Below, piece after piece: positions 1-64,000 of a stretch of DNA of 64,000 nt; the stretch's first letter is position 1; each line of letters starts with the position of its first letter. Source of the DNA: Nevskia sp. (GTDB lineage Bacteria > Pseudomonadota > Gammaproteobacteria > Nevskiales > Nevskiaceae); NCBI GenBank assembly GCA_035651715.1, contig DASRFD010000150.1, positions 128,860 through 192,859 on the forward strand. Reading direction: 5' to 3'. The notes under the pieces were generated by a model. That model ran no database searches and had not been told where the DNA came from. It was given only the letters and a program-made list of their open reading frames with translations. A program made the translations under genes and the position numbers.

Positions 1-10186: not shown

Positions 10187-11866
10187 CTAAGGGACGGAGG
10201 CGGTGCCCGCCGCGGCCAGCAGGCTGGCGTCGGTCTGCGTGTTGAGGTCGAGGATCATCTGCACGAAGGCGGCGATCTGCTTCTGCTCCAGCGCGTAGTC
10301 GGTGAACTCGCTGGAGACCTGCGGCAGCGGGCCGTTGAGCAGGTAGACCGGGCCGCTGATGGCCTGGATCTTGGGCAGGCCGGCGCTGCTGCCCCAGGCT
10401 CCGCCCTCGCCGAAGGGCAGCGGGATGGTGACGATGCTGCGGTCGAACTGGCGGGCGAACTTGATGCTCTCATCCTGCTGCACCGAGCCCACCGGGCCGT
10501 ACAGCACCAGCGGCTCCGGCAGTCCGTCCAGCCCCATGGTCCCCGGCGAAAGCTCCAGCCACTCGCGCGCGCCGAGGTGCTCGATCTCGATCGCGGTGAG
10601 GGTGTTGGCCTTGAGCTCGGCCAGGTGCCTGGCGATGTAGGCGTTGATGCCGGGACTGCCGGCGAAGTGGCCGCCGGTGAAGACCACGCGCAGGCCGCGC
10701 CGCCGCTGCGAGGCGGGGGCGTGGACGAAGTAGTCGGCGATGGAGAGGATCGCGGCCGGTCCGTTGTCCTCGATGGAGTTGGGGCCGTCGCTGTGCGAGC
10801 TGACCAGGATCTCCTGCGGGCAGGCGCCGGGGATCAGGCCGGAGACATTGTAGGAGGTGGCCTGCGCCTGGCTGGCGTCGAGCGTCAGCTTGAGCACCAC
10901 CGGCGTGGTGCCGGCGGCGGCGATCTGCCGCTTCAGCGCGTTGCCGGTGTCGCGGTCCAGGTAGAGGCCGGGCGCGCTGGGGATGGCCAGGCCGCCGAAA
11001 GGCACGTAGGAGTTGTCGGCCGCGCTCGGCGGATAGTCGAGCACGGCGATGATGCCGGCCGCGCCGGCCTGCTGCAGCGCCAGATCGATGGCGCCGATGG
11101 TGATCAGCTCGTCGAGAAAGGGCCGGGCATAGGGCGTGGCCGGGCCGAGGGTGCCGCTGGAGTTGTTGTAATAAGCGGAGATGGCCTCGAACACGCCGAC
11201 CGGCACCTGCAGCTTGGGCGCGTCGTACAGCACGATCTTGCCGGCGACGTCGGCCGCCGCCACCGCCTGGGTCAGCGAGACGGCGCCGCCGGTGACGTCG
11301 TCCAGGGTCTTTTGCACCGCCGCCAGCACGCCGCCGAGGTTCTGCTGGTCGAGCGCCGCGTAGAGGGCGCCGACCAGGTTCACCGCCGACAGCCCGGAGA
11401 AATAGGTCACCGGCGCGGTCAATCCTCCCGGCCCGGTGCTGCCGGAGGACGGGATGAAGTAGGCGACGTGCAGCGGACCGGGCGCTGGCCCCTGCACCAC
11501 CGCCAGGCTGGTGGTCCTGGCCGACCAGGCGTTGAAAGCGTAGGGCTCCACCGCCACGCCGGTGGCGCCGAGCCCGCGCAGCTGGTCGGCGAGGTGGCGG
11601 ATATAGCCGATCTCGGCATCGTTGGCGGCGATGCGGAAGCCGCCGCCGAACTGGTCGGCGGCCTGCTGCCGCGCCCGCACCTGGTCCACGCCGGGCACGC
11701 GGTCGACGAGCAGCCTGTTGTCAGCGGCGACGTCGGTGGTGCAGGCGCCGAGGTCGGCGCCGCCGCCGGCCAGTTCCGGTGCCGAGCTGCTGCCGCAGGC
11801 GCTCAGCAGCGCGGCGCACAGCGCCGGGGCCAGGCGCCGCGCGGCGCGCTCGCTGTTCACAGCCAT
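10187..11866 (-). CDS. Lipoprotein, putative M28-family metallopeptidase with PA domain
   Basis: Internal ATG with SD GGAGGAGAC. Lipobox LLSAC. PA-domain-like segment KIVLYDAPKLQVPVGVF. M28-like motifs SHSDGPNSIEDNGPAA and FTGGHFAGSPG. Confidence 0.6.
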   Translation of the reverse strand: MAVNSERAARRLAPALCAALLSACGSSSAPELAGGGADLGACTTDVAADNRLLVDRVPGVDQVRARQQAADQFGGGFRIAANDAEIGYIRHLADQLRGLGATGVAVEPYAFNAWSARTTSLAVVQGPAPGPLHVAYFIPSSGSTGPGGLTAPVTYFSGLSAVNLVGALYAALDQQNLGGVLAAVQKTLDDVTGGAVSLTQAVAAADVAGKIVLYDAPKLQVPVGVFEAISAYYNNSSGTLGPATPYARPFLDELITIGAIDLALQQAGAAGIIAVLDYPPSAADNSYVPFGGLAIPSAPGLYLDRDTGNALKRQIAAAGTTPVVLKLTLDASQAQATSYNVSGLIPGACPQEILVSSHSDGPNSIEDNGPAAILSIADYFVHAPASQRRRGLRVVFTGGHFAGSPGINAYIARHLAELKANTLTAIEIEHLGAREWLELSPGTMGLDGLPEPLVLYGPVGSVQQDESIKFARQFDRSIVTIPLPFGEGGAWGSSAGLPKIQAISGPVYLLNGPLPQVSSEFTDYALEQKQIAAFVQMILDLNTQTDASLLAAAGTASVP

Positions 11867-12133
11867 GTCTCCTCCGCTCCGGCCGCTGTTGTCATGGACG
11901 CGCCTGCCGGCACGGCGAATCACCGCTGCGGGCGTCGTCGGGATTAATGTAACCGCTGCATGGGCGGCCGGCTTTTTAGGCCCCCAGTGTCGGCCCTGCC
12001 GGGGCGCACCACAAGCACCTTCCCGGGGTTTCCGACCCTGCCCGGGGTGGTCCACTACTGGCGCGCGATCAGGCCGGGCGCGCCGCCGACGTCCTCGTCT
12101 TGCCGGTCACGGCCGGCAACCCGGGCCTGCGGC

Positions 12134-12424
12134 CTAAACGCAAACCGGGTCGAAGTATTCGACCTCGACCCGGTCCTGCAATTCGCGCATGCGCTCGATG
12201 TACTGCGCCACCGCCGGCGAGTGCTGGTGCTGCGACAGCGCCGCGGGATCCGCGTACTGTTCGTGGATGACGTAAGAACCGGGGTGCAGGCGCGAGCGCA
12301 GCAGCGAGTAGATCAGGCATCCCGGCTCGTGCCGGCGCAATTCCTCGCGCAGGCCGCCGAAGAGCTGCTCGAACCGCTGCTCCTCGCCGGGCCTGACCCT
12401 GACGATCCTGAGGTTTCCGACCAT
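12134..12424 (-). CDS. Antibiotic-biosynthesis-monooxygenase (ABM) family protein
   Basis: Internal ATG with SD GGAGGAGG. MVGNLRIVRVRPGEEQRFEQLFGGLREELRRHEPGCLIYSLLRS... ferredoxin-like ABM fold pattern. 96 aa. Confidence 0.7.
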   Translation of the reverse strand: MVGNLRIVRVRPGEEQRFEQLFGGLREELRRHEPGCLIYSLLRSRLHPGSYVIHEQYADPAALSQHQHSPAVAQYIERMRELQDRVEVEYFDPVCV

Positions 12425-12571
12425 GGCTGGCCTCCTCCGCTGGCGGATGGATTCGGCGCCGGCGCGGGCTGCGGCGCCGGCCGTGCGGAATGTGCGGCGC
12501 AGCCGCCAGCGTTCCGGCCGCAATTCCACTGGCGCCGTCCAGCATAGCGCCGCGGCGCGGCGCCGGCGCGC

Positions 12572-12745
12572 TCAGCCGGCCTGGTGCAGCTTGGCCTCCT
12601 GGTGGCGGATGTCGGCCTCGACCGCGGCGACCAGTTCCGGGCTGGGCGCGACCTCGCCGTCCTCGCCGAGGAAGCGCAGGCGCCAGCGCTCGCCGTCGCG
12701 GCGGTAGATCAGCATGCGGCCCTGCCAGGCGATCACGCCTTCCAT
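12572..12745 (-). CDS. Hypothetical small protein (57 aa)
   Basis: Internal ATG with AGGAC SD. MEGVIAWQGRMLIYRRDGERWRLRFLGEDGEVAPSPELVAAVEADIRHQEAKLHQAG. Very high GC3, consistent with coding. Confidence 0.4.
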   Translation of the reverse strand: MEGVIAWQGRMLIYRRDGERWRLRFLGEDGEVAPSPELVAAVEADIRHQEAKLHQAG

Positions 12746-12933
12746 GAAGTGTCCTGTGTCGGCTGCTGTGGCGCTCCATTTTAATCCCGCCCCGGCTTGC
12801 GGCTGCGATCCGCCGTCGCGGCGGAACCGCGGCGGCGCCCGATCTGTCATTTCAGTGGCGGGCGGCGCCCCCCGGTTCCGGGGGAAGCCTCCGGTATCAT
12901 CCCCACGCGACCGCAACGGCACCCCACCCGCCC

Positions 12934-14397
12934 ATGAGCAGCCCAGCCAGTCCCCCCGCCACCACCGGCGGCGCCGGCAACCCCGCGCGCCTGATCCCGC
13001 TGATCGTGGCCTCCGCGCTGTTCATGGAAAACCTGGACTCGACCATCATCGCCACGGCCCTGCCGGCGATCGCGCGCTCGCTGCACGAGGATCCGCTGCA
13101 CCTGAGCCTGGCGATCTCCTCCTACCTCCTGAGCCTGAGCGTGTTCATCCCGGTGAGCGGCTGGATGGCGGACCGCTACGGCGCGCGGCGGGTGTTCCGC
13201 AACGCCATCATCGTCTTCGTGCTGGGCTCGGTGGCGTGCGCCGCGGCGCAGAACATCGGCGAGCTGCTGCTGGCGCGGGCGGCGCAGGGCATCGGCGGCG
13301 CGATGATGGTGCCGGTGGGGCGGCTGGTGCTGCTGCGCCAGGTGCCGAAGAGCGAGTTGGTCTCGGCCATGTCCTACCTGACGGTGCCGGCGCTGATGGC
13401 GCCGATCTTCGGCCCGCCGCTGGGCGGCCTGATCGTGACCTTCGAGTCCTGGCGCTGGATCTTCCTGATCAACGTGCCGATCGGCGCGCTCGGCTACGCG
13501 CTGGTGACGCGCTACATCCGCGACAGCGCCGGCACCCTGCCGCAGGGCTTCGACCTGGCCGGCTGGATGCTGGTCGGCGGCGGCCTGGCCGGCCTGGTGC
13601 TGGGCTTCGAGAACCTGGGCAAGCGCGTGCTGCCGGCGGAGATCCCGCCGTTCCTCGTCGTGCTGGGCGCGGCGCTGCTGGCGCTGTACGCGCGCCATGC
13701 CCGCAGCGATGCCTCGCCGATCCTGCGGCTGTCGCTGCTGCGCATCGCGACCTTCCGCGCCTCGGTCACCGGCGGTACCCTGTTCCGCATCGGCGTCGGC
13801 AGCTTCTCGCTGCTGATGCCGATGATGCTGCAGCTGGGCTTCGGCCTGAGCCCGCTGAACTCGGGCCTGGTGACCTTCTCCAGCGCGGTGGGGGCGCTGC
13901 TGATGAAGACCATGGCGCAGAAGCTGACGCGGCGCTACGGCTTCCGCCGCCTGCTGGTGTGGAACACGCTGATCTCCAGCGCGGCCCTGGCCGGCTGCGG
14001 GTGGTTCAGCGCGGCGACACCGCACCTGTTCATCATCGCCTTCCTGCTGGTCAGCGGCTTCTTCCGCTCGCTGGAGTTCACCTGCGTCAATACGCTGGCC
14101 TTCGCCGACGTGGAGGAGCGCGACATGAGCCAGGCGACGAGCTTTTCCAGCACGGCGCAGCAGCTGGCGCTGAGCATGGGCATCGGCATCGGCTCGCAGG
14201 TGCTGAACCTCAGCCTGGCGGCGCGCCACGCCGCCGAGCTGCTGCCGCGCGACTTCACCGCGGCGTTCTGCGCCGTGGGCCTGGTGTCGCTGTCGGCCCT
14301 GCTCAGCTTCCTGCGGCTGGCGCCGGACGCCGGCAGCAACGTCTCCGGGCACCGCATCGCGGTGGCGGACATGCCGACCCGCATCACGCACCAGTAG
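12934..14397 (+). CDS. MFS transporter, DHA2 (14-TMS drug:H+ antiporter) family
   Basis: 487 aa. Multiple TM segments and MFS motifs (GWMADRYGARR, LARAAQGIGGAMMVP). Confidence 0.85.
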   Translation: MSSPASPPATTGGAGNPARLIPLIVASALFMENLDSTIIATALPAIARSLHEDPLHLSLAISSYLLSLSVFIPVSGWMADRYGARRVFRNAIIVFVLGSVACAAAQNIGELLLARAAQGIGGAMMVPVGRLVLLRQVPKSELVSAMSYLTVPALMAPIFGPPLGGLIVTFESWRWIFLINVPIGALGYALVTRYIRDSAGTLPQGFDLAGWMLVGGGLAGLVLGFENLGKRVLPAEIPPFLVVLGAALLALYARHARSDASPILRLSLLRIATFRASVTGGTLFRIGVGSFSLLMPMMLQLGFGLSPLNSGLVTFSSAVGALLMKTMAQKLTRRYGFRRLLVWNTLISSAALAGCGWFSAATPHLFIIAFLLVSGFFRSLEFTCVNTLAFADVEERDMSQATSFSSTAQQLALSMGIGIGSQVLNLSLAARHAAELLPRDFTAAFCAVGLVSLSALLSFLRLAPDAGSNVSGHRIAVADMPTRITHQ

Positions 14398-14485
14398 CGG
14401 CGTGGCTCATCCCCTGCGGTGAACTCGGGCCGCGCCGGCCGGTCCACTACAACAGTTCAACCAGCAGCAGCAGCGCCAGCCGACC

Positions 14486-15160
14486 ATGCCATCCTCGCCG
14501 CGCCCGATCGAGCCCGCCAGAGTGGTCAGCATCCCCGCCGGACCGGCGGTGCTGCGGGGCGAGCTGACGCGGCTTCCGGCGAGCGACCGCTTCATCGTCT
14601 TCGCCCAGGGCTCGGCCGCCAGCCGCCACAGCCCACGCAACCAGGCGGTGGCGCGCGAACTGCACGACACCGGGTTCGGCACCCTGCTGTGCGACCTGCT
14701 GAGCGACGAGGAGGAAGCGGCCGACGGCCGCACCAGCGCGCTGCGCTTCGACGTCGGCCTGCTGTCCGCAAGGCTGCTGTCGGCCACCCGCTGGCTGCGC
14801 GCGCAGTTCGGGCAGCTGCGCCTGGGCTATTTCGGCGTCAACTCCGGGGCGGCCGCCGCCCTCGCCGCGGCCGCCGAGGACGAGCATGCGGTGGCCGCTA
14901 TCGTGTCGCGCGGCGGCCGGCCGGACCTGGCCGGCGAGGCCCTGCCGCACGTGCGCGCGCCGACCCTGCTGCTGGTCGGCAGCCACGACGGAGCCCTGCT
15001 CGACCTCAATCGCTATGCCCTGGAGCAGCTGCGGTGCGAGAAAAGCCTGCACCTGATGCGAGGCGCCACCTACCGCCTGGAAGAACCCGCGGTGCTCGCC
15101 GAAATCGCCCGCCAGGCGATCGCCTGGTTCCGCCGCTTCATGCCGCGGCAGCCCTCCTGA
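14486..15160 (+). CDS. Dienelactone hydrolase family (alpha/beta hydrolase)
   Basis: 224 aa. DLH-like pattern LGYFGVNSGAAAAL (nucleophile elbow) and LLLVGSHD. Confidence 0.75.
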   Translation: MPSSPRPIEPARVVSIPAGPAVLRGELTRLPASDRFIVFAQGSAASRHSPRNQAVARELHDTGFGTLLCDLLSDEEEAADGRTSALRFDVGLLSARLLSATRWLRAQFGQLRLGYFGVNSGAAAALAAAAEDEHAVAAIVSRGGRPDLAGEALPHVRAPTLLLVGSHDGALLDLNRYALEQLRCEKSLHLMRGATYRLEEPAVLAEIARQAIAWFRRFMPRQPS

Positions 15161-15234
15161 GCCACGCCGAGGGCAGCGGCCCGGCGTAGCCAGTGCGCGG
15201 CGCGGATGAGATCAAGCGCACCCGCGCTCCGGCA

Positions 15235-16164
15235 TCAGCTAGACGGCGCCGAGCTCACCAGATTCCTTCCCCGGCGCTTGGCCTCGTACATCGTTGCGTC
15301 CAGCCGCCGCATGAATGAAGCCGCCGTGTCCGTGGAGTGGAACTGGGCGACACCGAAGCTCGCCGTGACTGGCTGGCCCATTCCCGGGAAGGAACTTTGC
15401 ATCAAGGCCACGCGGACGAGCTCGGCCTTCGCCTCCGCGAGGTCGAGCCGCGACTGCGGCAGCAGAATCACAAACTCCTCACCCCCGATCCGGCAAACGC
15501 AGTCGGTCGGCCGTGTCTGGGAACGCAGAAGCGCACCGAATGCCGCGAGCACCGCGTCTCCCGCCATGTGGCCATGGCGATCGTTGATCTCCTTGAAGTG
15601 ATCCAGGTCGCACATGATGGCGCTCAGCTCGCCGCCCGTCCTTTTGACCCTGCTGATCTCCGCGGCCAACGCCTGGTCGAAGCGGCGGCGGTTGCCGGTG
15701 CCCGTGAGAGGATCGGTCAGGGACGACTCCACGATCAGGGCCTCGCGCTGGCGGAGCGCGATGTTCGCTCGCGCCAGTTCCTGCTGCGCCTGGTGGAGCT
15801 CCTCGTTCAGCTGCAGCACCATGCCGTTGAGGCGCTCCAGTTCATCGATGCCGTACTCGGCCAGCAGGCGGATGCCATCGGGAGCTTTCCACACGTGCCC
15901 GTGCAGGGTGCGCAGCGGTCCAGCGTACGTTCCGATGGTCAGCAAGCCGCGATAGCCATCGCCGACCCGGTGCACCGTTTGCAGCAGACTCGCAAAAGAG
16001 GGCTGCACGAATATGGTGGCCACACGCTGCCCCGCCGCTGCGGCGGGCGTGCCCGGCAAGAGCCTCAGGAAGCCTGCATTGGCTTTCTCCAGCGTGCCAT
16101 CCTGGCTGATGACGGCGGCGACCACCGTCTGCAGGCGGTCCAGTTCGACGGCGAAGGAGTTCAC
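15235..16164 (-). CDS. Diguanylate cyclase (GGDEF domain, GGEEF active site) with N-terminal PAS-like sensor region
   Basis: RIGGEEFVILLP and DPLTGTGNRRRFD motifs. Candidate GTG start at 16164 overlaps the upstream gene's TGA (GTGA). The track ORF extends to a TTG at 16227. Confidence 0.8.
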   Translation of the reverse strand: MNSFAVELDRLQTVVAAVISQDGTLEKANAGFLRLLPGTPAAAAGQRVATIFVQPSFASLLQTVHRVGDGYRGLLTIGTYAGPLRTLHGHVWKAPDGIRLLAEYGIDELERLNGMVLQLNEELHQAQQELARANIALRQREALIVESSLTDPLTGTGNRRRFDQALAAEISRVKRTGGELSAIMCDLDHFKEINDRHGHMAGDAVLAAFGALLRSQTRPTDCVCRIGGEEFVILLPQSRLDLAEAKAELVRVALMQSSFPGMGQPVTASFGVAQFHSTDTAASFMRRLDATMYEAKRRGRNLVSSAPSS

Positions 16165-17228
16165 GCGGCCGCGGGCCTGCCGAGGAGGCTTTCGGCTACC
16201 TCGACCGCGTGCGCCGCGTCGGTACAAAAGCCGTCGGCCACGGACGCGGACACCAATCTTTCCAGTTGCCTGACGGCCAGGCCGCCGACGATCACCCGCG
16301 GACGGGGGCCTGCGCTCAACCGCTTCATGAGATCGCGCACATGCACCAGTTGCTGCGGAAAGCTGAGCGACAGGCCGAGCAAGTCCGGGCTATGCCGGGC
16401 GACCTGGGCCAGTATCGCCGGTGTCGGAACGTTGGGACCGAGGTTCTGCACTGTCCAGCCCGCCAGCTGAAGACTGTCCGCCACCATCTGCAGACCGATC
16501 GCATGGTGGTTGCCATCGACGCAGGCGAGCAAGGCCCGGTGTCCGTTCGATGCCGGCAGGCGCACCTTCAGCAGCGCTTCGCTCATCATCGATTGAACAA
16601 TGGCGCTGGCAAGATGTTCCTGCGCCACCGACACCTGATTGCGCTGCCATCGCAGGCCGATGCGGTACAAGGCCGGCTGGATGAGGCGCTGTTCGGCTTC
16701 GACCAGGCTCGAACGGGCCACGCATTCGGTCAGCAGCTTCCTCGCCGCCGTGCGATCTCCCGCCAGGATGGCGTCCTCAAACTGCGAGGACTCGGGCCAG
16801 GCATCGGCCGCCACGGCCCAGGCGGGAACCTCGGAGGTTTCGGTCTGCTCGGCGCGGGCCAAAGCCTTGCGCAACGCCGCCAGGACCGCGGCGGCATCCG
16901 CCTGCGGCAGGCGAGCGGAGAAAAACGGGGCCAGCTGTTCCATCGCCGAGCGAAGCTGCGCCGGTTGGACGCCGCGGGCCTGATGCACCCCCGCCAGCCA
17001 TTTCAATCCGTCAACGAGCGGCTGGAGGGCGCCGAACTGCAGCACCGCGCGCAGCAATTCGAGCATCAGCGCGAAATCGCTGCTGCAAGCAGCCGGTCCG
17101 GATTCACCCGGATAAGCTTCGGCGCCGGTCGCGTAGAAGGCATCGGCCGCAGTCCTGGCGGCTTCCATCTCCAGCTCCAGCAGCCGGTCGATGGATTCCG
17201 GGTCCAGAACCGGAGTGTCGATGTTCAT
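16161..17228 (-). CDS. Stand-alone cobalamin(B12)-binding domain protein (B12-binding_2 helical bundle + Rossmann B12 domain; AerR/PpaA-like, no DNA-binding domain)
   Basis: Internal ATG MNIDTPVLDPESIDRLLELEM... B12 motifs VDGNHHAIG (NxHxxG variant with His ligand), LGLSLSF (SxL) and VIVGG (GG). Confidence 0.75.
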   Translation of the reverse strand: MNIDTPVLDPESIDRLLELEMEAARTAADAFYATGAEAYPGESGPAACSSDFALMLELLRAVLQFGALQPLVDGLKWLAGVHQARGVQPAQLRSAMEQLAPFFSARLPQADAAAVLAALRKALARAEQTETSEVPAWAVAADAWPESSQFEDAILAGDRTAARKLLTECVARSSLVEAEQRLIQPALYRIGLRWQRNQVSVAQEHLASAIVQSMMSEALLKVRLPASNGHRALLACVDGNHHAIGLQMVADSLQLAGWTVQNLGPNVPTPAILAQVARHSPDLLGLSLSFPQQLVHVRDLMKRLSAGPRPRVIVGGLAVRQLERLVSASVADGFCTDAAHAVEVAESLLGRPAAA

Positions 17229-17350
17229 GTGTGGGCCAAGTGCTCTTTCCGGCCACGCTAGCAAGGGAGCCGCTGAGGGACCAATGATGCAGATCAAGCG
17301 GCAAGGGCCGGCGTCCGGGAATTTCGCGGCGCCGGGAGTGTCCAAGCTTG

Positions 17351-17370
17351 GCAATATCCAATAATATCCA
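17351..17370 (+). promoter_or_regulatory. Direct repeat AATATCCA-N2-AATATCCA in divergent promoter region
   Basis: gcAATATCCAatAATATCCAga lies between the B12-binding gene start (17228, minus) and the CheB/CheR-HK start (17429, plus). Candidate operator. Confidence 0.25.
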
Positions 17371-17428
17371 GACCTTACGCACTCCAATCCCCGGCCCGTC
17401 ATTATCCAGGGCGAGAAAGCGATGGCTA

Positions 17429-20400
17429 ATGGCTGACCAGGATAACGAAGAAAGCAAGCCCATCGACTGCCTGAATATCGCAGTCCTCGGCGCCTCCGCC
17501 GGCGGCGTGGAAGCGCTCTCGACGGTGGTTGCGCACCTGCCGGACGAGCCGGCGTTCGCGGCCGTGGTGCTGATGCACCTGGCAGCGGACCAGGAAAGCC
17601 AGCTGCCGGAGATTCTCGCCAAGCAGGCGCGCTGGCCGGTGGAGCCGATTGCCGGCGGGACCCCGCTGCAGCACGGGCGCATCTACGTATTGACCCCGGG
17701 CACGGTGGCCAGCGTGCGTGATCGGCGGCTGCTGACCATGCCCAGGGCCGAGGGCCTGAGCCGGCCGATCGACGAGTTCATGACCGCCGCGGCGGACGAG
17801 GAGGAGGTGCGCGCCGCGGCGGTGGTGCTCTCCGGCATGGGGAGCGACGGCGTCGCCGGCGCGCGCGAGATCAAGGCGGGCGGCGGACGGGTCATCGCGC
17901 AGGAGCCGCGCAGCGCCCTGCATGGCGGTATGCCCGAGGCGGTGATCGCCGAGCAGCTGGCTGACGAGGTGCTGGCGCCCGAGGCCGTCGGTCCCGCTCT
18001 GCTGCGCTATTTCCAGTCGCGCAGCGAGCGCTCGGAAGTGAATGACGCGCATGTCGAGGAGGCCCTGGCGCAGATCAAGCGCGGCCTCGGGGTCAACCTG
18101 GGCTACTACAAGGCGGTGAACGTGCGCCGGCGCCTGGCGCGCCGCGCCTTCCTGCAGGCCGGAGGCGACCTCGGCGCCTACATGCAGCGGCTGGAGGACG
18201 ACCGCGAGGAGCTGAAGGCGCTGCGCGACGACCTGCTCATCGGCGTGACCGGCTTCTTCCGCGACCCGGAGTTTGTCGGCGCGCTGGAACAGCATGTCCT
18301 TCCGGAGCTGCTGCAGGGCAGCCAGGAGATCCGCATCTGGGTGCCGGCCTGCTCCACCGGCGAGGAGGCGTATTCGATTGCGCTGCTGCTGCATCACACG
18401 CTGGAGAGCGCCGGACTGCATCGAAAGATGCAGGTGTTCGGCAGCGACATCAATGACGAGGCGATCCGCAAGGCCCGCATCGGACGCTATGACGCGGCGG
18501 CCGTGGCATCGATCCCGCCGATGCTGCGCGAGCGCTACCTGGTGGCGGAGGAAGGTGCCTGGCGCATCGCCAAGCCGGTGCGCGAGACCTGCGTTTTCGC
18601 GACGCATAACCTGTTCGTCAACGCGCCGTTCTCCAACGTCGACCTGGTTTCGGCGCGCAACCTGCTCATCTATGTGCGCAAGGCGGCCAAGCGCCATGCC
18701 TTCGAGGTGTTTTCCTACGCCCTGCGGCGCAACGGCAAGCTGCTGCTGGCGCCTTCGGAGGCGGCCGACCCGGAGCTTTTCGAAGACTACCAGCCGCAGC
18801 TGAGCCTGTACCGGCGGCGCCAGGTCACGCGGCCGCCCCTGCGCGGCTTCATTTTTGGCGAATCGGCTCCGACGGCAGTGACCGAGCGCCCGGAGGTGGC
18901 GGGGCCCTCGCTGGAAAGCGTCGTCGACCGGCTGGCCCTGGCGCGCTTCGAGCCCCCGGGCTTCGTCGTCGACACGCACGGCAGCGTGGTGCAGTTCCGC
19001 GGCGACACGGCGCACCTGCTCCAGCCCACCCGTGGAGACGCGGCGCTGTCGCTGGCCAAGCTGATCCATCCCGACCTGCAGGTGGATGTCCGCGCCGCCC
19101 TGATGGAGGCGGTGCACAGCAAGCTGACGGTGCGGCGCGAGCGGCTGCGTTTCGGCGACCGCCTGTGCACGCTTGAAGTGGTGCCGGTGCCGTCCGGCGG
19201 CGCGGAACGCTATTTCCTGGTCTCGGTCGACGACCGCGGCAGCACGCCGCCGCTGCCGGCGCCCGGTTCGCCCGACGGCCGCGCCGAGGACCTGGAGCGC
19301 TACGTGCGCGTGCTGGGAGACGAGCTGGAGCAGACCCGCGCCCAGCTCAAGCAGGTGGTGGTGGACTACGACGCCACCGGCGAGGAGCTGCGCACCGCCA
19401 ACGAGGAAGTGCTGTCGGCCAACGAGGAACTGCAAAGCTCCAACGAGGAGCTGCAAGAGGCCAAGCGGAGCCTGGAGGGGGCCAACGCCGACCTCGGCAC
19501 GTTGAACCAGCGCCTGCAGGAACGCAACGAGCAGCTCAGCGCGCTGAACGACGATTTGGGCAACCTGATCCGCGGCATCCCGGTACCGGTGCTGATGCTG
19601 GACCGCGACCGCTGCGTGCGCTACTTCACGCCGGCGGCGGCGGAGCTGCTGGGCCTGCACGAGTCCGACCTCGGGCGGCCGCTGCGCATCGACCCGGTGT
19701 TTGCGGACGGCGCGCTGGATGCGCCGCTGGACGAAGCGCTCGGGGAGCTGCGCCCGGTGCAGCGCGAAATCCAGGACGCCAACGGCCGCTGGTACGCGTT
19801 GCACGTGCGCGCCTACCAGACCAGCGAGAACCGCGTCGAGGGCGCGGTCTGCGCGCTGCAGGACATCCACGGCCTGAAGGTGTCGCTGGAAGCGGCCAAC
19901 AGCGCACGGGCCGAGGCCGAGCGGGCCAACGCGGCGAAGAACGATTTCCTCGCCCTGGTCAGCCACGAGCTGCGCTCGCCGCTGAACGTGATCGCCAACT
20001 GGGTGCAGCTGCTGCTGATCCTGAAGAAGGACCAGGGCGCGGACGAACGCGAGCGCAGGGGCCTGGACACCATCCACCGCCAATGCCAAAACCTGGCGCG
20101 GCTGATCGACGAACTGCTCGACATCTCGCGCATCACCAGCGGCCGCCTGGTGCTGGACCTGCGGCCGGTGGACCTGGCGGCGGTGGTGCGCGCCACGGTG
20201 GAGGCGCTGGAGCCGGGCGCCGACAGCAGGAAGGTGCGCCTGACCACGGCCGGGCTCAGCGACGAGTTGCGCATGGCCGGCGACACGCGCCGGCTGCAGC
20301 AGATCGTCGGCAACATCCTCGGGAATGCGCTGAAGTTCACGCCGGAAGGCGGCAAGGTGGAGGTGTCGCTGGCGCGCATCGGCACCGTGGCGGAACTGGC

Positions 20401-21076
20401 GGTCAGCGACACGGGCATCGGCATCGGCGCGGAGGAACTGCCGCGCGTCTTCGACCGCTTCATGCAGGCCGACATTTCCAAGGCGCGCAAGTACGGCGGC
20501 ATGGGGCTGGGGCTGTCGATCGTGCGCAGCCTGGTCGAGGCCCACGGCGGCAGTGTGGCGGCATCGAGCGAGGGGCCCGGCAAGGGGGCGCGCTTCCTGG
20601 TGCGGCTGCCGCTGTCGCCCGGCATGCACATCGACAACGGGCCTCCCGCCGGCCCCGGCGCGCCGGCGGCGCTTTCGCTGAAGGGCGTCCGCCTGCTCGT
20701 CGTCGACGACGAGCCGGTCGGGCGGGAGGCGATCACCCAGGTGCTGCTGGCGCTCGGAGCCGAGGTGCAGGCGGCGGGCAGCGGAATAGAGGCGCTGGAC
20801 CTGCTCGAGCGCGAGCGCTTCGACGCGCTGATCTCGGACGTTGCCATGCCCGAGATGACCGGGTACGAGCTGATGCAGACCATCCGCAAGAACGAGGGGG
20901 CACGTGCGGCGCCCGGAATTTACGCCGTGGCGCTGACCGGCTTTGCCTCGATCGGCGAACGCGACGAGGCGCTGGCGGCGGGATTCGACGCCCACTTCGC
21001 CAAGCCGCCGAACATCGAGGAAATCGCGGCGCGAATCGCCGCGGCCGCCGCGGCGAGGGCCTTGCGGTCGTCCTGA
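17429..21076 (+). CDS. Hybrid chemotaxis methylesterase/methyltransferase sensor kinase: CheB-like + CheR-like + PAS + coiled coil + HisKA/HATPase + receiver
   Basis: Domain order read from motifs. CheB LNIAVLGASAGGVEAL. CheR GFFRDPEFV...VPACSTGEEAYSIALLL. Heptad-rich EELQSSNEELQ region. HisKA HELRSPLNVI. HATPase DTGIGIGAEELPRVFDRF and GGMGLGLSIV. REC LLVVDDEPV...DVAMPEMTG. Confidence 0.85.
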   Translation: MADQDNEESKPIDCLNIAVLGASAGGVEALSTVVAHLPDEPAFAAVVLMHLAADQESQLPEILAKQARWPVEPIAGGTPLQHGRIYVLTPGTVASVRDRRLLTMPRAEGLSRPIDEFMTAAADEEEVRAAAVVLSGMGSDGVAGAREIKAGGGRVIAQEPRSALHGGMPEAVIAEQLADEVLAPEAVGPALLRYFQSRSERSEVNDAHVEEALAQIKRGLGVNLGYYKAVNVRRRLARRAFLQAGGDLGAYMQRLEDDREELKALRDDLLIGVTGFFRDPEFVGALEQHVLPELLQGSQEIRIWVPACSTGEEAYSIALLLHHTLESAGLHRKMQVFGSDINDEAIRKARIGRYDAAAVASIPPMLRERYLVAEEGAWRIAKPVRETCVFATHNLFVNAPFSNVDLVSARNLLIYVRKAAKRHAFEVFSYALRRNGKLLLAPSEAADPELFEDYQPQLSLYRRRQVTRPPLRGFIFGESAPTAVTERPEVAGPSLESVVDRLALARFEPPGFVVDTHGSVVQFRGDTAHLLQPTRGDAALSLAKLIHPDLQVDVRAALMEAVHSKLTVRRERLRFGDRLCTLEVVPVPSGGAERYFLVSVDDRGSTPPLPAPGSPDGRAEDLERYVRVLGDELEQTRAQLKQVVVDYDATGEELRTANEEVLSANEELQSSNEELQEAKRSLEGANADLGTLNQRLQERNEQLSALNDDLGNLIRGIPVPVLMLDRDRCVRYFTPAAAELLGLHESDLGRPLRIDPVFADGALDAPLDEALGELRPVQREIQDANGRWYALHVRAYQTSENRVEGAVCALQDIHGLKVSLEAANSARAEAERANAAKNDFLALVSHELRSPLNVIANWVQLLLILKKDQGADERERRGLDTIHRQCQNLARLIDELLDISRITSGRLVLDLRPVDLAAVVRATVEALEPGADSRKVRLTTAGLSDELRMAGDTRRLQQIVGNILGNALKFTPEGGKVEVSLARIGTVAELAVSDTGIGIGAEELPRVFDRFMQADISKARKYGGMGLGLSIVRSLVEAHGGSVAASSEGPGKGARFLVRLPLSPGMHIDNGPPAGPGAPAALSLKGVRLLVVDDEPVGREAITQVLLALGAEVQAAGSGIEALDLLERERFDALISDVAMPEMTGYELMQTIRKNEGARAAPGIYAVALTGFASIGERDEALAAGFDAHFAKPPNIEEIAARIAAAAAARALRSS

Positions 21077-21192
21077 TTGGCGGGCGGAGAGCCGGGGGCG
21101 CCAACAGGGTCAGGCGGATCGCTCGTGCAAAAATGATCGCGCTCATTCGTGCTTGAAACACGAAAGCGATGCAGGATCAGGAGCTTGGGAAA

Positions 21193-21268
21193 TGGTGGCC
21201 GGGGACGGAATCGAACCGCCGACACGGGGATTTTCAGTCCCCTGCTCTACCAACTGAGCTACCCGGCC
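21193..21268 (-). tRNA. tRNA-Phe (anticodon GAA)
   Basis: Reverse complement GGCCGGGTAGCTCAGTTGGTAGAGCAGGGGACTGAAAATCCCCGTGTCGGCGGTTCGATTCCGTCCCCGGCCACCA. 7-bp acceptor stem, GAA in a 7-nt anticodon loop, TTCGATT T-loop, encoded CCA. Confidence 0.9.
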
Positions 21269-21310
21269 GCGCTGCGGAGCGCGCAATTAGACGCGAAAGC
21301 CCCCCTAACG

Positions 21311-21589
21311 TCAAGGTTTCGCGGGCGGGGGCGTGTAGTGGGTGCCGGTCAGCTCGCCGCCGCCGAAGAAGTACTTTTCCATCTCCTCGGCGAGGAACTT
21401 GCGCGCCGAGGCGTCGGCCAGGGCCAGGCGGTATTCGTTGATCAGGCGGGTCTGGTGGGCGAGCCAGTCCTGCCAGGCCTGCTTCGATACGTTTTCGAAG
21501 ATGCGCTGGCCCAGCGCGCCGGGAAGCGGCGGCTTGGCCAGACCCTCGGCTTCCTGGCCGAGCTTGACGCAGTGGACGGTGCGGGACAT
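21311..21589 (-). CDS. yggX: Fe(2+)-trafficking / oxidative-damage protection protein YggX
   Basis: [55 protein letters not shown]... is a classic YggX. AGGAAA SD. Immediately downstream of mutY, a conserved pairing. Confidence 0.9.
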
Positions 21590-21601
21590 CGGGTTTCCTG
21601 T

Positions 21602-22729
21602 CTATCGGTTCGGGGCGGCGGCGCGGCGCGGCGCACGGCTGCGGCGGGGGGCGGGTAGCTCGAGCGCCAGCGCCCGCTGCGGCTGCGGCGCCTGGAGCCG
21701 GGCCAGCAGCTTCTGCACCGGCGCCGGCAGGCCCGGCAGCGCGTCGGCAGCCATGTTAATCCAGCGCAGCGGCACCTGCTCGCGCAGCGCGGCGGCGCCG
21801 GCGGCGCGCAGGCGCAGCGGCTCCAGCTCCAGCTCGAAATGGGTGAAGCCGTGGCGCAGCGGCGCCAGGGTTTCCAGCGGCTCGGCGGCGAGTCCGTGCT
21901 CGCGCGCCAGCCAGGCGGCGGCGTCCTCGCCGGCCTCCAGCACCGGCAGGCACCACAGCCCGCCCCAGATGCCGGCTGGCGGGCGCCGCTCGAACAGCAG
22001 CTCGCCGGCGGCGTTCTCCACCAGCAGCAGGCGGGCATGGCGCAGCGGGCGCTCGCGCCTGGGCCGCGGCGCCGGGAACTGCGCCACGCGGCCCTGCCCA
22101 TAGGCCTGGCAGTCGGCGCTCACCGGGCAGCGCCCGCAGGCTGGATTGCGCGCGGTGCACAAGGTGGCGCCCAGGTCCATGATGGCCTGGGTGTAGTCGA
22201 CCAGCCGCTCGTGCGGCAGCAGATTTTCGGCGAGGGCCCACAGGCGCTTCGCCACCTTCGGCTCGCCGGGCCAGCCCTCGACCGCGCCGTGGCGCGCCAG
22301 CACGCGCTTGACGTTGCCGTCGAGGATGGCGTGACGCTCGCCGTAGACCTGCGCCAGCACCGCGGCGGCGGTGGAGCGGCCGACGCCGGGCAGCGCGGTC
22401 ATCGCCTCGATGTCGCGCGGGAATTCGCCGCCGTGCTCGCCCGCCACCAGCTGCGCCGCGCGTTGCAGGTTGCGGGCGCGGGCGTAGTAGCCGAGGCCGG
22501 CCCAGTGCTGCAGCACGTCGTCGGCCGGCGCCGCGGCGAGGCTGTGCACGTCCGGAAAGCGCGCGACGAACTTGCGGAAGTAGGGAATCACCGCCGCGAC
22601 CTGGGTCTGCTGCAGCATGATTTCCGCCAGCCACACGCGATAAGGCGTGCGCGGCGTCTGCCAGGGCAGGTCGTGGCGGCCGTGGCGGTCGAACCAGGCG
22701 AGCAGGCGTTGACTGAAGGGGGCCGTCAT
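21602..22729 (-). CDS. mutY: A/G-specific adenine DNA glycosylase MutY
   Basis: Internal ATG with SD GAAGGGGG. MTAPFSQRLLAWFDRHGRHDLPWQ...HhH-GPD region LPGVGRSTAAAVL. [4Fe-4S] Cys cluster CTARNPACGRCPVSADC. NUDIX-like C-terminal domain. Confidence 0.9.
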   Translation of the reverse strand: MTAPFSQRLLAWFDRHGRHDLPWQTPRTPYRVWLAEIMLQQTQVAAVIPYFRKFVARFPDVHSLAAAPADDVLQHWAGLGYYARARNLQRAAQLVAGEHGGEFPRDIEAMTALPGVGRSTAAAVLAQVYGERHAILDGNVKRVLARHGAVEGWPGEPKVAKRLWALAENLLPHERLVDYTQAIMDLGATLCTARNPACGRCPVSADCQAYGQGRVAQFPAPRPRRERPLRHARLLLVENAAGELLFERRPPAGIWGGLWCLPVLEAGEDAAAWLAREHGLAAEPLETLAPLRHGFTHFELELEPLRLRAAGAAALREQVPLRWINMAADALPGLPAPVQKLLARLQAPQPQRALALELPAPRRSRAPRRAAAPNR

Positions 22730-22736
22730 GCGGCCG

Positions 22737-23348
22737 CTATTGTCGCTCTTCGCGCGCCGCCGCGCTGCCGGCGAACGGCGGCGGCGGACGCGCCAGCCGC
22801 TCGATGCCGGCCGACGTCCGCTCCGCCTCCTCGCGCAGCGAGCGCTCCACCAGCCAGGGGCCGAGCAGCGGCGGGATCCAGAACGCCGGCTCCAGCTCCG
22901 CGCTGAAGCGCAGCTCGGTCGCGCCGCCCGCCGGACGGAAATCCCAGTCGGCGCGGCCGTAGCTGAAGTCGCTCGACTCCGGCAGCACCTCGGCGTGCAG
23001 GGCGCCGCCGTCCGGACGCGGCGCGTAGCGCATGTCCTGCACCTGGCGCAGGGTCTTGCAGTACAGCATGGCGCAGACCCGCACCTCGGTATAGACGCGG
23101 GCGCGCTCGTCGCCGCCGCGCTCCAGCACCTGCACCTTCCGCACCGCCGGGTTGATGGCGGGAAGGCTGCCCGGCGCGGCGAAGGCGGCATAGGCGGCGG
23201 CGGCCGGGGCCTGCAGCTTCACCTGCAGGTCGACGCGGTAGCGGTTGCCGTCGTGCTGCACCTGCAGGGACTGGATTTCGGCGGCGGCAGCGGCCGGGAC
23301 CAGGGCCAGGCAGGCAAGGCGGGCCAGGCGCCTGGTCCAGACGCGCAT
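22737..23348 (-). CDS. SRPBCC (START/Bet v1-like, polyketide cyclase-like) family protein with signal peptide
   Basis: 203 aa. N-terminal signal peptide. SRPBCC-like beta-rich pattern. Same strand and tight spacing with mutY. Confidence 0.55.
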   Translation of the reverse strand: MRVWTRRLARLACLALVPAAAAAEIQSLQVQHDGNRYRVDLQVKLQAPAAAAYAAFAAPGSLPAINPAVRKVQVLERGGDERARVYTEVRVCAMLYCKTLRQVQDMRYAPRPDGGALHAEVLPESSDFSYGRADWDFRPAGGATELRFSAELEPAFWIPPLLGPWLVERSLREEAERTSAGIERLARPPPPFAGSAAAREERQ

Positions 23349-23401
23349 GGAGGCCCGCCCCCGCGGGAGTGGCGGCGTTTTCGAGCGGATGTCTTCGAGC
23401 C

Positions 23402-25486
23402 TTATTGTTTCTTGTTGAACAGGTTCTGCAAGGTATTCACCAGGTCGCCGTTCTTGCCCTTGCCCAGCTTGTCGGTCAGCTTCTGCACCGCCTGCTGCTT
23501 CAACGCCTCGGCGATGTCGAGCTGGTAGCGCGGCGCGCTGAAGGAGCCATAGACCCGCACCGGGATGATGATGCCCTGCAGGTTCACCAGCTCCTTGCCG
23601 CCCTGGCCGGTGGCGGTGTTCACCAGGGTCGGCTTGGCCAGGTAGTCCAGGGTACTGTTGGCGAGGTCGACCTGGCCGGCGCCGGACAGGCGCAGCAGGG
23701 GGCTGGCGCCATTGAGGTCATCGGAGCGCAGCACGCCGTTGCTGATGCGGCCGCTGGCGCTCAGGGTGCTGAAGTCGGTCTGCTGCGCGCCGCTGTCCGG
23801 CAGCGGCTGGCCGCGGTAGAGGGAATCGGCCTGGCGGATGATCTGGGCCAGGTTGAAGCCCTTCACGGCGCCGTTCTGCAGGGCCACGGCGGTGGTGCCG
23901 TTGAGGCCGCGCTTGAGTTCGGCCACGGTGTTGCCGGCGCTCGTCACGTCGAGGCTGAAGTTGCCGGTGCCGGTGACGTAGTCCTTGCCCATGAAGTCCT
24001 GCAGCAGCGGGCCGGCGTTGATCGAGCCGAGCTTGAGCGTCTCGCCCAGCGCGGGCCGCGCGCCGGGCCCCAGGCGCGTGGCGGAGCTGAGGCTGCCGCC
24101 GTAGAGCGCGGCGCCGAGGTCGATAGCCTTCTGCGCACCCTTGGCGGCGGCCAGCTTGAGCTGCACGTTGGCCAGGTTGAGGTTCTTCAGCTTGAGCTTG
24201 CCGATGTCGAGCGTGCCGCTGGCGTTGAGGCCGTCGAGCTTGTCCAGCCCCAGCGGCGCATTGTCGCCCTCGCCCGGCTTGCCGCCGCCGGACGGCGCCA
24301 CCGGGTTGCGCTTGGCCGGCGGCGCCAGGTAGCGGTCGGCGTCGATCTGGTCGAGCCTGAGGGCGAAGCGCAGGGCGCCGCCGGCGAGGCCGGCACTGCC
24401 GCCCAGGGTGCTCTGGTCGAGCTTGAGCTCCAGGCCTTCGAGGCGGGCGCCGTCCGAACCGACCTGCAGCGTGCCCTTGAGGCTGGCCTGCTTCAGCGCG
24501 GTGGCGTCCGCGGTCTGCAGCGCCATCCCGAGGGACTTGAAGGTGTCGCGCGGATCGAACGGCTCCACGCTGAGCGGACCGCTGAGGCGGAGGCTGCGGG
24601 AGCCGCCGTCCATGCCGTTGCCGTCGAGGCTGGCGTTGACCACCAGGTTGGCCAGCTTGAGCCGGCCCTTGCTGAGCTGGAGCGTGCCCTTGTCGGTGTC
24701 GCCGTGCACCGCGCCGCTCAGCGCAAGCTGCTGCTTGCCGCCGGGCACGCCGGCGCCGCTGGCGTCGACAGTGGCGTCGATGTCCTGCGCGTCGAAGCTG
24801 TCGCGATCGAATTCCAGCCTGGCCGAAGCCTTGACATCGGCGTTCAGCGCCGGGTCGGCCACCGCCGCGTTGAAAGCCAGCTTCACGTCGAAGGACCGGC
24901 CGGAGGCGATGGTGCCGGTGCTGAGGCTGAGGCTGAACTTGTTGAGGGCGTAGGACTTCTTCGCCTGCTGGTCGACGTAGCTGATGTTGGCGTTGTCGAT
25001 GTCGATGCCGGCGATGCGGTCCAGCTCGCCGCCGGAGGTTTGCGGCTGCGGCGCGGGCGCGGGACGCTTCCGCGACGGCTCCTTTTCGTGCTCGGACTCG
25101 ACCAGGTCATCCCAGTTGCTCTTGCCGTCGGCGTGCTTGAGCAGGTTCAGGCGCAGGTCGTGCAGGGTGATGCTGGACACCTCGGCGCGATGGCGCAGCA
25201 GCAGCGGCAACAGGCGCACCCCGATCCTGGCCTCGCCCACCTGGGCCATCGGGTCCTCGCCGAAACCCTCGGCATTGCTCAGCTTCACGTCCTTGACCCG
25301 CGCGCCCAGGGTCGGGAACAGGCTCAGGTGGATTTCGCCGATGTCCAGCTTGCGGTGGATCTTGTCGCCGACCTCGGCGCTGATCCGGCCGCGGAAGTTG
25401 TTGGGGTCGAACAGCAGCGCCGCCGCGACCGCCAGCAGAACGACGCCGGCGACCAGGGTGGCGAGGGCCCACAGGAAAATGCGCAT
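23402..25486 (-). CDS. asmA: AsmA-family outer-membrane assembly protein
   Basis: 694 aa. N-terminal TM MRIFLWALATLVAGVVLLAVAAALLF followed by a long beta-rich AsmA-like region and the AsmA C-terminal pattern. Confidence 0.8.
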   Translation of the reverse strand: MRIFLWALATLVAGVVLLAVAAALLFDPNNFRGRISAEVGDKIHRKLDIGEIHLSLFPTLGARVKDVKLSNAEGFGEDPMAQVGEARIGVRLLPLLLRHRAEVSSITLHDLRLNLLKHADGKSNWDDLVESEHEKEPSRKRPAPAPQPQTSGGELDRIAGIDIDNANISYVDQQAKKSYALNKFSLSLSTGTIASGRSFDVKLAFNAAVADPALNADVKASARLEFDRDSFDAQDIDATVDASGAGVPGGKQQLALSGAVHGDTDKGTLQLSKGRLKLANLVVNASLDGNGMDGGSRSLRLSGPLSVEPFDPRDTFKSLGMALQTADATALKQASLKGTLQVGSDGARLEGLELKLDQSTLGGSAGLAGGALRFALRLDQIDADRYLAPPAKRNPVAPSGGGKPGEGDNAPLGLDKLDGLNASGTLDIGKLKLKNLNLANVQLKLAAAKGAQKAIDLGAALYGGSLSSATRLGPGARPALGETLKLGSINAGPLLQDFMGKDYVTGTGNFSLDVTSAGNTVAELKRGLNGTTAVALQNGAVKGFNLAQIIRQADSLYRGQPLPDSGAQQTDFSTLSASGRISNGVLRSDDLNGASPLLRLSGAGQVDLANSTLDYLAKPTLVNTATGQGGKELVNLQGIIIPVRVYGSFSAPRYQLDIAEALKQQAVQKLTDKLGKGKNGDLVNTLQNLFNKKQ

Positions 25487-25652
25487 GCGCTGTCCTTCTT
25501 GGTGTCCTGAGCAACAGGCCCTAGTCTAGCGGCGCCGGCCAGGCCGCGGCGGCACGGGGTATCGGCTTGGATGCGCCGCAGCGCCCCGGCGGATGCACGC
25601 AGCGGCCGGCCGGGCGGGGTAAAATAGGCCTTTAGAGCCTGCTGCACCCCAC

Positions 25653-27026
25653 ATGCCCGCCCCCGCCGCACCCCGCCGCCACAAGCCGGCGCCCGCCTCC
25701 CGCAAGACCCAGGCCGCCGCGCCCAAGGTCGGCTTCGTCTCGCTCGGCTGCCCCAAGGCCCTGGTCGACTCGGAGCGCATCCTGACCCAGCTGCGCGCCG
25801 AGGGCTACCAGACCGTGCCCAGCTACAGCGCCGCCGACGTGGTGGTGGTCAACACCTGCGGCTTCATCGACTCGGCGGTGGAGGAGTCGCTGGACGCCAT
25901 CGGCGAGGCGCTCAACGAGAACGGCAAGGTCATCGTCACCGGCTGCCTCGGCGCCAAGTCCGGCGTGATCCGCGACAAGTTCCCCGAGGTGCTGTCGATC
26001 ACCGGCCCGCAGGACTACAAGGGTGTGATGGACGCGGTGCACAGCGCCGTGCCGCCGCAGCATGACCCGTTCCTCGATCTGCTCCCGCCGCAGGGCATCA
26101 AGCTCACCCCCAGGCACTACGCCTACCTGAAGATCGCCGAGGGCTGCAACCACAAGTGCAGCTTCTGCATCATCCCCTCGATGCGCGGCCGCCTCGACTC
26201 CCGCCCGGTGGACTCGGTGCTGCTGGAGGCGGAGAAGCTGGTGAAATCCGGCGTGCAGGAGCTGCTGGTGATCTCGCAGGACACCAGCGCCTACGGCGCC
26301 GACCTCAAGTACGCCAGCAAGACCTGGCAGAACCGCGAATACCAGACGCGCATGCTCGACCTGTGCCGCGGCCTGGGCTCGCTCGGCGCCTGGGTGCGCC
26401 TGCACTACGTCTACCCCTACCCGCACGTCGACGAGATCATCGGCCTGATGTCCGAGGGCCTGATCCTGCCGTACCTGGACGTGCCGTTCCAGCACGCCAG
26501 CCCGAAGGTGCTGAAGGCGATGAAACGCCCCGCCGCCGCCGAGAACACGCTCAAGCGGCTCGGCGCCTGGCGCGCCATCTGCCCGGACATCACGGTGCGC
26601 AGCACGTTCATCGTCGGCTTCCCCGGCGAAACCGAAGCCGACTTCGCCGAGCTGCTGGACTGGCTCGACCAGGCGCAGCTCGACCGCGTCGGCTGCTTCA
26701 AGTATTCGCCGGTGGAAGGCGCCAGCGCCAACCGCCTGCCCGGCGCGGTGCCGGAGGAAGTGAAGGAGGAGCGCCTGGCCCGCTTCATGAAGAAGCAGGC
26801 CGGCATCAGCGCCGCCAGGCTCAAGGCCAAGGTCGGCAAGACCCTGGAAGTGCTGGTCGACGAGGTCAACGCCGGCGGCGCCGTCGCCCGCTCCGCCGCG
26901 GACGCGCCGGAGATCGACGGCAAGGTCTACATCACCGGCGGCCTCAAGCCGCTGCCGGGGCAGCGGGTGCGGGTGAAGATCACGCGGGCCGATACACATG
27001 ACCTGCACGGCAAGCTGGTGAGTTGA
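25653..27026 (+). CDS. rimO: Ribosomal protein S12 methylthiotransferase RimO (radical SAM MTTase)
   Basis: [17 protein letters not shown] (UPF0004 domain). Radical-SAM CNHKCSFC. C-terminal TRAM domain. Carries a ~22-aa Pro/Ala-rich N-terminal extension. Confidence 0.9.
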
Positions 27027-27404
27027 TTGCGGCAGGCAGGCTTCTGCGGCCTGTGCCCCGCCATCCCGGTTGAACGCAGCCCGGCGGATGTATTACCCGT
27101 CTCGCCGATGGAGTGCCCGCGGAGGGCCGTGCGCGCCGCCCTCGCTCAGGACTTCGACGGCCGCTGAGGGGACTTGATATCCGCGATGATCCGGCACGGT
27201 GAGCGGGCGCTGCCGCTTTTCCAGGACACCCGCTGCGAATACGATCGCTGCCGCCGCCGGCAGCGGCCAGAATGAAACCAGCATCAGGATCAGCATCGCT
27301 TGCCCCCCAATAGGACGGACCGAGCATGCATCCACGGCATCGGCTCTGTCTGTACGTAATTCCCCCAATGATTGGCGGGAACTACGTAGGCTGAAATCGC
27401 CTGG

Positions 27405-28316
27405 CTAAATCGGGGCCGCCCCCAGCAGGGCGTTCGCCAGCGGCACCGTCAACAGCGACAGCACGATTCCCGCGCCCAGCACCGTGTTCGCGAGCGGCGG
27501 CTCCAGCCCGTATTGGTCCGCCAGGATCGCCGCCGAGATCATCGGCGCCATCGCCGTCTGCAGCACGCCGACCGCGAGCACCTGGCCGCCGACGCCGCAG
27601 CCCACCCCCAGCGCGTAGGCCAGCAGCGGCGCCGCCAGCATTTTCCAGCCCAGGCCCAGGCCCAGCGCGGGAAGCTGCGAGCGGCCCAGGTGCAGCTTGA
27701 ACTGCAGCCCGACCGAGAACAGCGCCAGCGGCGTCAGCGTCGCGCCGAGGCGCTCCAGCACGTAGTGCGCCGGCTCCGGCCAGCCGCCCAGCGCGCCGGC
27801 GAGCAGGCCGCCGAGCAGCGCCAGGAACGAGGGGAACAACAGGATGCGGCGCAGGACCTCCAGCGGCATCAGCACCCGCCCGGCGTAGACCGCGGTGACG
27901 GCGACGCCGCCCACCGCCAGGGCGACGAAGCAGCCGGCCTGGTCGGCGATCACCGCCAGGCCCAGGCCCTCCTTGCCGCGCAGCGCCTCGATCATCGGGT
28001 AACCCATGAACGAGGTGTTGCCGAGGCCGCCGACCAGGATCAGCGCGCCGATGCGCCCGCGCGTCCAGCCCAGGCGCGGCCCCAGCGCGGCGAACAGCGC
28101 CCAGGCGCCGAGGAACAGCAGCCACATCGCCACCGGCAGGAACCACAGCTGCGGGTCGAAGCGCAGGCGCGGCACCAGGTCCAGCACCAGCGCCGGCAGC
28201 GCGATGTTCAGCACCCACCAGTTCAGGTGCTGGGCCAGGCCGGCCGGCGGCCTGGCCCAGCGCGACACGGCGGCGCCCAGCGCGAGGCAGAGAAAGAGCA
28301 GCAGCAGGGCACTCAT
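27405..28316 (-). CDS. AEC (auxin efflux carrier / MdcF-like) family permease
   Basis: Internal ATG MSALLLLFLCLALGAAV... About 10 TM segments and an AEC-like pattern. The track ORF begins at an upstream GTG. Confidence 0.7.
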   Translation of the reverse strand: MSALLLLFLCLALGAAVSRWARPPAGLAQHLNWWVLNIALPALVLDLVPRLRFDPQLWFLPVAMWLLFLGAWALFAALGPRLGWTRGRIGALILVGGLGNTSFMGYPMIEALRGKEGLGLAVIADQAGCFVALAVGGVAVTAVYAGRVLMPLEVLRRILLFPSFLALLGGLLAGALGGWPEPAHYVLERLGATLTPLALFSVGLQFKLHLGRSQLPALGLGLGWKMLAAPLLAYALGVGCGVGGQVLAVGVLQTAMAPMISAAILADQYGLEPPLANTVLGAGIVLSLLTVPLANALLGAAPI

Positions 28317-28468
28317 GGGGACATCACCGCGGGTAACGCCAGGCACGCCGGGGGCGAAAGTTTAGCCGATGCGGCTTTCTCCCTCCGGGCCTGGGAGAGG
28401 GGCGCGCTGCGGACACGGCGGCACCGGGTGAATCCGCGCGGCGCATCGCTGCCCCGCAGGGACAGGGC

Positions 28469-30007
28469 TCAAACCAGCCCGAAACTCCGCGGATTCAGGA
28501 TCCCCTGCGGATCGCGCCGCCGCTTCTCGGCCTTGAGCGCGGCCTTGAGCCGCTCCGGCGCGCGCGCCTGGAACTCGGCGGCCCACTTGGGGCCGATGCC
28601 GTGCTCGGCGGAGAAGGTGCCGCCGTAGCGCAGGGTGATGTCGAACACCAGCCGGATCAGCTCGGCCGCGCGGGTCTTCACCGGCTGGGTCTTGCTGCCG
28701 AGCAGGTGCAGGTGGGCGCCGCCGACGCCGGCATGGCCGAAGGCCACGACCTCCACGCCGGGGAATGCAGCGGTGATTTCCTCTTCCAGCGCGGCGAGGT
28801 AGTCGCCGAACACTTTCACCGGCGTGGCCGTGTCGAAGCTCAGGCGCCCGCCGCCGAGCGCGCGCATGCGTGCGTTGCTCGATTCGGTGATGCTGTGGCG
28901 CAGCTTCTTCAGCACCGGCAGCGGCGCGTAGCCGATGCGCTCGGGCGGCCATTCGAGGATGCCGTTGACCAGGTCGTACAGCGCCCCCGCCAGGTCCTCG
29001 TCGGGGTCCTGCGATTTCACCTGCAGCAGCACATAGAACGGCGAGTCGATCCGCTCCGCGCCGGCCTCGCCCTCGAACGGCCAGCGGAACGCGGCGCCCA
29101 GGTGCTCGCGCACCAGCTCCAGCGACTGGCGGCTCATGAACTCGAATTCCTCGATCGCGCCGGGAAAGCTGTCGCGCGCCATCTCGAGCACGCGCATCGC
29201 CTCGGGCATGTCGCGCACCGGCAGCAGCACCGCCTCGCGCTGCGCCGGCAGCGGATAGGTGCGCAGGCGCGCGCGCGTCACCACGCCGAAGATGCCCTGG
29301 CTGCCGACCAGGCCCCAGGCCGGCTGCACGCTGGCCGAATCCACCGCGAGGCGGTCCGGCGCCGGCGCATCCCAGGGCGCGGCCTGGCAGGGCCCGGCTT
29401 CGCTGCCGTCGGCCCAGTAGCCCCAGGCGGCCTCGCACAGGTGCGCGGCGGTGCCGTAGCAGACCGCGTTGGCGCCGGCGGAGGCGTTGGAGACGCAGGC
29501 GCCGACGGTGGCGGCGCTGGTCGAGCCCATCTCCATCGGCCACATCAGGCCGAGCGGGCGCAGCAGTTCGTTGACCGCGTCCACCGCGACCCCGGCCTGC
29601 ACTTCCAGGCGCGCCCCGGCAAGGTCCGGCTGACCCAGGCCGCGCCACCACGCGGCCAGCGCGTCGGCGGCTTCCTCGGTCTTCTGCCCTTCGGCGAAGT
29701 CGAAGCCGCGGCCGTCGGCCAGCGCGAAGCGCAGCGGGCGGTTGAGCTTTTCCAGCGACAGCACCGCCTCGCCCTCCGGGCGCTGCGATTCGACCAGGCC
29801 GGTGCGGCCGGCGCTGAGCACGAGCTTCTGCCCCAGCTGATTGCACAGCCGCAGCAGCTGCTGCAGCTCGGCTTCGCTGGCCGGCAACAGCGCGCAGTCG
29901 GTGTGGCCGGGCTCGCCGCGCTCAGGAATCTCGTAGCGCTGCAAACGGTCGCGGTCGTCGACGAAGCGCGCACCCAGCAGCGCGCGCAGGGGTTCTGCGT
30001 TGTTCAA
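28469..30007 (-). CDS. FAD-linked oxidase (GlcD/D-lactate dehydrogenase-like, FAD_binding_4 + FAD-oxidase_C)
   Basis: Only in-frame start is TTG at 30005-30007, overlapping the upstream gene's TGA (TTGA). C-terminal signature HGIGPKWAAEF...DPQGILNPRS. The 843-aa track ORF is an upstream read-through. Confidence 0.8.
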   Translation of the reverse strand: MNNAEPLRALLGARFVDDRDRLQRYEIPERGEPGHTDCALLPASEAELQQLLRLCNQLGQKLVLSAGRTGLVESQRPEGEAVLSLEKLNRPLRFALADGRGFDFAEGQKTEEAADALAAWWRGLGQPDLAGARLEVQAGVAVDAVNELLRPLGLMWPMEMGSTSAATVGACVSNASAGANAVCYGTAAHLCEAAWGYWADGSEAGPCQAAPWDAPAPDRLAVDSASVQPAWGLVGSQGIFGVVTRARLRTYPLPAQREAVLLPVRDMPEAMRVLEMARDSFPGAIEEFEFMSRQSLELVREHLGAAFRWPFEGEAGAERIDSPFYVLLQVKSQDPDEDLAGALYDLVNGILEWPPERIGYAPLPVLKKLRHSITESSNARMRALGGGRLSFDTATPVKVFGDYLAALEEEITAAFPGVEVVAFGHAGVGGAHLHLLGSKTQPVKTRAAELIRLVFDITLRYGGTFSAEHGIGPKWAAEFQARAPERLKAALKAEKRRRDPQGILNPRSFGLV

Positions 30008-30279
30008 GGCTTGGCGGCCGGAGGGGTATTGCCGGTGACCGCGTGCGCGCGTGCGGCCAGCGGCGGCGGCGTGCCGGGGTTGCGGGCCTTGCGGCACTCG
30101 TGGGCGGCGCGCGCGGTGCCGGCACCGCTGCCCTTGAGCTGGTCCACGCACTTCTGGTCCAGCACCGGGTTGCCCGGCTGGATGTTGATGCTGGGCGGGG
30201 CCACGACCATGCTGCCGGCGAAAACCGGGAAGGCCAGCAGCCCGCCCAGCAGGCAGACGAGGGAGACGGCGCGCTTCAT
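30004..30279 (-). CDS. Small secreted protein (91 aa, signal peptide, 2 Cys), unknown function
   Basis: MKRAVSLVCLLGGLLAFPVFAGS. Stop translationally coupled to the FAD oxidase start. Weak SD GGCGGAAAA. Confidence 0.5.
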   Translation of the reverse strand: MKRAVSLVCLLGGLLAFPVFAGSMVVAPPSINIQPGNPVLDQKCVDQLKGSGAGTARAAHECRKARNPGTPPPLAARAHAVTGNTPPAAKP

Positions 30280-30465
30280 GGCGTGATTTTCCGCCAATCA
30301 GGGTCCGCAGGGAAGCGGGGCATGCAGCGGGCGATCTCCCGCCGATGTCTTTCCCGCCACATCGGGCTGTCCGCCCCGGCACGTGGAACTGCTGCGCCGG
30401 CTGATCGATGCGCGGCGCCGCCTGCTGCTGGTGCGTCTGGATCCGGCTTAGCGGGCGCGGCCGGG

Positions 30466-30939
30466 TTACTTCGAACCCGCGCCCGCCTCGCCCACCTCCA
30501 GCTTGATGAGGGTATTGCCGATGTAGGTCACGCGCACCGGTTGTCCCGGATGCAGCTGCCGGCCGGGGCCGCTCTCGTAGCGGAAACAACGGCTGCCGAC
30601 GCAGAAGCTTTGTCCCGCCGGGCCGTTGTCCGGCAGCGGCTTGAGGTCGGCGACGGTGCCCTCCACCTCGCCGTAGCCGCCCGGCTGGTTTTGCGCCATC
30701 AGCCACAGGTAGTGGTGGTAGATGGCGGAAAAGGCCACGGTGGCCCAGGTGACCGAGACCGCCAGGATCGCCAGCCCCGCCACGGTGTAGAGCCGCGGAT
30801 GGCGGTTCCAGTGCTCCGAGCGGCGCCAGTGATAGGCCGCCAGCAGCGCGCCGAGCAGCACGAACAGGGCGCCGAACGCGGGAAAGCCGGCGCTGCGGTA
30901 GCCGCTGTCCGAAATGTCGAAAGCCGTCACGTAATGCAT
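30466..30939 (-). CDS. Membrane protein (2 TM + beta-rich C-terminal domain; possibly NfeD-like)
   Basis: 157 aa. SD GGGGAAG. Immediately downstream of the flotillin gene in the same orientation. Confidence 0.5.
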   Translation of the reverse strand: MHYVTAFDISDSGYRSAGFPAFGALFVLLGALLAAYHWRRSEHWNRHPRLYTVAGLAILAVSVTWATVAFSAIYHHYLWLMAQNQPGGYGEVEGTVADLKPLPDNGPAGQSFCVGSRCFRYESGPGRQLHPGQPVRVTYIGNTLIKLEVGEAGAGSK

Positions 30940-31024
30940 GCGCTTCCCCAGTCCCGCTCCCGGCGGGCGTGGGCCTCGAGCGGCCCACGCCCTGCTTCAT
31001 ACCAGCCGCTTCACGACAACTAGC

Positions 31025-32977
31025 TTACGAAACCCGGCCCGGCGCCGCCGCCGGCGTGACTTTGCCGCTCAGCACCAGGCCGAGCAGCGCATCGACCGCG
31101 GTGCCGCCGCGCTGGTCCTGCTGGCTGCCGATCACCACCTGCGGCACCAGCGGGTTCTTCGACTCGCGGATGGCCTGCTCCAGGATCTGCGCCAGCTCCT
31201 TTTTCAGCTGGTACTCCGGGCCGCCGAAGGCGTTGACCTGGGCCTTGACCGAGCGGGCCTGGGCCTCGCCCACCGCGGCGATGCGGTCGGCCTCGGCCAC
31301 GCCCTCGACGCGGATGCGCTCGGCGTTGGCGGCGGCGGTGACGCGCACGCCGTCGGCCTCGCGCTGGCGCGCGGCGAGCTGGGCCGAGCCCTTGTTCTCG
31401 GCGATCTTGATCTCCACCGAGGAGCGGGTCAGGTCGGCCTGGGCGGCGGCGATGGCCTCGGCCTGGCGCAGCTCGCGCTCCTTGTCGGCGGCCTTGCGCT
31501 GGTTCTCGTAGGTGACGACCTTCTCCTCCGCCACCTGGCGCACGCGCAGCTGGTCGAGGATGGTGGCGATGTGCTGGTCGCCCTGCGCCGCGCGCGGCGT
31601 GCCGATCATCACCTCCATCAGGTTGAGGCGGTACTTCTTGAAGCGCTCCGCCATCGCCAGCACCGCGCGCGACTGGATTTCGGCGCGCTTGGACACCAGC
31701 TCGATCAGGGTGAAGCTCTGCGCCGTGTCCTTGAAGTAGGCCGAGACCATCGGGTCCAGGGTCTGCTCCACCAGCAGGCGCAGGTCGGCGAACTGCTGCA
31801 CCACCATCGGCGCATCCTCGTAGGCGATGTGCAGCACGATCGACAGCGGCAGCACCGGCTCGAAGGCGTCGCGCGTGATCAGGCGGATCTCGGACAGGTT
31901 CTGGTCGAAGCCGTGAGCCTCGCTGCGGCCCTCGATCCAGCGCAGCACGAAGTTGGTCGTCGGCACCTGGATCACCTTCACGCCGTAGGGGTTCAGCGCG
32001 TACTTGCCCGGCTGCAGCGCGCGGCTCCACACGCCGCGCTTGCCGGATTCCACCAGCTCGCCGTGCTTGTAGTCCTTGCCGGTGAGGTCGCTGCCGCGCT
32101 GGCCGGTGTAGGACACCACCACGCCGACCTTGCCGATCTCCACCACCGTCTTGGGCTGCAGGTCGATCGTCGCGAACAGGCGGTTGATGTAGTAAGTGCC
32201 CTCCACCAGCACCTGCTCCTGGCGGCCGCGGCGGCCGCCGGCGCGCAGGAAGCTCTCGGGGTCCTGGAAGCAGTTGTGGTAGGTCTGCGGATCGCGCGGA
32301 TCGGCGCCGACCGTCGGCGCGATGATCTCCTCGTGGTCGAGCGAAGGGCCGTCGTGCACGGTGGCGACGCCGATCTTGTCCTCCTGGTCGCGGATCACCA
32401 CCGGCTGGAAGCCGTGGCGCTCCTCGATGCGGCCGCGCATCTCGTGCAGCGCCGCCTCGTCGCCGGACAGGCGCACCGCGTGGTTACCCTCGCTGGTCAG
32501 GATCACGAACTGCGCGATGTTGATGGCGTACACGCCCTCGCGCAGGATCTGCCGCTGCGGGCCGCGCTGGCCGCCGCTCATGATGAAGCCGCGCGCGTCC
32601 TCGAACGTGGCGTTCTCCGGCAGCGAGGCCAGGGCCTGGCCCGGGTACAGCGGCTGGCCGCTGCGCGCGAAGACATAGCCGATGGTGCCCTGCGGCACGG
32701 TCGGCAGCGGGTGGATGTGGATGCGGTACTGGAACGGCGGAAAGAAATGAATGCCGCCGCGCAGCACCTCCGGCTGGAAGCCGGCATTGCCCTCCAGCGA
32801 GATGAAGCCCTCGCTGACCGAGCCTTTCAGGCTCCAGATCTTCTCGATGATGCCCATCGAGTCGTTGCCGATGTACACGATCATGCGCGAGACGCGCACC
32901 AGGCCGGCCAACAAGACCAGGACGATGATGGCGCGCAGCCACAGGGGCAGCGCCATGAACAAGTGCCAAAGTTCCAT
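31025..32977 (-). CDS. Flotillin-like SPFH/band-7 family protein (YqiK-type)
   Basis: Internal ATG with strong SD AAAAGGAGAG. N-terminal TM MELWHLFMALPLWLRAIIVLVLLAGL. SPFH domain. Long Ala/Glu-rich coiled-coil flotillin tail. Confidence 0.85.
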   Translation of the reverse strand: MELWHLFMALPLWLRAIIVLVLLAGLVRVSRMIVYIGNDSMGIIEKIWSLKGSVSEGFISLEGNAGFQPEVLRGGIHFFPPFQYRIHIHPLPTVPQGTIGYVFARSGQPLYPGQALASLPENATFEDARGFIMSGGQRGPQRQILREGVYAINIAQFVILTSEGNHAVRLSGDEAALHEMRGRIEERHGFQPVVIRDQEDKIGVATVHDGPSLDHEEIIAPTVGADPRDPQTYHNCFQDPESFLRAGGRRGRQEQVLVEGTYYINRLFATIDLQPKTVVEIGKVGVVVSYTGQRGSDLTGKDYKHGELVESGKRGVWSRALQPGKYALNPYGVKVIQVPTTNFVLRWIEGRSEAHGFDQNLSEIRLITRDAFEPVLPLSIVLHIAYEDAPMVVQQFADLRLLVEQTLDPMVSAYFKDTAQSFTLIELVSKRAEIQSRAVLAMAERFKKYRLNLMEVMIGTPRAAQGDQHIATILDQLRVRQVAEEKVVTYENQRKAADKERELRQAEAIAAAQADLTRSSVEIKIAENKGSAQLAARQREADGVRVTAAANAERIRVEGVAEADRIAAVGEAQARSVKAQVNAFGGPEYQLKKELAQILEQAIRESKNPLVPQVVIGSQQDQRGGTAVDALLGLVLSGKVTPAAAPGRVS

Positions 32978-33251
32978 CTGACTCTCCTTTTGTTGTGCAG
33001 ACAGAGGCTGCCCTTCGGGCAGCAGGCGACGCAGGAATCCGTCAAGCACGCGCCGTTCAGGCGCGCACGCGCGGGATTACGAAAGGGGATGCCGCGGCGC
33101 GGCTAAGGCGGGGTCAGCGCCGGAATGCAGCGGCTGAGATCGCGCAGGTCGATGCAGTTAACGCTGAGCCACGGACCACGGTCTGTGCTTTGCAGACGCA
33201 TGCGAAGCCACCTCTCTGGGGGCTTCCGGACGCCAGGGGCGGCGCCCGTCG

Positions 33252-33339
33252 ATGTCACTATAGTGTGACGCCAGCGATGCTGCGCTGCACAGCCGATATT
33301 GTCAACAATCCGTGACGCATGTCACTATATTTTCACGCC
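33252..33339 (+). promoter_or_regulatory. Two 21-bp operator-like direct repeats (ATGTCACTATAgTgTgACGCC / ATGTCACTATAtTtTcACGCC), each with an internal palindrome
   Basis: Copies at 33252-33272 and 33319-33339 (18/21 identical), 45-110 nt upstream of the 33383 ORF. CACTATAGTG is a perfect palindrome and GTGACgcatGTCAC flanks copy 2. Confidence 0.4.
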
Positions 33340-33382
33340 ATTTTGCGAGCCATCCACAGGCGCTCCCAACAGGATGTGATTC

Positions 33383-33676
33383 ATGGCCAAGCACGACGCG
33401 GCGCGCCGCTTCATCCAGGAACTGATCCGTACCGAAAAAGCGCGGCTGGGACTCACCTTCGAGGACATCTCGGACCGCCTGCGCCGGCACGGCATCCGCC
33501 AGACGCCGACCAACCTGCGCACCAAGCTCGGCCGCGGGGACATGGGGGCGCAGCTGTTCCTCACCTTGGTGAAGGTGCTGGAAGTGGAGGAACTGGCGCT
33601 CGACAAGCTCCGGCTCGCAGTAGTAGCCCGGGAAGCGCGCAGCGCTACCCGGGGCCGTCGCAGGGCGAATAAATGA
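33383..33676 (+). CDS. Small hypothetical protein (97 aa), putative HTH-like DNA-binding protein
   Basis: MAKHDAARRFIQELIRTEKARLGLTFEDISDRLRRHGIRQTPTNLRTKLGRG... SD AGGATG. Preceded by the operator-like repeats. Confidence 0.5.
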   Translation: MAKHDAARRFIQELIRTEKARLGLTFEDISDRLRRHGIRQTPTNLRTKLGRGDMGAQLFLTLVKVLEVEELALDKLRLAVVAREARSATRGRRRANK

Positions 33677-33746
33677 AAGGCTGGCGCGAGCGGAGGGCTC
33701 CTACTTGCTCACGCTCAGCAGCGCCCCATCCGCCGAAGCAGGCAGG

Positions 33747-33838
33747 CCCGTAGGATGCGCTGAGCGCAGCGAAGCGCATCGTTTACCGCGGAACGCTCGC
33801 TCGCCTGATGCGCTTCGCTGCGCTCAGCACATCCTACG
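33747..33838. repeat. 33-bp near-perfect inverted repeat (CCGTAGGATGCGCTGAGCGCAGCGAAGCGCATC / rc, 1 mismatch) with 26-nt loop
   Basis: Arms at 33747-33779 and 33806-33838. Large stable hairpin, REP/MITE-like or a transcription stop for the 33383 gene. Confidence 0.6.
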
Positions 33839-34355
33839 GTTGCGGACGCCGGCTTCCGCCGGCATGACGAGGCGGCCTACGCGCCGGCGGGGCTTGGGGC
33901 CGTAGCCCCCCCGCTGCTACCGCGGCGGATCAAAAACTTCTCCAGCAGCACGGTAGCGCCCTTCCAGCCGCTGGTCATCCCGGTCTGCACCGCACTGGCG
34001 CCATCGAAAGCCGGTCCGGAGCCGCCGCCGATGGCGGTCATGCGGCCGAACCAGCGGGCCGCTGCGGTGCCGTGATCGATCACCGCTTTGTTCCAGTCCT
34101 CCCCGGTACGAAATTCGTCGCGCCGCGGCGTGGGCACGCCGACAGTGACGCGCCGCGGCAGCCGGCAGTGCCGCTTTTTGTCAGCTTTCTCCGCCGTTCG
34201 ATCCCCTTTGCGCTACCGCTGATCTCGTCATCGTGCCACAGCTACCGTCCGTCGGACTTACACCGGAACCACGCGTCATCCCCCCTAGCGTGCCCGGGTA
34301 TGCCCACATCGGCGGGCAACAATCGATCGATCATGCGTTACGGAGGATTTGGGAG

Positions 34356-35537
34356 ATGATGAAGCAAGTGATGTTTTCGGGGGCTCTGGCCGCCTCCATG
34401 TTCCTGGCGGCCTGCGGCGGCGGCTCCAGCGACCCCAGCTCGGACTCGGGCAGCAGTTCCGGCAACACCAGCGTCAGCGGCCCGCTCGACACGGTGCAGA
34501 CCACCCTCACCGGCAGCGTCCTGAGCCCGCTGGAGAGCGCCACCGCCGGCACTCCGCTGCAGGTCGTACTGGTATGTACTGACGCCATCGTCAATCACAA
34601 CACCCTGGACATCCTCGACGCCGTGCTCAACGGCGTGCAGAACCCGGGCACCGCCTCGACCGTGACCCCGGCGCAGGTGCAGGCCCTGGTTGCCGAGCTG
34701 GCCAACAACCTCGGCAGCCTCCTCACCTCGCTCGGCAGCAGCAGCGGCGGCGGTTGCGGCTCGGCCGCCAGCGGCGGCGGCACCGGCAGCGGCATTCCCA
34801 CCACCAACCCGCTCGCCGGCACTCCGCTCGCCCCGCTGGGCGCGGCGCTGCTGCCGATCCTGCAGCAGATCCAGGGCCAGACCGGCTCCGGCTCCAGCGG
34901 CAACGGCCTGGCGCAGCTGGCGACCCTGGTCGACGAGCTGAACGCGGCCCTGCAGACCGGGCTGTCGCAGATTCCGTCCTCGGCCAAGAGCCAGCCGATC
35001 GTCGGCGGCGTGCTGACCACCCTCGGCACCACCGTCGCCAACCTGTCCTCGATGATGGACGCGGTGGGCGCCAACAACAGCGCCAACTTCCAGGCCGCCA
35101 CCCAGACCATGCTGGACAACCTGCTGGTCAACCTGCTGACCCAGGTGGTGCCGACCAGCTTCATCGAGACCCAGGCCGGCAAGCCCGGCACCATCACCGG
35201 TCCGATCCAGCAGGCCGCGGCCACCTTCAGCACCACCGTTGCCGCCGCGCTCGGCCAGGGCGAGGCGCAGCTGATGGCCGCGCTGGGCAGCAGCCAGCTG
35301 GCTCCGGTGCTGAGCCCGGTGCTGAACACCTTGCTGCCGGACATCCTCGGCCCGATCAACCAGGCCCTGGCCGGCGTCGGCAGCGGCTCGTCCTCGGGCG
35401 GCGGCCCCACCGGTACCCCGCTCGACGCCCTGCTGGCGCCGCTGACCAGCGTGCTCGGCTCGATCCTGGGTGGCGGCGCCACGGCCTGCGTGTTCGCCAA
35501 CACTCCGCTGGCGGTGCTTTGCACCATCCTGCCGTAA
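34356..35537 (+). CDS. Lipoprotein, low-complexity Ala/Gly/Leu/Thr/Ser-rich, unknown function
   Basis: SD GGAGGA. MMKQVMFSGALAASMFLAACGG lipobox. 393 aa with no enzymatic motif recognised. Two Cys near the C-terminus. Confidence 0.65.
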   Translation: MMKQVMFSGALAASMFLAACGGGSSDPSSDSGSSSGNTSVSGPLDTVQTTLTGSVLSPLESATAGTPLQVVLVCTDAIVNHNTLDILDAVLNGVQNPGTASTVTPAQVQALVAELANNLGSLLTSLGSSSGGGCGSAASGGGTGSGIPTTNPLAGTPLAPLGAALLPILQQIQGQTGSGSSGNGLAQLATLVDELNAALQTGLSQIPSSAKSQPIVGGVLTTLGTTVANLSSMMDAVGANNSANFQAATQTMLDNLLVNLLTQVVPTSFIETQAGKPGTITGPIQQAAATFSTTVAAALGQGEAQLMAALGSSQLAPVLSPVLNTLLPDILGPINQALAGVGSGSSSGGGPTGTPLDALLAPLTSVLGSILGGGATACVFANTPLAVLCTILP

Positions 35538-35607
35538 TCCGGCGACAGGCACGCCAGCGCCGCGGGATGCCCAGGCATCCCGCGGCGTTTTTATTGGCGC
35601 GGCTTTT

Positions 35608-36243
35608 TCAGTAAGGCAGCAGGCTGTTGCCGTCGACGTGGACCTTGGTGCCGGGCGCCAGGCCCTCGCCATTGGCCACGGTGACCACGCGCTGGCCGCC
35701 GCTGTCCATGTTCACCGTCACCTGGTAGGCGGTATCGGCGGTCACCTGCTTCTCCACCTCGCGGCCGGCGAAGGCGCCGCCGACGACGCCGAGCGCGGTC
35801 ATGGCGATGTTGCCCTTGCCCTTGCCGAACTGGTTGCCGGCCAGGCCGCCGGCGGCGGCGCCGCCCAGCGTGCCCGCCCAGCCGGCCGTGCCCTGCTTGC
35901 GCACCGGCGTGACCGAGGCGACCACGCCGCAGTCCGGGCAGGGCGGGGGCGCCTGCTGACTCTGCGCCGCGGCGGTCTGCCGCGCCCGCGCTTCCTCGTC
36001 CAGCTGCCGCTGGCGGCGCTCCAGCCGGCGCTGCTCCTCCTTCAGCCTGGCGATCTCCTGGTCCTTGCTGGTGGCCTGCGCCGCCTCGGTCTGCGGCGCG
36101 GGGGCCGCGGCCTGCGGAGCCGGCGCGGCGGCGGGCGGCGGCTGTTGCTGGGTGTTCTGGTCCTGCGGCGCGTTCTGCGAGGGGCCGCAGGCGGCCAGGG
36201 TGGCGCTCAGGGCGAGCAGGGTGAGCAGTTGCTTCGCGGGCAT
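35608..36243 (-). CDS. Glycine-zipper (2TM-domain, SlyB/17-kDa-antigen-like) outer-membrane lipoprotein with Pro/Ala/Gln-rich linker
   Basis: SD AAGGAGCGAAG. MPAKQLLTLLALSATLAACG lipobox. Coiled-coil EIARLKEEQRRLERRQRQLDEE. Gly-zipper GTLGGAAAGGLAGNQFGKGKGNIAMTALGVVGGAFAG. Confidence 0.7.
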   Translation of the reverse strand: MPAKQLLTLLALSATLAACGPSQNAPQDQNTQQQPPPAAAPAPQAAAPAPQTEAAQATSKDQEIARLKEEQRRLERRQRQLDEEARARQTAAAQSQQAPPPCPDCGVVASVTPVRKQGTAGWAGTLGGAAAGGLAGNQFGKGKGNIAMTALGVVGGAFAGREVEKQVTADTAYQVTVNMDSGGQRVVTVANGEGLAPGTKVHVDGNSLLPY

Positions 36244-36394
36244 GTCTTCGCTCCTTCGTCTTGCCTTAGAGTTGTGACCAGCCGCGGCGGGCGATGTTCC
36301 GGATTTTCCGGCCGGCGGCGGCCTCGCCCGAACTGGGTAGGCCGCGGTCCGGCACCTGGTGTGAAATAGCCTGGTTATTCCCATACATAAAATC

Positions 36395-37990
36395 ATGAGA
36401 CCGCGCATGGCTCAGGGCGCGTCGGCGATGCACACCGGGGACCAGGCGGCGCGGGCGCGCCAGCTGCGCGACTGGACCGCGTTCCTCGCCATCACCATCG
36501 GCAGCTTCATCGCCATCCTCGACATCCAGATCGTCGCCAGCTCGCTCAACGAGATCCGCGCCGGCCTGTCGGCCAGCGTCGACGAGATCCAGTGGGTGCA
36601 GACCTCGTACCTGATCGCCGAGATCATCGCCATCCCGCTGTCCGGCTACCTGGCGCCGATGCTGTCGACGCGGGTGTTCTACACCATTGCCGCGATCGGC
36701 TTCACCCTGTCCAGCCTGGCCTGCGGCTTCGCCTGGAGCCTGGGCTCGATGGTGGTGTTCCGCGTGCTGCAGGGCTTTCTCGGCGGCGGCCTGATCCCGG
36801 CCTCGTTCGCCACCATGTTCCTGCTGTTCCCCCGGGAGAAGGACCGCGAGCTGCCGCAGCTGCTCGGCGGCATGGCGACGATGCTGGCGCCGGCGATCGG
36901 CCCGACCTTCGGCGGCTGGATCACCGAATCGCTGTCCTGGCGCTGGCTGTTCCTGATCAATTTCGTGCCGGGCCTGGCCTGCGCCTTCATCGTCTGGTCC
37001 ACCCTGGACGTGGACCGGCCGAAGCGGCACCTGCTGAAGAACCTGGACCTGGTCGGGGTGCTGTTCATGGCGCTGTTCCTCGGCGCGCTTGAATACACGC
37101 TGGATGACGGCCCGCGCCACGACTGGTTCGACGACGACGCGGTGGCGGTGTGCGCGGTGCTGGCGGCGATCGGCGGCGGCGTGTTCCTGTGGCGCGGGCT
37201 GCGCTCGGAGCATCCGATCGTCGACCTGCGCGCCTTCCGCAACCGCAATTTCGCCGTGACCTGCCTGGTCTCGGCGGTGCTGGGCATGAGCATCTTCACC
37301 CTGATCTACCTGACGCCGTTGTTCCTCGGCCAGGTCAGCGGCTACAACCCGCAGCAGATCGGCGCGGTGATGATGGTGCAGGGCCTGGCGATGATCGTCG
37401 CCGCGCCGTTCGTGATGCGCGTGGCCAACGCGCTGGACCCGCGCGTTACCATCGCCATCGGCCTGGTGCTGGTGGCGGCCGGCTCCTGGGCCAACGCGCA
37501 GATGACCGCGGACTGGGGCTATGCCCAGTTCGTGCTGCCGCAGGCGCTGCGCGGCGCCGGCCTGATCTTCTCGTTCGTGCCGATGACCAACCTCGCGCTC
37601 GGCACCATGGAGCGGCACGAGCTGAACAACGCCAGCGCGCTGTACACGGTGACGCGCAACCTCGGCGGCGCCTTCGGCCTGGCGGTGGTGGCGACCCTGA
37701 TCAACCGGCGCACCTGGACCCACTGGCAGGCGCTGGCGGAGAGCACGCGGCTGTCGCGCCCGGCGGTGCGCGAAGCCCTCGACGGCATGAGCGCCGCGCT
37801 GCGCCCGGCGCTGGGCGGCGACAGCGCCGCGGGCGCGGTCGGCATGCTGGCGCAGCAGGCGGCGCGGCAGGCGGCCACCATGACCTACAGCGACATGTAC
37901 CTGCTGCTGTCGATCTCGACCCTGCTGTCGGTGTGCCTGGTGCCGCTGATCCGCAAGCCGGCGCAGCAGGTGGGCGGGATCGGGCACTAG
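36395..37990 (+). CDS. MFS transporter, DHA2/EmrB-like
   Basis: 531 aa, 14 predicted TMs, MFS signatures. Start ambiguous among ATGs at 36395, 36407 and 36428. Confidence 0.8.
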   Translation: MRPRMAQGASAMHTGDQAARARQLRDWTAFLAITIGSFIAILDIQIVASSLNEIRAGLSASVDEIQWVQTSYLIAEIIAIPLSGYLAPMLSTRVFYTIAAIGFTLSSLACGFAWSLGSMVVFRVLQGFLGGGLIPASFATMFLLFPREKDRELPQLLGGMATMLAPAIGPTFGGWITESLSWRWLFLINFVPGLACAFIVWSTLDVDRPKRHLLKNLDLVGVLFMALFLGALEYTLDDGPRHDWFDDDAVAVCAVLAAIGGGVFLWRGLRSEHPIVDLRAFRNRNFAVTCLVSAVLGMSIFTLIYLTPLFLGQVSGYNPQQIGAVMMVQGLAMIVAAPFVMRVANALDPRVTIAIGLVLVAAGSWANAQMTADWGYAQFVLPQALRGAGLIFSFVPMTNLALGTMERHELNNASALYTVTRNLGGAFGLAVVATLINRRTWTHWQALAESTRLSRPAVREALDGMSAALRPALGGDSAAGAVGMLAQQAARQAATMTYSDMYLLLSISTLLSVCLVPLIRKPAQQVGGIGH

Positions 37991-38082
37991 GCCCGTCCGC
38001 GGCGGGCGGGCCGCATGCCGCACGGCAAACCCGCAACCGCGCAAGGGATTCCCGCTTTGGCGGGAACGGCGGCGCGCCCAGG

Positions 38083-40233
38083 CTAGCCGGCGCGCGCCGT
38101 GATCACCGCGCTCAGCAGCTGTCCCCGGTCCGCGTTCGGCCCCGCCAGGATTTCCACCTCGCCCGGCTCGAACACCGGCTTGAGGTCCTGCCCCGGGAAG
38201 CGCAGCTCGCTCGCGGCGAAGGCCAGCTTCACCGTGCCGGACTGGCCCGGCTGCAGCGTGATCTTGCCGAAAGCACGCAGCTCCAGCAGCGGCCGCGTCA
38301 CGCTGGCCACCTTGTCGCGGCTGAACAGGAACACGGTTTCCTCGGCCGCGCGCGGGCCCTCGTTGACCAGGTCGACCTCGGCCTCGATGCGCCCGGATTC
38401 GTCCACCTGCTCCGGCGACACGCGCAGCGCGGTGTAGCGGTAGCCGCCGTAGCCGAGGCCGTGGCCGAAGGGATAGAGCGGCTCGTTGGGCACGTCGAGG
38501 TACTTGCTGGTGAAGTAGTCCTTGGCGTCGAACGGGCGGCCGCTGGGGCGCTGGCCGAAGTGGATCGGCGCCTGGCCGACGGCGCGCGGCCAGCTGATCG
38601 GCGTGCGGCCGCTGGGCGAAACGCGGCCGCGCAGCACGTCGGCGATGGCGTTGCCGGCCTCGGTGCCGGGGAACCAGGCGGCGATGACGGCGTCGGCCTG
38701 CTCGTCCAGCCAGGGAATGATCAGCGGCCGGCCGGAGAACAGGATCGCGATCACCGGCTTGTCCAGCTTGCGGGCGCGCTGCAGCACCGCCTCGGCCAGC
38801 GCACGCTGCTTCCCCGGCAGGCCCGGATGGGCGCGGCTGGCGGCCTCGCCGCTCATGGTCGCACCCTCGCCCAGGCACAGCACGACGGCGTCGACGTCTT
38901 CGCACAGCTCCAGGGCGGCGGCGATGCCCTCCTCGCCGTCGTCCTTGATGCCGACGCCGCGCGCGTGGCGCAGCTCGGTGTCGGGGAAGGCCTCGCGCAG
39001 CCCGGCCAGCACGCTGACATGCGGCTCGGTCTCGCCGGCGGCCCACCAGGGGCCGCGCATCTCGCTGCCGGCGTCGGCCAGCGGGCCGAGCACGGCGAGC
39101 CGGTGGATGGCGTCGCCGAAGGGCAGCAGGTCGGCCTCGTTCTTCAGCAGCACCAGGGAGCGCGCCGCGACCGAGCGGGCGAAGTCGCGGCGCGCCAGCA
39201 GCGCCGCCGGGGCCTCCGCCGCCGCGCCGCGGCGATAGGGGTCCTCGAACAGGCCCAGCGCCTCCTTCAGCCGCAGCACGCGGCGCACCGCGGTGTCGAT
39301 CTGCTCCATCCGCACCAGCCCGCGCTCCAGCGCGGCCGGCAGGCCCTTGCGGTAGGCGTTGGCCATCATGTCGATGTCGACGCCGGCATTGAGCGCCAGC
39401 GCCGCCGCCTCGGCCAGGTCGGCGGCGACGCCGTGGCGCAGCAGCTCGCCGATGGCGTTGTAGTCGGACACCAGCACGCCGTCGAAGCCGAGCTCGCCGC
39501 GGAGCACGTCGCGCAGCAGCGGCACGTGCGCCGTCATCGGCACGCCGGCGAGGTCGGTGAAGGCCGGCATGATGGTGGCGACGCCGGCGGCGACCGCGGC
39601 GGCGAACGGCGGCAGGTGCACCTCGCGCAGGGCGCGCTCGGAAATGTCGACCGAGGCGTACTCGCGGCCGGCGCTGACCGGGCCGTAGGCGACATAGTGC
39701 TTGGCGCAGGCGGCGAGCGCGTCGGCCGCGGCGAGATTGGAGCCCTGGAAACCGCGCACCTTGGCGCGCGCGACCAGGGTGCCGAGCCAGGGGTCCTCGC
39801 CCGGCCCTTCCGCGGTGCGGCCCCAGCGCAGGTCGCGCGAGACATCGAGCATCGGCGCGAAGGTCATGGCCAGGCCGTCGGCGCAGGCCTCGCGCGCCGC
39901 CTCGCGGGCGGTGCGTTCCCACACCTGCTCGTCGAACACCGCCATCTCGCCCAGCGGGATCGGGAACAGCATGCGATGGCCGTGGATGATGTCCAGGCCG
40001 ATCAGCAGGGGGATGCCCAGGCGCGACTGCTCCACCGCCAGCTTCTGCATCTCGTGCACCGGGCCGGCGCCGCACAGATTGAGCAGGTTGCCGACCGTGC
40101 CGTCCTTGATCGAGTCGGTGGAATCGCCGGCGATGACCGGGCCGGTCACGGCGTAGCCGGCCGCGGTCATGGTGAGCTGGCCGAGCTTTTCCGGCAGTGT
40201 CATCCCGCCCAGCAGGCGCTCGATCCGGCTCAT
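38083..40233 (-). CDS. Glycoside hydrolase family 3 (BglX-like beta-glucosidase)
   Basis: 716 aa. GH3 N-terminal catalytic domain (GFDGVLVSDYNAIGEL with the nucleophile Asp) and the GH3 C-terminal domain. Confidence 0.85.
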   Translation of the reverse strand: MSRIERLLGGMTLPEKLGQLTMTAAGYAVTGPVIAGDSTDSIKDGTVGNLLNLCGAGPVHEMQKLAVEQSRLGIPLLIGLDIIHGHRMLFPIPLGEMAVFDEQVWERTAREAAREACADGLAMTFAPMLDVSRDLRWGRTAEGPGEDPWLGTLVARAKVRGFQGSNLAAADALAACAKHYVAYGPVSAGREYASVDISERALREVHLPPFAAAVAAGVATIMPAFTDLAGVPMTAHVPLLRDVLRGELGFDGVLVSDYNAIGELLRHGVAADLAEAAALALNAGVDIDMMANAYRKGLPAALERGLVRMEQIDTAVRRVLRLKEALGLFEDPYRRGAAAEAPAALLARRDFARSVAARSLVLLKNEADLLPFGDAIHRLAVLGPLADAGSEMRGPWWAAGETEPHVSVLAGLREAFPDTELRHARGVGIKDDGEEGIAAALELCEDVDAVVLCLGEGATMSGEAASRAHPGLPGKQRALAEAVLQRARKLDKPVIAILFSGRPLIIPWLDEQADAVIAAWFPGTEAGNAIADVLRGRVSPSGRTPISWPRAVGQAPIHFGQRPSGRPFDAKDYFTSKYLDVPNEPLYPFGHGLGYGGYRYTALRVSPEQVDESGRIEAEVDLVNEGPRAAEETVFLFSRDKVASVTRPLLELRAFGKITLQPGQSGTVKLAFAASELRFPGQDLKPVFEPGEVEILAGPNADRGQLLSAVITARAG

Positions 40234-40343
40234 CGCATTTTTTCCCGAGGCTGTCCTTATGATAGGGAGGGCCGGAGAAAACCACAGCCTCCGGGTGTCA
40301 AACGGCCCGTGCGGTCCATAATCAGCAACACAAGGAGGTGCCC

Positions 40344-41663
40344 GTGCCCAAAGCAGACCAGAAATCGAAGCCCGGGTTCCGCAAGCCGGCCGGCGCCGCC
40401 AGGCTCAGCCCCAAGGCGCTGGCGGAGCTGCCCGACGAGGCGCTGATCGAGGCGATCCAGCGCCAGACCTTCCGCTTCTTCTGGGAGGCTTCGCACCCGC
40501 GCAGCGGCCTGGCCCCGGACCGCTGCAAGACCAGCGGCGCGACGCCGGACGACGGCGTCATGGCCATCGGCGGCACCGGCTTCGGCGCGATGGCGCTGAT
40601 CGTCGCGGCGGAGCGCGGCTGGATCACGCGCCGGCAGGCGGTGGAGCGCCTGGGCGCCACCCTGGACCTGCTCGGCCGCGCCACCTGCTACCACGGCGCC
40701 TATCCGCACTTCATCGACGGCCGCAGCGGCGCCACCATCCCCTTCGGCCGCAAGGACGACGGCGGCGACATCGTCGAGACGGCGCTGCTGTTCCAGGGCC
40801 TGCTCTGCGCGCGGCAGTACTTCGACCGCGACGATCCGGCCGAGCGGTCGATCCGCAGCCGCGTCGACTGGCTGTGGGGCGACGTCGAGTGGAACTGGTA
40901 CACGCAGGGCGGACGCAAGCTGCTGTACTGGCACTGGAGCCCGAACAACGGCTGGGCCATGGACCACGAGATCCACGGCTGGAACGAGTGCCTGATCGCA
41001 TACGTGCTGGCGGCGGCGGCGCCGCGCTATCCGGTCGAGCCGCTGGTCTACCACCGCGGCTACGCCACCGGCCACGACTTCATCAACGGCAAGCGCTACT
41101 ACGGCATCGAGCTGCCGCTGGGCCAGCCCTACGGCGGCCCGCTGTTCTTCGCCCACTACTCGTTCTGCGGCCTCGATCCGCGCGGCCTGAAGGACCGCTA
41201 CGCCGACTACTGGGAGCTGAACCTGCGCCACGTGCGCATCAACCACGCCCACTGCGTCGCCAACCCGCACGGCCACAAGGGCTACGGCCCCGACTGCTGG
41301 GGCCTCACCGCCAGCGACGAGAAGGGCGGCTACTCGGCGCACGCGCCGGACAACGACAACGGCACCATCTCGCCCACCGCCGCGCTGGCCAGCCTGCCCT
41401 ACGCGCCGCGCGAGGCGCTGGCGGCGGCGCGGCATTTCCTGCGCCGGCACGGCGCCAAGGTGTGGGGCCGCTACGGCTTCGTCGACGCCTTCAACGAGGG
41501 CCAGGACTGGTACGCCGACACCTACCTGGCCATCGACCAGGGGCCGATCGTGGTGATGATGGAGAATCACCGCAGCGGCCTGCTGTGGAAGCTGTTCATG
41601 AGCGTGCCCGAGGTCCAGCAGGGCCTGCGCCGCCTCGGCTTCTCCAGCCCCCACCTGCAATAG
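40344..41663 (+). CDS. DUF3131 / GH144-like (endo-beta-1,2-glucanase family) protein
   Basis: SD AAGGAGG 5 nt before the second GTG. The track ORF starts at the first GTG, 40338. Family assignment is by recall of the DUF3131/GH144 pattern, hence moderate confidence on function. Confidence 0.6.
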   Translation: MPKADQKSKPGFRKPAGAARLSPKALAELPDEALIEAIQRQTFRFFWEASHPRSGLAPDRCKTSGATPDDGVMAIGGTGFGAMALIVAAERGWITRRQAVERLGATLDLLGRATCYHGAYPHFIDGRSGATIPFGRKDDGGDIVETALLFQGLLCARQYFDRDDPAERSIRSRVDWLWGDVEWNWYTQGGRKLLYWHWSPNNGWAMDHEIHGWNECLIAYVLAAAAPRYPVEPLVYHRGYATGHDFINGKRYYGIELPLGQPYGGPLFFAHYSFCGLDPRGLKDRYADYWELNLRHVRINHAHCVANPHGHKGYGPDCWGLTASDEKGGYSAHAPDNDNGTISPTAALASLPYAPREALAAARHFLRRHGAKVWGRYGFVDAFNEGQDWYADTYLAIDQGPIVVMMENHRSGLLWKLFMSVPEVQQGLRRLGFSSPHLQ

Positions 41664-41672
41664 GACCGGCCC

Positions 41673-42995
41673 TTGAGCGAGACGCTGGAACAGTGGCTGG
41701 AGCGCGAGTACCGCCACGCGGCGCGGGCGATGCTGCGCAGCGTCTCGGCCGCCGGCATCGTCAAGCGCCGGCCCGGCTTCGGCACCGAGGTGCGCGCCGC
41801 GCCCGGCTCGGTCATCGCCTCGCCGGTGCTGGGCGCCTACGATCCCGATCCCGATTATTTCTTCCACTGGTTCCGCGACTCGGCGGTGGTGCTGGAGGCG
41901 CTGCGCCTGCTGTATCTCGACGGCACGGTCGACGCGGAGGCGCTGCGGCACCTGGGCGACTTCCTGCGCTTCAACCGCGCACTGGGCCGGCTCGACGGCC
42001 GCGAGCTGGTCGCCGACTCCGCCTGGCGGACGCGCGTCCGGCCCGATTTCGTCAAGTTCCTGCGCGAGGACGCCGAGCTGGCGCAGATTCACGGCGACCG
42101 CGTCGCCGGCGAGACGCGGGTCAACCCCGACGGCACGCTGGACATCTCGAAGTGGGCGCGGCCGCAGCACGACGGTCCGCCGCTGCGCGCGCTGGCGGTG
42201 CTGAACTGGATCAGCGCCGCGCCGCTGGACGTGGCGGCGGAGGACGACGCGGCGGCGCTGCTGCGCGCCGACCTGTCCTTCACCCGGCGGCACTGGCGCG
42301 AAGCCTCCTACGACATCTGGGAGGAGGAGAAGGGCCACCACTACTACACGCGGCGCGTCTCGGCCGCCGCGCTGGAGCAGGGCGCGGCCTGGCTGGAGAC
42401 CCATGGCGACTCGCAGCAGGCGCAGGCCTGCCGGGACGAGGCGCAGGCGATCCTGCGCGAACTCGACGGCTGGTGGCTGGACGACGCCGGGCACTACCGC
42501 TCGCGCGTGGTGGAGGACGGCGCGCGCTCGGCCAAGGAGCTGGACATCGCCATCATCCTTGCGGCGATCCACGCCGGCGAGGCCGGCGGCGCGCACTCGG
42601 TGCACGACCCGCGCATGCAGGCGACGCTGGACCGGCTGGAGCAGCTGTTCGACTCGCTCTACGCCATCAACCGCGGGCGGCCGGCGCACCGCTCGCCGGC
42701 GATGGGCCGCTACCGCGGCGACGTCTACTATTCCGGCGGCGCCTATTACTTCTCCACGCTCGGCGCGGCCGAGTTCTGCTTCCTCGCCGCGGCCGGCGCG
42801 GGCGACGCGCGGGCCTGGATCGCGCGCGGCGACGGCTACCTGGAGACGGTGCGGGCCTACACGCCGGCGGACGGCGAGCTGGCCGAGCAGTTCGACCAGA
42901 ACGACGGCCACCCGTCCTCGGCGCGGCAGCTGGCCTGGAGCTATGCCGCGTTCATCTCCTGCGTCACCGCGCGCCGGCGCGCGCTGGGCAACTAG
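41673..42995 (+). CDS. Glycoside hydrolase family 15 (glucoamylase/glucodextranase-like)
   Basis: TTG start 10 nt after the upstream stop. GH15 signature DYFFHWFRDSAVVLEAL and the (alpha/alpha)6-barrel pattern. Confidence 0.75.
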   Translation: MSETLEQWLEREYRHAARAMLRSVSAAGIVKRRPGFGTEVRAAPGSVIASPVLGAYDPDPDYFFHWFRDSAVVLEALRLLYLDGTVDAEALRHLGDFLRFNRALGRLDGRELVADSAWRTRVRPDFVKFLREDAELAQIHGDRVAGETRVNPDGTLDISKWARPQHDGPPLRALAVLNWISAAPLDVAAEDDAAALLRADLSFTRRHWREASYDIWEEEKGHHYYTRRVSAAALEQGAAWLETHGDSQQAQACRDEAQAILRELDGWWLDDAGHYRSRVVEDGARSAKELDIAIILAAIHAGEAGGAHSVHDPRMQATLDRLEQLFDSLYAINRGRPAHRSPAMGRYRGDVYYSGGAYYFSTLGAAEFCFLAAAGAGDARAWIARGDGYLETVRAYTPADGELAEQFDQNDGHPSSARQLAWSYAAFISCVTARRRALGN

Positions 42996-43004
42996 GCGGC
43001 GGCC

Positions 43005-44792
43005 GTGAGCGACTCCTCCGCGCAGCACAGCCCGCCGCTGGAGGAGGCCCCGCATCCCGGCCTGGGCCTGCAGCTCGGCCTGGTGCTCGGCGCGCTGCGC
43101 GGCTCGGCGGTGCGCCGCACCCTGCTCAGCCTGGTCGTCGCCATCGTGCTGGTGCTGGTGCTCACCGCCTACGCCCAGATCCGCCTCAACAGCTGGAACA
43201 AGCCGTTCTTCGACGCCCTGTCGCGGCGCGACCTGCGCGACTTCTTCTTCCAGCTAGGCGTGTTCGCCATCATCATCAGCGGCCTGCTGATCCTCAACGT
43301 GGCGCAGCGCTACCTGGTGGAAACCCTGAAGTGGCGCCTGCGCGAGGGCCTGGTGCAGGACCTGGTGGCGCGCTGGATGCAGCCGCGCCGCGCCTTCTGG
43401 CTGGCGCACCGAGGCTCGATGGGCGTCAACCCCGACCAGCGCATGCACGAGGACGCGCGCAAGCTGTGCGAGCTGTCGGCCGACCTCGGCGTCGGCCTGT
43501 CGCAGTCCTCGATCCTGTTCGTGACCTTCGCCGGCGTGCTGTGGGTGCTGTCGGAGGACTTCAGCCTGCACATCGGCGGCGAGGACTACCCCGTGCCCGG
43601 CTTCATGCTGTGGGCGGCGATCCTCTACGCCGGCGGCGGCTCGCTCCTCAGCTACCTGGTCGGCCGCACGCTGATCAACCGCAACGCCGAGCGCTACGCC
43701 CGCGAGGCCGACCTGCGCTTCTCGCTGGTGCGCATCAACGAGCACCTCGACGGCATCTCGCTGGCCGGCGGCGAAGCCGACGAGCGCCGCCGCGTCGAGC
43801 AGGACCTGGGCGACGTGCTGGCGGCGACGCGGCGCCTGGTCACCGGCCTGACCAACCTCACCTGGATCACCGCCGGGTTCGGCTGGGTCACGGTGGCGGC
43901 GCCGATCCTGGTGGCGGCGCCGCTGTTCTTCGCCGGCAAGATCACCTTCGGCGGCGTGATGATGGCGGCGGCGGCCTTCACCCAGGCGCAGTCCTCGCTG
44001 CGCTGGTTCGTCGACAACTTCAGCATCATCGCCGACTGGCGCGCGACCCTGCTGCGCGTCGCCGGCTTCCGGCAGGCCCTGGTCGCCGACAACGCCGAGC
44101 GCGGCGGCGCCAGCCACATCGGCTACGCCGAAGGGCCGGCTGGCGAGCTGCTGATCGAGGACCTGGTGGTGGACTCGCCCGGCGGCCGCGACGCGCTGAG
44201 CGAGCGGCAGGTGCGGGTGCGCGCCGGCGAGCGCCTGCTGGTGGCGGCGGCGCCGGGCACCGGCAAGACCCAGCTGTTCCGCGCCCTGGCCGGCCTGTGG
44301 CCCTGGGGCTCGGGGCGCGTGACCATGCCGGCCGGCGAGGCGGTGCACTACATGCCGCGCGGCACGCCCTACCTGCCGCGCGGCTCGCTGCGCGAAGTGC
44401 TGGCCTACCCGCTCGACGCCGCCGGCTTCAGCGACGAAGCCTGCGCCCGCGCCCTGGCGCGGCTGGGGCTGGAGCGCCTGCAGCCCCTGCTCGACGCGCG
44501 CCAGCGCTGGGACCGCGAGCTGAGCCAGGACGAGCAGCAGGGCCTGGCCTTCGCCCGCCTGGCACTGCAGGCGCCGCCGTGGGTGCTGATCGACGACGCT
44601 TTCGGCGCGCTCGACGCCGAGCTGATGACGCGCATCGCCTCGGTGCTGCAGCAGGAGCTGGCGCACACCGGGCTGATCCACATCGGCCGCGCCGCCGAGG
44701 GACAGGAGCAGCTGTTCGGCCGCGTGCTGCACCTGGTCAAGGCGGGGGCGGACGGGGCGCCGCCCCGGCAGGATGCGGGTGCCGCGCCATGA
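43005..44792 (+). CDS. ABC transporter, fused permease-ATPase half-transporter of the ABCD/YddA (ABC_membrane_2, SbmA/BacA-like) type
   Basis: GTG start 10 nt after the GH15 stop. NPDQRMHED loop motif typical of ABCD-type TMDs. Walker A APGTGKTQLF. ABC signature and Walker B LIDDAFGALD. Confidence 0.8.
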   Translation: MSDSSAQHSPPLEEAPHPGLGLQLGLVLGALRGSAVRRTLLSLVVAIVLVLVLTAYAQIRLNSWNKPFFDALSRRDLRDFFFQLGVFAIIISGLLILNVAQRYLVETLKWRLREGLVQDLVARWMQPRRAFWLAHRGSMGVNPDQRMHEDARKLCELSADLGVGLSQSSILFVTFAGVLWVLSEDFSLHIGGEDYPVPGFMLWAAILYAGGGSLLSYLVGRTLINRNAERYAREADLRFSLVRINEHLDGISLAGGEADERRRVEQDLGDVLAATRRLVTGLTNLTWITAGFGWVTVAAPILVAAPLFFAGKITFGGVMMAAAAFTQAQSSLRWFVDNFSIIADWRATLLRVAGFRQALVADNAERGGASHIGYAEGPAGELLIEDLVVDSPGGRDALSERQVRVRAGERLLVAAAPGTGKTQLFRALAGLWPWGSGRVTMPAGEAVHYMPRGTPYLPRGSLREVLAYPLDAAGFSDEACARALARLGLERLQPLLDARQRWDRELSQDEQQGLAFARLALQAPPWVLIDDAFGALDAELMTRIASVLQQELAHTGLIHIGRAAEGQEQLFGRVLHLVKAGADGAPPRQDAGAAP

Positions 44793-47029
44793 TCCGGACC
44801 GCACTGCTGCACTTGCTGCTGTTGCTGGCGCTGGCGCCGGCGGCGGTCCGCGCCGACAGCTTCGAGTTCCATCCGCCCGCCAGCGCCGACGATCCGGGCG
44901 TGCCGGCGCTGATCCGCGACCTGGCCGAGCGCATGCTGCCGGTGTACCAGGATGCCGATACCGAGCGTTACCTCGCCAACCTGTCGGCGCTGCAGATGGC
45001 GGACAGCAACTACGCCGCCGCCGACGACGCGCGGCAGTCGCTGCGCGAGCGCCAGCAGAAGTCCGGCAAGGCTGCGGACCAGCGCCAGCCGCCGGGCCGC
45101 GCCGTCGCGCTGGACCTCTATGTCCATGCCCGCACCCTCGCCGCGGCCGGCGCCGCGCCGCTCGACCAAGCCTTCGCCCAGGCCTTCCGCGAGGCCGCGC
45201 CCAGGCTCGGCGACCGCGAGGCCTACGCCGCCGGCGCCTGGCTGACCGAGCCGCCGGAGGCGGGCCGCGACGCGCTGCAGGTGGCCTTCGACCGCAGCCG
45301 CGCCGCCGGCGTGCTGGACCAGGACCAGGCGCTGGAGCTGGTGTGGACCTGGCTGGCACTGGACGCGCGGCGCAGCGTCGGCGCGGCGGCGGCGAAGCTG
45401 GTCGAGGAGGACGGCCGGCGGCGCTATGCCGGCGGCGACGAGGTGGTGCTGCGCGGCGCAGGCGGCGGCGAGATCCACATCCGCGTGCTGCTGCCCCGGG
45501 CTGGCGCCGAGCGGCGCGCCGCCCTGCTGCAGTACGCGCTGGACCCGCCGCTGGACGATGCGCGCGCCTGCGCCGCGCGCGGTTACGCCGGCGTGCTGGC
45601 CTACAGCCGCCTGCGCGGCGGCCACGGCGCGCCGCGGCCGTTCCTGCACGAGGGCGAGGACGTGCGCGCGGTGATCCGCTGGATCGCCCGCCAGCCGTGG
45701 AGCGACGGCAGGGTGGGCCTGTACGGCGACGGCTACGGCGGCTTCGCCGCCTGGGCCGCGGCGAAGCAGGCGCCCGCCGCGCTCAAGGCCATCGCCGCCG
45801 CCGACCCGATGGCGCCGGGCATCGACTTCCCGGCGCCCGGCCGCATTTTCCGCAACGACGCCTACGCCTGGGCGCTGGCGGCGCAGTCCGCCGACGGCGG
45901 CAGCGGCCGCGACGCGGCGGCCTGGCAGGCGCTGGATCGCAAGTGGTACCGCAGCGGCGCGCCCTACCGCGACTACGACCGCATGGCCGGCGCCCACAAC
46001 CACGCCTTCCAGGAGTGGCTGGCGCACCCGAGCTACGACCGCTGGTGGCAGAAGCTCATCCCCTACGGCAAGCAGTTCGCCCGCATCGACGTGCCGGTGC
46101 TGAGCATCGGCGGCTACTACGCCGGCGGCCAGGCCGGCGCGCTGTACTACTTCGGCGAGCACCTGCGCTACAAGCCCGACGCGGACCACAACCTGCTGCT
46201 GGGGCCCTGGGCGCAGGACGCCGCTCGCGGCGGCCCGCCGCCGATCCTGCGCGGCTACACCCTGGACCCGGCGGCGCTGCCGGACCTGCGCGAGCTGCGC
46301 CTGCGCTGGTTCGACCACGTGTTCCGCAACGGCCCGCTGCCGCCGCCGTTGAACGACCGGGTCAGCTACGAGCTGATGGGCGCCGACGAGTGGCGCCACG
46401 CCGCTTCATTGCAGAGCGGCGCGCTGCGCTTTTACCTCGACCCCGCCGGCGGCGAGCGCCACCGCCTCAGCGCGGCGGTCCCGCCGGACTCCGCCTACAC
46501 CAGCCTGGTGGTCAACCTCGCCGACCGCCGCGACGCCGACCCGCCGCCGCGCGGCAATCTCGCCGGCCGCATTCCGCCGCCGCGCGACGGCCTGGCCTTC
46601 GCCAGCGAGCCGCTGGCGCAGCCGCTGGAACTGGGCGGGAGCCTGGGCGGCCAGCTCGACTTCATGCTCAACCGCCAGGATGTGGACCTGAGCCTGACGC
46701 TCTACGAGCAGCTCGCCGACGGCAGCGGCCTGCAGCTCGCCGCGCCCTGCGAATTCCGCGGCAGCTATGCCGGCGATCGCAGCCAGCGCCACATGCTGCT
46801 CGCCGGCGTGCGCCAGCAGCTGCCGTTCCGCTGCGAGCAGTGGCTGGGACGGCGGGTCCAGGCCGGCAGCCGCCTGGTGCTGCACCTCGAAGTGCTGAAG
46901 CGGCCGGACCGGCAGATCAACTACGGCGGCGGCGGCGAAGTCAGCGGCGAGGCGCTGGAATACGTGCTGCACCACATCAAGCTGCGCTGGTACGGCGGCA
47001 GCTATATCGAACTGCCGGTGCGGAGGTAG
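44789..47029 (+). CDS. CocE/NonD-family (S15 X-Pro dipeptidyl-peptidase-like) alpha/beta hydrolase homolog, secreted; nucleophile Ser apparently replaced by Gly
   Basis: ATGA overlap with the ABC stop. Signal peptide MIRTALLHLLLLLALAPAAVRA. Nucleophile-elbow region RVGLYGDGYGGFAAW aligns to CocE AVGMFGVSYLGVTQW, placing G at the Ser position. Embedded in the long shadow ORF 40874..47029. Confidence 0.7.
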   Translation: MIRTALLHLLLLLALAPAAVRADSFEFHPPASADDPGVPALIRDLAERMLPVYQDADTERYLANLSALQMADSNYAAADDARQSLRERQQKSGKAADQRQPPGRAVALDLYVHARTLAAAGAAPLDQAFAQAFREAAPRLGDREAYAAGAWLTEPPEAGRDALQVAFDRSRAAGVLDQDQALELVWTWLALDARRSVGAAAAKLVEEDGRRRYAGGDEVVLRGAGGGEIHIRVLLPRAGAERRAALLQYALDPPLDDARACAARGYAGVLAYSRLRGGHGAPRPFLHEGEDVRAVIRWIARQPWSDGRVGLYGDGYGGFAAWAAAKQAPAALKAIAAADPMAPGIDFPAPGRIFRNDAYAWALAAQSADGGSGRDAAAWQALDRKWYRSGAPYRDYDRMAGAHNHAFQEWLAHPSYDRWWQKLIPYGKQFARIDVPVLSIGGYYAGGQAGALYYFGEHLRYKPDADHNLLLGPWAQDAARGGPPPILRGYTLDPAALPDLRELRLRWFDHVFRNGPLPPPLNDRVSYELMGADEWRHAASLQSGALRFYLDPAGGERHRLSAAVPPDSAYTSLVVNLADRRDADPPPRGNLAGRIPPPRDGLAFASEPLAQPLELGGSLGGQLDFMLNRQDVDLSLTLYEQLADGSGLQLAAPCEFRGSYAGDRSQRHMLLAGVRQQLPFRCEQWLGRRVQAGSRLVLHLEVLKRPDRQINYGGGGEVSGEALEYVLHHIKLRWYGGSYIELPVRR

Positions 47030-47040
47030 CGTCCTGGCGC

Positions 47041-47068
47041 GTCATCCCTGGCGGCGCGCAGGGATGAC
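47041..47068. terminator. Bidirectional terminator-like hairpin GTCATCCCTG-N8-CAGGGATGAC
   Basis: 10-bp perfect stem between the convergent 47029 (plus) and 47105 (minus) gene ends. Confidence 0.5.
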
Positions 47069-47104
47069 ACGTGACGAAAAGGATCCGGCGCCGCGGCAAG
47101 GCGC

Positions 47105-48895
47105 TCAGCCCCCCGCCGGCGCCTGCTGCACCCGGTATACCGGATACAGATCCAGCCGCTCGTCCCACGACGGCGAGCGGCGGTAGAAGAAGTCGAGCCG
47201 CGCCTGCGGGTCCTGGGCGAACTTCTCGTCGCCGTCGAGCTTGTCGCGGAACTCCCGCGCCAGCGCCGGATCGCCGGCCAGCATCTGCTGCGCCACCTGC
47301 TCGGCGACGTAGGGTTCCATGTACTCCTTCTGCTCGAAAGCGCGGTTGAAGAAGCCCCAGGCGGCGAAGGAATCCGAGGCCAGCGGCTCGAACAGCGCCA
47401 GCACCAGGCGCGCCTCGGGCTGGGCCAGCGGCACGTAGAGCGAGCCGGGCGGCACCTCGCGCGTCTCGGCCTTCCATTCGCCCTTGAGCTCCGGCATGGT
47501 GCGGCCTTCGAACGGCGGCTTGGACAGGTCGGCCGCGGTGGCGCGGAAGGTCTCCACCTGGAGCCTGCCCGGCGGCGTGTCGAGCCGGCGGAAGCCGATG
47601 CCGTGCAGGGCCAGCTTCTGGCCGATCTCCGCGGCCCAGGCCGCCGGCACGATGTAGCCGGCCTTGGGCGCGCGCACCACCAGGCTCGGCTTGACCGTGT
47701 CCTTCAGCGGCACGCGCCAGACTTCGGGCTTGCCCGTGTCGTAGCGCGTGACCAGGCCGCCGGAAACGGCGGAGGGTTCGCGCACATAGGCGTAGCCCAG
47801 GAAGTCGATGGTGCGCACGTGCTCGCCCGAGGCGAAGTTCAGCGGCACCTGCTCGCCGCCGAGCCGGGCCGCGCGTTCGTCGGCGCGCTGCGCCGTGCGC
47901 ATCCACGCCGGGCCGCTCGTGGCGACCTGCTCGGCCAGCGCGACGATGGTGTTGCGGGTGGTGCGCACGCGCGTGGCGTAATCCTTCCAGGAGTGCGTCT
48001 CCACCAGCATGCCGAGCCGGTTGCGCAGGCCCCAGTAGCCGTGCGAGAAGCGCGGCGGCACCACCTGCACCTCGAAGCCGGAGGCCGGATCGTCGGTGCG
48101 CGCGAAGCTCGGATAGAAGTCCAGCGGCAGCGAGCCGGCGGCGGTGAGCCGCCTGATGGTCTCCTTCTGCATCGCCGCCGCGGCCTCGCGCAGGCCGCTG
48201 TCGCCGTCGTACAGCGGCTCCACCGTGAGCGAGACGTCGTGGCGGAAGTTGGCGCCGTCGGTCACGTGCAGGTCGGCGTAGACGATCGGGTCCCACTGGT
48301 CGAGCAGGCGCAGCATCGCCTGCATCTCCGGCGCGTCGGCCTTGGTGTAGTCGCGGTTGAGGTTGAGGTTCTGCGCGGTGGTGCGCCAGCCCATCTCCTC
48401 CGGCCCGACCTGGTTGGGCCGGTTCCAATGGCCGAAGCGCTCGTGGCCGTCGACGTTGAACACCGGCACGAACACGACCACTTCCTTGTCCAGCGCCTTC
48501 GGCGCCGCCGTGCCTTGCAGCATCTCGCGCAGCGCGAGGAAGCCGGCGTCCTTGCCGTCGATCTCGCCGGCGTGGATGCCGCCCTGCACCAGGAACACCG
48601 GCAGCCCGCGCTGGCGCGCCACCTCGGGGGTGAGCGCGCCGCTGCGGCTGACGCTCAGCGCCAGCATCGGCCGGCCTTCCGGCGAGCGGCCGAATTCGAA
48701 GCAGCGCACCGCCTCGGGCCAGGCCTGCTGGTAGGCCTGGCACAGGCGCTCGACCTCGGCGTAGCGGCCGGTCTGGCGGTAGCCGGTCTGCTCGGCCAGG
48801 GTGGCGAGGGCAGCGGGCGGCGCGTCGGCCTGGGCCAGGACGGAGCATGCAAGCAGCAGGCCCGGCAGATACCGGGCGAAACGGGCATGGGTCAT
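47105..48895 (-). CDS. M14-family zinc metallocarboxypeptidase, secreted
   Basis: 596 aa. Signal peptide. M14 motifs GGIHAGE (HxxE zinc site), NLNRDY and HSW. Confidence 0.85.
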   Translation of the reverse strand: MTHARFARYLPGLLLACSVLAQADAPPAALATLAEQTGYRQTGRYAEVERLCQAYQQAWPEAVRCFEFGRSPEGRPMLALSVSRSGALTPEVARQRGLPVFLVQGGIHAGEIDGKDAGFLALREMLQGTAAPKALDKEVVVFVPVFNVDGHERFGHWNRPNQVGPEEMGWRTTAQNLNLNRDYTKADAPEMQAMLRLLDQWDPIVYADLHVTDGANFRHDVSLTVEPLYDGDSGLREAAAAMQKETIRRLTAAGSLPLDFYPSFARTDDPASGFEVQVVPPRFSHGYWGLRNRLGMLVETHSWKDYATRVRTTRNTIVALAEQVATSGPAWMRTAQRADERAARLGGEQVPLNFASGEHVRTIDFLGYAYVREPSAVSGGLVTRYDTGKPEVWRVPLKDTVKPSLVVRAPKAGYIVPAAWAAEIGQKLALHGIGFRRLDTPPGRLQVETFRATAADLSKPPFEGRTMPELKGEWKAETREVPPGSLYVPLAQPEARLVLALFEPLASDSFAAWGFFNRAFEQKEYMEPYVAEQVAQQMLAGDPALAREFRDKLDGDEKFAQDPQARLDFFYRRSPSWDERLDLYPVYRVQQAPAGG

Positions 48896-48974
48896 GATGA
48901 GACGGGGTTATTGGTATGGCGCCAGCCTAGCCGCGGCTTGCGCAAAAGTCAGCACGCTTCGTCCCAGGCCCGGC

Positions 48975-49589
48975 TCAGGCGCGGCGCTCCTCCGGCAAAG
49001 GCTGCGGCTCGCGCACGAAGCCCAGGCGCGCCGGCGCCTCGGCGCGGTCCAGCCGTGTCAATGGCAGCAGCCTGTCAGCGAGGCGCAGGCGCAGCGCCGT
49101 GGCGCTGCCCGAGGGCAGCGCCAGTGCCGCGGCCAGCTGCGCTTCATCGAGGGCGCCCTGCGCAGTGCACAGCCGCTGCAATGCCCAGTCCAGGTCGGCG
49201 TCGGCCAGCGCGCCGGGGCCCAGGTCGGTCTGCAGCAGCAGGCCGCCGTCCTCGTCCAGCCAGGCGGCCGCCACCTCCCGCACCGGCGCCCCGGTGTGCG
49301 CGGTGAGCGTATCGCCCTCGGCGGGCGCGCGCAGCAGCAGCGGCGCGTGCGCCAGCGCCACGTAGCCGCGTTGCGGGCCGTTCTGGAAATACCAGCGGCC
49401 ATGGGCGTCGGCGGCGTAGTTGCGGTTGATGGTCTCGACGATCTGCGGCCGGCTGATGATCTCGCCGCGGATCAGCCAGCGGCCGCGCCGGTCCAGGCCG
49501 AGCCAGCCGAACAGGGCCGGCACGTTCGGCCAGCGCGCCAGCGCGCGATGTACCCAGTCTTCCATTGAAACCATGATAACCGCCCGCAT
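48975..49589 (-). CDS. Conserved hypothetical protein (DUF-type)
   Basis: MEDWVHRALARWPNVPALFGWLGLDRRGRWLIRGE... recurs in proteobacterial hypotheticals by recall. Start uncertain, with five in-frame ATGs between 49631 and 49565. Confidence 0.5.
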   Translation of the reverse strand: MRAVIMVSMEDWVHRALARWPNVPALFGWLGLDRRGRWLIRGEIISRPQIVETINRNYAADAHGRWYFQNGPQRGYVALAHAPLLLRAPAEGDTLTAHTGAPVREVAAAWLDEDGGLLLQTDLGPGALADADLDWALQRLCTAQGALDEAQLAAALALPSGSATALRLRLADRLLPLTRLDRAEAPARLGFVREPQPLPEERRA

Positions 49590-49789
49590 GGTCCCCGTAC
49601 GCCCGGGCATGGCGATCGTACGGCCGGACATGGTGGCGTCATCCGGCCGGACCTATGATCCGCCCGAACCCGACCCCGCCGCGGGTGGTCCCAGGATTGG
49701 ATCGACGCGGCACCGACAGGGGATGAGGATGGTCGAAGCGACATGGAACGGCGTGGCGCCGGCCGAGTCCGGCCGGACGGTGGCTTAGC

Positions 49790-51043
49790 GTGACCTCGAG
49801 CCATCCGGAGGTGCCGCCGGCCGTGGTGGCCGCCGATCTGCGCGCGCGCTACCGCCAGGTGCGGGCGCAGACCGAGGCCTTGGCCGAGCCGCTGTCGGCG
49901 GAGGACCAGGTGCTGCAGTCGATGCCGGACGCCAGCCCCGCCAAGTGGCACCGCGCCCATACCAGCTGGTTCTTCGAAACCTTCCTGCTGCAGCCGCAGC
50001 TGGCCGGCTACAAGCCGTTCCACCCGGGCTACGGCTACCTGTTCAATTCCTATTACGAGGCGATCGGCGAGCGCGTGGCGCGGCCGCGCCGCGGCATGCT
50101 CAGCCGGCCGTCCTGCGACGAGATCGCGGCTTACCGCGCGCATGTCGACCAGGCGATGCTGCAATTGCTGGAGCGCGGCACGCCCGCCGTGCAGGCCCTG
50201 GTCGAGCTGGGCCTGAACCACGAGCAGCAGCACCAGGAGCTGCTGCTCACCGACATCAAGCACGCCTTTTCCGGCAATCCGCTGCGGCCGGCCTACGCCG
50301 CCGCGCCGGAAGCCGGGCCGGGCGCCGCGCCGCCGCTGCGCTGGCACGACATCCCGCGCGGCATCCATGCGGTCGGCCACCGCGGCACCGGCTTTCATTT
50401 CGACAACGAGGGCCCGGCGCACGAAGTGCTGTTGTCCGGCTGCCGCATCGCCAGCCGCCCGGTGAGCGTCGGCGAATACCTGGAGTTCGTCGCCGACGGC
50501 GGCTACCGCCGCGCCGGGCTATGGCTGTCCGACGGCTGGGCGAAGGTGTGCGAGGAAGGCTGGAACGCGCCGCTGTACTGGGAGCGCACCGGCCACGACT
50601 GGACCTGCTACACCCTGCACGGCCCGCGTCCGCTGTGCGCCGACGAGCCGGTGTGCCACGTCAGCTACTACGAGGCCTGCGCCTACGCCGCCTGGGCCGG
50701 CAAGCGCCTGCCGACCGAGCAGGAATGGGAAGTGGCGGCGCGGCAGGCCGGCGGCGATTTCACCTCCGCCGCGGCGGTGCGCCCGCATCCGGGCGCGCTG
50801 CGCGAAGGCTTCACTCAGGAGGTGTGGGAGTGGACCGGCAGCGCCTACCTGCCCTATCCCGGCTTCCGCCCCGCCGCCGGCGCGGTGGGCGAGTACAACG
50901 GCAAGTTCATGGTCAACCAGATGGTGCTGCGCGGCCGCTCCTGCGCCACGCCGCCGGGGCACTCGCGGCCCAGCTACCGCAATTTCTTCGGGCCGGCCGC
51001 GCGCTGGCAGTTCAGCGGGTTCCGGCTCGCGGAGGACGCATAA
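49790..51043 (+). CDS. egtB: Ergothioneine biosynthesis protein EgtB (hercynine oxygenase; DinB_2 + FGE-sulfatase fold)
   Basis: GTG start. N-terminal DinB-like region ([11 protein letters not shown]). C-terminal FGE-like region ([14 protein letters not shown]). Directly followed by egtD. Confidence 0.85.
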
Positions 51044-52027
51044 ATGGTCTCGGCACTCCCGCTGCAAGGCGTGCAGCACCTGCACGATCTCGAACCCACC
51101 CGCGGCGAGTTCGAGCAGGCGGTGTTCGCCGGCCTGGCGCAGCCGCGCAAGAGCCTGCCCTGCAAGTTCTTCTACGACGCCGCCGGCTCGGCGCTGTTCG
51201 ACCGCATCTGCGAGCTGCCGGAGTACTACCCGACCCGCACCGAGCTGGGCATCCTGCGCCGGCGCGCCGGCGAGATGGCGGCCCTGCTCGGCGCGGGCGC
51301 CGGCGTGGTCGAGTTCGGCTCCGGCTCGGCCGCCAAGGTCGGCCTGATCCTGGAGCAGCTGGAACAGCCCAGCCTGTACGTGCCGGTGGACATCTCGCGC
51401 GGCCACCTGCTGGCCGGCGCCGCGGCGCTGGCCCGCGCCTTCCCCGGCCTGCGCGTGGCGCCGGTGTGCGCCGACTACACCCAGGCGTTCGAGCTGCCGG
51501 CGGCGGCGCGCACGCTGCCGGGACGGCTGGCGGGCTTCTTCCCCGGCTCCACCATCGGCAACTTCACCCCGGGCGAGGCGCGCCGCTTCCTGGCCCAGAC
51601 CCGCCGCACGCTCGGCCGCGGCGCGGTGATGATCGTCGGCGTGGACCTGCGCAAGGACGCCGCCGTCCTGGAGGCCGCCTACGACGACGCGGCCGGCGTC
51701 ACCGCCGCCTTCAACCTCAACCTGCTCCAGCGCATCAACCGCGAGCTGGGCGGCAGCTTCGATCTCTCCGCCTTCCGCCATTGCGCGCGCTGGAACGCCG
51801 CCGAAAGCCGCGTCGAGATGCACCTGCTGAGCCGCCGCGCGCAGCGCGTGCGCATCGGCGCGCGGCACTTCGACTTCGCCGAGGGCGAGAGCATCCACAC
51901 CGAGAATTCGTACAAGTACACGCCGGAGGGCTTCCGCATGCTGGCCAGCGCCGCCGGCTACGAGCCGCTGGAGTGCTGGACCGATCCGCACCAGCTGTTC
52001 AGCGTGCACGCGCTGCAGGCGCGCTGA
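51044..52027 (+). CDS. egtD: L-histidine N-alpha-methyltransferase EgtD
   Basis: ATG abuts the egtB TAA. PCKFFYDAAGSALFDRICELPEYYPTRTE and VEFGSGSAAK are characteristic of EgtD. Confidence 0.85.
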   Translation: MVSALPLQGVQHLHDLEPTRGEFEQAVFAGLAQPRKSLPCKFFYDAAGSALFDRICELPEYYPTRTELGILRRRAGEMAALLGAGAGVVEFGSGSAAKVGLILEQLEQPSLYVPVDISRGHLLAGAAALARAFPGLRVAPVCADYTQAFELPAAARTLPGRLAGFFPGSTIGNFTPGEARRFLAQTRRTLGRGAVMIVGVDLRKDAAVLEAAYDDAAGVTAAFNLNLLQRINRELGGSFDLSAFRHCARWNAAESRVEMHLLSRRAQRVRIGARHFDFAEGESIHTENSYKYTPEGFRMLASAAGYEPLECWTDPHQLFSVHALQAR

Positions 52028-52161
52028 GGCAAGCCCAGGTCCGCTGCGGGTCGAGGGCGCCGCCCCGGTTTTTTCGCGGCGCCTCTCCCCACCCTCCCGC
52101 GCCAGCGGGAGATGAGCCCCCATTCAACCCGCGCGCCGCCGGTCACTGGCACAATCGCGCC

Positions 52162-53340
52162 ATGCACTACGACGTGATCGTGATCGGCGGCGGCGCCGCC
52201 GGCCTGATGTGCGCCGCCGTGGCCGGACGGCGCGGGCGGAGCGTGCTGGTGGTCGAGCACGCCAACCGCGTCGGCAAGAAGATCCTGATGTCCGGCGGCG
52301 GCCGCTGCAATTTCACCAACCTGCACGCCACGCCGGAAAACTACCTCTCGGCCAACCCGCACTTCTGCAAGTCGGCGCTGGCGCGCTACACGCAGTGGGA
52401 CTTCATCGCCCTGGTGGACCGGCACCGCATCGCCTGGCACGAGAAGGAGCTGGGCCAGCTGTTCTGCGACGAATCCTCCAAGCTGATCGTGCGCATGCTG
52501 CTCGACGAGTGCGAGTCCGCCGGCGTCCGCATCCAGACCGACTGCGCGGTGGAACAGGTGCGGCGCGAGGGCGAGGGCTTTGCCCTGGACACGGCGCGCG
52601 GCGCGCTCACCTGCGCCTCGCTGGTGGTGGCCAGCGGCGGCCTGTCGATCCCGAAGATGGGCGCCAGCGGCTTCGGCTACGAGCTGGCGCGGCAGTTCGG
52701 CCTGGCGATGCTGCCGACGCGCGCGGCCCTGGTGCCGCTGACCTTGAGCGGCCGCCACCTCGACGACTACGCCGACCTCAGCGGCCTGGGGCTGCCGGCG
52801 GTGACGGCGGAATGCGAGGGCCAGAGCTTCCGCGCCGGCTTCCTCATCACCCACCGCGGCCTCAGCGGCCCGGCGATCCTGCAGATCTCCTCCTACTGGG
52901 AGCCGGGCAAGGCGCTGCACCTGGACCTGCTGCCGGACCTGGACGCGGCTCAGGTGCTCGAGGCGCAGCAGCGCGAGCGTCCGGCGGCGGAATTGAAGAC
53001 CGTGCTCGGCGACTGGTTCCCCAAGCGCCTGGCGCAGCGCCTGTGCGAGCTGCGCTTCGGCAACCGCCTGATGCGCCAGTACCACCCGGCCGAGCTGCGC
53101 GAGATCGGCGCCGCGCTGCAACGCTGGCCGGTGACCGCCAGCGGCACCGAAGGCTACCGCACCGCCGAGGTGACCCTGGGCGGCGTGGACACGCGCGAGC
53201 TGTCCTCCACCACGATGGAAGCGCGCCGGGTGCCGGGCCTGTATTTCATCGGCGAGGTGGTGGACGTGACCGGCCACCTCGGCGGCTACAACTTCCAGTG
53301 GGCCTGGGCCTCGGGGCACGCCGCCGGACAGGTGGCCTGA
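52162..53340 (+). CDS. BaiN/HI0933-like NAD(P)/FAD-dependent flavoprotein oxidoreductase
   Basis: MHYDVIVIGGGAAGLMCA (GxGxxG). HI0933-family pattern with C-terminal GGYNFQWAWASG. Confidence 0.85.
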   Translation: MHYDVIVIGGGAAGLMCAAVAGRRGRSVLVVEHANRVGKKILMSGGGRCNFTNLHATPENYLSANPHFCKSALARYTQWDFIALVDRHRIAWHEKELGQLFCDESSKLIVRMLLDECESAGVRIQTDCAVEQVRREGEGFALDTARGALTCASLVVASGGLSIPKMGASGFGYELARQFGLAMLPTRAALVPLTLSGRHLDDYADLSGLGLPAVTAECEGQSFRAGFLITHRGLSGPAILQISSYWEPGKALHLDLLPDLDAAQVLEAQQRERPAAELKTVLGDWFPKRLAQRLCELRFGNRLMRQYHPAELREIGAALQRWPVTASGTEGYRTAEVTLGGVDTRELSSTTMEARRVPGLYFIGEVVDVTGHLGGYNFQWAWASGHAAGQVA

Positions 53341-53478
53341 TGATTTCTGTGCACGCCGCTTGCCGCGCCAGCCGGGTGTTGCCGCCTGCAGGCGGTTGCG
53401 CCGCCTAATCCTTTAGGCGCATGGCGCCGGGAACCGGCGGCGGATTATCATGCCAGTTGAAAAAAGCTAAACCGTGCC

Positions 53479-54456
53479 GTGTCCTTCAACCGACTGCCAC
53501 CGCTCAATGCACTGCGAGCCTTCGAGGCCGTGGCGCGCCACAAGAGCTTCCGCAAAGCCGCGGAGGAGCTGTTCGTCACCCCGGCGGCGCTGACCCACCA
53601 GATCAAGGCGCTGGAGCAGCAGCTCGGCTTTGCCCTGTTCGAGCGGCTGCCGCGGCGCATCGAGCTGACCCCGGCGGCGCAGGCCGCGCTGCCGCGCTTC
53701 CAGCAGGGCTTCGAGGCCCTGGCGCAGGCGGTGGCGGAACTGCGCAACCACGGCCGCGCGCCGCACCTGACGGTGGGCGCCACGCCGACCTTCGTCTCGC
53801 GCTGGCTGATGCCGCGCCTGCAGCGCTTCCTGTCGCAGCACCCGGACGTGGACGTGCGCCTGGTGGCGAGCGGCCAGCTGATCAACGCCTCGGCCCGCGA
53901 GATCCGCTCCGAGGACGCCGCCGAGTCGACGGTGGACCCCGACATCGAGATCCGCTTCAACAACGGCCGCCCGCACGGCAACCACGTCGACCTGCTGTTC
54001 ACCGTGGAAGTGGTGCCGATGTGCCATCCGCGCCTGCTGAAGGGGCCGCCGCCGCTGGCGAGGCCGGACGACCTGCGCCACCACACCCTGCTGCACGGCG
54101 ACGCGCGCGTGGCCGACCGCACCCGCTCGGCCTGGGCGCGCTGGCTCAAGCGCGCCGGCATCACCGACGTGGACCCGCGCCGCGGCCTGCAGCTCGACCA
54201 CTCCACCCTGGCGCTAGAAGCCGCCGCCGACGGCCTGGGCGTGACCCTGGCGACGCCGCTGCTGGCGGCGGCGGAAATGGCCGAGGGCAAGGTCGCCGTG
54301 GCGTTCCCGCTGGCGCTGCCGCTGGATAACGCCTATTACTCGGTCGTCACCGACGCGGCGATGGCGCGCCCGGAAGTGGTGGCGTTCCGCGACTGGCTGC
54401 TGGACGAGGCCCTGCGCCAGGAGCCGGAGGCGCAGCCGGCGAAGGCGCCGGCCTGA
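53479..54456 (+). CDS. LysR-family transcriptional regulator (GcvA-like)
   Basis: GTG start. HTH LNALRAFEAVARHKSFRKAAEELFVTPAALTHQIKALE. Confidence 0.85.
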   Translation: MSFNRLPPLNALRAFEAVARHKSFRKAAEELFVTPAALTHQIKALEQQLGFALFERLPRRIELTPAAQAALPRFQQGFEALAQAVAELRNHGRAPHLTVGATPTFVSRWLMPRLQRFLSQHPDVDVRLVASGQLINASAREIRSEDAAESTVDPDIEIRFNNGRPHGNHVDLLFTVEVVPMCHPRLLKGPPPLARPDDLRHHTLLHGDARVADRTRSAWARWLKRAGITDVDPRRGLQLDHSTLALEAAADGLGVTLATPLLAAAEMAEGKVAVAFPLALPLDNAYYSVVTDAAMARPEVVAFRDWLLDEALRQEPEAQPAKAPA

Positions 54457-54537
54457 GCACGGCCGCCCTGGCTTCGCCCTTGCCGTCCTGAGCGCAGCGC
54501 TGGCGCCGGGGCCGGACTCTCCGCTGCTCCCGGGCCC

Positions 54538-55299
54538 CTAGCTGCAACTGTGGCTCTGCAGATCCTCGCCGTGCCCGAAATCCAGCCGCCACGGGTCGGC
54601 GCGATCGTCGAGCAGCACGAAACCCGGCGTGCCGTCCTCGAACGTCGCGCCCACCGCCATCAGGGTGTGCCGCGCCATCTCGCCTTCCGCGGTGGCGCCC
54701 AGCAGGCTGAACGGATTGAGCCGCAGGAACGGCTCCTCGCCGATGCGCATGGCGCGGTAGCTGTGGCCCGCCAGTGGCGCGCCGAGCGGCGCCCAGCCGT
54801 TGCCGACGCGCGGCAGCTCCGTGCGCAGGGTTTCGCGCACGCGCTTGCGCACGCAGTCGATGTGGATGTGCAGCTGGTTCTGCGAGCGGCCGTACCTGGA
54901 GTTGATCGCCAGGCTCAGCGCCTCGCGCGGCAGCGGCTGGCCGTAACCCTGCTCGACGAAGCGCCGCGCCTCCCAGGCGGCGGCGAAATAGCGCGGCGCG
55001 TCGGCGGCCAGCAGCGCGGGGCTCTCGATGCCGTTGAGCCGCGCGGTCGGGATCAGCAGGTACTGGTAGGGACCGTTGATGTCCTTGAGCACCGCGTAGC
55101 CGCGATCGGCGCCGGCGGAAAGATCGACCAGGGCGCAAGGCGCGGGCGCGCCGTGCTCGCGCTGGTCGGGCACGCATTGCTGGCTGACGATCTTCCACAG
55201 CGCATCGGGATCGCCGCGGTGGCAGGCGCCGGCCGGCAGCAACAGCAGCAGCGCCAGGATGCCGGGCCAGCGGCGCGCGGACGGACGCGGCAAGCGCAT
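54538..55299 (-). CDS. cdh: CDP-diacylglycerol pyrophosphatase Cdh
   Basis: 253 aa. Signal/TM N-terminus. HIT-like NQLHIHIDC motif characteristic of Cdh. Confidence 0.85.
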   Translation of the reverse strand: MRLPRPSARRWPGILALLLLLPAGACHRGDPDALWKIVSQQCVPDQREHGAPAPCALVDLSAGADRGYAVLKDINGPYQYLLIPTARLNGIESPALLAADAPRYFAAAWEARRFVEQGYGQPLPREALSLAINSRYGRSQNQLHIHIDCVRKRVRETLRTELPRVGNGWAPLGAPLAGHSYRAMRIGEEPFLRLNPFSLLGATAEGEMARHTLMAVGATFEDGTPGFVLLDDRADPWRLDFGHGEDLQSHSCS

Positions 55300-55509
55300 G
55301 GCCGCCGGCTACCGCGGCGGCGCTGCCGGCACGACACCGCCCGTCGCGCCCCGCGCCTGCCGCGCACGGCGCATGGCGCCGGCGTAAACCTCCGTCGATG
55401 CCGAACGGCTCATCTCATATCCCAGGTATCCAGTGCGGCGCCAGCCCGCGCTCCGGCCATATTGCCATCGCGCCCGGGGCGGCGCACCCGGCGCAGCCGC
55501 AGCGGAACT

Positions 55510-55908
55510 TCAGCCGCGCAGGCGGGCACCGCGCCCGGCCAGCAGGGCGCGCAGCACGCTGCGGTGGCAACGCGCCTCGTCCTTGCAGTAGCAGCCCACC
55601 GCGAAGTCGCTGCTGTGCGACAGCGCCGCCAGCAGGTCCAGGGTGCGCGCGGCGTCGGGCTGGGCCATCTCCGCCCGGAACCTGCGCTCGAAGCGGCTCT
55701 AGCCCTTGGCGTCGTCGTCGGCCTGCGCCGCCAGGGCCTCGGCCACCAGTTCCGGGCTCGGCGAAAGCAGCGGCAGCCAGACATCGTAGTAATCGCGCGC
55801 AGCGAACTGCGCCTTGGGCACGCCGCGCGGCGGGCGCCGCACGGTGCCGATGCGCAGGCCTTCGCCGCGCGCACGCGGCGAGCCGAGCTGGACGATGGAA
55901 ATGGACAT
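55510..55908 (-). pseudogene. DUF488 (YeaO-like) gene interrupted by a single in-frame TAG at a conserved Trp position
   Basis: MSISIVQLGSPRARGEGLRIGTVRRPPRGVPKAQFAARDYYDVWLPLLSPSPELVAEALAAQADDDAKG[TAG]SRFERRFRAEMAQ...LLYAAK-like...GCYCKDEARCHRSVLRALL. The TAG at 55699-55701 aligns with the W of the conserved W-x-x-F-(K/R)-R-R-Y block (TGG to TAG). Confidence 0.6.
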
Positions 55909-55985
55909 GGGCCGGCACCTCTGCTGGTCGGGCCCGCCCACAGTAGCAGCTTGCCGCGCCGGGCCAAATCGCCCGGGCGGTGCGC

Positions 55986-56354
55986 TCAGGCCGCCAGGCG
56001 TTTGCGGATGGCGATCAGCGCCGCCGGCAACAGCGCCGCGGCGATGGCCACGGTGTCCGCCACCCAGTCCAGCAGCTCCGCATCGCGGTGCAGCGCCGGG
56101 ATCATCTGCACGAACTCGATCAGGGCGCCGAACGCGGACAGCACCGCGCCGATGCCGAGCAGGCTGCGGCGCGGATAGGCCGCGGCGGCGAGGAAGGCCA
56201 GCACGTAGAAGGCGAGGAAGTGCTGCGCCTTGTCCCACGGCAGCACCTCCGGCGACTCCTCGGCCGGCACCACGGCGGCAGTGAAGGCGACCGCCAGCGC
56301 GATCCAGAACGCGACGCGGAGCAGGCGGGTTGCGGTGCGGGGAGACAGTGGCAT
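55986..56354 (-). CDS. VanZ-like family membrane protein
   Basis: 4 TM. LAFWIALAVAFTAAVVP...HFLAFYVLAFLAAAAY pattern. Start either ATG 56396 or ATG 56354. Confidence 0.5.
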   Translation of the reverse strand: MPLSPRTATRLLRVAFWIALAVAFTAAVVPAEESPEVLPWDKAQHFLAFYVLAFLAAAAYPRRSLLGIGAVLSAFGALIEFVQMIPALHRDAELLDWVADTVAIAAALLPAALIAIRKRLAA

Positions 56355-56406
56355 GGGTGTCGAGGCGTTTAGTTGATCGAATGAATCGGCCGACATGCTA
56401 AGCGTT

Positions 56407-56942
56407 TCACACCCTCTCCCGCTGGGAGAGGGCCTGGGGTGAGGGGCGCAGCCGGCATCTCACAGCAACGCACGCCGAGAGCGCGCCCCTCACCCGCCGC
56501 TGCGCGGCGGCCTCTCCCGGTGGGAGAGGCGGCTATGAAGGCTCCACCACTGACCCGGCCGGCGCCGCTTCGTTCCAAACATGCCGCGAGTTCCCGCCGC
56601 AAGCGATCTCACTCCCCTCTCCCGCCGGGAGAGGGGCCGGGGGTGAGGGGCGCAGCCGGCATCTCACCGCAACGCACGCCGAGAGCGCGCCCCTCACCCG
56701 CCGCTGCGCGGCGGCCTCTCCCGGCGGGAGAGGCGGCTATGAAGGCTCCACCACTGACCGGACCGGCGCCGCTTCGTTCCAACATGCCGGGGTTCCGCCG
56801 CAAGCGATCTCACACCCCTCTCCAGCCGGGAGAGGGGCCTGGGGTGAGGGACGCAGCCGGCATCACCGCAACGCACGCCGAGAGCGCGCCCCTCACCCGC
56901 CGCTGCGCGGCGGCCTCTCCCGGCGGGAGAGGCGGCTATGAC
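56407..56942. repeat. Tandem array: 2.65 copies of a ~201-bp hairpin-rich intergenic repeat (REP-like composite)
   Basis: Copies start at 56407, 56609 and 56810 (partial), >90% identical. Each unit holds hairpin A CCCTCTCCC-N4-GGGAGAGGG and hairpin B CCTCTCCCGG-N2-GGGAGAGG. A 13-bp inverted repeat GGGTGAGGGGCGC...GCGCCCCTCACCC encloses a ~40-nt loop. Not CRISPR: the spacers between hairpins are themselves repeated. Confidence 0.85.
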
Positions 56943-56962
56943 CCCTTACCGCCCGATACCCG

Positions 56963-64000: not shown

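Follow-up and report, generated by a model that had tools for sequence, protein, structure and literature searches.

Gene organization of the locus

The analysed window, a 64,000-nucleotide stretch of a Nevskia sp. contig, contains two overlapping genes on the minus strand: one for a 355-aa photocobilin-type photoreceptor without an output domain (16161–17228), in which a photoglobin is followed by a CarH-type cobalamin-binding domain, and one for a 309-aa diguanylate cyclase (15235–16164), composed of a PAS-like N-domain, a coiled-coil helix and a GGDEF domain. Reading of the sequence placed the start of the photoreceptor gene at ATG 17228 and its stop at TGA 16163–16161; the product is 100% identical to an annotated "cobalamin-dependent protein [Nevskia sp.]". 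The letters at the junction (...GCC GCG TGA AC...) place GTG 16164–16162 of the cyclase gene over this TGA, giving a 4-nt GTGA stop/start overlap (16161–16164, minus strand) that the initial annotation had already pointed out, and gene calls made independently on two public contigs agree both on this overlap and on the lengths of the products (355 and 309 aa).

Besides GTG 16164, the cyclase could start in frame only at TTG 16227 or GTG 16125; Met does not occur inside the protein before residue 114. Homologue alignments begin at residue ~4, so that GTG 16164 has the best support, rather than a downstream Met that would uncouple the two genes. TTG 16227 was ruled out, since the N termini of homologues lie only a few residues from GTG 16164. 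For the sensor, a longer product of 413 aa starting at ATG 17402 was also rejected; it would run into the divergent kinase gene, and homologues and gene callers begin at MNIDTP... instead. No obvious Shine–Dalgarno sequence was found before GTG 16164. Given the GTGA overlap, the two genes are probably co-translated.

Gene coordinates define a 119-bp divergent intergenic region (17229–17347), presumed to be the promoter region, between the photoreceptor gene and a gene for a CheB-CheR-PAS-HisKA-HATPase-REC hybrid kinase (17348–21076, plus strand; domains from Pfam). Consensus scans revealed no sigma-70-like site within the 119 bp and no terminator; the operon boundaries therefore follow from gene orientation only. 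The chemotaxis-type kinase named in the initial annotation does adjoin the pair, but the link to it is weak: among the 80 genome loci, only four (L045, L063, L064 and L067), three of them from Accumulibacter, have a CheB-CheR kinase no farther than 5 kb from the cassette. Most relatives carry an IsdG/MhuD-like ABM gene upstream, among them the cultured Rhodopseudomonas rhenobacensis DSM 12706 and Rhodoblastus acidophilus. This operonic ABM gene is absent from the window, and the ABM gene at 12134–12424 (minus strand) fails to match the profile built from the operonic ABM genes of the relatives. Nor were heme oxygenase, cob or btu genes found in the 64-kb window, and an Rfam scan returned only a tRNA there, with no cobalamin riboswitch.

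Cobalamin-binding domain of the sensor

Pfam analysis of the sensor identified a B12-binding_2 four-helix bundle (aa 149–216; 16581–16784, minus strand; PF02607, 56 bits) and a B12-binding Rossmann domain (aa 231–342; 16203–16538, minus strand; PF02310, 77 bits), and a motif search located N240-H-H242-A-I-G245, S287-L-S and V-I-V-G315-G316. Pfam detected no HTH, whether the protein was read as 355 or as 413 aa, and the absence of the MerR-type HTH of CarH/LitR rules out an identity with those regulators. The domains, the motifs and the lack of an HTH thus agree with the first description of the protein. His242, Gly245, Gly315 and Gly316 are conserved in all 72 family members and Ser287 in 71, and His242 is predicted to be the lower axial ligand of cobalt. 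The Asp-to-Asn change that had been noted ahead of this His is present as Asn240, but it is clade-wide: 71 of the 72 clade members have Asn where the E/D-x-H motif has an acidic residue, and remoter relatives have Glu. The substitution is therefore best seen as a trait of the clade rather than as a defect, although it departs from the photocobilin motif.

A regular-expression search of the translation also revealed W194-x9-E204-H205 (16614–16649, minus strand), a signature found in the adenosyl pocket of CarH-type AdoCbl photoreceptors, whose role in light-responsive cobalamin domains has been described (PMC10979010). Trp194, Glu204 and His205 are conserved in 72/72 relatives, and this invariant motif favors light over cobalamin as the signal, between which the initial annotation had not chosen.

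The AF2 model of the sensor was confident, including the packing between domains (pTM 0.86), and the fold of its B12 domains superposed on 8j2y and 8j2w at 1.7–2.2 Å, with ~2 Å rmsd to SasPcob. Sequence comparison gave E values of 2.9e-21 for 8jbs, 2.8e-20 for 8j2w and 1.7e-4 for AerR (7te2), and the family profile matched the solved photocobilins 8j2w (E 8e-55; globin part, i-E 4.8e-6) and 8j2y (E 2e-45). The earlier assignment of the sensor to an AerR/PpaA-like family was therefore wrong, given its photoglobin domain, its Wx9EH signature and its closer similarity to 8j2w and 8jbs than to AerR.

Photoglobin domain and putative bilin pocket

The first ~130 residues of the sensor had no match in Pfam. 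By profile match to the solved photocobilins, they form a photoglobin (phycobiliprotein-like globin) domain with a putative bilin pocket (aa ~10–128; 16845–17201, minus strand), homologous to the globin of SasPcob and AbPcob; the family profile also matches phycobiliproteins. The description of the protein as a stand-alone B12 protein consequently holds with regard to the lack of an output domain, but had missed this additional domain.

HMMER alignment to 8j2w located C48-S-S-D51 (17076–17087, minus strand) in the pocket. Asp270 and Trp296, which contact biliverdin in SasPcob, have their counterparts in Asp51 and Trp77, in a numbering in which the index of the 8j2w chain runs 6 below that of the paper, as checked with W61, E71 and H72. 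The position of Cys48 corresponds to the bilin-attachment Cys of phycobiliproteins. Cys48 is found in 63 and Asp51 in 68 of the 72 relatives, and CXRD/CXQD motifs have been described (PMC10151467). The window protein has Met55 and Gly74 where most relatives have His55 (65/72) and Tyr74 (70/72), and Ser49 and Ser50 are further atypical residues of its pocket. Since His55 and Tyr74 are missing, bilin binding by the window protein is doubtful. The atypical pocket, together with the absence of the IsdG-like ABM gene, suggests that the Nevskia protein may bind bilin weakly or differently and that its main role may be, as in AbPcob, to sense green light through AdoCbl.

Diguanylate cyclase and its N-terminal domain

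The product of the downstream gene was confirmed as a PAS-like GGEEF diguanylate cyclase. Its GGDEF catalytic domain (15262–15720, minus strand) scored 140 bits in Pfam and covered profile positions 2–160 of 161. The motif search located GGEEF at residues 227–231 (15472–15486, minus strand) and, five residues ahead of it, a canonical I-site, R218-P-T-D221 (15502–15513, minus strand), whose Arg218 and Asp221 are retained by 90% or more of 59 homologues; judged from these motifs, the active site and the I-site are intact. The AlphaFold model (pLDDT 95.5) consisted of a PAS-like sheet, a long helix and the GGDEF domain. The N-domain (aa 14–104; 15853–16125, minus strand) showed a PAS-like beta-sheet in this model, whereas PAS_4 and PAS_9 of Pfam matched it at only 16–17 bits, below their cut-offs. 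A long linker helix (aa 106–148; 15721–15849, minus strand), predicted to form a coiled coil, joins it to the GGDEF domain and has structural matches in the coiled-coil GGDEF proteins DgcB, SiaD and PadC. Foldseek matches of the whole model included SiaD, DgcB, phytochrome- and LOV-activated cyclases, and the PAS-GGDEF-EAL protein PA0861, whose alignment spans the entire cyclase. We propose that the photoreceptor docks on, or signals to, the PAS-like N-domain.

Conservation and reciprocal linkage of the gene pair

A gene with a homologous PAS-like N-domain lies directly downstream of the sensor gene, on the same strand, in 74 of 80 species-representative loci. GTDB species representatives contain at least 593 such pairs. 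The output attached to this N-domain varies: GGDEF in ~47 loci and histidine kinase (HK) in ~22, besides hemerythrin, PAS-GGDEF-EAL or none; an exchange between GGDEF and HK has occurred at least 11 times. Of 72 related loci, 42 have an in-frame start codon at −4, as at the Nevskia junction. Sensor variants that consist of the cobalamin domain only have the same partner.

The linkage also holds in reverse. A word-indexed search with the cyclase N-domain alone returned zero matches despite the presence of an identical protein, and an exhaustive representative search was used instead, which found 305 N-domain relatives among 1.84 billion proteins. In 35 of the 36 evaluable metagenome loci, the B12 gene was immediately upstream of the N-domain gene; this count applies to closer relatives only, as the search pattern came from a subset of 15 sequences, the 61-sequence alignment being too diverse. 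Distances among sensors correlated with those among the partner N-domains (r = 0.81), a value reached by 0 of 999 permutations. Co-inheritance could by itself produce this mirror-tree correlation as well as the synteny, neither of which proves that the two proteins touch.

Comparison with known systems

Proteins that join a photoglobin to B12-binding domains were predicted in 2021 (Schneider et al., PMC8717448) and characterized as photocobilins in 2024 (Zhang et al., PMC10979010). Photocobilins switch diguanylate cyclases by light in vitro, both fused and in trans: light raised the turnover (kcat) of the AbDPcob cyclase more than 10-fold, and an isolated cyclase responded to separate photocobilin proteins with changes in activity that depended on light and dose (PMC10979010). 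Only two photocobilins have been characterized, both actinobacterial. Both have the cobalamin domain before the globin and no PAS-like partner, opposite to the order found here.

The stand-alone SasPcob of Saccharothrix syringae (PDB 8J2W/8J2X) is similar to the Nevskia sensor in combining a CarH-type cobalamin domain with a bilin-binding globin and no output domain, as well as in the Wx9EH signature and the lower axial His, and it modulates a diguanylate cyclase in trans in vitro (PMC10979010). However, the two proteins share only ~29% identity, over the cobalamin domain, and the globin comes first in the Nevskia protein. SasPcob has Thr at the phycobiliprotein attachment position and Glu-x-His, in place of Cys48 and Asn-x-His, and STAS/SpoIIE neighbors have been suggested as its natural partners, whereas the Nevskia sensor gene overlaps a cyclase gene. 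AbDPcob (PDB 8J2Y), an Acidimicrobiaceae photocobilin–diguanylate cyclase fusion, ties the same type of sensor to c-di-GMP synthesis, and its globin pocket is also degenerate with weak biliverdin binding, as proposed here for the window protein. It is a single polypeptide (cyclase, cobalamin domain, globin) without a PAS-like domain, in contrast to the Nevskia pair, in which the sensor is separate from an enzyme that has its own PAS-like N-domain and coiled coil.

In the available part of the text of Schneider et al. (PMC8717448), photoglobin operons are described in which the photoglobin stands before or after B12-binding_2 and B12-binding, as here, together with GGDEF domains, histidine kinases, PAS domains and ABM monooxygenases; a proteobacterial example (EXI88980.1) is given, and the C..D pocket motif is common to that family and the window protein. 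The same part states that none of the photoglobin loci had been studied, and it mentions neither the PAS-like N-domain as a constant partner, nor the near-obligate reciprocal linkage, nor a co-variation of the ABM gene with pocket residues.

The fold of the cobalamin domain and the Wx9EH/His signature are shared with CarH/LitR (PDB 5C8D, 3WHP) and the cobalamin domain of CtMerR (8JBS). Light-driven Co–C cleavage is the primary event in CarH/LitR and is proposed to be so in the window sensor, which differs in having no MerR HTH, in acting through a separate enzyme rather than through DNA binding, and in having Gln at the position of His132 after the Trp, which in CarH forms the bis-His light state. 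On the enzyme side, close structural parallels are found in coiled-coil GGDEF proteins controlled either by a partner protein (SiaD by SiaC) or by a light-sensing module via the coiled-coil register (PadC and LOV-GGDEF). These systems use a phosphoserine switch, a biliverdin phytochrome and a flavin, respectively, and in PadC and LOV-GGDEF the sensor is fused to the enzyme.

Proposed mechanism and alternative explanations

The domain identities, motifs, gene overlap and conserved reciprocal linkage observed here are best explained by a two-gene photosensory operon, to which we assign a probability of about 0.68: a photocobilin-type sensor, holding AdoCbl base-off/His-on via His242, would set by light the c-di-GMP output of a PAS-like/coiled-coil/GGDEF cyclase. 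In this explanation we infer that the cofactors are bound, that the sensor responds to light and that it touches the cyclase directly, as well as the direction of the regulation. The earlier suggestion that the target of the sensing partner is a c-di-GMP synthase and not a transcription factor is supported by the near-obligate reciprocal linkage in many lineages and by the in vitro precedent of photocobilins (PMC10979010). Modelled on SasPcob and AbDPcob, light-triggered AdoCbl photolysis likely alters the sensor and, via the PAS-like domain, the activity of the cyclase. Green light would cleave the Co–C bond, and red light may also do so through the globin, provided that the latter carries a bilin; the Wx9EH helix would then move and the oligomeric state of the sensor change. 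The altered contact of the sensor with the PAS-like N-domain would shift the register of the coiled coil and change c-di-GMP synthesis, with the output limited by product inhibition at the RPTD I-site. A broader, more tentative proposal, which we hold at slightly less than even odds, is that the ~95-residue PAS-like N-domain, which Pfam models do not recognize, is a dedicated cobalamin-photoreceptor receiver that docks on the cobalamin domain of the sensor encoded upstream and relays light via the coiled coil to any output. In this proposal, the linear tetrapyrrole of the globin antenna would be a product of the ABM protein in most relatives, and lineages that lost ABM, including that of this Nevskia locus, would be letting the bilin pocket decay.

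Two alternatives appear unlikely, and about equally so. The B12 protein might report cobalamin availability or a redox or ligand state instead of light, and tune the cyclase in the dark according to the bound corrinoid. Many hosts are indeed non-phototrophic bacteria of sludge, sediment and groundwater (e.g., Accumulibacter, Thiobacillus and Dechloromonas), but CarH-type receptors are themselves common in non-phototrophs. The Asn in place of the acidic DxH residue would also suit a cobalamin-state sensor, whereas Wx9EH is specific to light-responsive CarH-type domains, and a light antenna is the better fit for the bilin-type globin fused to the sensor and for the ABM gene of heme-degrading type that often accompanies it. 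AdoCbl binding alone lowers the activity of AbDPcob relative to the apo protein in vitro (PMC10979010), in favor of the cobalamin-state sensor. The genes might instead be merely co-transcribed, with proteins that make no contact, the PAS-like domain sensing a signal of its own (a small molecule or a photolysis product) and the photoreceptor acting elsewhere, e.g., on the CheB-CheR kinase. PAS domains often bind ligands, the kinase adjoins the pair here and lies nearby in four other loci, and synteny alone cannot prove contact; however, most loci lack this kinase, the PAS-like domain is the one constant of a downstream gene whose outputs vary and occurs almost exclusively beside the B12 gene, and the partner is unchanged where the sensor is reduced to its cobalamin domain.

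Two further readings are far less probable than these. An AerR/PpaA-type stand-alone cobalamin protein (PDB 7TE2) acting as a partner-switching, antirepressor-like factor would have the same two B12 Pfam domains, no DNA-binding domain and the same logic of a sensor regulating a separate protein. But AerR/PpaA has no photoglobin, a domain that adds 130 residues to the Nevskia sensor, and the sequence of the latter is far nearer to photocobilins and CarH. Moreover, the partner of AerR/PpaA is the CrtJ/PpsR repressor in photosynthesis gene clusters, and neither a repressor of this type nor a photosynthesis gene occurs among the ~30 window genes examined; we regard this reading as very improbable. 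Slightly more improbable still is a corrinoid carrier of a methyltransferase system, as implied by the JGI label "MtbC1" on several homologues and by weak NCBIfam similarity to MtgC, MtbC and MtaC. These similarities reach 22–48 bits against NCBIfam cut-offs of 215–450, there are no methyltransferase genes in the neighborhood of the pair, the photoreceptor motif is invariant, and the partner is a signalling protein.

Implications

Judging by its sequence, the Nevskia pair is a natural example of the already described photocobilin type and not a new type. No receptors other than photocobilins are known to combine the photochemistry of B12 with that of bilins, and the locus with its hundreds of relatives provides a native sensor/effector pair for the stand-alone type. 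It could reveal how a stand-alone photocobilin passes its signal to an enzyme, including the effector surface on which this signal arrives. For annotation, such genes are now mislabelled as "MtbC1 corrinoid protein" or "MerR light-induced regulator". If the PAS-like domain is the dedicated receiver proposed above, the pair would be a natural plug-and-play two-protein light switch, and optogenetic design would benefit from a small PAS-like receiver that serves several outputs. The pair would also tie the sensing of green, and possibly red, light to c-di-GMP control of lifestyle in non-phototrophic Proteobacteria.

Gene pair and coding assignment

The reverse strand carries the sensor gene from ATG 17228 to TGA 16163–16161 (355 aa) and, overlapping its stop codon by 4 bases, the GTG (16164–16162) of the 309-aa cyclase (15235–16164); the junction reads GCC GCG TGA ACT, with the GTG in frame with the GGDEF ORF. 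The GTGA overlap of a B12 gene and a cyclase gene described in the initial annotation can be read directly in the sequence. The identical protein is present on two public contigs, labelled 'cobalamin-dependent protein [Nevskia sp.]', and independent gene calls on both gave the same 355-aa and 309-aa products with the 4-nt overlap. For the cyclase, TTG 16227 and GTG 16125 are the alternative in-frame starts, and no internal Met comes before residue 114; alignments with homologues begin near residue 4, which makes GTG 16164 the best supported choice, as proposed, and not a downstream Met. Consensus scans detected neither a terminator nor, in the 119-bp intergenic region between the divergent genes, a promoter.

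Domain structure of the sensor

Pfam placed B12-binding_2 at aa 149–216 and B12-binding at aa 231–342 of the sensor, and no Pfam match to an HTH domain was obtained. The motifs N240-H-H242-A-I-G245, S287-L-S and V-I-V-G315-G316 were present, so that the B12 motifs, the missing HTH and the GGEEF cyclase reported earlier were all recovered by Pfam and motif search. Residues 1–148 match no Pfam model, and are kept in 86 homologues of 216–378 aa. A profile built from 27 sensor homologues and searched against PDB sequences gave two separate domain matches in each of two solved photocobilins: the cobalamin part matched the stand-alone photocobilin SasPcob (8j2w) with E 6e-46, and profile positions 16–109 matched its C-terminal biliverdin-binding globin (8j2w residues 227–319; i-E 4.8e-6) and the globin of the Acidimicrobiaceae photocobilin AbPcob (8j2y residues 227–315; i-E 2.3e-5). 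Numerous chains of phycocyanin and allophycocyanin came next (E 3e-5 to 1e-3). In the AlphaFold model (pLDDT 89.3, pTM 0.86), six helices at 10–128 precede a four-helix bundle and a Rossmann domain. From these globin matches and the six-helix model, the N-domain is a photoglobin as Schneider et al. 2021 (PMC8717448) define it, and the whole sensor is of the photocobilin type described by Zhang et al. 2024 (PMC10979010), with the globin ahead of the cobalamin domain. This globin-first arrangement appears in the database surveys of both papers; because the domain order is permuted, the Foldseek alignment was limited to the B12 half.

The AerR/PpaA-like identity assigned at first was contradicted by the domain content, which includes the additional photoglobin, and by sequence distance. 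A corrinoid-methyltransferase label was contradicted by scores and gene context. Source labels of homologues (P0006, P0011, P0021, P0002, P0028 and others) were inconsistent, reading 'methanogenic corrinoid protein MtbC1' or 'MerR family light-induced transcriptional regulator'; none of the homologues so labelled has an HTH domain or reaches corrinoid-protein cut-offs, and these labels are probably wrong.

Predicted cofactor-binding residues

Comparison with SasPcob used the 8j2w chain index, which is the paper numbering minus 6 (checked with W61, E71 and H72). Residues W194, E204, H205, H242, G245, G315 and G316 were found in 72/72 related loci and S287 in 71/72; W194, E204 and H205 form Wx9EH, the adenosyl-pocket signature of light-responsive CarH-type domains. 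The Asp-to-Asn replacement singled out in the initial annotation is present as Asn240, but it occurs in 71/72 loci and is thus a clade trait, not peculiar to the window. In the globin alignment, D51, inside C48-S-S-D51, pairs with Asp270, a biliverdin-binding residue of SasPcob, and W77 with Trp296. Cys48 (63/72 relatives) corresponds in position to the Cys through which phycobiliproteins attach their bilin; SasPcob has a Thr there. The pocket motif reads C-R-E-D in the clade, CXRD in phycobiliproteins and CXQD in other photoglobins (PMC10151467).

The window sensor departs from the clade at four pocket positions, Ser49 (Arg), Ser50 (Glu), Met55 (His in 65/72) and Gly74 (Tyr in 70/72), encoded on the reverse strand within 17076–17087 (residues 48–51), 17064–17066 (residue 55) and 17007–17009 (residue 74); Cys48, Asp51 and Trp77 are retained. 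Its globin is more diverged relative to its own cobalamin domain than typical (identity ratio 0.71 versus a median of 0.90; rank 13/72 from lowest). These four changes, which place the pocket among the most deviant, suggest weakened or altered bilin binding. Such an effect would resemble the behavior of AbPcob, in which a pocket substitution cuts biliverdin occupancy to about 20% (PMC10979010).

Cyclase

The cyclase contains a full GGDEF domain (Pfam, 140 bits) with GGEEF at 227–231 and, five residues before it, a canonical RxxD I-site (R218-P-T-D221). Its AlphaFold model (pLDDT 95.5, 59-sequence alignment) has a compact PAS-like sheet (strands 14–20, 24–28, 71–78, 84–94 and 97–104, with short helices), followed by a 43-residue helix (106–148) and the GGDEF domain. 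Structural neighbors were the PAS-GGDEF-EAL protein PA0861, SiaD, a coiled-coil cyclase switched by its partner protein SiaC, the coiled-coil GGDEF protein DgcB, the phytochrome-activated cyclase PadC and a LOV-activated cyclase. In these systems the productive GGDEF dimer is set by the coiled-coil register, which fits a sensor acting on the PAS-like domain.

Linkage of sensor and PAS-like N-domain

Homologue look-ups revealed the order 99-aa ABM gene, sensor gene and overlapping or abutting GGDEF gene in Hydrogenophaga and several metagenome contigs; in a branch further removed, the gene downstream of the sensor codes for a histidine kinase. A scan that took a single genome for each GTDB species gave at least 593 loci, of which the best 80 were analyzed. 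In 74 of these 80, a same-strand gene starts within about 350 nt past the end of the sensor match, and over its first ~145 residues the product shares homology with the N-terminus of the cyclase in the window. Among the best 80 of at least 593 loci, the output behind this domain was GGDEF in about 47 (one, L091:6093–8354, being PAS-GGDEF-EAL), HisKA/HATPase in about 22, hemerythrin in one (L079:6092–7030) and nothing recognizable in one (L046:6083–6739), the remaining loci being ended by contig ends. The N-domain is covered by no Pfam model. The first 150 residues of the cyclase (15715–16164, reverse strand) gave zero matches as query in a word-indexed search, which missed even the identical protein, so indexed-search negatives are untrustworthy for this domain; when 1.84 billion representative proteins were searched exhaustively with this query, only 305 relatives came up, the identical protein included, and the best 150 of these 305 contained GGDEF in 76, HATPase_c in 31 and hemerythrin in 3.

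In the reverse test, metagenome contigs seeded with the N-domain had the sensor gene immediately upstream in 35/36 evaluable loci, all from closer relatives owing to the peptide pattern used. An in-frame start codon at −4 ([A/G/T]TGA) was present in 42/72 loci. Pairwise distances of sensors and partner N-domains were correlated (r = 0.81, reached by 0/999 permutations), and a neighbor-joining tree of sensors implies no fewer than 11 changes of output from GGDEF to kinase or back. The linkage is far beyond chance. Some sensors of ~215 aa with only the cobalamin domain keep the PAS-like GGDEF gene directly downstream (L084:4965–5609, L085:2821–3483, L087:4965–5606; also L099, L105, L106, L108 and L124). 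Since the partner is retained where the globin is missing, it is apparently the cobalamin domain that carries the link, and the invariant pairing indicated is that of this domain with the PAS-like N-domain. A few loci carry tandem partners after one sensor gene (L045:6200–7598, L067:6068–8348): first a PAS-like GGDEF gene, followed by another gene that shares the N-domain and in L067 encodes a kinase, which suggests that a single photoreceptor serves both effectors.

ABM gene of relatives

Among the best 80 of at least 593 loci, 52 carry the 99-aa ABM gene immediately before the sensor gene (for example L003:7663–7962, L006:7692–7991 and L009:5705–6004). Among solved structures, its product is most similar to TT1380 (E 3e-11) and to heme-degrading monooxygenases, namely MhuD, HmoB, IsdI and IsdG (E 2e-6 to 3e-2), a kinship that makes it a plausible source of the globin's linear tetrapyrrole. 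Two or more pocket-consensus changes occurred in 4/49 loci with ABM versus 11/21 without (Fisher's exact p = 1e-4, kinship between loci ignored), and this association likewise suggests that ABM makes the ligand. The operonic type is absent from the window. An ABM-family gene at 12134–12424 (reverse strand, 96 aa), ~3 kb from the cyclase, gave no match to the profile of the relatives' operonic ABM genes; between it and the pair lie genes for an MFS transporter and for a hydrolase-like protein of 224 aa on the opposite strand.

Genomic surroundings and alternative explanations

The neighboring chemotaxis-type kinase noted initially is a CheB-CheR-PAS-HisKA-HATPase-REC hybrid kinase (Pfam; 17348–21076, forward strand), divergent from the sensor gene. 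Elsewhere, CheB-CheR kinases of this sort occur no more than 5 kb from the cassette in L045 and in three loci of Accumulibacter (L063:7362–10490, L064:7358–10411 and L067), and they are missing from most other loci. No heme oxygenase, cobalamin synthesis or uptake gene or CrtJ/PpsR-type regulator was present among the ~30 window genes scanned. The only RNA family match in the window was a tRNA gene (21196–21268, reverse strand; Rfam, 71 bits). Adjacent forward-strand genes at 49790–51043 (DinB_2 and FGE-sulfatase domains, EgtB-like) and 51044–52027 (Methyltransf_33, EgtD-like, 377 bits) look like an ergothioneine biosynthesis pair.

Because co-inheritance alone could yield the linkage statistics, physical contact between sensor and partner is inferred. 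The two proteins might instead share their expression but not touch, or the sensor might target the divergent CheB-CheR kinase; this alternative is unlikely, and the kinase accompanies the cassette only in the window and four other loci, three of them from Accumulibacter. It is similarly improbable that the protein reports cobalamin status in the dark rather than light, against which stand the invariant Wx9EH motif and the antenna-type globin.

Discussion

Prediction of the photoglobin class dates from 2021 and already covered operons of proteobacteria that contain GGDEF, kinase and ABM genes; that survey states that none of its loci had been studied (PMC8717448). Photocobilin biochemistry, including cyclase control, was demonstrated in 2024 (PMC10979010). 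The window locus therefore adds a member to an already known class. In the photocobilin and photoglobin literature we found no experiment on the globin-first clade or a native two-protein pair. Relative to the literature found, three computational observations are additional: a putative dedicated PAS-like receiver common to different outputs, reciprocal linkage of sensor and N-domain, and an ABM gene co-varying with pocket residues.

In the dark, photocobilins are head-to-tail dimers with AdoCbl bound base-off/His-on; green light, or red light with biliverdin bound, removes the adenosyl group, the Glu-His helix shifts and the SasPcob dimer comes apart (PMC10979010). Light raises cyclase turnover >10-fold in AbDPcob, the fusion of AbPcob to a diguanylate cyclase, and isolated photocobilins alter the activity of a cyclase domain that is not fused to them, with an effect that depends on light and dose (PMC10979010). 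By analogy, the AdoCbl-loaded Nevskia sensor would change state in light and alter c-di-GMP synthesis by the probably co-translated cyclase, with the signal passing from the sensor through the PAS-like domain to the coiled coil and the I-site capping the output. The direction of regulation in this pair is not predictable, since in vitro it even reversed with cofactor loading (PMC10979010). As for the organism, light control of attachment is plausible, because Nevskia is known as a surface-film (neuston) bacterium.

What the first reader, a model, noticed from the sequence alone, without database searches (positions are those of the whole stretch)
56407..56942. 2.65 tandem copies of a ~201-bp hairpin-dense repeat between two minus-strand genes; related solo elements elsewhere
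Units begin at 56407, 56609 and 56810 with only a few substitutions between them. Each unit holds two similar perfect hairpins, CCCTCTCCC-N4-GGGAGAGGG and CCTCTCCCGG-N2-GGGAGAGG. Each also has a 13-bp inverted repeat GGGTGAGGGGCGC...GCGCCCCTCACCC enclosing a 40-nt loop. Solo, partial versions of the same hairpin family occur at about 6221-6263 (gcccctcacgccggCCCTCTCCCgaacGGGAAGAGGG) and about 28376-28410 (CTCCCTCCGGGCCTGGGAGAGGGGCGCGC), so this is a dispersed REP-like family that here has amplified as a composite tandem array. It is not CRISPR, because everything between hairpins is repeated. It could be a structured sRNA array, a REP/BIME-like element affecting mRNA stability of the flanking MFS and VanZ genes, or a recombination hotspot. 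The spurious 219-aa ORF 56439..57098 is its translation.
Basis: seen in the sequence. Interest (0 to 1): 0.6.

Follow-up and report, generated by a model that had tools for sequence, protein, structure and literature searches.

The report
Tandem array of BoxC-like palindromic repeats
The 540-bp repeat between two genes of a Nevskia bacterium is non-coding: it is a locally amplified copy of a known kind of palindromic "junk-like" intergenic repeat (the BoxC / triplex-motif family of E. coli), and its copy number differs between strains, so it is a real but fairly ordinary unstable repeat.

Summary
Window 56400-56941 carries 2.7 tandem copies of a 201-204 bp unit at 93% identity. Each unit is a 122-nt palindromic module plus a 75-80 nt linker that has no match elsewhere.

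The module is an inverted pair of the motif CCCTCTCCC-n3-GGGAGAGGG-n4/5-GGGTGAGGG. This motif is already described in E. coli as BoxC, PIT element or TM_ECO "intrastrand triplex motif" (Holder et al. 2015). One half has a short second loop. In the other half the second loop is a 15-nt mini-hairpin.

Full modules are dispersed in related Nevskia genomes at 75-83% identity. The same architecture occurs in Archangium, Alphaproteobacteria and Xanthomonas sacchari, which has its own 4.4-copy tandem array.

A strain about 97% identical has 3.2 copies at this locus, with mosaic units and a terminal module collapsed to one hairpin. A sister species (~89%) has no module there. The array is therefore a variable-number repeat made by unequal recombination or slippage.

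The 219-aa ORF is spurious. There is no Rfam hit and no promoter or terminator consensus. The function of the family is unknown, and an effect on the MFS/VanZ mRNA is possible but untested. I rate it a new variant of a known kind, of modest interest.

The parts
56400..56941 (.). Whole tandem array: module-linker-module-linker-module, 2.65 units of 201-204 bp
   Evidence: TRF, period 204, 2.7 copies, 93% matches. Unit alignment A1.
56410..56533 (+). Module 1. It consists of hairpin A, long hairpin B, mini-hairpin C and hairpin D, and is an inverted pair of BoxC/TM-type motifs.
   Evidence: nhmmer with the module profile, E = 1e-26. Aligns end to end to dispersed Nevskia copies.
56613..56737 (+). 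Module 2
   Evidence: nhmmer E = 5e-24; blastn 75-83% to six Nevskia MAG copies.
56814..56936 (+). Module 3, the last one, followed directly by unique sequence and the MFS stop codon
   Evidence: nhmmer E = 1e-23; alignment A1.
56412..56445 (+). Short-loop triplex-type motif, CCCTCTCCC-GCT-GGGAGAGGG-CCTG-GGGTGAGGG. Equivalent copies lie at 56615-56649 and 56816-56850. Its G-rich part, with the next G (56424-56446), matches the canonical G-quadruplex pattern.
   Evidence: Pattern scans; G4 pattern; compared with E. coli Table 1 of PMC4666352.
56487..56530 (-). Long-loop motif on the opposite strand, GCCTCTCCC-n3-GGGAGAGG-CCGCCGCGCAGCGGC-GGGTGAGGG. Equivalent copies lie at 56691-56734 and 56890-56933.
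   Evidence: The 43-nt core of this motif (CCTCTCCC...GGGTGAGGG), in the form carried by units 2 and 3, is also present in Nevskia MAG locus L013.
56437..56495 (.). Hairpin B: 13-bp arms GGGTGAGGGGCGC / GCGCCCCTCACCC around a 33-nt spacer. Equivalent copies lie at 56641-56699 and 56842-56898.
   Evidence: the repeat finder I24.
56494..56510 (.). Mini-hairpin C, CCGCCGC-TGC-GCGGCGG. Equivalent copies lie at 56698-56714 and 56897-56913.
   Evidence: the repeat finder I19-I23. Compensatory changes across 13 distinct modules, with 81/84 pairs Watson-Crick and 8 different arm sequences.
56534..56612 (.). Linker 1, about 78 nt, not palindromic. Linker 2 is 56738-56813. The linker is found only in this locus and in the sister strain.
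   Evidence: No blastn match in any fetched locus or elsewhere in the window. Present in L066.
56355..56399 (-). Unique leader between the array and the VanZ-like start codon. It is homologous to the sister species' spacer.
   Evidence: Local alignment to L064 5620-5673; sequences.
55986..56354 (-). VanZ-like gene (122 aa if it starts at the ATG at 56354), downstream of the array
   Evidence: Pfam VanZ E = 0.0013, below cutoff. The orthologue in L064 starts at the equivalent Met.
56963..58429 (-). DHA2/EmrB-type MFS efflux transporter gene. Its stop codon lies 26 nt from module 3.
   Evidence: Pfam MFS_1 E = 1e-50. 100% identical to P0001. A cluster member is named "MAG TPA Nevskia sp.".
56439..57098 (+). 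Spurious 219-aa ORF that reads through the array. It stays open because the periods 204 and 201 are multiples of 3.
   Evidence: Flat GC at codon positions, 0.72/0.76/0.77. No Pfam family. Its only database relative is the same array in another strain.
6229..6263 (-). Solo, degenerate single motif of the same family in another intergenic spacer
   Evidence: Fuzzy pattern hit with 0 expected in Markov controls; nhmmer E = 0.002; sequence.

Best explanation
**What it is.** The feature is a non-coding, variable-number tandem array. Its core is a 122-nt palindromic intergenic repeat module.

**Module anatomy.**
- The module is an inverted pair of BoxC / PIT / "TM" motifs. Each motif has a C-rich stem, a complementary G-rich stem and a mirror-repeated G-rich stem.
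- One motif has a short second loop.
- In the other motif the second loop is a 15-nt mini-hairpin.
- The two GGGTGAGGGGCGC arms face each other across a 33-nt spacer.

**Shown.**
- A copy of this dispersed element sits in the MFS-VanZ spacer of this Nevskia lineage.
- The module together with about 80 bp of adjacent spacer was duplicated in tandem.
- The resulting direct repeats keep recombining or slipping. This gives different copy numbers and mosaic units between strains, and it has collapsed one module to a single hairpin through its two near-identical small hairpins.

**Inferred.**
- The element probably has no dedicated cellular function at this locus.
- It persists because spacers next to gene 3' ends tolerate it.
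- Its consequences are most likely by-products. At the DNA level, the palindromes and G-runs (hairpin, cruciform, G4 or triplex potential) promote slippage and local hypervariability. At the RNA level, if MFS and VanZ are co-transcribed, very stable hairpins sit in the inter-cistronic transcript. These could protect the MFS message or damp read-through into VanZ.
For: **The array is real and non-random.**

**The motif matches a known family.**
- It equals the E. coli BoxC/PIT/TM_ECO sequences listed in PMC4666352.
- The E. coli hrpB-mrcB spacer shows the same inverted-pair layout and aligns with the module.

**The module, not the unit, is the dispersed element.**
- blastn covers unit positions 11-132 at 75-83% in six loci of a Nevskia MAG.
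- It gives 73% in Archangium, 70% in an alphaproteobacterial MAG and 72% in X. sacchari. The linker matches nothing.
- The sister-species locus L064 was fetched through the MFS protein, so it was not selected for carrying the repeat. It holds two further modules elsewhere.

**The locus is variable.**
- Strain L066 has 97.3% identical flanks and 3.2 copies.
- Diagnostic variants are shared in a mosaic pattern. Window unit 2 resembles the L066 unit-2 module joined to the L066 unit-3 linker.
- The terminal module in L066 is collapsed to one hairpin, made of the left half of hairpin A fused to the right half of hairpin D.
- The sister species L064 (~89% nt, same gene order) has a 231-nt spacer without any module.
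- Tandem amplification recurs independently in X. sacchari: period 141, 4.4 copies.

**It is not coding and not a known RNA.**

**Published work fits this picture.** The family showed no promoter or terminator activity in E. coli. Triplex formation was seen only in isolated single strands. Loci carrying it were more variable between strains, including a "palindrome effect" of partial deletions that leave a hairpin (PMC4666352).
Against: - No transcript data exist for this organism, so a real RNA-level role cannot be excluded.
- Mini-hairpin C keeps its pairing through compensatory changes, and the other stems are conserved in sequence across phyla. This looks like selection, or a specific recognition or copying mechanism, rather than pure junk.
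- In the Nevskia loci most modules lie 1-30 nt after a stop codon. That would also fit a 3'-end function.
- Copy numbers come from short-read metagenome assemblies, which can mis-resolve 200-bp repeats.
- The source genome itself could not be scanned, so the family's copy number there is unknown.
Confidence: 0.7

Rival explanations
1. REP/BIME-like cis-acting RNA element. When transcribed with the MFS gene, the stacked GC-rich hairpins would block 3'-to-5' exonucleases or partly attenuate read-through. This would set the MFS:VanZ expression ratio, and copy number would tune the effect.
For: - The array lies between two co-directional genes, 26 nt after the MFS stop, and no promoter consensus was found for VanZ.
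- Both strands fold far better than shuffles, z about -7.
- Most Nevskia modules abut stop codons.
- Two stem substitutions, in window unit 3 arm B and in L066 unit 2 hairpin C, are G-to-A on the plus strand. They keep G-U pairing only in the mRNA-sense strand.
- Mini-hairpin C covaries.
Against: - PIT/TM elements showed no terminator or promoter activity and no effect on RNA polymerase in E. coli (PMC4666352).
- Orientation relative to transcription is not fixed. It is four one way and one the other in Nevskia, and the opposite way in Archangium.
- The X. sacchari array sits between divergent genes.
- No U-tract follows any hairpin.
- The sister species manages without it.
- Two G-U-compatible substitutions are too few to count as evidence.
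Confidence: 0.2
2. Non-autonomous mobile element (REPIN- or MITE-like) moved by an unidentified trans-acting enzyme that recognises the invariant arms. Arrays would arise from its activity, not only from host recombination.
For: - The inverted-doublet architecture is that of REPINs (PMC3337134).
- Modules have sharp ends and are present or absent between related genomes.
- Stems are conserved in sequence, while the spacer and mini-hairpin vary, across Gamma- and Alphaproteobacteria and Myxococcota.
- Independent arrays occur in two genera.
Against: - The GTAG/CGTC tag typical of REP superfamilies is absent.
- No target-site duplication is evident from the flanks.
- The duplicated linker shows that this array grew by duplicating flank plus element, not by repeated insertion.
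- No transposase has been linked to BoxC in 30 years. Holder et al. found no association with transposons, phages or plasmids.
- The full unit is absent from the phage and plasmid collections.
Confidence: 0.2
3. Array of small structured RNA genes, with each unit transcribed as a discrete sRNA.
For: Strong predicted structure and a repeated unit that includes a non-palindromic segment.
Against: - No Rfam family reaches threshold. Sub-threshold hits are to eukaryotic and viral families, plus one sub-threshold Caulobacter sRNA, and are chance-level.
- No promoter- or terminator-like sites.
- The linker is not conserved outside this strain pair.
- The element is palindromic, so its structure says nothing about which strand would be used.
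Confidence: 0.04
4. A repeat-containing protein gene: the 219-aa ORF, with a 243-aa counterpart in the other strain.
For: The ORF stays open across the array because the periods are multiples of 3.
Against: - GC at codon positions is flat, unlike every neighbouring gene.
- No Pfam match.
- Only one relative among 5.8 billion proteins, and that is the same locus.
- It overlaps the 3' end of the MFS gene on the opposite strand.
- Between strains the frame is not preserved at the 3' end.
Confidence: 0.02

Closest known systems
BoxC / PIT elements / TM_ECO intrastrand-triplex motifs of E. coli and other Proteobacteria (Bergler 1992; Hoyne et al. 2000; Holder et al. 2015, PMC4666352). The same motif is described as a G-quadruplex-hairpin-duplex switch by Doluca, Kaplan and co-authors (bioRxiv 10.1101/032615).
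   Same: - Same three-block motif, CCCTCTCCC / GGGAGAGGG / GGGTGAGGG, with loops that vary.
- Intergenic position.
- Occurrence as inverted pairs of two different subtypes on opposite strands.
- The G-rich half matches the G4 pattern.
- Loci vary between strains, including partial deletions that leave a hairpin.
   Different: - The second loop is 4-5 nt in one half and a 15-nt mini-hairpin in the other, not the 3 nt of the published pattern.
- The third block is extended to a 13-nt arm, GGGTGAGGGGCGC.
- The spacer between the halves is 33 nt, against 16 nt in the E. coli example.
- The host is a 70% GC Nevskia.
- The pair has been tandemly amplified together with an 80-bp linker. I did not find this described for BoxC in the papers I searched and read.
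BIME-2 clusters of REP (PU) sequences in enterobacteria, and REPINs (REP doublets) of Pseudomonas
   Same: - Alternating-orientation palindromic units joined by linkers into clusters.
- Cluster copy number is polymorphic between strains (BIME-2; from my own knowledge of Bachellier et al.).
- The inverted-doublet hairpin architecture is as in REPINs (PMC3337134, PMC3333891).
   Different: - No GTAG/CGTC tag.
- No known RAYT partner.
- The unit sequence is unrelated to PU/REP.
- Here the linker is long and is clearly duplicated local sequence.
Tandem array of related modules in the Xanthomonas sacchari R1 508-kb replicon (NZ_CP010410.1, about 409.1-409.7 kb)
   Same: - Same module plan: small hairpin, long hairpin with GGGTGAGGG-type arms, GCCCC-TGC-GGGGC mini-hairpin, small hairpin.
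- Repeated head to tail 4.4 times at 91% identity.
   Different: - Period is 141 nt, with only a ~12-nt linker.
- It lies between divergent genes rather than after a stop codon.
- The arms are GGGTGAGGGTACG, and the last small hairpin is CCTTCTCCC/GGGAGAAGG.
- Identity to the window module is only 72%.

Membership tests
BoxC / PIT / TM_ECO (pattern of Holder et al. 2015) | 9-nt C-rich stem CCCTCNCCC, a first loop of 3-6 nt, and the complementary stem GGGNGAGGG | tested here: met
   All three short-loop copies carry CCCTCTCCC-n3-GGGAGAGGG, with one substitution in unit 3.
BoxC / PIT / TM_ECO (pattern of Holder et al. 2015) | Second loop of exactly 3 nt before the second G-rich stem GGGNGAGGG | tested here: not met
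   The strict pattern finds nothing in the window. With the loop relaxed to 3-6 nt, two copies match. The loops are CCTG or GCCGG (a 3-nt loop can be read in units 2 and 3 if the stems are counted as 10 nt) and 15 nt in the opposite-strand copies.
BoxC / PIT / TM_ECO (pattern of Holder et al. 2015) | Second G-rich stem that mirrors the first (GGGTGAGGG) | tested here: met
   Present in all six motifs of the array.
BoxC / PIT / TM_ECO (pattern of Holder et al. 2015) | Intergenic, dispersed in multiple copies, often as inverted pairs of two subtypes | tested here: met
   - Intergenic in the window.
- Dispersed in Nevskia MAG loci and in L064.
- Inverted pair of a short-loop and a long-loop subtype, comparable to the E. 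coli type A plus type B pairs.
BoxC / PIT / TM_ECO (pattern of Holder et al. 2015) | Forms an intrastrand purine-motif triplex as an isolated single strand | not testable with these tools
   Needs CD or NMR on oligonucleotides. Only the sequence requirement (mirror G-blocks) can be seen.
BoxC / PIT / TM_ECO (pattern of Holder et al. 2015) | Loci show raised structural variability between close strains | tested here: met
   - 2.65 copies in the window against 3.2 in L066, with one collapsed module, at 97% flank identity.
- Absent from the orthologous spacer of L064.
REP / REPIN (RAYT-associated) | GTAG or CGTC tetranucleotide tag at one end of the palindrome (PMC3733652) | tested here: not met
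   No GTAG, CTAC or CGTC occurs in the array. The single GACG is created by a unit-3 substitution.
REP / REPIN (RAYT-associated) | Two inverted repeat units separated by a spacer, the whole able to form a long hairpin | tested here: met
   Module architecture.
REP / REPIN (RAYT-associated) | A cognate RAYT (Y1 transposase) gene in the genome, flanked by the repeats | not tested
   The source genome could not be scanned, and only 64 kb is available.
MITE | Terminal inverted repeats plus a target-site duplication | tested here: inconclusive
   - Inverted termini are inherent to the palindrome.
- The flanks of nine copies show no consistent duplication.
- The one orthologous filled/empty pair (CDH-LysR spacer) is too diverged to read.
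CRISPR array | Conserved repeats separated by unique spacers | tested here: not met
   Everything between the hairpins is repeated as well.
Any Rfam RNA family | Match at the family's gathering score | tested here: not met
   Only a tRNA elsewhere in the window passes threshold. Relaxed-threshold hits in the array score 13-18 bits against cutoffs of 35-60.
Intrinsic terminator | GC-rich hairpin followed by a U-run | tested here: not met
   0 terminator-like sites on either strand in 55900-57100.

The most novel reading that the evidence does not exclude
The 122-nt module is a distinct, directional element, not just two BoxC motifs that happen to be adjacent. It combines stems conserved in sequence, a mini-hairpin that covaries, and a free-running central spacer. 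It would be copied or maintained by a still unknown sequence-specific factor shared across Gammaproteobacteria, Alphaproteobacteria and Myxococcota. Tandem arrays such as this one and the X. sacchari one would be footprints of that activity. Finding the factor would finally explain a repeat family that has been known since 1992 without a mechanism.
Probability: 0.12. Interest if true: 0.6.

Novelty: new variant of a known kind. Interest (0 to 1): 0.3.

Why it matters
BoxC / PIT / triplex-motif repeats have been known for three decades. They occur in hundreds of proteobacterial genomes, yet they have no established function or spreading mechanism.

This locus adds three things:
- **A natural example of instability.** Close strains differ in copy number, have mosaic units, and in one case carry a module collapsed to a hairpin. 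This supports the published link between these motifs and local genome instability.
- **A defined composite form.** The 122-nt module has one half carrying a covarying mini-hairpin, and it recurs across phyla.
- **Recurrent tandem amplification.** Such modules have amplified in tandem in at least two genera.

On the practical side, gene callers translate the array into a fake repeat protein. It could also serve as a strain-typing marker for Nevskia. None of this overturns current understanding.

Tried and rejected
**Looking up the source contig**
- Exact-sequence look-ups of the VanZ protein, the MFS protein and P0001 found no record. The source contig could not be fetched.
- The P0004 locus had no DNA available.

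**Collection scans**
It found 14 loci. The five actinomycete ones (four Streptomyces, one Streptosporangium) lack the flanking small hairpins and are unrelated.
- The single metagenome scan, with the VanZ protein, returned only distant relatives of 62% or less. It was of little use for this locus.

**Orthologous loci**
- MFS orthologues at 84-89% nt identity to the window (85-89% protein identity; L015/L016, L017, L062, L063) have different neighbours and no array.

**Origin of the linker**
- Apart from about 13 nt next to hairpin A, the linker shows no significant similarity to the array flanks or to the sister spacer.
- A possible relation to the VanZ leader, requiring a 12-nt indel, is only my reading by eye.

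**Empty-site comparison**
- Comparing the CDH-LysR spacer (module in L064, none in the window) failed, because the spacers are too diverged.

**Covariation**
- Covariation analysis of the main stems is uninformative, because they are conserved in sequence and the sample was selected on the B arms.

**Readings rejected**
- Known Rfam family, at both thresholds.
- Promoter or terminator.
- Coding potential and Pfam membership of the ORF.
- CRISPR.
- GTAG/CGTC-tagged REP.

**Other searches**
- Phage and plasmid collections contain motif halves but never the full unit.
- One literature search was badly targeted and returned nothing useful.
- A search for RIME elements was not followed up.
Full report
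**Observation**

Tandem Repeats Finder reports a single long-period array in the window: 56400-56941, period 204, 2.7 copies, 93% matches. The three units, starting near 56400, 56604 and 56806, align with a handful of substitutions and small indels. The third unit stops after 136 nt.

The small hairpins and the 13-bp inverted repeat are all there.
- The pattern CCTCTCCC-n-GGGAGAGG occurs five times exactly, only inside the array, against none in 100 shuffles.
- GGGTGAGGGGCGC and its complement occur in every unit.

The small loops are 3 nt, and the long hairpin encloses 33 nt.

The window has 70% G+C. The array lies between two minus-strand genes.
- One is a DHA2/EmrB-type MFS transporter, 56963-58429 (Pfam MFS_1, E = 1e-50).
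- The other is a small membrane protein with a weak VanZ match.
- Comparison with an orthologue shows that the VanZ-like gene most likely starts at the ATG at 56354. The spacer is therefore 56355-56962, 608 nt.

**Anatomy of a unit**

Each unit consists of a 122-nt palindromic module and a 75-80 nt linker that is not palindromic.

The module reads, on the plus strand:
- hairpin A, CCCTCTCCC-n3-GGGAGAGGG;
- 4-5 nt;
- the left arm of hairpin B, GGGTGAGGGGCGC;
- a 33-nt spacer;
- the right arm of hairpin B, GCGCCCCTCACCC;
- mini-hairpin C, CCGCCGC-TGC-GCGGCGG;
- hairpin D, GCCTCTCCC-n3-GGGAGAGGC.

Read as two halves, the module is an inverted pair of one three-block motif: a C-rich stem, the complementary G-rich stem, and a mirror G-rich stem. 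On the plus strand the second loop is short. On the minus strand the second loop is the 15-nt mini-hairpin.

**What the motif is**

A full-text search for the two G-rich blocks led to Holder et al. 2015 (PMC4666352). Its Table 1 lists the 23 E. coli K-12 "TM_ECO" sequences, for example CCCTCTCCCTGTGGGAGAGGGCCGGGGTGAGGGC.

The paper states that this is the BoxC repeat of the 1990s and the "PIT" element of Hoyne/Maher. According to the paper:
- It found 3610 copies in 262 proteobacterial genomes.
- In K-12 the motif is always intergenic. Five times it forms inverted pairs of a type A and a type B motif.
- It showed no promoter or terminator activity.
- It formed a triplex only as an isolated strand, not detectably in vivo.
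- It marked loci that vary more between strains than control spacers do. This included partial deletions of palindromic pairs that leave a hairpin.

A second paper describes the same motif as a potential G-quadruplex/hairpin switch. The three short-loop copies here match the canonical G4 pattern on the plus strand.

I fetched the E. coli hrpB-mrcB spacer. It has the same layout, motif - 16-nt spacer - inverted motif, and it aligns with the module.

The published strict pattern requires a 3-nt second loop. No copy here meets it. With a 3-6 nt loop, two copies match. I therefore treat the element as a variant of the family, not a strict member.

**Is it dispersed?**

Within the window, only one further member exists: a degenerate single motif at 6229-6263 on the minus strand. 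The site at 28376 is not a member.

Outside the window the picture is clear.
- A scan of one genome per species with the hairpin-B pattern gave 14 loci.
- Six of these are in one Nevskia MAG. One is in Archangium and two are in alphaproteobacterial MAGs.
- All nine have the small hairpins on both sides, but their central spacers differ.
- blastn shows that similarity covers exactly unit positions 11-132. Identity is 75-83% in Nevskia, 73% in Archangium and 70% in an alphaproteobacterium. The linker matches nothing.
- The 43-nt core of the long-loop half carried by window units 2 and 3 is also present in Nevskia locus L013.

The window itself is from a Nevskia. Its MFS protein is 100% identical to a metagenome protein. 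A cluster member of the same length is named "MAG TPA ... Nevskia sp.".

A locus fetched through the MFS protein, and therefore not selected for the repeat, is L064 from the sister MAG. It contains two more full modules, one 30 nt after the LCAT stop and one 1 nt after the CDH stop.

Motif halves also occur on replicons of cyanobacteria, Cupriavidus, Sulfitobacter and others. A full module occurs in X. sacchari.

**Conservation pattern**

Across 13 aligned modules, the stems of A, D and the B arms are conserved in sequence. Covariation therefore cannot be assessed there, and the B arms were fixed by the search pattern.

Mini-hairpin C is different.
- It shows eight different arm sequences in 13 distinct modules.
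- 81 of 84 pairs are Watson-Crick.
- Changes on both sides occur at four positions.

The central spacer varies freely.

**How the array arose and behaves**

Searching the spurious ORF against the protein collection returned a single relative. It comes from a 3.6-kb JGI contig, L066, that carries the same genes.
- L066's sequence is 97.3-97.9% identical to the window.
- Its array has 3.2 copies with period 201.
- Its layout is module-linker three times, followed by a single hairpin, CCCCTCTCCCGCCGGGAGAGGCGGC.
- That hairpin is the left half of hairpin A fused to the right half of hairpin D. It is the "palindrome effect" deletion described for E. coli.

Diagnostic variants are shared between units in a mosaic way.
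- The first units correspond to each other.
- Window unit 2 looks like the L066 unit-2 module joined to the L066 unit-3 linker.
- This is what unequal crossing-over or slippage between units produces.
- Point divergence of corresponding first units (6/201) is no higher than in the flanks, so the variability is structural.

In the sister species (L064, ~89% nt, same order LCAT...MFS-VanZ-DUF488...CDH-LysR) the spacer is 231 nt and has no module. It carries an unrelated element with ATTCCCGC...GCGGGAAT ends. Only the ~45 nt next to the VanZ start is alignable.

The module therefore arrived, and was amplified together with ~80 bp of flank, after the two species split and before the two strains split.

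An independent tandem array of related modules exists in X. sacchari: period 141, 4.4 copies, 91% identity, linker ~12 nt. Tandem amplification is thus a recurring fate of these modules.

**What it is not**
- It is not a protein gene. GC at codon positions of the 219-aa ORF is flat (0.72/0.76/0.77), while neighbouring genes have GC3 of 0.87-0.94, and there is no Pfam match.
- It is not a known RNA family.
- No sigma-70-like promoter or intrinsic terminator lies in 55900-57100.
- It is not CRISPR.
- It is not a GTAG/CGTC-tagged REP.

**Mechanism**

The following is shown:
- The array is built from a dispersed palindromic module of the BoxC/TM kind, plus duplicated local sequence.
- Its copy number and integrity differ between close strains.

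The following is inferred:
- The direct repeats, helped by the palindromes and G-runs, undergo slippage or unequal recombination.
- The element has no dedicated function at this locus.
- Its RNA hairpins are incidental if MFS and VanZ are co-transcribed.

The main rival is a REP/BIME-like role in the transcript. Several observations favour it:
- Most Nevskia modules sit 1-30 nt after stop codons.
- Predicted folding is strong, z about -7 on both strands.
- Two stem substitutions remain G-U-compatible only in the mRNA sense.

Other observations weaken it:
- The E. coli promoter and terminator tests were negative.
- Orientation relative to transcription is inconsistent.
- The X. sacchari array lies between divergent genes.
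- The sister species lacks the element at this locus.

A REPIN-like mobile-element reading stays open, because the ends are sharp and the stems are conserved across phyla. No tag, target duplication or partner enzyme is known.

**Verdict**

It is best explained as a strain-variable tandem amplification of a BoxC/PIT/triplex-motif pair. It is a new variant of a known kind and of modest interest.

Caveats:
- Copy numbers come from metagenome assemblies.
- The source genome could not be scanned.
- There are no expression data.

Noticed in passing
L064 5470-5565; also L017 4470-4640 and L065 3925-3944: In the sister Nevskia species the spacer after the MFS gene holds a different palindromic element. 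Its ends read GTCATTCCCGCGAAAGCGGGAATCC ... CCCGCTTTCGCGGGGATGACGAC, which is reminiscent of the neisserial dRS3 ATTCCC-n8-GGGAAT repeats. It is absent from the window. The same spacer is thus occupied by different repeat families in related genomes.
   Followed up: partly
L067 1053-1673 (Xanthomonas sacchari R1, NZ_CP010410.1, about 409.1-409.7 kb): An independent 4.4-copy tandem array (period 141, 91% identity) of related four-hairpin modules lies between divergent SDR and LLM oxidoreductase genes. That replicon has 20 places matching the module.
   Followed up: partly
plasmid hits H16-H44: One half of the X. sacchari module matches many Rhizobium, Shinella, Phyllobacterium and Azospirillum replicons at 84-93%. 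This half runs CCCTCATCC, then GCCCC-TGC-GGGGC, then CCTTCTCCC-n4-GGGAGAAGG. It may correspond to a described rhizobial intergenic repeat such as RIME, which I did not check.
   Followed up: no
window 56352-56396: The longest ORF for the VanZ-like gene starts at 56396, 4 nt from the array. The orthologues start at the Met encoded at 56354-56352, and most relatives align only from residue ~24. The 136-aa form is probably an over-extension.
   Followed up: yes
window 54.5-61.6 kb versus L064: The neighbourhood is a variable region.
- The sister MAG has an exosortase (EpsH) gene plus a 215-aa gene between DUF488 and CDH. The window lacks both.
- It also has a cholesterol-oxidase-like FAD gene where the window has two other plus-strand ORFs, which I did not annotate.
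   Followed up: partly
L068 1130-1250 (Cupriavidus sp. EM10 chromid NZ_CP076061.1): Two motifs of the family sit here in the opposite mutual arrangement, with the GGGTGAGGG blocks outward and the small hairpins inward, about 40 nt apart. The replicon has 19 matching places.
   Followed up: no
L063 2280-2400 and 2589-2756 (FTAG01002331.1): In this relative the VanZ-like gene lies upstream of the MFS gene. The 750-nt spacer holds degenerate motifs of the family and a small ORF that looks by eye like a ribbon-helix-helix protein, [35 protein letters not shown]....
   Followed up: no
window 19381-19487: Two overlapping 21-nt-period tandem repeats (3.4-3.6 copies, 74-75% matches). They are probably a heptad-type coding repeat.
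   Followed up: no
window 21196-21268 (minus strand): The only Rfam match in the window at gathering threshold is a tRNA gene.
   Followed up: no
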